From Felis catus (taxonomy: Eukaryota): 64,000 bases of DNA. Location: contig NC_058369.1 in the NCBI RefSeq assembly GCF_018350175.1, positions 18,290,001 through 18,354,000 of the forward strand, in the 5' to 3' direction. Within the stretch, counting starts at the first letter, position 1; each line of letters opens with the position of its first letter. Made by a program: the position numbers and the translations under genes. The notes under the pieces were generated by a model. It worked only from the letters and a program-made list of their open reading frames with translations, was not told the origin of the DNA and did no database searches. Positions 1 through 64,000 of the stretch are shown piece by piece.

Positions 1-6846
<6,846 letters not shown>

Positions 6847-6859
6847 CGCTGGCACACCG

Positions 6860-7070
6860 GAAACCGAAAGAAAACTTTGGGGCCAATCTGCACGTTGGCA
6901 TTAGCCCACTGACCAATAAGAGAGCGAAGCCGCCAGGGAAAGCCAATGGTAGCCTTCCTGAAGGGAGGGGGCGGGCTCGCCAGGGTCTTCAGCGCCCTTT
7001 AAAAGGCAGAGCCTGCCCAAACCCGCCTTTCCGGGCGCTTCACTTCCGTCGTTGCGCTCGCGGTCTCTTG
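6860..7070. promoter_or_regulatory. QARS1 CpG-island promoter
   Basis: CCAAT at 6883, 6913 and 6943; GC box near 6966-6975; ETS-like cacttccg near 7041; CpG-rich; immediately upstream of the QARS1 ATG. Confidence 0.75.
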
Positions 7071-9910
7071 CGGAGGTTAAGGGGTAGAGGGCGATAGGAC
7101 TTTAAGGGAGATTTGCCGCCGACCTGGAGGGAAGGTGCTCAGCACAGAAGCAGGAGGTAGAAGCAGGCATGGCCCTTTGCTTTTCCATTTTTTTCCTTCA
7201 GCCCTGGGAACCTTGGGACCATCCTAGTTACGTTGTTGGGAGCAATTGCGAGTCCCTATCACATTTCTGACTTAACAGCTTTGGAGTTGTCATGGAAACA
7301 GCTGAGCTAAATGAAGCCCGGGAAATCCAGTCAAGATAAAGCGCGGGCTCTGTAAGTCTGGCACTTTTCAGGCGCCCACCTAGACACACCTGGTCAGGAG
7401 AGAGAGGGGTTTGGGCCAGGAAGCACCTCGTAGATGTTCTGTAATGATTTGGTTTTAAAATCTTCTGTCACAATTACCCTCCCCTATCAAAGCATGCAAA
7501 TGTCACGAAAACCACCAGCAAGTTAGACCTTGAAAACCATCTGCAAGTGTTTGACAAGGCATTTTACTGAAGTTGGGATAGGGTGGGGCAGATGAAATAC
7601 TGTCTTGAGGATACCTATTGTGCTTGGGAGGGTCTCGCCACCGTCTCTCACTGGACTTCTAGGACCTGCTGAGAATGGGGCTAAAACAGAACAGTCTGTT
7701 TTCTTTGTGGAACTGGAGCTGCTAGCATGGTGAAGAGATCCCCAAATTTGGGATTGGAACTCAGGCTCTTTGAGGCTTTGGTGTCATTAATACTCGTGTA
7801 CCTTCAAGAACTGGGCAGGATCCTGACTGCATTCTATCCATATTCTGTGTCCTGCTTTGTGGCTATGTCCCACTAAAGACCAAGTTTCATTTCTGGGCCT
7901 ACATCTGGGTCCCACATGATGACCACATCCAGGTTCTTCCCAGTGCCACACACTCTATCAATATCTAAGTCTCGTCCTGTGTCTTGGCTCCCCATGACAC
8001 CAGCTTGATGTTCAGCCCAGGCAAGGCCAACTAGGTGTAGGGGATTGAGCAGGGGATGCAGTACAGTGGTGCCATAGACAGGCAACAAGAAGGGGAGCCT
8101 CAGCCACACCAGCCCTATGCTGAGTCTACAGCTACAGGTGCCTAGCCCACTACAAAGGTGCCTATGCTGAAGAGTGCCTGCCACATCCACTGTCCCCTCT
8201 GTACCTGATGCCACCAAAGGATTACAGCACCATCACCACCATCACTGAGTTCTGCAGGTCTGGTGATGGCCCCCTCAATGGAGTCAGGGACTAACCCCTT
8301 TTCTGGTTCTCTCATGGTGCCTACCCTGTGGACCTTGTGGCTCCATGTCACAGGATGAAGATGTAGCCCCACCAGTGCTACCGAGAATGCCACCAGAGGC
8401 AGTGGCAGGCTAGCCAGTCCTCTGGAGCCCTAGGACTTAGGACAGAATCATGAAATTTTATGGCCCAGCCCAGGGGCTGGCTAGTTTGCATGAGCCCTTG
8501 GCACCACTTCAAAGAAAATCAAGAAAAAGATGATCACAAGGAGAAAAGCCAGGCAACAGTCTGCAAGGCCCAGCTGTGGCATGGGAAGAAGCAGGGTCCC
8601 GGGGCATAAACTGACAGCACACAGGCAGTAGAGCCACAGTGCAGATGCCACAGAAAGGTTATATGGCAGACACAACAGCAGCAGGTCAGGGATGGACGGA
8701 GCCCCTTGATCAGTGCATCCAGTACAGGCAGACCCCCAGTGGCTAGACACTTGGAGCTGCACACAGTAAAGACCCAGCACAATCCTGTTGTACCCCATAC
8801 CTAGCAGGCCCTCCCACAGCATGCCAGCCAATGGCAGTCATCTTGCAATTCCACCATTTCTGCAGGTTCTCACACCCCGCTCTCCAGGCTCCCAACCCCA
8901 GCCCCACCCCCCAGCCAGCAACCCCACTACGGCCCTTGTGCTGTTGTTCCCATAGAGAAAAGCCAACACTGGTCACGGGGGTAGCTTTCTCCAAGAGCTC
9001 CCTCTGCTCACTGCCCCCCCTAACTCCAGCCAAGGCTAAAGGGTAGTAGCAAGGCCCACATGCTAACCTTCTTGTATGACTGGCCCCAGAGGCTTGGGAC
9101 AGGGATGGACTTACAGGGCTGCCAGGATCCTGTACCACCGCTGCCTGCCTTATACTCTTTCTGGCTTTATCTTAACACTCGCCTCATGAGTACCTCTGGT
9201 CCCCATCTCCTCCAGCTGGAGACACCCATCCTTACCTCCAAGCAATTGGACAGAGGAAGAAGCAACATTATCCATGAAGAGAGTCAAGGAAGCTTCTCAC
9301 AAGGTCACAGGGGCTCTGAAACTAGGACAAGACTGCAGACCCACTATGGGTGAACAGCCTGGGGCAATGGCCAGGAGCCAAGGTCTCAGGGACTCCAGGG
9401 AAGAAATGGCCCGCCAGGACCCTGCAACCTCCCTCCATATAAAAGCAGCCAAGATGAGCTCTGGTCTCTCTGCCTATCCTCCTTGTGGAGCAGGGTCTCT
9501 CTCACCACAGCATTTTTCCCCTGCTCTGTTCTCCACTAAGAGATCCAGATGGTGCTCAGGCTACAGCAAAGAAAAACCTGATACTAGGAAAGAAGGAAGG
9601 CAATACTCCCAGTGCTTCCTGTTCCCTAACAAGTCCTCCCTGACGTGTCTGGCAGTCAGCTCCAGGCTACTCCAGTGCCTGCACCTTTTACCTCAACTTC
9701 TGGAGCCTCATGGGGTATTCACCCATCCTTTAGGTAGAAGATATTGACAGTGATGTCCACTATAGCTGCCTCCATATGAGACCCAGAACTGGTGGGATCA
9801 AAGGGCAGCAGGTAGGCCCCAAAAAGCTGATGGCACTCGGGGCTTCATGACCCACAGGGGCTACAGTGGGACCCCACCATCTCTACTCAGACCAGAGCAC
9901 TTTCAGGGTC

Positions 9911-9916
9911 TTTAAT
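9911..9916 (-). terminator. Probable distal USP19 polyadenylation signal (ATTAAA)
   Basis: tttaat on + strand at the end of an AU-rich 3'UTR-like stretch. Confidence 0.5.
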
Positions 9917-9940
9917 ACACCTACCTATATACATACATGT

Positions 9941-9942
<2 letters not shown>

Positions 9943-9976
<34 letters not shown>
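9943..9976. repeat. (AC)17 microsatellite in distal USP19 3'UTR
   Basis: Perfect AC dinucleotide run. Confidence 0.95.
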
Positions 9977-9978
<2 letters not shown>

Positions 9979-10404
9979 CCTCCCCTCTCGATGGGGAGAG
10001 GTGGCCACAGCACCTGGTGCATCATAGTCACTAAGTCTGCTTATTTATCATTTATTTTTAAAATATATTTAAACAGCAGCAATCACTTCCAAAATGCAAA
10101 AAAAAAAAATTACAATTTTTAGAATAAAATTATATAACGTTTATGGTGCGAGTCAGAAAGAATTGAAGGTACAACTGAGAATCAAATCACGCGGCACTGG
10201 GAGTGGCTGGAGAAGCCAAGGTCCACTGGTTGGGAGGGTCAAACTGACAAAAGGGCCCAACCTGTGAGGTTCCCACCTCAATCACACCCCCAACCCCCAC
10301 TGATGAAGCCAGTGTCCTCTGGGTTAGCGAAGGAGAAGCGGCAAAGAGCTGGCCCTCTGTGGGAGATTCCCCAAACCCAGTCCCCACCTCCCCCACCAGC
10401 CAGG

Positions 10405-10552
10405 NNNNNNNNNNNNNNNNNNNNNNNNNNNNNNNNNNNNNNNNNNNNNNNNNNNNNNNNNNNNNNNNNNNNNNNNNNNNNNNNNNNNNNNNNNNNNNNN
10501 NNNNNNNNNNNNNNNNNNNNNNNNNNNNNNNNNNNNNNNNNNNNNNNNNNNN
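10405..10552. other. N gap (148 nt), probably hiding the alternative USP19 terminal exon
   Basis: Run of N between the proximal poly(A) signal and the distal 3'UTR. Confidence 0.9.
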
Positions 10553-10691
10553 TTGGGGGCTGCCCAGTATGCTGCCTGGCATCCCGGGGGTGCTGGCTCA
10601 GAGCCCCGGCACCCAAGGGAGGGCTCCAAGGCAGGCGCAGACAGCAGCGGCGTTGAGACAGAGAGACGAGATCGGGCCTGAACAGTCTCGC

Positions 10692-10697
10692 TTTATT
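10692..10697 (-). terminator. Proximal USP19 polyadenylation signal (AATAAA), transmembrane isoform
   Basis: tttatt about 260 nt downstream of the stop at 10954. Confidence 0.75.
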
Positions 10698-10953
10698 AAC
10701 ACTTGAAATACAGGAAGCTGCTTGGGCAGGACTAAGCCCCATGCCACAGGTCAGAGCAGCAGGATGAATGGACAAACAGCTGGACGGATACCCACCCTAG
10801 ATGCTCTGTCCCGGCAGGAGCCACAGTCCCCACCCTCACCCACCAGACGCACACACTGAGGCCCAAGCCCAGAGTTGGTCCCCACCACAGAGGCAGGCAT
10901 TGCCTGACGGGCAGGCAGGTGGGCCAGCTCACAGCTGCTGCCTGCAGTCGAGC

Positions 10954-19741
<8,788 letters not shown>

Positions 19742-20999
19742 CTTGAGCCGCTTGGTCGACAGCCAGAGTGCCCCGGGGTCGGCAACGGCGTCTGGGTCAG
19801 GGCTACGGCGCTTTCTTCCTGGCCCAGCTATCTTGGCAACTCTTTGTGGCCAAATTCTCCAACAAGGAACTGACAGCCTAATGAGAAGGAAGCAGTGATC
19901 ACTACCAAGGCCCAACAATTTGCCCCTTGGTTACAACCAGAGCTCAGCAACCCAGGATACAACTAACCCTACAGAGCAATATCTCACCACCTAATGTGGC
20001 CCTGGACACTCTTGGACTATTCTGAAAAGGAAATAAACAATACAAGTGGCAACGACAACTTCTGGCAGAGACTCCTAGTTGACTGCTATACAGACCCACA
20101 AAGATGGGAGCCTCACTGAGAAGGTGCCAGGTCAAGGCAGCCATGGCCTGGAACCAGGCTCCTCCACCAATCTGGAAAGGAGCCATGGCTCCAGCCCACA
20201 GGGCTGGCACTCTGAGCAGGGTGCTCACTTTTCCTCACTCTCGCTGGCTGCTTAGTCACCACCCGAGAAGTAGGAGGTGAAGGAGGAAGGCAGAAAGAAG
20301 ACAACCAAGCAGCAAAGGGACCAGGCTCTGTGGCTAACGACAGGCCCAACTCAGGTGCTACCACTGCACAGGCAAGGTCCTGGGGTTAAGGGGCTCCACC
20401 TGCTGCCTGCCAACTCCCACCTTCCTCTGAAACTATTTCCATGTGCTGTTTGGGTTTTCTTCCTACATCCCAAGAGATTTTTCTCTCCAGCTGCTGTCCC
20501 AAGCAGAGAGGGGACTGCAAAAGCTGGGGTGAAAAGGGTATCCAGCTGTCACACTACCCTTTCAGCAGCAATCCTGCCCCAGAGCCAAAGCTGGCTGGGT
20601 ATCCAGTTTGAGACTGAAACAGACAGCATCCCCGTCCTTCCTAGATCCACTCACTCATGAGAAGTGGGCTAGCGACCTCCTACCCAGTTTCCCACAAACC
20701 CGCCAGTAGATTCTGGGCGGTTTTTCCATCCAAAATAAAGTTCTCAAAATTGAGATAAGGGTAGGGATGAACAATGAATCCAGGACCCCTGGCAGCTTCA
20801 AGCCTGGCCTGAGACGGGAGCAGAGCAAACAGTGACTACTCTGTGTTCCCCAGCGTGTATGTGTGGCGGGGGTAGAGGAACGTTCTTCTATGGGGGGCTG
20901 GTGGGCTGGATCTTCAATGACGACAGATCCAGAGCCGAGGGGTGGACACCCTCCACCTCTTTGCACCAGGCCCCAGCTTAAGGTCCCGTCCCTCCCCAT

Positions 21000-21700
21000 T
21001 CTCGCGGCGACACCGAGACAAGAGTCTGTCTAGAGACCATGTCGGCCTACACGGCTGCGCGGGGTTAAAGACTACAGACCAGCGCCCTGGCCGGGCTGCG
21101 ACTCAGCTCCAGCCTCCAAATCCTGCGCCCTCCACCACCTCCTCCAGGAAGCCACCCTCGCTCGCCGCCAGCCCTCTTGGAGGCAGGAAGCCGACCATGG
21201 GCGTAGAGTAACGGCCCCGCCCGCATCGGTGGGCCCGGTACGCCGCGGGGTTCGAGGAGTCGAGACTGGCACGGCACATGACCTTGAACAGGCAGCCCGG
21301 GGCCCGCGTCGCGGCCTCCCTGGCTCCTGCCAGACAGGCGAGTTGCGGCCCGTCCCACTCACCGAGCGAGGCCGCCGCCGCCAGCCCTCTTAGGGCCCTG
21401 GCAACCCGCTCTCGGTTCCGGTTCCGGCGTCTGGTCGGTTCCGGTTCCGGCGCGCCCCTCCCCCGTCCCGTCGCCGCCGCCTCAGCCGCTTGTTTTGTTT
21501 CGACTTCTAGTTACGGCCGCGGGTGGCTGAGAGCCTAGCTGGTGACGCACTTCCGGTGGGAGTGGGCATGCGGCGACGGGCAGCTCCGGGGCGGGCCCGA
21601 ACGGAGGAGGCGGGGCTCCGGTGCTTTGGCCTCGCCCTAGCCCTGCTGGTGCCATCCTGAGGTTCCGCCCAGAGACCCCGCCCTCCCCAAATCAGAGTCC
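21000..21700 (-). promoter_or_regulatory. USP19 CpG-island promoter and non-coding exon 1 (exon ends 21363)
   Basis: CpG-rich; tandem CCGGAA ETS-like cores at 21414-21450; cacttccggt near 21548; tgacgca; GC boxes; gtgagt donor. Confidence 0.8.
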
Positions 21701-21727
21701 AGACTACACAGTGGGTAATCACAGCGG

Positions 21728-21733
21728 TTTATT
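21728..21733 (-). terminator. LAMB2 polyadenylation signal (AATAAA)
   Basis: tttatt about 85 nt after the LAMB2 stop. Confidence 0.85.
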
Positions 21734-21816
21734 GGGGGCCTGGTCGGGCTGGGAACTGTTTCAGGCAGATGCAGTAACGGGCGGGGTTGGGGACTGGAGT
21801 AGGCGTCGCGCAGGGG

Positions 21817-33037
<11,221 letters not shown>

Positions 33038-34450
33038 CCTGAAGAAGAGGGGAATCCAGATGAGGGGGGATGAGAGGTCTGTAGCCCAGGCCCACCCTAC
33101 CCCTCCCTTGGGGTCCCGTGCAGACCCTGCCCTCGTTAGTCCCTGGCAGATTCCCCACTCAATCCTCCCTCCGGCAGTCCCTCCACTAGCACAGTCCTGC
33201 GACTTTGAGCAAAGTTGAGAAGTACGGCAAGAAAGAAAGCGTGGAACGGATCTTGGGCAGGAGTGCAACACTGTGCAGAATTTCCTCTCCCACCTCTCCA
33301 GTAATGATCCTCATTCTAGAAACCAGACATAGTCCAGCTCACCTGCAAATCTTTATTGTGCTCCCTTGGTCTGGTTCAGACCAAGGGGCAGGGGGTTTGG
33401 TTTTAGGCCGCCACAGTTAGGGAGCGCACCAAGTAGGGGGCATGGCATGAGCAAAGAAAAGGAGTCTGATCTTCTGAGACTTCAAAAGGCCCACAAAACC
33501 CAGCCTTTCTCCCCAGCATTGTGAGTGCTGTGGAAGTCACCATCAACTAGGCTGTTCAGTTCCAGGGTTCCAGCATCAGCAGGTAAGTGAGAGAGCACAC
33601 ACGGAGGCATCAAGCTCCCCTCTTTAGGGATGTGGGAAGCTTTAGGCTGGCCTGGCCAGAGCCACAGGACAAGATGGAGGTAGGACGAGAGATGGAGAAA
33701 AGCCATCCCCTTGCCCAAGTCACTGTTCCAGGAGGCTCCACCTCCCTTAGTCACTACTGCAAGTATGCACAAGAAGTGGTGTCTCAGTTTCCCGGTGTGA
33801 AAATGGGTGCTGGGCCGCTGACAACAGAGGCAGGGAGTGAATCCAGATCTTATGGCTATTCATCCGTTCCGCACTTTCTGGCCTGCCAGGAGGCCAGAGC
33901 CCGGGCTTGGAATGCAAGCTGCCGGCGAGTGCCCCACCCAGGCCCCTGGGACCACAAGCGGACCGTGGACTCCGCAGGTCTATAAGGCCAGGCCCCTGTG
34001 GCTCTGAGCTGCCACAACTGTGCCCACTCTGTCTGGGGCCAAGTGGAGGGTACCCAGAGCTGTGGAACTGGGGGAAAAGCTGCAGGTTCTTCACAGGCAT
34101 CACCAGGCTTCTCAAGGAGAGTCTGAGCAGGGGGGCAGTCAATCTGATGGACTTACAGGGTCTCAGGAGGTTACTCCAGTTTTCTGAAGTAGTGGTCTCC
34201 AGTTACCCTGAGGGTCATGTAATCAACCTGAGGGGCTAGGGGTATTAGAGGTGACTCAATTTTAGATCACTCAGAAAAGGACCTATCAGTGTCAAAGGCA
34301 CTTGATGGCCTCTGTGAGTTTTACGTGATCTCTGGTTTCTCAAGGACAGATCACTGGAGGATATCATGGAGTCACATGGGGGTTACTCGAGGTCAGTAGG
34401 CACTCAGTGGGGTCCCTGGTCCCTCAAGGTCAGGAGATTCTTGGGTCAAA

Positions 34451-34511
34451 CTGGGATCATTCAGGTAGTCTGAGTTACTAGCTGGGATCATTCAGGAGTC
34501 TGTCTTACTAG
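34451..34511. repeat. ~31-bp imperfect tandem duplication
   Basis: ctgggatcattcaggtagtctgagttactag / ctgggatcattcaggagtctgtcttactag. Confidence 0.8.
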
Positions 34512-34526
34512 CTCCATACACCACAG

Positions 34527-37500
34527 TCAGCAGATGGCACATGTGTTTGCCCATAGCCACATGTGTTCAAGCAGCTTTGCTGCACTCTGTTCCAGGGCCC
34601 CAAGGATGACACCTGCTTGCTCAGTATCTGCTCATTCTGCACGAGGTGGTGCTCCAACCTTGAGGATCAGGTCATCTGAACCAGGTTCTGACCTTTGGCC
34701 TAATCTCTGACCCTGGTCCTCAATTCTGTCATGACCTTAACTCTGACCCCAGCCCTAAGTGAGCTCTAACCCTAATCAACATTTGAGCCCTGTTGTGAAC
34801 TTTGACCCCAGCCCTGATCCCTACAAGAATCTGGACCTGACCTGGACCCAGCCCTGACCCTCCTACACCATCCCTGTTCTGACTCTGACCTGTTCATCTG
34901 ACCCTGATCCCACTCCATACCCCACTCCACCATGGACCAGCCATGCACCTTTTAGCCAACTCTAGCTGTTAGGCACCCACTTCAGCAGCTCTTGGGCTCA
35001 GCTTGTGCCTGCTGTACCCACTCTCCTGCATCTTGCCCTGTGGCCACCAGGCTATGTGTGCCCTTCTGCAACTCTACCACGCCTAACTGGGCCATCTGCA
35101 ACTCCTAGAGCAGGACTTGAACCGAAAACCCACCCCACCTAGATCCTACTATTTCAGACAGATTGCTGCCCAAGGTTCCCGGGGGCAGAAGGGGGCTGAG
35201 ACTCTGCCTTAGCCCAGTATAGCCCAGTCCCAGCCTAAATCCCACCTCTGACACCTCAATGCCCAGTGTACCCATATCACCTTGCCCAGGCCCCCAGCCA
35301 TGCCCATGGCATGTACTGCTTGCTCTTCTGCCCTCTCAGCCTGCTGCTGACAAGGCCAAGTAGGTCTTGAAAGCCACAGCTGCACTGGACAGAGGCCCCA
35401 GGACTGGGGTCACATCCACTGCCACTGCCAGTATCATCCAGGCCAGGTGCCCTGCCACCTGGGGCAAAGGTCAAAGATCACAGGGAGGTCACAGCAGGGT
35501 AGCAACTAAGTAGGGTGCGCACATGGTCTGTGTATTTAGTAATGCCAGGGTATCATAGTGGTTCAAGCATCTCAGGGGGAGAATGGAGAAAACAGCAGAC
35601 ACTGAACAAGAGGTGTGAAGGAGCTGGGGGTAATGAGGCCTCCAGGCCTCGGAGTGTCTGTTTTGCTGACTGCAGTCCTGGTTCTGCAGCCCTTGTATGA
35701 CTTCCCACCTCAGCCAGCTGAACATCCAGTGCTTGGTCCTGGGCCCTAGCTGTCCCCCACCCCAACCCCTGAAGGGGACAGATGATCAGTTGGACATCCC
35801 TGTCCTCCCCATCCTCTGACCTCTGCCTCCAGTCTCCTGGCCCTTCACCAGGTCTGCTGTGCCTGATGGAGGACACCTTCAGCTCTGGGCAGTTCCTGGC
35901 CTATGGTGTCTGGTGCAGGGAGGGCACTCTGGATCTGACTCAGCAAGAGGGCAATGCTCACTGTCCCACCTTAGGGGAGGGGCACTGCCAGCCCATGCCA
36001 TGCACCAGCTGCACACTCACAGCATCTGCACCTTCATATGTAGGAACTGGAGTAGGAATCTTGGATATGAACTCGATTCCTGACCCAACAAACCCTGACT
36101 CTAACCTCTCACTGACCCTGCCTCTGACATGACTACATGTGCTGGGGGCTAATAAGAGCGAAGTATTAAATTTTCAGGAATTTTGTGAATTAGCTGATAA
36201 GTGGTAGGTAGACTAAAATCATGGTGGCTTTGCTCACACCATGCAAATTGATAAACACTACAAATCAGTTCCCTCTGACCTCCAACCAGCTGTTAAACAT
36301 TTAGGAGCATACTAGTGCTCCCATCTGACCCCTGGTTAGCCCTTATGAACATTTCTCATTCTGGAAGGAGTATCACAGCAGTGTTCTAGATGCCCACCTG
36401 CCCCTCCCCTCAGCTGTGAACAGACACACAACAAGCAGACATGTACCCAAGAGGAAACACTGGAGGATCTGCACAGTTGCTTGTAGAGGGGCTATGGTGG
36501 CCACACCCCAGGACCCCCTTACACGATGTCTCCCAGGCCTGGATTCCTGTGGAGCTTGCTGTGGCCTGAATTTGCTGCAGCTCGTAGGGGTGAGTCAGAT
36601 GTGGAATGTATCTCCTGCACCCCTATGACTCCCCGCTTGGCTCCCATGCATGGCCCCAATGGCTCTGTACTAGTTGGTTAATGCTGCCCTAGGATTGTGG
36701 CAGCTATATCAAGGCTATCGGAAGAGTTATGGGAAGCAACCAGAGCCCACTGGGTAGTGGCAGGGTCCCAGGGCAAGAGGCAACACCACAGGGTATCAGG
36801 AACATAGGCCAGTCCAGGTCCCCAACCCCTGCATTCCTGTAAACAAGCTAGGTGATCCAGTGAGAATTGTATGTCCCAGATATCCCCTATTGCCCTACAC
36901 CCAGGTTTTGGCTAGAAGAAAGTCCTCGCCTTGGCGAAACCCCCTATAGGGATCCATCTCTCCACCCACCACTTCAACTTTGACTAGGAGTCTCAGAAGC
37001 TATGGACACAACATCTGGATCCTGTCAACCAGCTTCATCAGTTTCAGCTCCCACATAGTTGCTCCTGTCCCTGGCTGGCCCATCCCCCACAGCAGCTGCT
37101 CTGTCCACCACTGGTCTCTTGGGCCTGTCCTAGGATGCTGTCTCATTCTCCAAATGTGGTCACAACCTGGGCTCCAAGCAGGGCCTCTTGGGAAAGCAGG
37201 CAGCTGAGGAGGCTTGGGCCTCAGCATCTGCAGGGGATGGCAGGGATGGATAGAGGGGTGGCTCAGGACTCCACTAGTTGAGGCAGGGTCAATTAGCCTT
37301 CTGGGTTTCCCCAGGTACATAAGCAAAAGCACCTGGCCCCTTCCTTCTGCCCTAGCCTAGCCCCTACCCTCACCTGCTGCCCATTCACCTGCTCACTAGG
37401 CCTCATCTTGGGCTCCTGTTGCCCTCTTGGGCCAGGCAAGCCCTTGACACAGTTTAGCTCCCAGGATAATTCTTCCAGATGTTCACACTGCCTCGTAACT

Positions 37501-40500
37501 CATGGCTCTCTTTCTGCCACAACCTGTCCTGTGGCCCACAGTGTCTGAGCCAAAGCAGTCACTTTCTTCCTGCAGGAAGATGTACTCTCCTTTATGATTC
37601 CTCACTCAGGAAAACCCACCTGACTCCCAGACCCAGGACGCAAGACAGGCCAACCTGAGACCCCCTGAATCCCCAACCCTGAGAAGCTAGCTGGAGACCT
37701 CCCCCTTACTGACCCAAGACCCCTGGCCTGAATCCAGCTATCCACTCTGTTAGTTGCTCCAGAGTCCCCACAATGGGTGAAGAAGATTCCAGGAGAGTCT
37801 GTGCCTGGTGGAGTACTGCCTCCAGGGCCTGTAGGTGTCCACCCTAGCCCTGGGCACCCCAGCCAGGCATCCCCTTGTGTAGGGGGGCCACCTCTTGGGC
37901 CACAGTTTCTAGCTGCAGCTGGAGCAGAGCTAGACGTTGGTCCCAGGAGGTGAAACAGGTAGGGCCTGGATACAAGACACAAACTCACAGGGCCAGACCA
38001 CCCCAAGACCTGGACCCCCAGGACTTAGGTTCCCATTAACCGAAGATCCCAGGGATCCCATCCCTACTAAGGCTCTAGTGTCCTATGACCCCAACCTATT
38101 TCTCAGACTCCTCACCTGGGGCAATTGGCTACTGTAATAGGTTTGCCATCAGGATGGTGGGCACACGGAGGGTCATGCTGTCTACAAAGTTGGGGCCAGA
38201 GCCAACTAGGAGAGGCCCCCAAGACTGTACAGTGGGGAGGAGCAGGCTAGGGGGCTCTCTGGGGACAAGTTGAGTGTCAGTGTCCTCTAACATTCTGGCT
38301 CTCTCCTCTCCCACACTGCCCTGAAAATATGGGCTCTAAGACACCAAACCTCTGACCATGCTGATGCTCCCACCTCGACTTCCTCACCTTCCTAACCCAG
38401 CCCAGCCTCTTGTTTAAACCAGTCGTCTCCACACACTCCCTCCCTCCCCTGAAAACCAAGTCTAAGCTTTGGTTTTCTCTTGCCCCTGCTCCTCCTGGAC
38501 ACTCATAGGCAACAAGGGGTCAGCTGGCTGGAAGCCCTGGCCAAGTTCAGCTTCAGCAGTGGTTTGGTCAAGGGCAACACAGAAGTGCCCAGATGGGAAT
38601 TCATGGCAGCCATTGAGGTGGGGGTGGCACAGGCAGAGGCCCTCCCCAGCAGAACACCTGAACTAACGTGGGGGCAGGGAAGGAGAGTCAACTCCTGACT
38701 CTTATCACTTGATCCCAACTCCCAGGCCCTACCTTGTACCCATTGCTGTAGGCATAGTCACAAGGCCTGTAGCCCAAAGAGTCACCGCTCAGACTCCAGA
38801 ACTCGGACTGTAAGAGAGAGCAAGTAGGTGGAGAAAGGACAGGAAGATCTGGGGCCTAGGAGGTCATATGCTGGGACTGCCTGTTGCAAGAGGAAGGGGA
38901 GTGAGCACAGGGCTTCAATGCTCCTCTGGCTGTAGCTGAGAGGGGGTGAGGAGACCTCAGTATACTCCTGCACAGCTTCATAAGAGGTAAGATGAGGATA
39001 CTGCAGAGGCTAAAGTAAAAGTTAAAGGATTTATGTTCAAGGAGAGGCAAGAAGTGGATGGAATTCTTTCTTGGACTGAGTCTTCCTCCAAATATGTTTG
39101 TTGCGAAACATCTTTAAACCCAGTGCACAATATGTTGTAACTTGCTTCATTGCTTTTCCTTTTATGTTTCCAAAGCTCCCACCTGAGGGCATATGCTGGT
39201 TCAGCTAGCTGAGGTGGTGTTGACCTTAGTAACCAGATCAAGGAGTAGAACCAACCCATGTGCAAGGCTCAGTCTAGAGTCACACTGATTATACAGCCTT
39301 ATACTTGTCAGCTGCTAGAAGCCTAGTGCCCAAAATCACGGTCAAATCAGAAGGTGGGGCAAGGCTTACCAGATAAAGTCTGCAGTCCCATCCAGAGACA
39401 AAGCGTTTGTAGTGACAGGCACTGCTGGAGGTATCACAGGCATGAGTGCCAGGGACCTGGCCTCAGGGTTAGTGTCTATGGGCTAGGGCACAGGGCTCGC
39501 AGGGTGCTATTGGGATTCCTGCAGGGATAGGTGCATGCATGTGTCATTAGAGCAGTGACTGGGGGCAGAGCAAGGACATGAGGGTTGGGTCTACTCTCAG
39601 GATAACTCACACTGACAACCTTCTGCCTGAGTGGGGCTTAAGCCACAGTGACCAGGCCGGCAGAGGTCACAGCACTGGCCCGACATGAACTCTACAGTGA
39701 CACTGCCCAGAGAGGAGACTGCGGGTCTTTCTGTGTGGGCATCACACAACCCCCTTCCAAAGTAGCCATAGAGTCACAGTCACAGGCTGAATCATGGGTC
39801 AGAAGTGAGGACAGAGTTAGGTCAGAGGTCACCATGGAGCTGAAGGATCAGGGTCAGAGGTGGGATTGGGGATTGGAAGGCTCACGTTTGCAAGAGTGAA
39901 GAGAATGGGGTTCCTCCTGGGGATCTCAGTGGAAGGGCTGGCAGAGTTCACAGTGGCACCCAGCTGTGTTGTGCTGACATGTATCACACACACCTCCAGT
40001 CACATTGCCAGATGCCAGATACAGGGCTATGTCAAAATGACAACTGTGGGCATGCCCATTACACTTGCATTCTGGGGCAGAACAAGGAAGATGGATATGG
40101 AGCGGGCTGACTTAGGCAATTATGGCCAGGCACAGAGGACACGGCACGTATCCTGCCAGGTGTGGGGGTGCCCAGGCTCTGCTGCATGCCATAGGTGGTA
40201 CTAACATAGGTCCTACCAATGCTCACAGTGGGTACCAACTGTGTGGTGATGGCAGATGCAAAGGCCACGCACCTGGCAGGGAGGAGAGCAAGATGAGTCT
40301 GCCCCAGTCCCCCAGCTTGCCCACCCCAGCAGCCACAGGATGCCTCTTTCATGGCGCTCACCATGCCTTTCATGTTGGCTGGGGCCTTAGCTGTGGGCCT
40401 GCACTCAGAGGCATGGCCATGGCATAGGCAGCTGCCTCTGGCCACAAGCTCCTAAAGGACATAGTAGAAGGGGTGTCTCTTTAGGCTCCTCCAGCAGCCT

Positions 40501-43091
40501 ATCACCCAGCGTGTGCAATTTGGAGTTCACATGGAGATTTGTCACATGAAAGAGTTCTGGAGACACAGACTGGGGACCTCAGGTGCACTGATCATTATCC
40601 CTCTATGGCTGGGATGGAATAGGGGTAGGGTTTCTTCTCTCTCTGCATCATTGCAGCCACCTCTCCCAGCATTCATGCTGTGGGACTCCCCCATACCTGC
40701 TCCTCTAGGCATACCATCTTAGGATGACCACAGCCTAATGGTGATAATTCTACCTCTGCACTGCTCCAACCATGACATCACTCCTGAGGTGAGACCTGCA
40801 CAATCCCACCTCTTCCTGGATACCCCATCCTGGCATTACTAGTTGAAAACTGCTTCCCCATTGCAGTTAACCATCCCATTCCCCAGTCTATCATCAAAAC
40901 TAGAAATCAGTTTACCATCCAGCCAAACCATATATGGTATTAGTTTGCTTATTTATCAAGTTTTTCTCATTTTCATGTCAGATCCAAGACACTTTATCTG
41001 CTCCCCACTGAACACTGCTCAGAAGACAGATGTCTGGCACACAGTGGAGCTCAATGGGCACTTGTTCAATGTACACATGGGACAGATGGGTCCATGGCTC
41101 CTTTCTGCTCCACAGCTTAAGTCAGTTACTGAACCAAGCTTCCTCTTATACCTCCCTTTGCTGAGTGTCTCTCTCCTGATCAGAAGAGCAAGCAAGACCT
41201 GCTTGGGAACCTAGCATGGGGGCTCAGGGCAAGTAGTTGGTAATAATCAGTTAAGGTGGGTGGAGAGTAGAGAAAAAGCCAGGTTGGGGTATGTCATGCT
41301 TTAGTACTCACCTGGCCTGACTCTGGGTTGCCCTGCTGGGTTATGGTTATGTGTCTTGTCTTTCAAGACTTGTTTTACAAGAAAGAGGTCACAACCCAGA
41401 GACACCCTGGTGCCACCTAGAGGCAGCTGCAGAGACGCCAGACACCAAGTAAGGCCAGGGTGATGAATCAGGATGAGGACTCATCAGGGTGATGAGTCAG
41501 GGGGACCAGGATAGGGGCTGTGATGGAGGCTCATAAAAGGGACAGTTATAAGGTACAGCGACAGGTGCAGAAATGGGGTACATTGTTGATAGCTGGCATA
41601 GAAAGTAGTGATGGGAACCACAAAGGGGTCCCACAAAGAATTTGTGATGGGGCAGAGATAGAAACTGCCAGTCCCTATACACTGGGCATAGGTATGGGGA
41701 ACAATGATGGGACAGGAAAGGGGGGCCATATTAGGTCCATAATAGAGGACCATGATGGGATAGAGCCAGGGAATAATGCTGGGGGACGGAGCTGGCTTGC
41801 CTCCCACCATACCTCACTGGTGTACACACCCAAGCAGGACCTCACCTCCCTGCATTATCTGGCTGTCCTGACATGCAAGAAACACAGGATTGGCTGTGGA
41901 GAGGATTACCCTGAATCCTGGGATTGTTTGGGTTCTCCATTAAAATGGCTGGGTCCAGAACTTTGAAAATAACCTGGAAGAAGCAAACCTGAGCTTCTGG
42001 CTTCACCCCAGGGCCCAACCTCCCTTCCTCTAGGTTGACCTTGCCCTCAGCAGAAGGCTCAATGTTGGAGTAATGCTGGTCACAAACCAGCCCTGTTTCT
42101 GTGGCCAGGGGTGGGAGGGATCCCAGGAAAGAGGCCTGAGCAGCTGTAGGCAAAGTATCAGCATACATGCCGAGTGGCCATGGTCCGCTGAATGCTCCAG
42201 AAGCAGAGTTGCCAGGCAGAATGTCTGAGGACAAGAGGGGGTCCTTGGGTCACCAGAGGGAAGCATCACTGGTGGCTGTGAGGTCAGGAGGCACAGAGCA
42301 AGCCTTTAGGCTGGGGCATGATGAACGTCATGATGAGGTGGGTAATGTAGAAGGCACTCTCTAGGTCCAGCTGGATGGTGACGTTCTCAACACCTGTAAC
42401 CACAAGGGCCAATCAGAGTGGCTGAGCCCTGACCCTAGACCTGCACACATGGGCACACGGGTACCATCACCTCTCTCTGCCGGCCATCAGGTCTTGTTTC
42501 TTCCACGACCACTCCAAATCACATTCTCAGTGCCATGGCCTCCCTGATCCCAAATGTCACAAAAGAAGGAATTCTCAGATTCCTGCAAGAGGTACGTGGT
42601 TGGCCCCCAAGCCCCAAATTTCACAGCACAGGCCTCCCCCTCCCAGCAATGATCTGAACCCCCACAAAGCCAAACCTGCCCAGGAAAACCCAGAGATACC
42701 ATCTCCAGAGCCCTCACCCTCCTCCCCACCTGGAGGTGACTGACAATGCAGTAGGGCTCAGAGACCACAGGAGGACAAAGTTCTGGCCATGGCCAACAAT
42801 CAAATTGCCAGTAGGTGGGTAGCAGCTGCCACTTAAGCATTCAGGTAGGGGAAGTGTGTCTGACACCTCCTCAATTGTTCTGGAAGCCTGGACTGGGAAG
42901 GACAGCATCTGAACAGAGATCCTAAGGGTTCCCCCACCTCATTCTGCCCCATAAGAGGCCTGGAGATTTTTTCTCCTGCTCTGGATGGCTCTCAGGGAAA
43001 GCCAACCTCTCACCCGCTGGTGGCAGAAGCAGAACTGAAAGGAGCTGCAGACTGGAGAGGAGGCCTAGCCAGGCTGGGGGTCCTGGGCCAT
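34527..43091 (-). pseudogene. LAMB2P1: Unprocessed laminin beta-2-like pseudogene (positional counterpart of human LAMB2P1/LAMB2L)
   Basis: Decayed exons: 43091-43014 (signal peptide, frameshift), 42892-42730 ([26 protein letters not shown]), 42582-~42465, 42393-42320 ([23 protein letters not shown]), 42224-42040, 41973-41910, 40556-40362, 40272-40152, 40071-39886 ([21 protein letters not shown]), 39786-39611, 39482-39370, 38807-38740, 38657-38507, ~38220-38116, ~37990-37728, 37569-~37380, 37227-~36975, ~36800-36520, ~36037-35849 (EGADAVSVQLV), 35768-~35630, 35458-35281, 35104-34949, 34658-34527 (..NTCAIC*). Many stops and frameshifts. Confidence 0.9.
36136..36316 (+). mobile_element. MER63-like hAT DNA transposon fossil
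   Basis: ttaaattttcaggaattttgtga..., aaacactacaaatcag, and gttaaacattta..agca..c.a.tg terminus resemble MER63A as recalled. Confidence 0.65.
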
Positions 43092-44623
43092 GGGAGCTGA
43101 AATCAGACCTGAGAGAGAGGATGAACAGCGGGCTGCCCTTGAGGAGCTGGGTGTGGCCCCATACTCACATGGTAGATAAAAGCAGGATTGCCAGAGACAA
43201 GGAGCATGCAGGGCTGTGAAGCCATGGTGAGGCTGGGAGCAAAGGGGGTCCCCAGAGCCTGGGAGCCAATGGAGGTCACACCCTATTAATTGCAGCCACC
43301 AGATGCAGAATAAAGGTGGGGAGGGCGTACCAAGAAGCAAACAGAACTTCTCTACAGGTCTGCCATCCAATATGGCTGGCACTAGTGGGGCCAGGATTCA
43401 GACTAACCCATAGAGACAGAAAAGATCCAATTCTCATTCAAATGAGGCTCCCACCTCTATCCCTGAAAGGCTGTAGGTCTCTAGGAGCCTCTGGGGAATG
43501 TGTCCCTGTCCCTGCCAGCCCCAGGCACTGCCTTTGGGCTGGGCAATCAGGAAAGGAGTGGCAAATGGGCAGAGACCTAGTTTTGCTTGGCGCCCAGCCC
43601 CCTCTCCAAAGCATGAAGAGCGGAAATGTCTGAAATACACAGGCCCCTGTTGGGAGGCATAAGGCTGGACCTGGAAACAGAATGCTTGGGACCCAGGCAG
43701 AAAGCACTGCTGATGGGGTGAAGCAGTGTGGAAACTCTCCTGGTTCAGTTAAAAGAGTACCCAACTCATCCAAGGTGAAAATTCTGCAGTCAGTGGACAG
43801 ACTCTGTGGCTCTACGACCCAGAGCCCTGGCCTCTGACTCAACTCCCAACCCCTTGCTATCAACTGGGGAAGATAAGGCTGGAACAAGGAGAGGCAGAAA
43901 TACTATAGCTAATTTAGGCCTGGCCCTGCCCTAGACAAGCTCAGGCAAAGCCCCAAAGTTTCAGCCAGAGCAGGGTAGGAGACAATGGCCCCTGGGGAGT
44001 AGTACCACAAAACCCCCTTTCCCTGGCCTAAAAACCTGCTGGCTGCAAAGTTCCCCACAGAGCCACCTACTGTCCTCCTGCAGGGGGCCTACCTGGTCAG
44101 TGCAGACCTGAGGGAGGCATAGAGTGGCTCTGCCCCTGCCCTCAGGGGCAGCTTCTCACACATCTACAAAGGCCAGCACCTCTAGAGAAGCCTGGGAGCT
44201 ACTCTTTTCACTCACACCCAGGACTTGTCCGGGGCTACCAGGACCCACTTTGGCAGCCCTGTTCCTGGGGCCACTCCTCCTATATGCTCAAGCTGGCCTA
44301 CCAGCAGCTATAAACACAAAAAAGACCATGAAGGGTGGGCAGGGAGACTGGAAGGTGGAAAGGTATAAAACGTGATAGATGGAACAGTGGAGGTACAACT
44401 TGAAGAGTAACAAATCACAGTGCATCGCGCCATGAGAACACCCCTCCCACCCGCCCATACCACCCCATATCCTCCAGTCTCTGAAAGGAGAATGGTGGCT
44501 CTCAGGGCCCTGGAGAGGCACCCGGAGTCCTTGGGGTTGTAGAATCCATGGGCATTGCACACTGTGCCACTGGTCACACAGACAACTGGGCTCAGTTTCC
44601 CCAAACATTGCTACATGAAGGAA

Positions 44624-46222
<1,599 letters not shown>

Positions 46223-46235
46223 AGATATATCATTA

Positions 46236-46461
46236 GGGGCACCTGGGTGGCTCAGTCAGTTAAGCGGCCGACTTCGGCTCAGGTCATGATCTCGCGGTCC
46301 ATGAGTTCGAGCCCCGCATCGGGATCTGTGCTGACCGCTCAGAGCCTGGAGCCTGTTTCAGATTCTGTGTCTCCCTCTCTCTCTGACCCTCCCCCATTCA
46401 TGCTCTGTCTCTCTCTGTCTCAAAAATAAGTAAACGTTAAAAAAAAAAATTAAAAAAAAAA
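46236..46461 (+). mobile_element. Full-length felid-type SINEC
   Basis: ggggcacctgggtggctcag head, B box gagttcgagccc, (CT)n tract, A tail; target-site duplication gaa(g/a)atatatcatt at 46221-46234 and 46462-46475. Confidence 0.95.
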
Positions 46462-46497
46462 GAAAATATATCATTTAATTAATTTAAAAAAAAGATT

Positions 46498-46690
46498 GGG
46501 GCACCTGTGGCTCAGTAAGTTGAGCATCTGACTTTGGCTCAAGTCATGATCTCATGGTTCATGAGTTTAAGCCCTACATTGGGCTATTGTCAGCGTAGAG
46601 TCAGCTTCGATCTTCTGTCTTCCTCTCTCTGCCCCTCCCCCGCTGGTTTCCTCTCTTAAAATAATTAACTAAACTTAAAAAAAAAAAAAA
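46498..46690 (+). mobile_element. SINEC
   Basis: gggcacctgtggctcag head, CT tract, poly(A) tail. Confidence 0.9.
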
Positions 46691-48419
46691 GATGAGCACT
46701 GGGATAAGGGACAAGGCATGTAGATAATAAGTCCATCAGGGCTTGTGCTCTCCTTAATAACAACTATGGATACACAGGGCTCTTGCCATAGTGAGCCACT
46801 GCTTGGGGCAAAGCCCTGGTTTCCTGACTTACTATAGTGGCAGGGTGAGGATCAGGGTGGCAGGAGGGATCCACATGGGTCAAAGGCAGTTTTGAGATAA
46901 ATGTCCAGAAGCTCATCAGAGCCATCTAACATGCTATTGGGTCCCTAGGAAGATTTGGGCTTGGTTGGCCCATTTTAACTCAATTCTCTATTTTCTGAGG
47001 CCAGAAACCTGGTATTAGACTCAACCCTGGGAATAGAGGTGAATGTCCGTCTTCAAGGAGTCCTGTACAGAAAGCAAGACAGAGACCATGAAAGTTCTTG
47101 GGAGTGCACACTGACACCCAGCTCAGCCTTCCAGTGGGTCAGGGAAGGATTCCTAGGAGAGGCAACACCTAGGTGGGACATGAGTGATGAATAGGAAGGA
47201 CCAGATGGAAATGGAGCAAAAAGGGGAACAACCAATACAATGTCTTAGAAATGAGAAACAGTAAGGCACATTTAATGTGTGTGACTGGAGTCTGTGGTCA
47301 GGGCTGGGCGGTCTAGCTGTGAAACCAGCTGAGAGCAGGGCAACATGAGCCTTTAAGTCTAGTCAAAGAGCCCAGACCTACACTCAATGTCAATGCCCAC
47401 CTCTGTTCCTCCAGCTGCTGTTATCCAGGTGCTCAGGGGTGAACCTCCCTGTCCACCAGAAGTTCTGCTTTTGGAGTCCCCAGACAGGCTCAGAAGCCTG
47501 ACTCCCAGAACTCAAATCATGGAGACTAACCTCAAGGCAAGAGTCAGACTCTCCTTCAACAGAAACTAAAAAGATAAGTAGCAGATACTCATGACACATG
47601 TCTGGGCAACCAGGCTGCCTATGGGTCAAGCAGCCAGACCAAGAGCTCAAGGTCTGACAGCCAAAGGCTCCAACAGGATGGCTAATAAGGTGGACACTAG
47701 AAATCTGAGCTGTCCTAACTAGGGTCTGGAGGGCTGCAGACCTCAGTGCAGCCCAGATGGAGCTGTCTGGGCACACTCAAGTTGTCCCAGGCTTCTCTGA
47801 AGAAGCCACAGGCCATCAGTCATGACTAATGTCTAATGCCTAACCTGGTACTGAGGGCTCCCAGAGGGAGCCTGATCCCAGCTGTACCACAGCATTAAAA
47901 GATCAGCTGGGATCAGGCAGGTCCCTGGGGCCAGGAGGCGCGTCTGTGCAGCTTCTTCCCGCCGCCCTAATGGAGCAGAGGAAGTTTTCAGAATCCCCTG
48001 GAGGAAGTGCCCTGGGGCTCTTTGTTTGGAAACATTCTTGGATCCTCAGGTGTCTCTGGCACTTCCTCTCTCCAGAGGCCATTCTCCAAACACAATCCTT
48101 GCACATGACTTTACTTCTTTTATTTTTTTCTTTCCAGGGGATGTAGTTTTCAGGGCTGTGAACTGTAGAATAGGGAGGAGCCTGTTTCCCCGCAGGCACA
48201 GATATTAGGGGTGAACCGAGGGCTCTTCCGCCCAGGTCGGTCTAGACTCTTGGGAGGGGTCTTCTGGGTTTTCCAAGAGGCTCCGGAAACAGAGGCTGCA
48301 GTCTGGTCCCCGACTTCCCTTCACACGTGCCCCCGGGGCCGACAGGGAAGTTGATGAAAGATGGGAGACAGGAGAGGCCTCATCCAAAGGGGACCAGGTT
48401 GGGGGGCAGATCAGGGCCA

Positions 48420-48830
48420 CTGGCCTGGGAGTCCGCGTCCCTGGGGCCTGAGCCGCGGGTAGGAGCGGGGATCTTGAAGGCAGCGAAACGCGCGGGGCGG
48501 GCGGGGCGAGCCCGACCCGGTCGCGCAGCCCCAGGGTGGGGTCGCTGAGCAGGGGGTGGGGGTGGGGGAGGATCTTGGCCGGGCTAGTGGAGGGCGCGGG
48601 TCCCGAAAGGGCCGACCGCCCGGCCCATCCGCCCTGTCGCCTCGCGGACGGCCCCTCCACGGCGCGGCTAGGCCCATGGCCCCAACCTACCGGCGCCGCC
48701 GCGGGGACCCAGGACGCGCCTCTGCGCCGCCTCCGCTGCTCCAACATGGCCGCCCGCTGCGCACCGGAAGCGCGCCGCGCTTCCGCTTCCGGGACCTGGC
48801 CCGCCCTAGTGACCCTTGACCCCCCGAGAC
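48420..48830 (-). promoter_or_regulatory. CCDC71 CpG-island promoter and exon 1
   Basis: CpG-rich; ETS-like ccggaag and cttccgcttccgg at 48765-48792; YY1-like GCCATGTT; gtaggt donor after 48691. Confidence 0.8.
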
Positions 48831-50759
48831 CCCGTTTCCCCCAAAGTCTGGGAACGGGGTAGGTGGGTACCTAGGAAGGCTTCCTGGAGGAGGTGGCTGC
48901 GGGGACCGCTCTAAATCCATCCAGTCCTGTGCAGGAGTCTGAGGAGCAGAGGTGCTCTCAGAGGCTGTGGACAAGGCCTGCCTCAGTCCCAAGCTCCTGA
49001 CTTGAGGGAAAGAGGAATGTCCCCTGCCTCGCTGGGAGTGTTGCAGGGGTATCTCCTCTGAGGGCAGTAGCCCTGCCTCTCTTCCTGACAATGAAGCCCA
49101 CGTGAAAGGATGGTGCTGGCGTGCACACAGCCCAAAACTGGGCATGTACAATCTGAGAGTCCTAGCATACCAATGTGGGCCTGAGGGTACTTGCCTAAGA
49201 GCATGTACATGGGTGTGGTGGGAGAACCCTTGCCCAACCCCAGCCCTGTCAATGGCAGGAAGTCCTGCCTCCCAGAATTCCTGTCCTTTGCCTAGGAGAC
49301 TGGGACCTCAGTCTCTCTACCTGTACTGCTGGGGCCAGCAGAGGCATGGTGGTTACAGGGCCCATTGCCCAAGCAGCACCAGATGAGAGGACACAGGTCA
49401 AAATTAACTCTAGGAGTCTAAGAGGTCAGTCTCTGACCAAAGGCCTATCTTAGTCAGGGGTCCCCCAAGTCCAGGATGGGAGCCAGCATGGAAACTCTGG
49501 TTTCATGGATGAGATAGTGGGGACATTCGTACTTCAGTTAGAGCCTGAGCTATGAGGCAGAAATACTGCCACAACTCTTGGACCCTGACATGTACAATGG
49601 TGCCAAATTTAGTAGCTGAGGGTAGGTGGAAGCCTGTGGGCAGTCACAAGATGCTTCATTTAGGGACTGGTTAATAGCTTTTCTCCCTCCTCATATGACC
49701 CCAGGATCCTTAGACATAGAAGGGTCTAGGCACCCCTAAAGGGAAACACTCACCCCCGCCCTCCCTAGGCCTCAGCTGGCACCTCTGAGCTTCCTAAGGC
49801 CTCAGCACTCATGGTAAGGCCCTCAGTGCCTTCAAGCATAGCCAAAGTGTGCAACAGTAAATGCAAACTCCTGCTCCTTTGGGGTCAGTGCTTCTAACTC
49901 TTCATTCTGTTAGAAAGAGGAGAATGGTGGGGTCCCAAGGGCCAGGATCTCCTAGTACAATCAGGAAGTCCCACCTTGGTATGCCCAGTCTCCAACTGTG
50001 GGTGAGTCCTGTCTCTGCCCCATCCATGGTTGAGAAATAGCTGCTACTCTCAGGACCAATCCAGCCTCATCTTCTACCCCAGTTGTCTTCCACAGCTTCT
50101 CCAAAGTCAGCAGTGTTGGCCCCCTGTATGTAGGTGGTTCCAGGACTGTGTAAGAAAAAACAAGTCCCATGAAGAGGTAGAGCTCAGCCATCAGGGATGG
50201 CATGGACTTAGGTGTGTCCTGGAAGGGGGAATCCCTCTCTGGTGATGTCCATCCCAGAGTTCAGTGAAAAATGGAGGACTTAGCAGGGTAGATCCATCCC
50301 CAGGCTGTATCCCTTGCAGACATTAGAACTGGAGGGATAGTAGGGGTTAGGGGTCAGGGTTATGGGTACCTAGCACTCTGAGGGGAAGCTGACCCTTCTG
50401 CCTCTTGGTGCTCAGTATGTTCCAGATGGAACTCTGGGAGCATTCATCAGAGAAAAGTGTGACCTGACCTGGAATTTGGTGGATGCTGACCCTGTAGGCA
50501 TAACTGGGATCAGACAGGATGAGGTTGGCAGAGACCACAAGGTTGTCCCAGGATCCAGCTCTTGCTCTCCATTTGGCATCTTTTACAGCCCTGAGTGATG
50601 GGACCTAGACCCATTTCCACCTGATCAGAGATCTGGTGGATATCTAGTTGTGGGCGAGGCCGGTGGGCCTGGGAGGGATCACTCAAGGAGGGAGTCAATG
50701 TGACAAAGAGAAAAGCCAGGGCTGGATCTTCAGGAGCCACTTCCAAGGGAGAAGAGGAA

Positions 50760-51260
50760 CCAGAGCCTGTAAAAGACTCTGAGAAGCAGCACAAGCAGGA
50801 GCAGAGGTGCCAAGGTCACAAGGAATGAAACTCTGAAGATGTCAGCAAGATTTCAGTTGAGATGAAGACCATAGGGACCTGTAGTTTTAGCTATATGGTG
50901 TTCCATCGAGACTTTGACAAGAGCAATTTGGGGGGAGCAGTGGACATGAAGTAGCAGGTAGCTGGTGATTGGAGGGGAGGAAGAGGAGGCTGGAGGGACT
51001 TGGGGGTACTGGGATGTGTCTTAAAGTAGGAGGCTTTTAAGCGCTTAATTGCTGGAATGGAGAGGGGGAAAGGGCCTGGAAAGGGAATAGTGGGAAATGT
51101 GAGGGTTCTGCAGAGCAGTGTGAACACCCCGTGGAGGAAGGTACAAGTGCGCTAAGTGAAGAGCAAGTGAAAGGCAGAGTGAAGTGAGAGGATGGAAGCC
51201 ACCTAGTCAGGTTCTGAAACCTGCCTTGATACCACCATTTCCATGTAGTCCTTCCAACTC
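50760..51260 (-). mobile_element. Old LINE-2-like remnant
   Basis: Purine-rich L2-antisense-like sequence (gttgagatgaagaccatagggacctg..., gagaggatggaagcca). Confidence 0.45.
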
Positions 51261-52049
51261 CAACTGCCAGCCTGTGAAAGGAACTGGACTCTCTCTCTAG
51301 TCATGGAGAAGGCTCTGCCCACACTCAGGGCAGGCTTCAGAAGTCTGGCAAACCAAGGACTCAGTGCCTCTCCCCCCCCCCCCCCCCCAGCAGCTCTCAA
51401 CCCGTGACTGATGGAGATTTGAGAATGAATTCCTCAAGCAACCTTTGCTCTGGGAGAGAACCCAGCAAGATTTGGTCCCAGTTGCCAACAGTGGTAACTT
51501 GCTTGATGACACACCCTTTATTGGCTGCTTTCTCTTTTTGCCACTCCTCTGCTGGTGCTTCTTGGCCTCATCTCCCACATTAACTATATATACTGCTATC
51601 TTTACCTCCAGATGTGCTTCTGGGGAAAGTGAGACACACACTGTCCATGAAAGAGGGACAAGATAGTAGCAAGCACAGAAACCCACAGGATTTCTTCTGG
51701 GTGACCACCAACCTGCACGAATGGGCTCCCAGCTCACAGACTTAGCCAATACTCTGCATGCTCAGAAGATAGGCTGGGCCAGGGTCTGGGTCTGAAATAA
51801 ATAGGCCTCTGTCATACCAACTTGCTATGAACAGTCACAAAATGTCTTGGGCCCCAGAGTAGCCCAGGCCTCAGGCCCTAGAGAGAGACCTGCCTGGCCT
51901 CTGATTCTTGAAGTTCATCCCTTACTCAGAGCTACCCTCCCCAGAAGAACTTTCCCCACCCAGGCCTGTGGAAGGGCCTGTCAAGCACTGAGGCCGGCAC
52001 TGTGTGCTCCTCCATCCCCTGCTAGCCTCACTGTCCACCATAGGACCTA

Positions 52050-52800
52050 TTCAGCGCCCTGCTGTGTGCCTGGGGAAGTGCGACCCAGCCACCGACCCCA
52101 CCAAAGGCCCAGGCCACGCCCCAAACGTCCTCCAGGGGGCGCCGCCGCGAAGCCGGTCTTTGGGCTCTTTGAGCTTAGTGCCGGTGGGCGGGCGCCGGTC
52201 CCCCAAGCCTGCTGGTTCTGCTAGCCCGCCCTCCGCCCCTTCCCCCGCGGGTGTTCCCCAGGCTGGGTCCCACTCAGAACGATTCCCCACCACACACGTG
52301 TTGTGCTGCTCACTGCTGCTTCATTTCTCCTCCTGCCCGAGGTCGGACCCTAAATCCTGGACAGGCCCAGCGTCCACATGTCCATTTGTCTGTTTACCGG
52401 TTTGCGTGTGACTGTGGGTCGACGCGCCCTGCTCTGGCCACGGCAGGTGCAGGGTTAAGGCGGGGGGAGATTTTCCCCAGTCGGGAGGGGGGACGAGGGG
52501 CGGACCCGGTCCAGCCCCGCCCCGCGCCGAGCCGAGCCGGAGCCCCGCCGGAGCCCCGCGGAGGCTGGCCTCAGCCCCAGCCAGAGCCGGCACGGAGCCG
52601 GAACGGCGGACCCCGCGTCCCGGCGGCGCCGGAGCCCCGGCCGGTGAGTCCCGCAGGAGCCGCGCTCAGGGGAAGTTTGGGGCGCTGGGCGCAGAGCCCC
52701 AAGCGCGCTCGCCTGGACCCGCCCCCCGCCTCCCGCGAGCTGGAAGTTTGGGGCCAGGAGGCCATCACGCCAAGGGTCCCAGGAGCGTGGCCCCCACGGG
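52050..52800 (+). promoter_or_regulatory. KLHDC8B CpG-island promoter and non-coding exon 1 (exon ends 52643)
   Basis: CpG-rich; GC boxes; NF-kB-like gggagattttcccc near 52465; ccg|gtgagt donor. Confidence 0.75.
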
Positions 52801-53272
52801 AAAGGAAAGGCTGAGGAACTTGGGGATCTGCTGTGGAAGTCCAGCTGCTCATTCCTACTGGAAACGCCCTGGACTATGGGAGTCTAGAGTCCTATGATCA
52901 TGGGATCCCCAAATCAACCCCCCTCCCCTACTTCTGGACACCAAGGAGACTGGCCTCTGGGAACCTGGCACGAACAACCCCCTGATAGTAGACCTGAAGG
53001 GGGAATGTGGGGCCCTGGCGTCCATCTCCTCCTCTCCTAGCCCCAAACGCCCTGATCTTGGCCTTTTGCTGGTGGGAATGGATGATCTCTATGGAATGGC
53101 CCCCAAAAGGGTTGTAAGTATACCCTGGAGTCTGATCCCTGGCAGCATGTGGGAGACCCACTGGAAGCCAATAAGGGGAGGGTACAGTAGGACTCCATTC
53201 ATGCAAAGCACCAGAATGAGGATTGTTGAAAGGAAGGGAAGGGGGCCAGGGTGGAGTGTCTTATCCTAGTCA

Positions 53273-53324
53273 ACTTACCTACCACCTAGACCTAGATTAC
53301 TTACCTACCACCTAGACCTAGATT
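53273..53324. repeat. Perfect 26-bp tandem duplication
   Basis: acttacctaccacctagacctagatt twice. Confidence 0.95.
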
Positions 53325-53735
53325 TGGCTGGGGTGGAGGTGTTAGGTGCAGGCAGGGGGTGGGAGGAGAATCCTTCATGCCCCATAGGAAGAGGGGAATT
53401 TGCCTGAGTATCTGGTAATCTGCCTTCTTTCCCACCCCAGAGGCACCTCAGCAGTGGTGTGCTAGCCAACAGGGGTATGTCCTCCCCCATGCCTTCCCAC
53501 CAGTGATTCTGAGCCAGTCCTGCCCTTACCTACAGACTGCTCAACTGTACCCCGAGGGACTGGTCAATGGCCCTGACCCTTTGTTTTCCCTCTCTCCTCC
53601 AGGTGAAGGCAAGGTCCCTGGATTGGTCAGACACTCCCTGTAGTCCTGATAGAGTCAAGATGAGGCCGCATCATGCCCCTCAGTGAGGCCTACAGCCTGA
53701 GCAGATAGTATGGCCTACCACTGGAGGTGAACACC

Positions 53736-56715
53736 ATGGCTACAGGAGGTGGCCGGGCCTTTGCTTGGCAGGTGTTCCCACCCATGCCCACCTGCCGGGT
53801 GTATGGCACAGTGGCATACCAGGATGGGCACCTGCTAGTGTTGGGGGGCTGTGGCCGGGCTGGACTGCCCCTGGACACTGCTGAGACACTGGACATGGCC
53901 TCGCATACATGGCTCACACTGGCACCCCTGCCCACGGCCCGGGCTGGTGCGGCTGCTGTGGTGCTGGGCAAGCAGGTGCTAGTGGTGGGCGGTGTGGATG
54001 AGGGCCAGAGCCCTGTAGCTGCTGTGGAGGCCTTCCTGGCTGATGAGGGCCGCTGGGAGCGTCGGGCCACCCTCCCTCAGGCAGCCATGGGGGTTGCAAC
54101 TGTGGAGAGAGGTGAGTGGCCTTAAGGAGGTCCCTGAGGTGCTCCAACACCCTCCATCCTTTCCTTGGTCCCTTACTCTTAGAGATTGGAAAAAAGATGT
54201 AAATTTTGTCTGAGTACCCTGGACATAGATTTGATTCTTGTAAAGACCCTCTCCTACCTAGCTCTGAGCTGAGCTAACAGCAGCCTTAACTGCCTTTTCC
54301 AGCTGTGAAGTGGGAGAACGAGCCCAGGCTGGCCCTCAGAATGATGGGAGGCACCAACCACATCCCTGACCATTCCTCCTCTCTAAGACACAAGGAGGAG
54401 TAGTTCAATGACTCTCAGGGTTATAAATAGTCTGGGGGAGGGGGATGGGAACAGGGCCTTGGCTCAGAGCCCAGTAAGTGCTTAGATTCCCCCCACCTTC
54501 CTCCCATATACACACTTACCAGGGAGCCTGAGATGGGAAGGCCAAGCTAGCCTGGGGATGGTTGCCATGGAAGCCCTCAGCTGACTGACCCGGTTCCCCA
54601 AGGCCCCCCAGACATGCTCCCAGCTGACCCTGAGGGTGTAACAGGGCAAGAACCTACTCTAAAAGGGCAGGATATAGAGGTGCTGGCAGGGCTCTTTGGC
54701 AGAAGGCTTGCAGCCAGCACCTCCATCCTACAAGCCTAAGCTCCTCTCCCAGCCCCCAGCTGATCTCCAGAGTTCCCTCCCCAGTCTGAGCTCTATGCTG
54801 AGCAGATCCCCATATGCCCCTCCCCGACTTAAATCATCCTCCACCTTCCTTCCCCTAGGGAAGTCCCCACCTTGTGGCCTCCAGGTCTGACCACCGGTCC
54901 TGCTTAGATGCCAGATTTGGTTGCCATAGCATCTCCAGGGAGACAGAGATGGATTATAATTAGATCATCTGCCTCCTGCTCTTCACTTGGAGGGGCCCTG
55001 GCCAGAGCAGGAATCCTAGCTCTCCCAGCCCCCACTCTGGGAAGTAAGGAGGGTTTCTGCTGCTTGGGAGACATACTACACAGAAGTGGGTCCCGACCCA
55101 CCCCCAGACCTGACCAGTGCAGCTGTCAGGGTAGAGTGCCCTGGCCAGGCTGAGGTGCACTCTGAATCGCTCTTTTCTATGCAGATGGTATGGTGTATGC
55201 TCTGGGGGGAATGGGTCCTGACACGGCCCCCCAGGCCCAAGTTCGGGTGTATGAGCCCAGGCGGGACTGCTGGCTTTCACTACCCTCCATGCCCACACCC
55301 TGCTACGGGGCTTCCACCTTCCTGCACGGGAACAAGATCTATGTCCTGGGTAAGGGCCTGGGGGTGGGGGTGGGGGAAGGATGTGGGAAAGGGGCTTGAA
55401 GTGCAGAAGCACCTATCTTCATAGGTTGGCTGGGATCAGGCTTAGTCTGGGATGGCAGAACAAGAGAAGTTTTGGGTGAACCAGGCTTGCTTGGAGGCTC
55501 TGACCTCTGGTGGCCCTAGTAAGGCTGGAAAACCAAACCCCAATGCCTGAGGATCTTCAGGGTGGGTGATTCATGCTCTGTTGTGCACACAGCTGGGTAT
55601 GGGTAGCTAAGGTGGGCAGCAGTAAAAGCTTAGCAACCTGGTGAAGGAGGAGCCTGCCAGGCCTCCTAGGCTCCTTCCAAGGTGCTCCAATTCCATTGGC
55701 AGGGGGCCGCCAGGGAAAGCTCCCAGTGACTGCTTTTGAGGCTTTTGATCTGGAGGCCTGTACCTGGACCCGGCACCCAAGCCTGCCCAGCCGCCGAGCC
55801 TTTGCCGGCTGTGCCATGGCAGAAGGCAACGTCTTTAGCCTGGGTGGCCTGCAGCAGCCTGGGCCCCACAATTTCTACTCCCGCCCACATTTTGTCAACA
55901 CTGTGGAGATGTTCGACCTGGAACATGGTGAGCAGTGGCTGGCCTGGGCTGGCCTCCCACTTTCCGTGGGATGGAGGGGCACAGTGTGTGTTGGGGGACT
56001 TGATCTGACCTCCCCTTTCCTGCAGGGTCCTGGACCAAGCTGCCCCGCAGCCTGCGCATGAGGGATAAGAGGGCCGACTTTGTGGTTGGCTCCCTTGGGG
56101 GCCACATCATGGCCATTGGGGGCCTTGGTGAGTATCTGTGGGGCTAGGGATAGGAGGCGAGTCCAAGACAGGCGGGAGTAACCCCAAGCATGAGCACTCC
56201 CTCCTGCCCTTCTCCAGGTACTCCAGGGATCAGGGCTTTGTGAGCTTCCCTTTCCCAATCTGTGAGGCAGGCAGGGTGTGGTCTGCACGGCCTAACTCTT
56301 GGGGTATCCCTCAGCACCTGACTGAGGGCTTTGTACCAGCAGAGGTTTAGGAGACAGAAACAGGTCAAGTGACCACTGAATGAATGGACAAATAGAAATA
56401 CGAAGAAATGAACGAATGATGAATGGGAGCGATGAGTAGCAAGGCCCTAGTAACCCAAGCAAAAGAGCTGGAGTCCTTGCAGTCTGTGCCATTTACAACT
56501 TCTGTCTCTTTCCTGCAGGAAACCAGCCATGCCCTCTGGGCTCCGTGGAGGGCTTCAGCCTTGCACGGCGGCGCTGGGAGGCCCTGCCTGCCATGCCCAC
56601 AGCCCGCTGCTCCTGTTCTAGTCTGCAGGCTGGGCCCCGGCTGTTTGTCATTGGGGGTGTGGCCCAGGGTCCTAGCCAAGCTGTGGAGGCACTGTGTCTG
56701 CGTGATGGGGTCTGA
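53736..56715 (+). CDS. KLHDC8B: Kelch domain-containing protein 8B (354 aa)
   Basis: MATGGGRAFAWQVFPPMPTCRVYG...; kelch repeats (LVLGG, VYALGG, IYVLGG, VFSLGG, IMAIGG, LFVIGG). Coding exons 53736-54111, 55185-55349, 55703-55927, 56026-56127, 56519-56715 total 1065 nt. Confidence 0.96.
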
Positions 56716-57194
56716 ATGCCTGATGGGACAGGTCCACTGGAGCAGCACAGTGCCAGAGACAAATGTCTGTGGCTCCTTTTGCTGCTGAAGAAGCTCACTG
56801 TGGCTCTGTGGGATGAGGGAGGCACAGGGGCAGGCAATTGAGACGAATGTCTCAAAGGGTGGGGGGGGCTTTGTCTTTAGTGCAGGACATATATGCTTAT
56901 ACCCACTTTTATCCCCATTCATTCATGGACCACGCCTAGCTCCACACTTGCTCTGGAACTACTGGGCCCTCTGTCTAACTGGGAAGTGGGAGGCTGGGAG
57001 AGCTGGCCTCATGTCCCACAGGATTAGTGCCTACCTAGAGTTGACCAGTCTCACCCCAATGGCAGTTCCTGAAAAATCCTAGCTGCCAGCCTGCCTTGAA
57101 GGCCTCTGTGGCCCCAGGAGGGTTCAGAGAGGGCAGGGGACACAGAGGGGATGGAGGAGTGGATACAGGAACCTTTAGAGGACCGGAAAAATAT

Positions 57195-57340
57195 AGGCTT
57201 TGGGCCCTTTACACTGTTGACTGTGTGATCTTGAGCAAGTCATTTCACCTCTCTGTGCCTCAGCATCCTCATCCGTAAATGGGGATCTCTGAAACCTTCC
57301 TGCCCTACCTACCTCACAGGGCTGTTGTGAGGACCCAGGA
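57195..57340. mobile_element. MIR in KLHDC8B 3'UTR; AGTAAA poly(A)-signal variant at 57355-57360
   Basis: ctgtgtgatcttgagcaagtcatttcacctctctgtgcctcag...gtaaatgggga...cctacctcacagggctgttgtgagga MIR core. Confidence 0.85.
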
Positions 57341-58092
57341 AGTTCAGACATGAAAGTAAAAGTGCTGCTAAAATCTGGTGTGTGGCCCTGGTGTGGACTC
57401 CTGTGTTGCCCCTGCAACCTTTGGCCCTCCTTCAGGGGTCTCAACTCTCCCAGGGATGAGGGTTCAGAGTAGCCTTTTGAATCTGGCCTCTGATGTCTTA
57501 GCCCCACCTAAGCCTCAGCTTCTCTTTTGGTGACATAGGATGACTGCTGTCTACCCCACCCCCACCCCCCGCAACTGTGCTGGTGTTAGAAGATACTCAC
57601 ACGATAGTCAAAGAAAAGCTCAGAAAACTACAACAAAGCACCCCAGGGTCAGGATGACCTCAAGGTCCATGTCACCCAGCAGCTCCTCGTCTGCTCACCT
57701 CTATAGGGAGGGGTAGCCCAGCATAGGCTGTGGCCAGGGCAGTCTCCCCCTGTCCCAGCTTAGGCATAACTATGTGGCCACACACCAGACCCCTAGAGAC
57801 ATAATAGCCTCCTGGAGAAATCAAAGCTGCCATCCTTTGCCTCCTCCTCCAGTCTTTGCTGGATACAAGTAGGGGTCACTGACTCTGCTTTCCCTGCAGC
57901 CACACTGAGTGCAAGGTACTCCCAGAACTGACTTGCTTTGGCCATGGTACTTCCTATAGACTTTACCCCTTCTCACTTAGTGGCAGGGTTCCCAGGGCAC
58001 ATCCTCCCCTGCCCAGCACACAGGCGCCATGGACCTTACTGCTCTCCAGCTTCTAAGACCCCTTGGGCTGTAAGCACAGATAGGCCTCTGTG

Positions 58093-58929
58093 TTAGCCAT
58101 CCTTGTTTAATGCTCTGGACCAGTTTAGACACTCAGAGACCCCAGCATGAAGGTAGTGCTGCAGCAGCTTGGGTCTTGGGATCCCTGGGAGGTCAGGCAG
58201 TGTGTTGGTGACTGGCCCCACGTTGTTGCTGCCACAATGGCCACCCTGGGATGGTTGGCAGAAGTTCTGCTGATAGGTGGTGCTGGTACGGGGAGGCTGG
58301 ATCTGCACAAAGTGGACAAGGCGCTGGGGGAGGTCACTGAGTCCAGGGCCTGACCGGAAATTGGCCTGGTAGGAGGATTCAAGGGGCCGCTGCTGGCTCA
58401 ACTCCAGCTCACAGGGTGCCCAGCGCAGGAAGGTGTGCCGCTGCCACAGGTGCTCCAGGTCTTTTCGCCTTCCGATTCCCTGCAGCAGGCAGTAGGGGCC
58501 CTCCTCAACGGTATGGGCCGTTGGCCCACAGTCCTGGCACCACACACCTCCCTCCTTAGGTCCTCCTCAACCCAAGCCTGCTTGGTGATGCCTGGCTCCC
58601 CTGGCCCATACCCCAGCCTCTTTGGCCTGCTCCCCAGCCATGCCTTCCATTCCAGGGTGAAGCCTCTAGAAAGTCAGTGGGCCCCAGAATACTTGCACAT
58701 TGTCAGGCAAGCCAGTGGCTGAAACCAAACCTCTGTTTGGGGAATGGGCTATTTTCCAGACAAGAGAGATTGTCAGGAGCCCTCCCTCCCCACAGTGTCT
58801 TATCCCCTCCACCCTACCTCAACTTCAACCTAGGCTGAGGGTCTGCCCACTCTCCTTCCTTTCTTCACTCACTTTGTCGAAAGAAGTACGGTTGTCATGC
58901 TTGGAGAAGAAGTGTTGCTGTGCTGACTC
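58093..58929 (-). CDS. C3orf84: C3orf84/CIMIP7 (ciliary microtubule inner protein), last two coding exons; 5' exons not seen in window
   Basis: Exon 58929-58873 ESAQQHFFSKHDNRTSFDK; exon 58500-58093 GPYCLLQGIGRRKDLEHLWQRHTFLRWAPCE...LLQHYLHAGVSECLNWSRALNKDG*; (S/T)YQxxF motifs. Confidence 0.88.
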
Positions 58930-59249
58930 CTTTAAAGACAGTGAGAAAGAAGGTGAATGGGGGGAAATGATGCTTACCTGCCCTTAAGATGTTATCTCAG
59001 GACCCATAATGGAGGGAAGCTGCCAGGAGCTACTACCCCTAAACTGCTAAACTTGCCAAAATCCTGAAAGGGCAGTTACAAATTAAAGCACCGCCTTACT
59101 CCCAGGACATCTCATGCTGGCATTTGCCTCCAAAGCAAAAGTCTCTAGGGCTGCTGATTGAGGATGGGGCTGAGGCATCTTCTAAGACATACTGCCATCA
59201 GGAGGGCAGTGGTTCAAGGTTCGTGTCAGACCCTTTATCTCTAGATTGC

Positions 59250-60510
59250 CCAGGACCAGGACCAGAGGCTTCCTTTCTGTCCACATTTAATCCCTCATCA
59301 GCAACCCAAACTCTTCGCCCTAAGTAAGTACCACCTGAAAACTGTCAATTCTCTCTCTAGCTTGAGCTCTCTCCTGAATTCTAGACTCAATAGCCAACAG
59401 CCTATTTCATAGCCCCTTGTAAATGTCTTCCAGGTATCTCCAAACACATGACTGAGCTCTGGATCATTCCCCAACCCCACCCCTCCACCGCTCAGAGCCT
59501 CCCCCAGCTCAGGTCATGGCAGCTAGGTCCTACCAAACACCTTGAAGTCCCCTTGATTCTTTTCTTTCATACCCTACATCCAGTGTGTCAAGAAATCCTG
59601 TTGATCATTCCTTCAATATGAACCTAGGATTGGACCATTCCTCAGCAAGTTCACTGCTTTCTCTCATCCAAGGGCCACCTCCTTCTCTTGCTTGAATTAT
59701 TAAAAAAAATTTTTTTTTCAACGTTTATTTATTTTTGGGACAGAGAGAGACAGAGCATGAACGGGGGAGAGGCAGAGAGAGGGAGACACAGAATCGGAAC
59801 CAGGCTCCAGGCTCTGAGCCATCAGCCCAGAGCCTGACGCGGGGCTCGAACTCACGGACCGCGAGATCGTGACCTGGCTGAAGTCGGACGCTTAACCGAC
59901 TGCGCCACCCAGGCGCCCCTCTTGCTTGAATTATTGAAAGAGCTTTCTACCTGGTGTCCCTGCTTCCAAGCTTTTCCCTCCAGTCTGTTGTCCTCTTAAT
60001 AGGCAGAATAATTCTTATGATACATAGATCAGATCACCTTCCTTGTTTGCTGAAAACCCATGACAGTTCCTCATGTTTGTAAAAGCCAAAGTCTTCACAG
60101 TGGTCCATGAGACCCACACTATATTGATCCCTCCATTACCTGCAACTCGCACTGGCATCTTTACTGCTCCTCAAACACACCAGCTATTCCCACCTTGGGC
60201 CTTTGCACCACCTGTGCTTTCTGTCTGGGACTCTTCCTGCAACTGGCCATAGGACTCCCTCTCACTTCCTTCTTGGGAGGGCTTCTTCAAGCACTACACC
60301 AGCAGTGCCATCATGCCAACTCTGCATTTTTCACTTTCTGGAATACTATGTGACTACATAGTATGATGTTGCTTACTAGCTAATACTCCTGACTAGAACA
60401 TAAGCTCATTGTGGGCAAAGGTTATTGTCTGTTTTGCTCACATCTGTAACTCCAAAACTGAGCATAGTGCCTGGCACTGGGCTCAATATGTGTTTGCTGT
60501 TTAAATCATG
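59250..60510 (+). mobile_element. LINE-2 remnant interrupted by a SINE
   Basis: ctctctcctgaattctagactc..., gggcctttgcac..., gcatagtgcctggcac..gctcaatatgtgtttg L2 3' end. Confidence 0.75.
59702..59919 (-). mobile_element. Young full-length felid-type SINEC
   Basis: CpGs intact; perfect 16-bp target-site duplication tcttgcttgaattatt at 59686-59701 and 59920-59935. Confidence 0.95.
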
Positions 60511-61308
60511 AACAGGGACAGAGGTCCCTGGGGCATTTGCTTTGGCCCAGCTGGGAGCCAGAGAATCATGCCCTATCCCCAGGCAGAGAAAGACCACCTC
60601 CCAAACCCCCAGACCTCAATAGAAATCTCTCCCAAGACCATCAACCTTGCCTTTGTGCCTGGTCTCTGCCCCCAGAGTCCCCAGTCTCTAGTCAGTCATT
60701 CAGCTTCTCCTGCTGTAGACTTGAATGAAGTGTCTAATCTGATGAGTTCAGGCTTTCCTGGGTTGGGGTATGAGCAGTGGCTGACAGCAGGTTCCTAGAG
60801 TAAAGGCTGGGGCTAGATCCATCCCAGATCCCTGAACCAGATTCTTCAGGGTGGAGCCTGTGGTGTGTGTCTTTAAAAAGCTCCCCTACAGGAGATCCTG
60901 CCTTAGACACCTGGTGCCGGTTTTCCAGGTAGATTGAAAACTCCATGAAGGTGGGAAGCCAGCCAGCCTTACCTTCCATTCCTCATAAAGCAAGCTGACA
61001 CGACAGAGATTAAAAACCCAGGACCCTTTTAGAAAAAAAAATAGGAAAAAATCTTCAGAATCTAGAACTAGGGAAAGAGTTCTTAGACTTGACACCAAAA
61101 GCAAGAGCAATAAAAGAAAAAATTGACAAATTGGACCTCATCAAAAAATTTTTTCAAGCTTTGCTCTGTGAAAGTTTATGTAAAGAGGATGAAAAGACAA
61201 GCTACAGACTGGGAGAAAATATTTGCAAACCAAATATCCAATGAAGGAATAATATCTAGAATATATAGAGAATTCTCACAATTCAACAGTAAAATAACAA
61301 TCCAATTA

Positions 61309-61940
61309 TGGGAATGCAAGCTGGTGCAGCCACTCCGGAAAACAGTATGAAGTTTCCTCAAAAAACTAAAAATAGAACTACTCTACAACCACTACTAGGT
61401 ATTTATCCCCAGGATACAGGTGTGCTGTTTCGAAGGGACACATGCATCCCCATGTTTATAGCAGCACTATCAACAATAGCCAAAGTATGGAAAGAGCCCA
61501 AATGTCCATCGATGGATGAATGGATAAAGAAGATGTGGTATATATATATACAATGGAGTATTACTCAGCAATCAAGAAGAATGAAATCTTGCCATTTGCA
61601 ACAACGTGGATGGAACTGGAGGGTATTATGCTAAGTGAAATTAGTCAGAGAAAGACAAAAATCATATGACTTCACTCATATGAGGATGTTAAGAGACAAA
61701 ACAGATGAACATAAGGGAAGGGAAGGGAAACAAAAATAATATAAAAACAGGGAGGGGGACAAAACAGAAGAGACTCATAAATATGGAGAACAAACAGAGG
61801 GTTACTGGAGGGGTTGTGGGAGGGGGGATGGGCTAAATGGGTAAGGGGCACTAAGGAATCTACTCCTGAAATCATTGTTGCACTATATGCTAACTAATTT
61901 GGATGTAAATTTAAAAAAATAAAAAGTAAAATTAAAAAAA
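61309..61940 (+). mobile_element. Younger carnivore L1, 5'-truncated, nested in the older L1
   Basis: WECKLVQPL..., MFIAALSTIAKVWKEPKCPSMDEWIKKMWYI; A tail; target-site duplication aatccaatta at 61299-61308 and 61941-61950. Confidence 0.9.
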
Positions 61941-62554
61941 AATCCAATTAGAAAATGGGCAAACAACACGAAGACATTTCACCAAAGAGGATATACAGAT
62001 GGCAAATAACACAGGAAAAGATGTTCACCATCATTAAACGTTAGGGAAATGCAAATTAAAATCACAATGAGATATCATGACATATTGATCAGAATGACTA
62101 AAATAAAACATAGAGACAACACCGAATATTGGGGAGAATGCAGAGAAACTAGATCATTGATACATTGCTGGTGGGGATGTAAAGTGGTACAGTCATTCAC
62201 TCTAGGAAACAGTTCAGCAGTTTCTTTTAAAAACTAAACATACAACTACCATGTGACCCAGCAATTGCATTCCTGGACATTTATTCTAAAGAAATGAAAA
62301 TTTATGTTCCCCCCAAAACCTGTACACAAATGTTCATAGCAGCTTTTTTTATAAGAGTCAAAAACTAGAATCAGCCCAGATATCCTCTAATAGGTGAATC
62401 GTTACACAAAGTGGTATATACGTACCATAGAATACTACTCAGTAGTGAAGAGGAATGAACCATGAACAACTTAGATGAATCTCTAGGAAATTATGCTGAG
62501 AAAGAAAAACCAATGTCCAAAGGTTTCATGCTGTATCATTTTATTTATATAATC

Positions 62555-62737
62555 TTTTTTAAGGTTGATTTATTTTGAGAGAGACAGAGAGAGCGTGAGT
62601 GGGGGAGGGGCAGAGAGACAGGGAGAGAGAATCCGTGGAGCCCGATGCAGGGGCTCAAATTCACGAAACTATAAGATCATGACCTGAGCTGAAACCAAGA
62701 GTTGGACACTTGACCAACTGAGCCACTCAGGTGCCCC
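62555..62737 (-). mobile_element. SINEC nested in L1
   Basis: T tail, (GA)n tract, ends gccactcaggtgcccc; flanked by tatataa repeats. Confidence 0.9.
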
Positions 62738-63292
62738 TATATAACATTTTGAAGTGACAAAATTTTAGGGAGAAGAGAGTGGTGGTTGCCAGCGATAAGA
62801 GACAGAAGAAGGGTGGAGGAGCAGAAGGCTGGTGGGTGTGGTCACAAAAGGCCAGAACCAGGGATACTTGTGAGGTTGGCCAGTATCTTAACTGTGGTGG
62901 TGGATACACAAACCTACATTGGTGATAAAATTTTATAGATCTTAATATACACACAGAAATGAGAATAAGTAAAACTGGAAATCTGAGATAGGTGGATTGC
63001 ATTAATGAAAATGTCCTGGTTGTGATATTATACTATAGTTTTGCAAAATGTTATCATTGGGGGAAACTGGGAAAAATGTAGAAAGGATTTCTATTATTTC
63101 TCATAACAGCTTATGAATTTATAATTGTTTCAATAAAAATTTCAATAAAAAAACCCCTGGGAATCTGCAGCAAGTTCCAATTGATCCCCAAATTTCTTTT
63201 GCATTTCTATCCTCAGCTGAAGAATTGTACACAGCCCTGGAATGTGGATGCCTCTGTTGTTGGAGGCAGCCCTGACTATGAAAACTCACTAT

Positions 63293-63729
63293 ATATATAT
63301 TTTTGTCTTTTGATTTTTAAAAAAATTACTCAAAAAAGTTTCATTAAAAAAATGAGCTTTCTGACTGCGTTTGTGCCTTCAACACTTTAACAGCGTTTTT
63401 CTGCTCCTCAATAAGGAAAGCACACTTGATCTGGTCATGGACACACTTAGCATATGTGAAGTACCACCCCGCTGACATGGTTTTCTGTTTTAGACAACCT
63501 CATAAGAACTTTAGGTCTCACAGCACAAACTTCTTGAAGTCAGCCTGCTCATGTGCCACACGCAGATTTGGGGGCTTTTCCAGTCTTGTTGGTATAAAAG
63601 TACACAACTCTATTACCATGGATTCAGGACAGCTTAGTTTTGTTAGAGACTGTATTGTAGGATGGCCTATGATGTTATGCCAAACTTTGGATCATTCTGA
63701 ATGCCTCTAGACACCATCCCCAGAAAAGC
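63293..63729 (-). pseudogene. RPL34: Processed RPL34 (60S ribosomal protein L34) pseudogene
   Basis: ATG at 63695: [85 protein letters not shown]; intronless; 12-bp target-site duplication aaaactcactat at 63281-63292 and 63730-63741. Confidence 0.93.
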
Positions 63730-64000
63730 AAAACTCACTATTCTTACAGTGGCAGGATAATCTAGTGACTCCCACTGACTTAAGTTTTGTTCTCACAATA
63801 GTGAGAGCCTGGTGAGAAGTGTGGTCATTTCCTTCCACCCAGGCAGTTCTGAGTATTCCTGTACCTGGAGAGAATTTCACCTGCTTCTTTGCTTCTAAAC
63901 CATGTAATGCTCCTTTTCCATTGAGGTAGTAAAGCCTATAGTCTCTGAGCAGGTGCAGCTTGGGCTGGGGTTCCAGCTGAAGAGGCCTTGGAGGAGAAGT

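Follow-up and report, generated by a model that had tools for sequence, protein, structure and literature searches.

A probable LAMB2L gene remnant, without exons 15–23, upstream of LAMB2 in Felis catus

What did the decayed laminin-like DNA immediately upstream of LAMB2 in Felis catus once encode, and from which gene does it descend? In the 64,000-nucleotide stretch analyzed here (the window), the remnant adjoins LAMB2 on the same strand. LAMB2 is its intact downstream neighbor (21817..33037, minus strand; 32 coding exons, 1801 amino acids, exon 9 being partly N in the window), with 85–91% identity to most full-length placental LAMB2 proteins. The upstream neighbor, a long single ORF on the minus strand by ORF analysis (44624..46186), we take to be CCDC71. 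The region is CpG-poor. We put at about 0.88 the probability that the remnant is a dead, unprocessed LAMB2L (lamb2l) orthologue that lost exons 15–23 and whose inactivation likely dates to near the base of the radiation of placentals.

Extent of the remnant

Spliced, frameshift-aware alignment placed 23 exon-like segments in collinear order on the minus strand, from 43091 to 34527, corresponding to laminin beta exons 1–14 and 24–32; the sequence-only reading had likewise described about 23 decayed exons collinear with LAMB2. Shuffled controls were exceeded by 19 of the 23, and exons 1, 14, 26, and 31 are suggestive only. In the global alignment, 18/18 introns fall at LAMB2 positions, a placement favored by the aligner, and AG acceptors are present at all 12 of exons 2–13. 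Clear blastn blocks between LAMB2 and the region number only four (exons 2, 4, 9, and 10), a loose six-frame comparison of the two was mostly noise, and a protein search with one pseudogene frame returned a single unnamed record only.

The likely exon 1 (43014..43091) has an ATG, a 1-nt frameshift, a hydrophobic, signal-peptide-like stretch, and a phase-1 GT donor. Its profile score is non-significant (191/300 shuffles equal it), and it was called by position and splice site: the donor is the sole one of four GT[AG]AG sites between exon 2 and CCDC71 to be preceded in frame by a strongly hydrophobic run (12 amino acids, mean hydropathy 2.07). An LN domain and then LE repeats follow in exons 2–13, all above shuffles. 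The LN domain starts in exon 2 (42730..42908; two frameshifts, 65.6 bits, 0/40 shuffles, AG/GT) and runs through exon 3 (42471..42582; one stop, 1/300 shuffles in its own interval, AG/GT), exon 4 (42320..42393; donor mutated to AT, 53.1 bits, 0/40), exon 5 (42040..42224; two frameshifts and one stop, 79.4 bits, 0/40), and exon 6 (41910..41973; 41.6 bits, 0/40, AG/GT) to exon 7, which also holds part of LE1 (40362..40556; one frameshift and one stop, 102.1 bits, 0/40). Exon 8 (LE1; 40151..40272) has one stop, a mutated donor, and 35.9 bits (0/300 in its own interval); exon 9 (LE2; 39886..40071) has one stop and scores 120 bits with LAMB2L and 132 with LAMB2; exon 10 (LE3; 39611..39786) has three frameshifts and scores 67.1 and 79.9 bits, respectively (0/40). 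Exon 11 (LE4; 39370..39482; two stops, 31.6 bits, 0/40, AG/GT) and exon 12 (LE4/LE5; 38740..38807; 35.1 bits, 0/40) lead to exon 13 (38503..38657, its 3' end uncertain; 68.7 bits with LAMB2L, 38.3 with LAMB2), where LE5 is followed by an extension that in the alignment is common to LAMB2L and missing from LAMB2. Pfam matched two of eight remnant pieces, EGF_laminin above its cut-off in exon 9 and Laminin_N in exon 4 (E 8.7e-5, below the curated cut-off). The exon lengths claimed as identical to those of LAMB2 proved so for exons 4, 6, and 11 (74, 64, and 113 nt), but exon 8 measures 122 nt at its homologous end, not 121.

Exons 24–32 are likewise in order. The coiled coil starts in the 3' part of exon 24 (37728..37984; one stop, GC donor), which scores 44.5 bits with LAMB2L (0/40 shuffles), was found by tblastn with turtle P0094 (E 6e-5), and was missed by the LAMB2 profile. 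It continues in exon 25 (37389..37569; 4/300, AG/GT), the likely exon 26 (36978..37227; 29/300, AG acceptor, length 250 vs. 242), exon 27, which includes a decayed L-beta knob (36447..36836; 0/300, AG/GT), and exon 28 (35849..36037; 1/300), the best genome-wide match (E 6.5e-4) of wombat protein XP_027725184.1 (P0335). Exons 29 (35626..35768; 0/300, 3' boundary uncertain) and 30 (35281..35458; 178 nt vs. 177 in LAMB2, 0/300 for its 3' part, AG/GT) also align with the wombat protein, and the likely exon 31 (34949..35104; 33/300, AG/GT, 156 vs. 160 nt) precedes exon 32 (34527..34660; one frameshift, 0/300), which retains the terminal Cys and stop codon. Exons 26 and 31 were called by position and splice sites, not score. 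The motifs quoted from the letters lie where they were said to: TCFTSWDQ near 37960, EGADAVSVQLV from 36035, RAEGVLHQAQ near 35880, and the C-terminal LEHHLVQNEQIL...NTCAIC*, which ends at 34527. The ending ANTCAIC* aligns to ANAYATC* of LAMB2L, and its terminal Cys is not matched to the NTC of LAMB2.

Taken as a whole, the segment from 34.4 to 38.1 kb scores 58.6 bits with a LAMB2L coiled-coil profile (60 shuffles: mean 21.1, SD 2, maximum 26.3), against at most 39.7 bits over 52 genomic tiles, and 79.2 bits with a wombat-weighted version (0/40 shuffles). Collinear similarity to a laminin beta coiled coil, whose absence at 34.5–38 kb had been named in advance as grounds for rejection, is therefore present by the LAMB2L profile. 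It does not extend to LAMB2, the comparator originally used, with which the whole segment is non-significant (23.5 bits; shuffle maximum 28.6); the LAMB1 profile gave 20.7 bits.

The missing middle and the decay

A gene traceable from signal peptide to terminal Cys had been claimed. Both ends were placed, exon 1 suggestively, but continuity was overstated: a 533-bp gap (37970..38502) stands where exons 15–23 and most of LE13 are missing, compared with 4210 bp from exon 14 to exon 24 in LAMB2. A possible exon 14, the LF start (38116..38278, minus strand), was called by position and by the GT donor at its end, not by score, which was reached by 27/500 shuffles with the family profile and by 127/300 with the LAMB2L profile. 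None of exons 15–23 rose above shuffles in the gap (46 to 258 of 300 reached each score), and no LF-domain match was found elsewhere in the window in 16 tiles that would reveal displacement or inversion. The lost block comprises what remains of LF after exon 14 plus the second LE array, about 510 amino acids in all (1534 coding nt in LAMB2); the remnant thus lacks parts that characterize full-length beta-1/2/4 chains and that intact LAMB2L proteins carry. Over the whole genome, at first-look sensitivity, LF domains were found only in LAMB1, LAMB2, and LAMB4, with no intact LAMB2L copy, and bird and wombat LAMB2L queries found no better LAMB2L locus, search sensitivity being a floor.

Exons 15–23 likely went missing as the gene decayed, or their loss was itself the lesion that inactivated it. 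The block might instead have been shed before the gene died, leaving a shortened chain like beta-3, with LN, five LE, and the coiled coil; a therian fifth beta chain would then have dispensed with LF and the second LE array while still functional, by the route of beta-3, with marsupials still making it and placentals losing it near their radiation. LAMB3 lacks about the same LF and second-LE parts and derives from the same lineage as LAMB2L, the missing block is continuous, and the therian chain is fast-evolving, with a shortened exon 28 in common with the wombat. We nevertheless consider both the early shedding and the therian scenario built on it unlikely: in LAMB1, LAMB2, and LAMB4, the phase is 0 at the ends of exons 13 and 14 and 1 at the start of exon 24, and a clean join would therefore break the reading frame; part of an LF domain would remain in the possible exon 14; and exon 24 itself is apparently cut at its 5' end.

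Exons 2–13 of the remnant carry eight frameshifts and seven stops in 519 codons, and 7/45 invariant Cys have been lost. Family-invariant codons are kept at 156/206 positions, corresponding to d = 0.144 (0.12–0.18) substitutions/site, a value pushed down by alignment bias; a looser set of invariant sites gives 0.169 and coiled-coil sites 0.27 (0.19–0.37). Neutral change between the boreoeutherian ancestor and a laurasiatherian tip is expected to amount to about 0.15–0.2 substitutions/site. Set against this approximate calibration, decay of 0.14–0.17 substitutions/site in one placental genome points to a loss close to the placental radiation, and the placental lineage likely lost LAMB2L early in its history.

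The dead locus could have gained a new role, either giving rise to a non-coding transcript or acting as a regulatory region of LAMB2. In HEK293T cells, human LAMB2P1 was assayed as a lncRNA (PMC6501185), and low signal is reported for a LAMB2L probe in human tissue (PMC4224499); most splice dinucleotides also survive. Such survival of two-base sites is, however, already expected at d ~0.15, and the paucity of CpG likewise speaks against this proposal, which we regard as improbable. The LAMB2L remnant has no function to offer in Felis catus.

Family placement

In a tree of 831 columns and 24 rows, the remnant is sister to sauropsid LAMB2L (97/94) inside the LAMB2L clade (100/99), although its branch is long (1.28) and its composition odd. 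This placement in a separate beta-chain lineage bears out the earlier suggestion of an additional beta chain. Outside exon 9, 54 diagnostic sites match LAMB2L and 16 match LAMB2. Nesting inside carnivore LAMB2 had been set as the other ground for rejection; the tree and the AU test, which rejects a clade of remnant and LAMB2 (p = 9.5e-7), place the remnant outside LAMB2. Descent from a mammal-specific tandem LAMB2 duplicate, implied by the name "LAMB2 pseudogene 1," would fit the adjacent position, shared strand, identical intron positions, higher LAMB2 scores of exons 4, 9, and 10, and nesting of exon 9 in placental LAMB2, but is largely refuted, and in our view scarcely credible, given that AU result, the rejection of placental LAMB2 by exons 11–13 (p = 0.006) and by exons 2, 3, 5, and 6 (p = 0.014), the blindness of the LAMB2 profile to the coiled coil, and four-fold sites that look saturated against LAMB2 (20/62 in exons 2–7).

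The rooted tree separates (LAMB1, LAMB2) from (LAMB2L, LAMB4, LAMB3, lamprey), with support of 91/93 and 94/99, both deep branches being slightly below starred support, and the AU test rejects a LAMB2+LAMB2L grouping (p = 1.2e-4). On these trees, LAMB2L is kin of LAMB4 and LAMB3 and not a LAMB2 duplicate; the name "LAMB2 pseudogene" is suggested to mislead because the gene is kin of LAMB4. LAMB1 has LAMB4 as its immediate upstream neighbor on the same strand (G000:C2), an arrangement that LAMB2L–LAMB2 mirrors. An old tandem pair, a LAMB4/2L/3-type gene beside a LAMB1/2-type gene, would later have been copied to give LAMB4–LAMB1 and LAMB2L–LAMB2. The gene would ancestrally have encoded a complete beta chain (LN-LE-LF-LE-coiled coil), and assembly of that chain into heterotrimers with alpha and gamma chains, as previously proposed, is inferred from family membership.

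Exon 9 is the exception. Alone, it nests in placental LAMB2 (94/85); its diagnostic sites favor LAMB2 by 4:1 (Fisher p = 0.016, post hoc among 19 exons), and its DNA is 85% identical to LAMB2 over 146 bp vs. 75% to LAMB1 over 110 bp. The AU test still allows it with LAMB2L (p = 0.10, or p = 0.14 for exons 8+9). Introns showed no similarity of the kind left by conversion (0/15 pairs significant, best p = 0.08), and four-fold sites in exons 8–10 showed no excess identity to LAMB2 (6/22), most of LAMB2 exon 9 being N in the window. The 5' part of exon 9 is suggestive as a candidate tract of gene conversion, in which LAMB2 would probably have overwritten it after the marsupial split. Putative repeated exchange with LAMB2 calls for caution in using exons 4 and 7–9 as orthology markers.

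Marsupial and other known relatives

Wombat P0335 is a partial prediction of 168 amino acids, without a stop and with an open frame across three exons, unlike the broken frame of the remnant, and covers only that much of the chain. Exons 28–30 align with it in a gapped three-exon alignment at 65 bits (200 shuffles, maximum 28.5) and 41% identity over 115 columns, the highest identity to the remnant over these exons, with a shortening of exon 28 by roughly seven residues common to both; an ungapped test of exon 30 was non-significant. Queried against the 2.43-Gb genome, the wombat protein places the remnant locus first among the seven matches listed, ahead of LAMB2. In the tree, the two join at 95/91, flagged as a meeting of two long branches. 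Neither the 57 matches of one search, in which amphibians and most fish were likewise missed, nor 150 representatives included a full-length mammalian LAMB2L. Marsupials likely still carry LAMB2L; under the orthologue reading, the therian gene would have evolved rapidly while still coding and been kept by marsupials, and extra laminin trimers are predicted in their basement membranes.

Durkin et al. 1999 reportedly described human LAMB2P1/LAMB2L as an unprocessed pseudogene upstream of LAMB2 resembling exons 8–12, and the human pseudogene presumably sits within the QARS1-USP19-LAMB2-CCDC71 block, upstream of LAMB2 as the remnant does here. The remnant may, as first suggested, be larger than what is usually annotated. 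Existing work already covers the human pseudogene as well as LAMB2L of birds and fish. The full extent of the remnant, the wombat link, and the date of loss were not found in the literature searched, whose reach did not include key older laminin papers; LAMB2L orthology or LAMB4 kinship may already stand in Durkin 1999, Sztal 2011, or Fahey & Degnan 2012. PMC10195156 (text and one supplement file) makes no mention of laminin, PMC5352804 was a false match, and PMC7525820 held nothing relevant. In reviews, mammals are credited with three or four laminin beta chains (beta1–3 in PMC11260871), and a recent fish paper handles lamb2l as a teleost extra (PMC9504374). LAMB2L would instead belong to jawed vertebrates at large, with marsupials likely retaining it and the placental lineage having lost it late, and the human "LAMB2 pseudogene" would become a real gene loss, datable and linkable to a tissue.

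Fish retain the lineage under the name lamb2l, and turtles, crocodilians, birds, lizards, snakes, frogs, and sharks retain it under the name "beta-2-like." LAMB2L of teleosts, turtles, alligator, birds, and squamates (P0075, P0124, P0128, and P0131, the last being chicken XP_015148809.1) falls in the same clade as the remnant and shares its C-terminal motif and its post-LE5 extension; in teleosts, lamb2l is reported to adjoin LAMB2 (PMC9504374), as the remnant does. These proteins are intact, at about 1820–1900 amino acids with LF and 13 LE matches, whereas the remnant is broken by stops and frameshifts and is missing exons 15–23. LAMB4 and LAMB3 share the deep lineage of LAMB2L, LAMB4 in the mirror position, but form separate clades with full support; unlike the remnant, cat LAMB4 yielded 26 exons without stop or frameshift, LAMB1 and LAMB4 exons being recovered by spliced alignment on reduced DNA. 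Human LAMB2P1 has the same position, and the best-kept cat exons are 7–10; the cat remnant differs in its 23 segments, including the coiled coil, and in its source, LAMB2L and not LAMB2.

Extent and decay of the remnant

The decayed laminin beta gene on the minus strand (43091 to 34527) is a real unitary pseudogene; its parent gene, LAMB2L, is known, and its locus is already named in human. The window occupies G000:C2:18290001-18354000. On one side lies LAMB2 (minus strand, 33037 to 21817), rebuilt from the window as 32 coding exons with a stop-free product of 1801 amino acids; its exon 9 is partly N in the window, and it is closest in identity to the LAMB2 of deer (90.6%) and takin (90.3%). 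The neighbor on the other side is a long ORF (44624-46186), which we take to be CCDC71 and which carries Ala/Lys-rich tandem repeats of 21-54 bp at 44965-45204. Just beyond the stop codon of the remnant begins a short tandem repeat (34430-34513), its unit of 30-31 bp being present about twice, and a frame at the AT-rich end of the window (61293-61634) resembles the end of LINE-1 ORF2.

Exons, numbered as the coding exons of LAMB2, were located with a purpose-written, spliced, frameshift-aware, profile-based aligner, using profiles built from 26 LAMB2L, 22 LAMB2, and 8 LAMB1 proteins. The LAMB2L profile aligns to the remnant from column 28 through its last column, whereas the LAMB2 and LAMB1 profiles cease after exon 13. 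In a per-exon scan of 33.1-44.6 kb, none of 40 shuffles reached the scores of exons 2, 4-7, 9-13, 24, 29, 30, and 32; when each exon was tested within its own interval, the score was reached by none of 300 shuffles for exons 8 and 27, by one for exons 3 and 28, and by four for exon 25. The same count was 29/300 for exon 26, 33/300 for exon 31, and 191/300 for exon 1, and with a family profile 27/500 shuffles reached the score of exon 14. Overall, 19 of the 23 segments are supported by score, and the other four (exons 1, 14, 26, and 31) by position and splice sites. The coiled-coil segment scored 58.6 bits with the LAMB2L profile, against a mean of 21.1 and a maximum of 26.3 in 60 shuffles and a maximum of 39.7 in 52 genomic tiles; the LAMB2 and LAMB1 profiles gave 23.5 and 20.7 bits, respectively. 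The control tile that reached 39.7 bits lies in the window and scored 48.6 bits with the LAMB2 coiled-coil profile; our guess is that its source is the Ala/Lys-rich CCDC71 frame.

Exons 2-13 contain eight frameshifts and seven stops over 519 codons. The lengths of exons 4, 6, and 11 are exactly those of LAMB2, as the sequence-only reading had stated, but exon 8 is 122 nt rather than the 121 nt claimed. A 171-amino acid frame in a Logan record (P0001) is 72% identical to the frame spanning exon 5 and its introns, and probably represents the same pseudogene in another mammal.

That reading had also described about 23 exons traceable from the signal peptide to the terminal Cys. There are indeed 23 segments, corresponding to exons 1-14 and 24-32, but the continuity fails, as exons 15-23 are absent. 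The interval between exon 13 and the first clear match to exon 24 is just 533 bp, and none of exons 15-23 scored above shuffles within this gap; LAMB2, by comparison, has 1534 coding nt in exons 15-23 and covers 4210 bp from exon 14 to exon 24. A profile of the LF domain over 16 window tiles matched nothing except LAMB2, and genome-wide matches to Pfam PF21199 were confined to LAMB1, LAMB2, and LAMB4. The simplest join across the deletion is out of frame, because in the paralogues exon 24 begins in phase 1, while exons 13 and 14 both have a phase-0 end. We take the deletion to be damage; that it created a working short form of the chain is improbable.

Parentage and possible exchange with LAMB2

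Among the 120 matches listed for a LAMB2 exon 7 query were turtle and tinamou proteins that are about 46% identical to LAMB2 and end in ANAYATC. A turtle coiled-coil query gave 57 matches, from turtles, alligator, birds, lizards, snakes, an anchovy, and a ray, together with two bird LAMB3 proteins; apart from the latter, these form one clade in a tree, LAMB2L. No mammal was among the 57, which is only weakly informative because amphibians and most fish likewise failed to turn up in the same search. LAMB2L orthologues carry the database names beta-1, beta-1-like, beta-2, beta-2-like, and beta-4-like, chicken LAMB2L (XP_015148809.1) being named beta-2. A tree of 831 columns places the remnant inside LAMB2L (100/99) as sister to the sauropsid members (97/94), although its long branch was flagged by the tool; exons 11-13 and exons 2, 3, 5, and 6, taken separately, give the same placement. 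A clade of the remnant with LAMB2 was rejected (AU p=9.5e-7, 831 columns).

Exon 9 is different. It scores 132 with the LAMB2 profile and 120 with that of LAMB2L, nests by itself among placental LAMB2 (94/85), has placental-type residues at positions 6, 9, and 24, and is 85% identical to LAMB2 DNA over 146 bp. Diagnostic sites favor LAMB2 over LAMB2L by 4:1 in exon 9 vs. 16:54 elsewhere (Fisher p=0.016, post hoc). However, an AU test did not reject exon 9 within the LAMB2L clade (p=0.10), and no similarity was seen between the introns of the remnant and LAMB2; we lean slightly towards exon 9 being a product of gene conversion from LAMB2. In other lineages, LAMB2 and LAMB2L of emu (P0035/P0128), two related turtles (P0045/P0043), and anole (P0091/P0136) are far closer in exons 4, 7, 8, and 9 than elsewhere, with 98% identity in exon 8 of emu and 96% in exons 4 and 7 of the turtle pair. 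This pattern suggests that the tandem genes have undergone gene conversion repeatedly, and such exchange appears to be common at the locus in those lineages.

Loss and likely survival of the chain

When the turtle coiled coil was used as query in a full HMMER search, the 150 matches listed included P0335, a partial wombat protein annotated as laminin beta-2-like, which among them is the best match to the coiled coil of the remnant. Frog and shark members of LAMB2L were seen as well. Against exons 28-30 it scored 65 bits (maximum of 200 shuffles, 28.5), and it shares with the remnant a shortening of exon 28 by about seven residues. Its best match in the whole 2.43-Gb genome is the remnant locus (E 6.5e-4), which outranks LAMB2 (E 0.23). 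Because the 168 codons of P0335, a record that is itself a partial prediction, are open across three exons, marsupials likely still encode a LAMB2L chain.

In exons 2-13, the encoded residue is unchanged at 156 of 206 family-invariant codons, corresponding to 0.144 (0.12-0.18) neutral substitutions per site since loss; a looser site set gave 0.169, and 68 coiled-coil sites gave 0.27. A laurasiatherian tip is separated from the boreoeutherian ancestor by ~0.15-0.2 neutral substitutions per site, and by this calibration the loss falls roughly near the placental radiation. Branch lengths of 0.38 (therian stem), 0.86 (wombat), and 0.9 (remnant), vs. 0.12-0.2 for LAMB2 tips, exceed what decay explains, and the chain therefore evolved fast while still coding.

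Relation to known laminin genes

PMC2185082 cites reports of an extra chicken laminin beta chain from 1995-1998 onwards; other papers place teleost lamb2l next to lamb2 (PMC9504374), include lamb2l among zebrafish fin-fold laminins (PMC4302845), and list human LAMB2P1 as a lncRNA (PMC6501185). A literature search that did not include the original description of LAMB2P1 found no work in which the coiled-coil exons are traced, the remnant is connected with a marsupial gene, or the loss is dated. The present analysis adds how far the remnant extends, which gene is its true parent, the deletion, a marsupial gene that likely survives, and an approximate time of loss.

In a tree rooted with Ciona and mussel, from which the conversion-prone exons 4, 7, 8, and 9 were excluded, LAMB1 and LAMB2 group together (91/93), and LAMB2L groups with LAMB4, LAMB3, and a lamprey chain (94/99); a separate 28-row tree agrees. 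The rooted tree rejected a clade of LAMB2 and LAMB2L (p=1.2e-4). One old tandem pair may have been copied as a block, presumably within the early vertebrate genome duplications, which would have yielded both LAMB4-LAMB1 and LAMB2L-LAMB2. The LAMB2L-LAMB4 kinship and the copied pair may have been stated earlier, in Sztal 2011 or Fahey & Degnan 2012. In the cat genome, LAMB4 and LAMB1 are immediate neighbors on one strand, with LAMB4 upstream (loci L001-L022, G000:C2:76.9-77.1 Mb), and no stop or frameshift was seen in the 32 LAMB1 and 26 LAMB4 exons recovered. The arrangement mirrors that of the remnant upstream of LAMB2.
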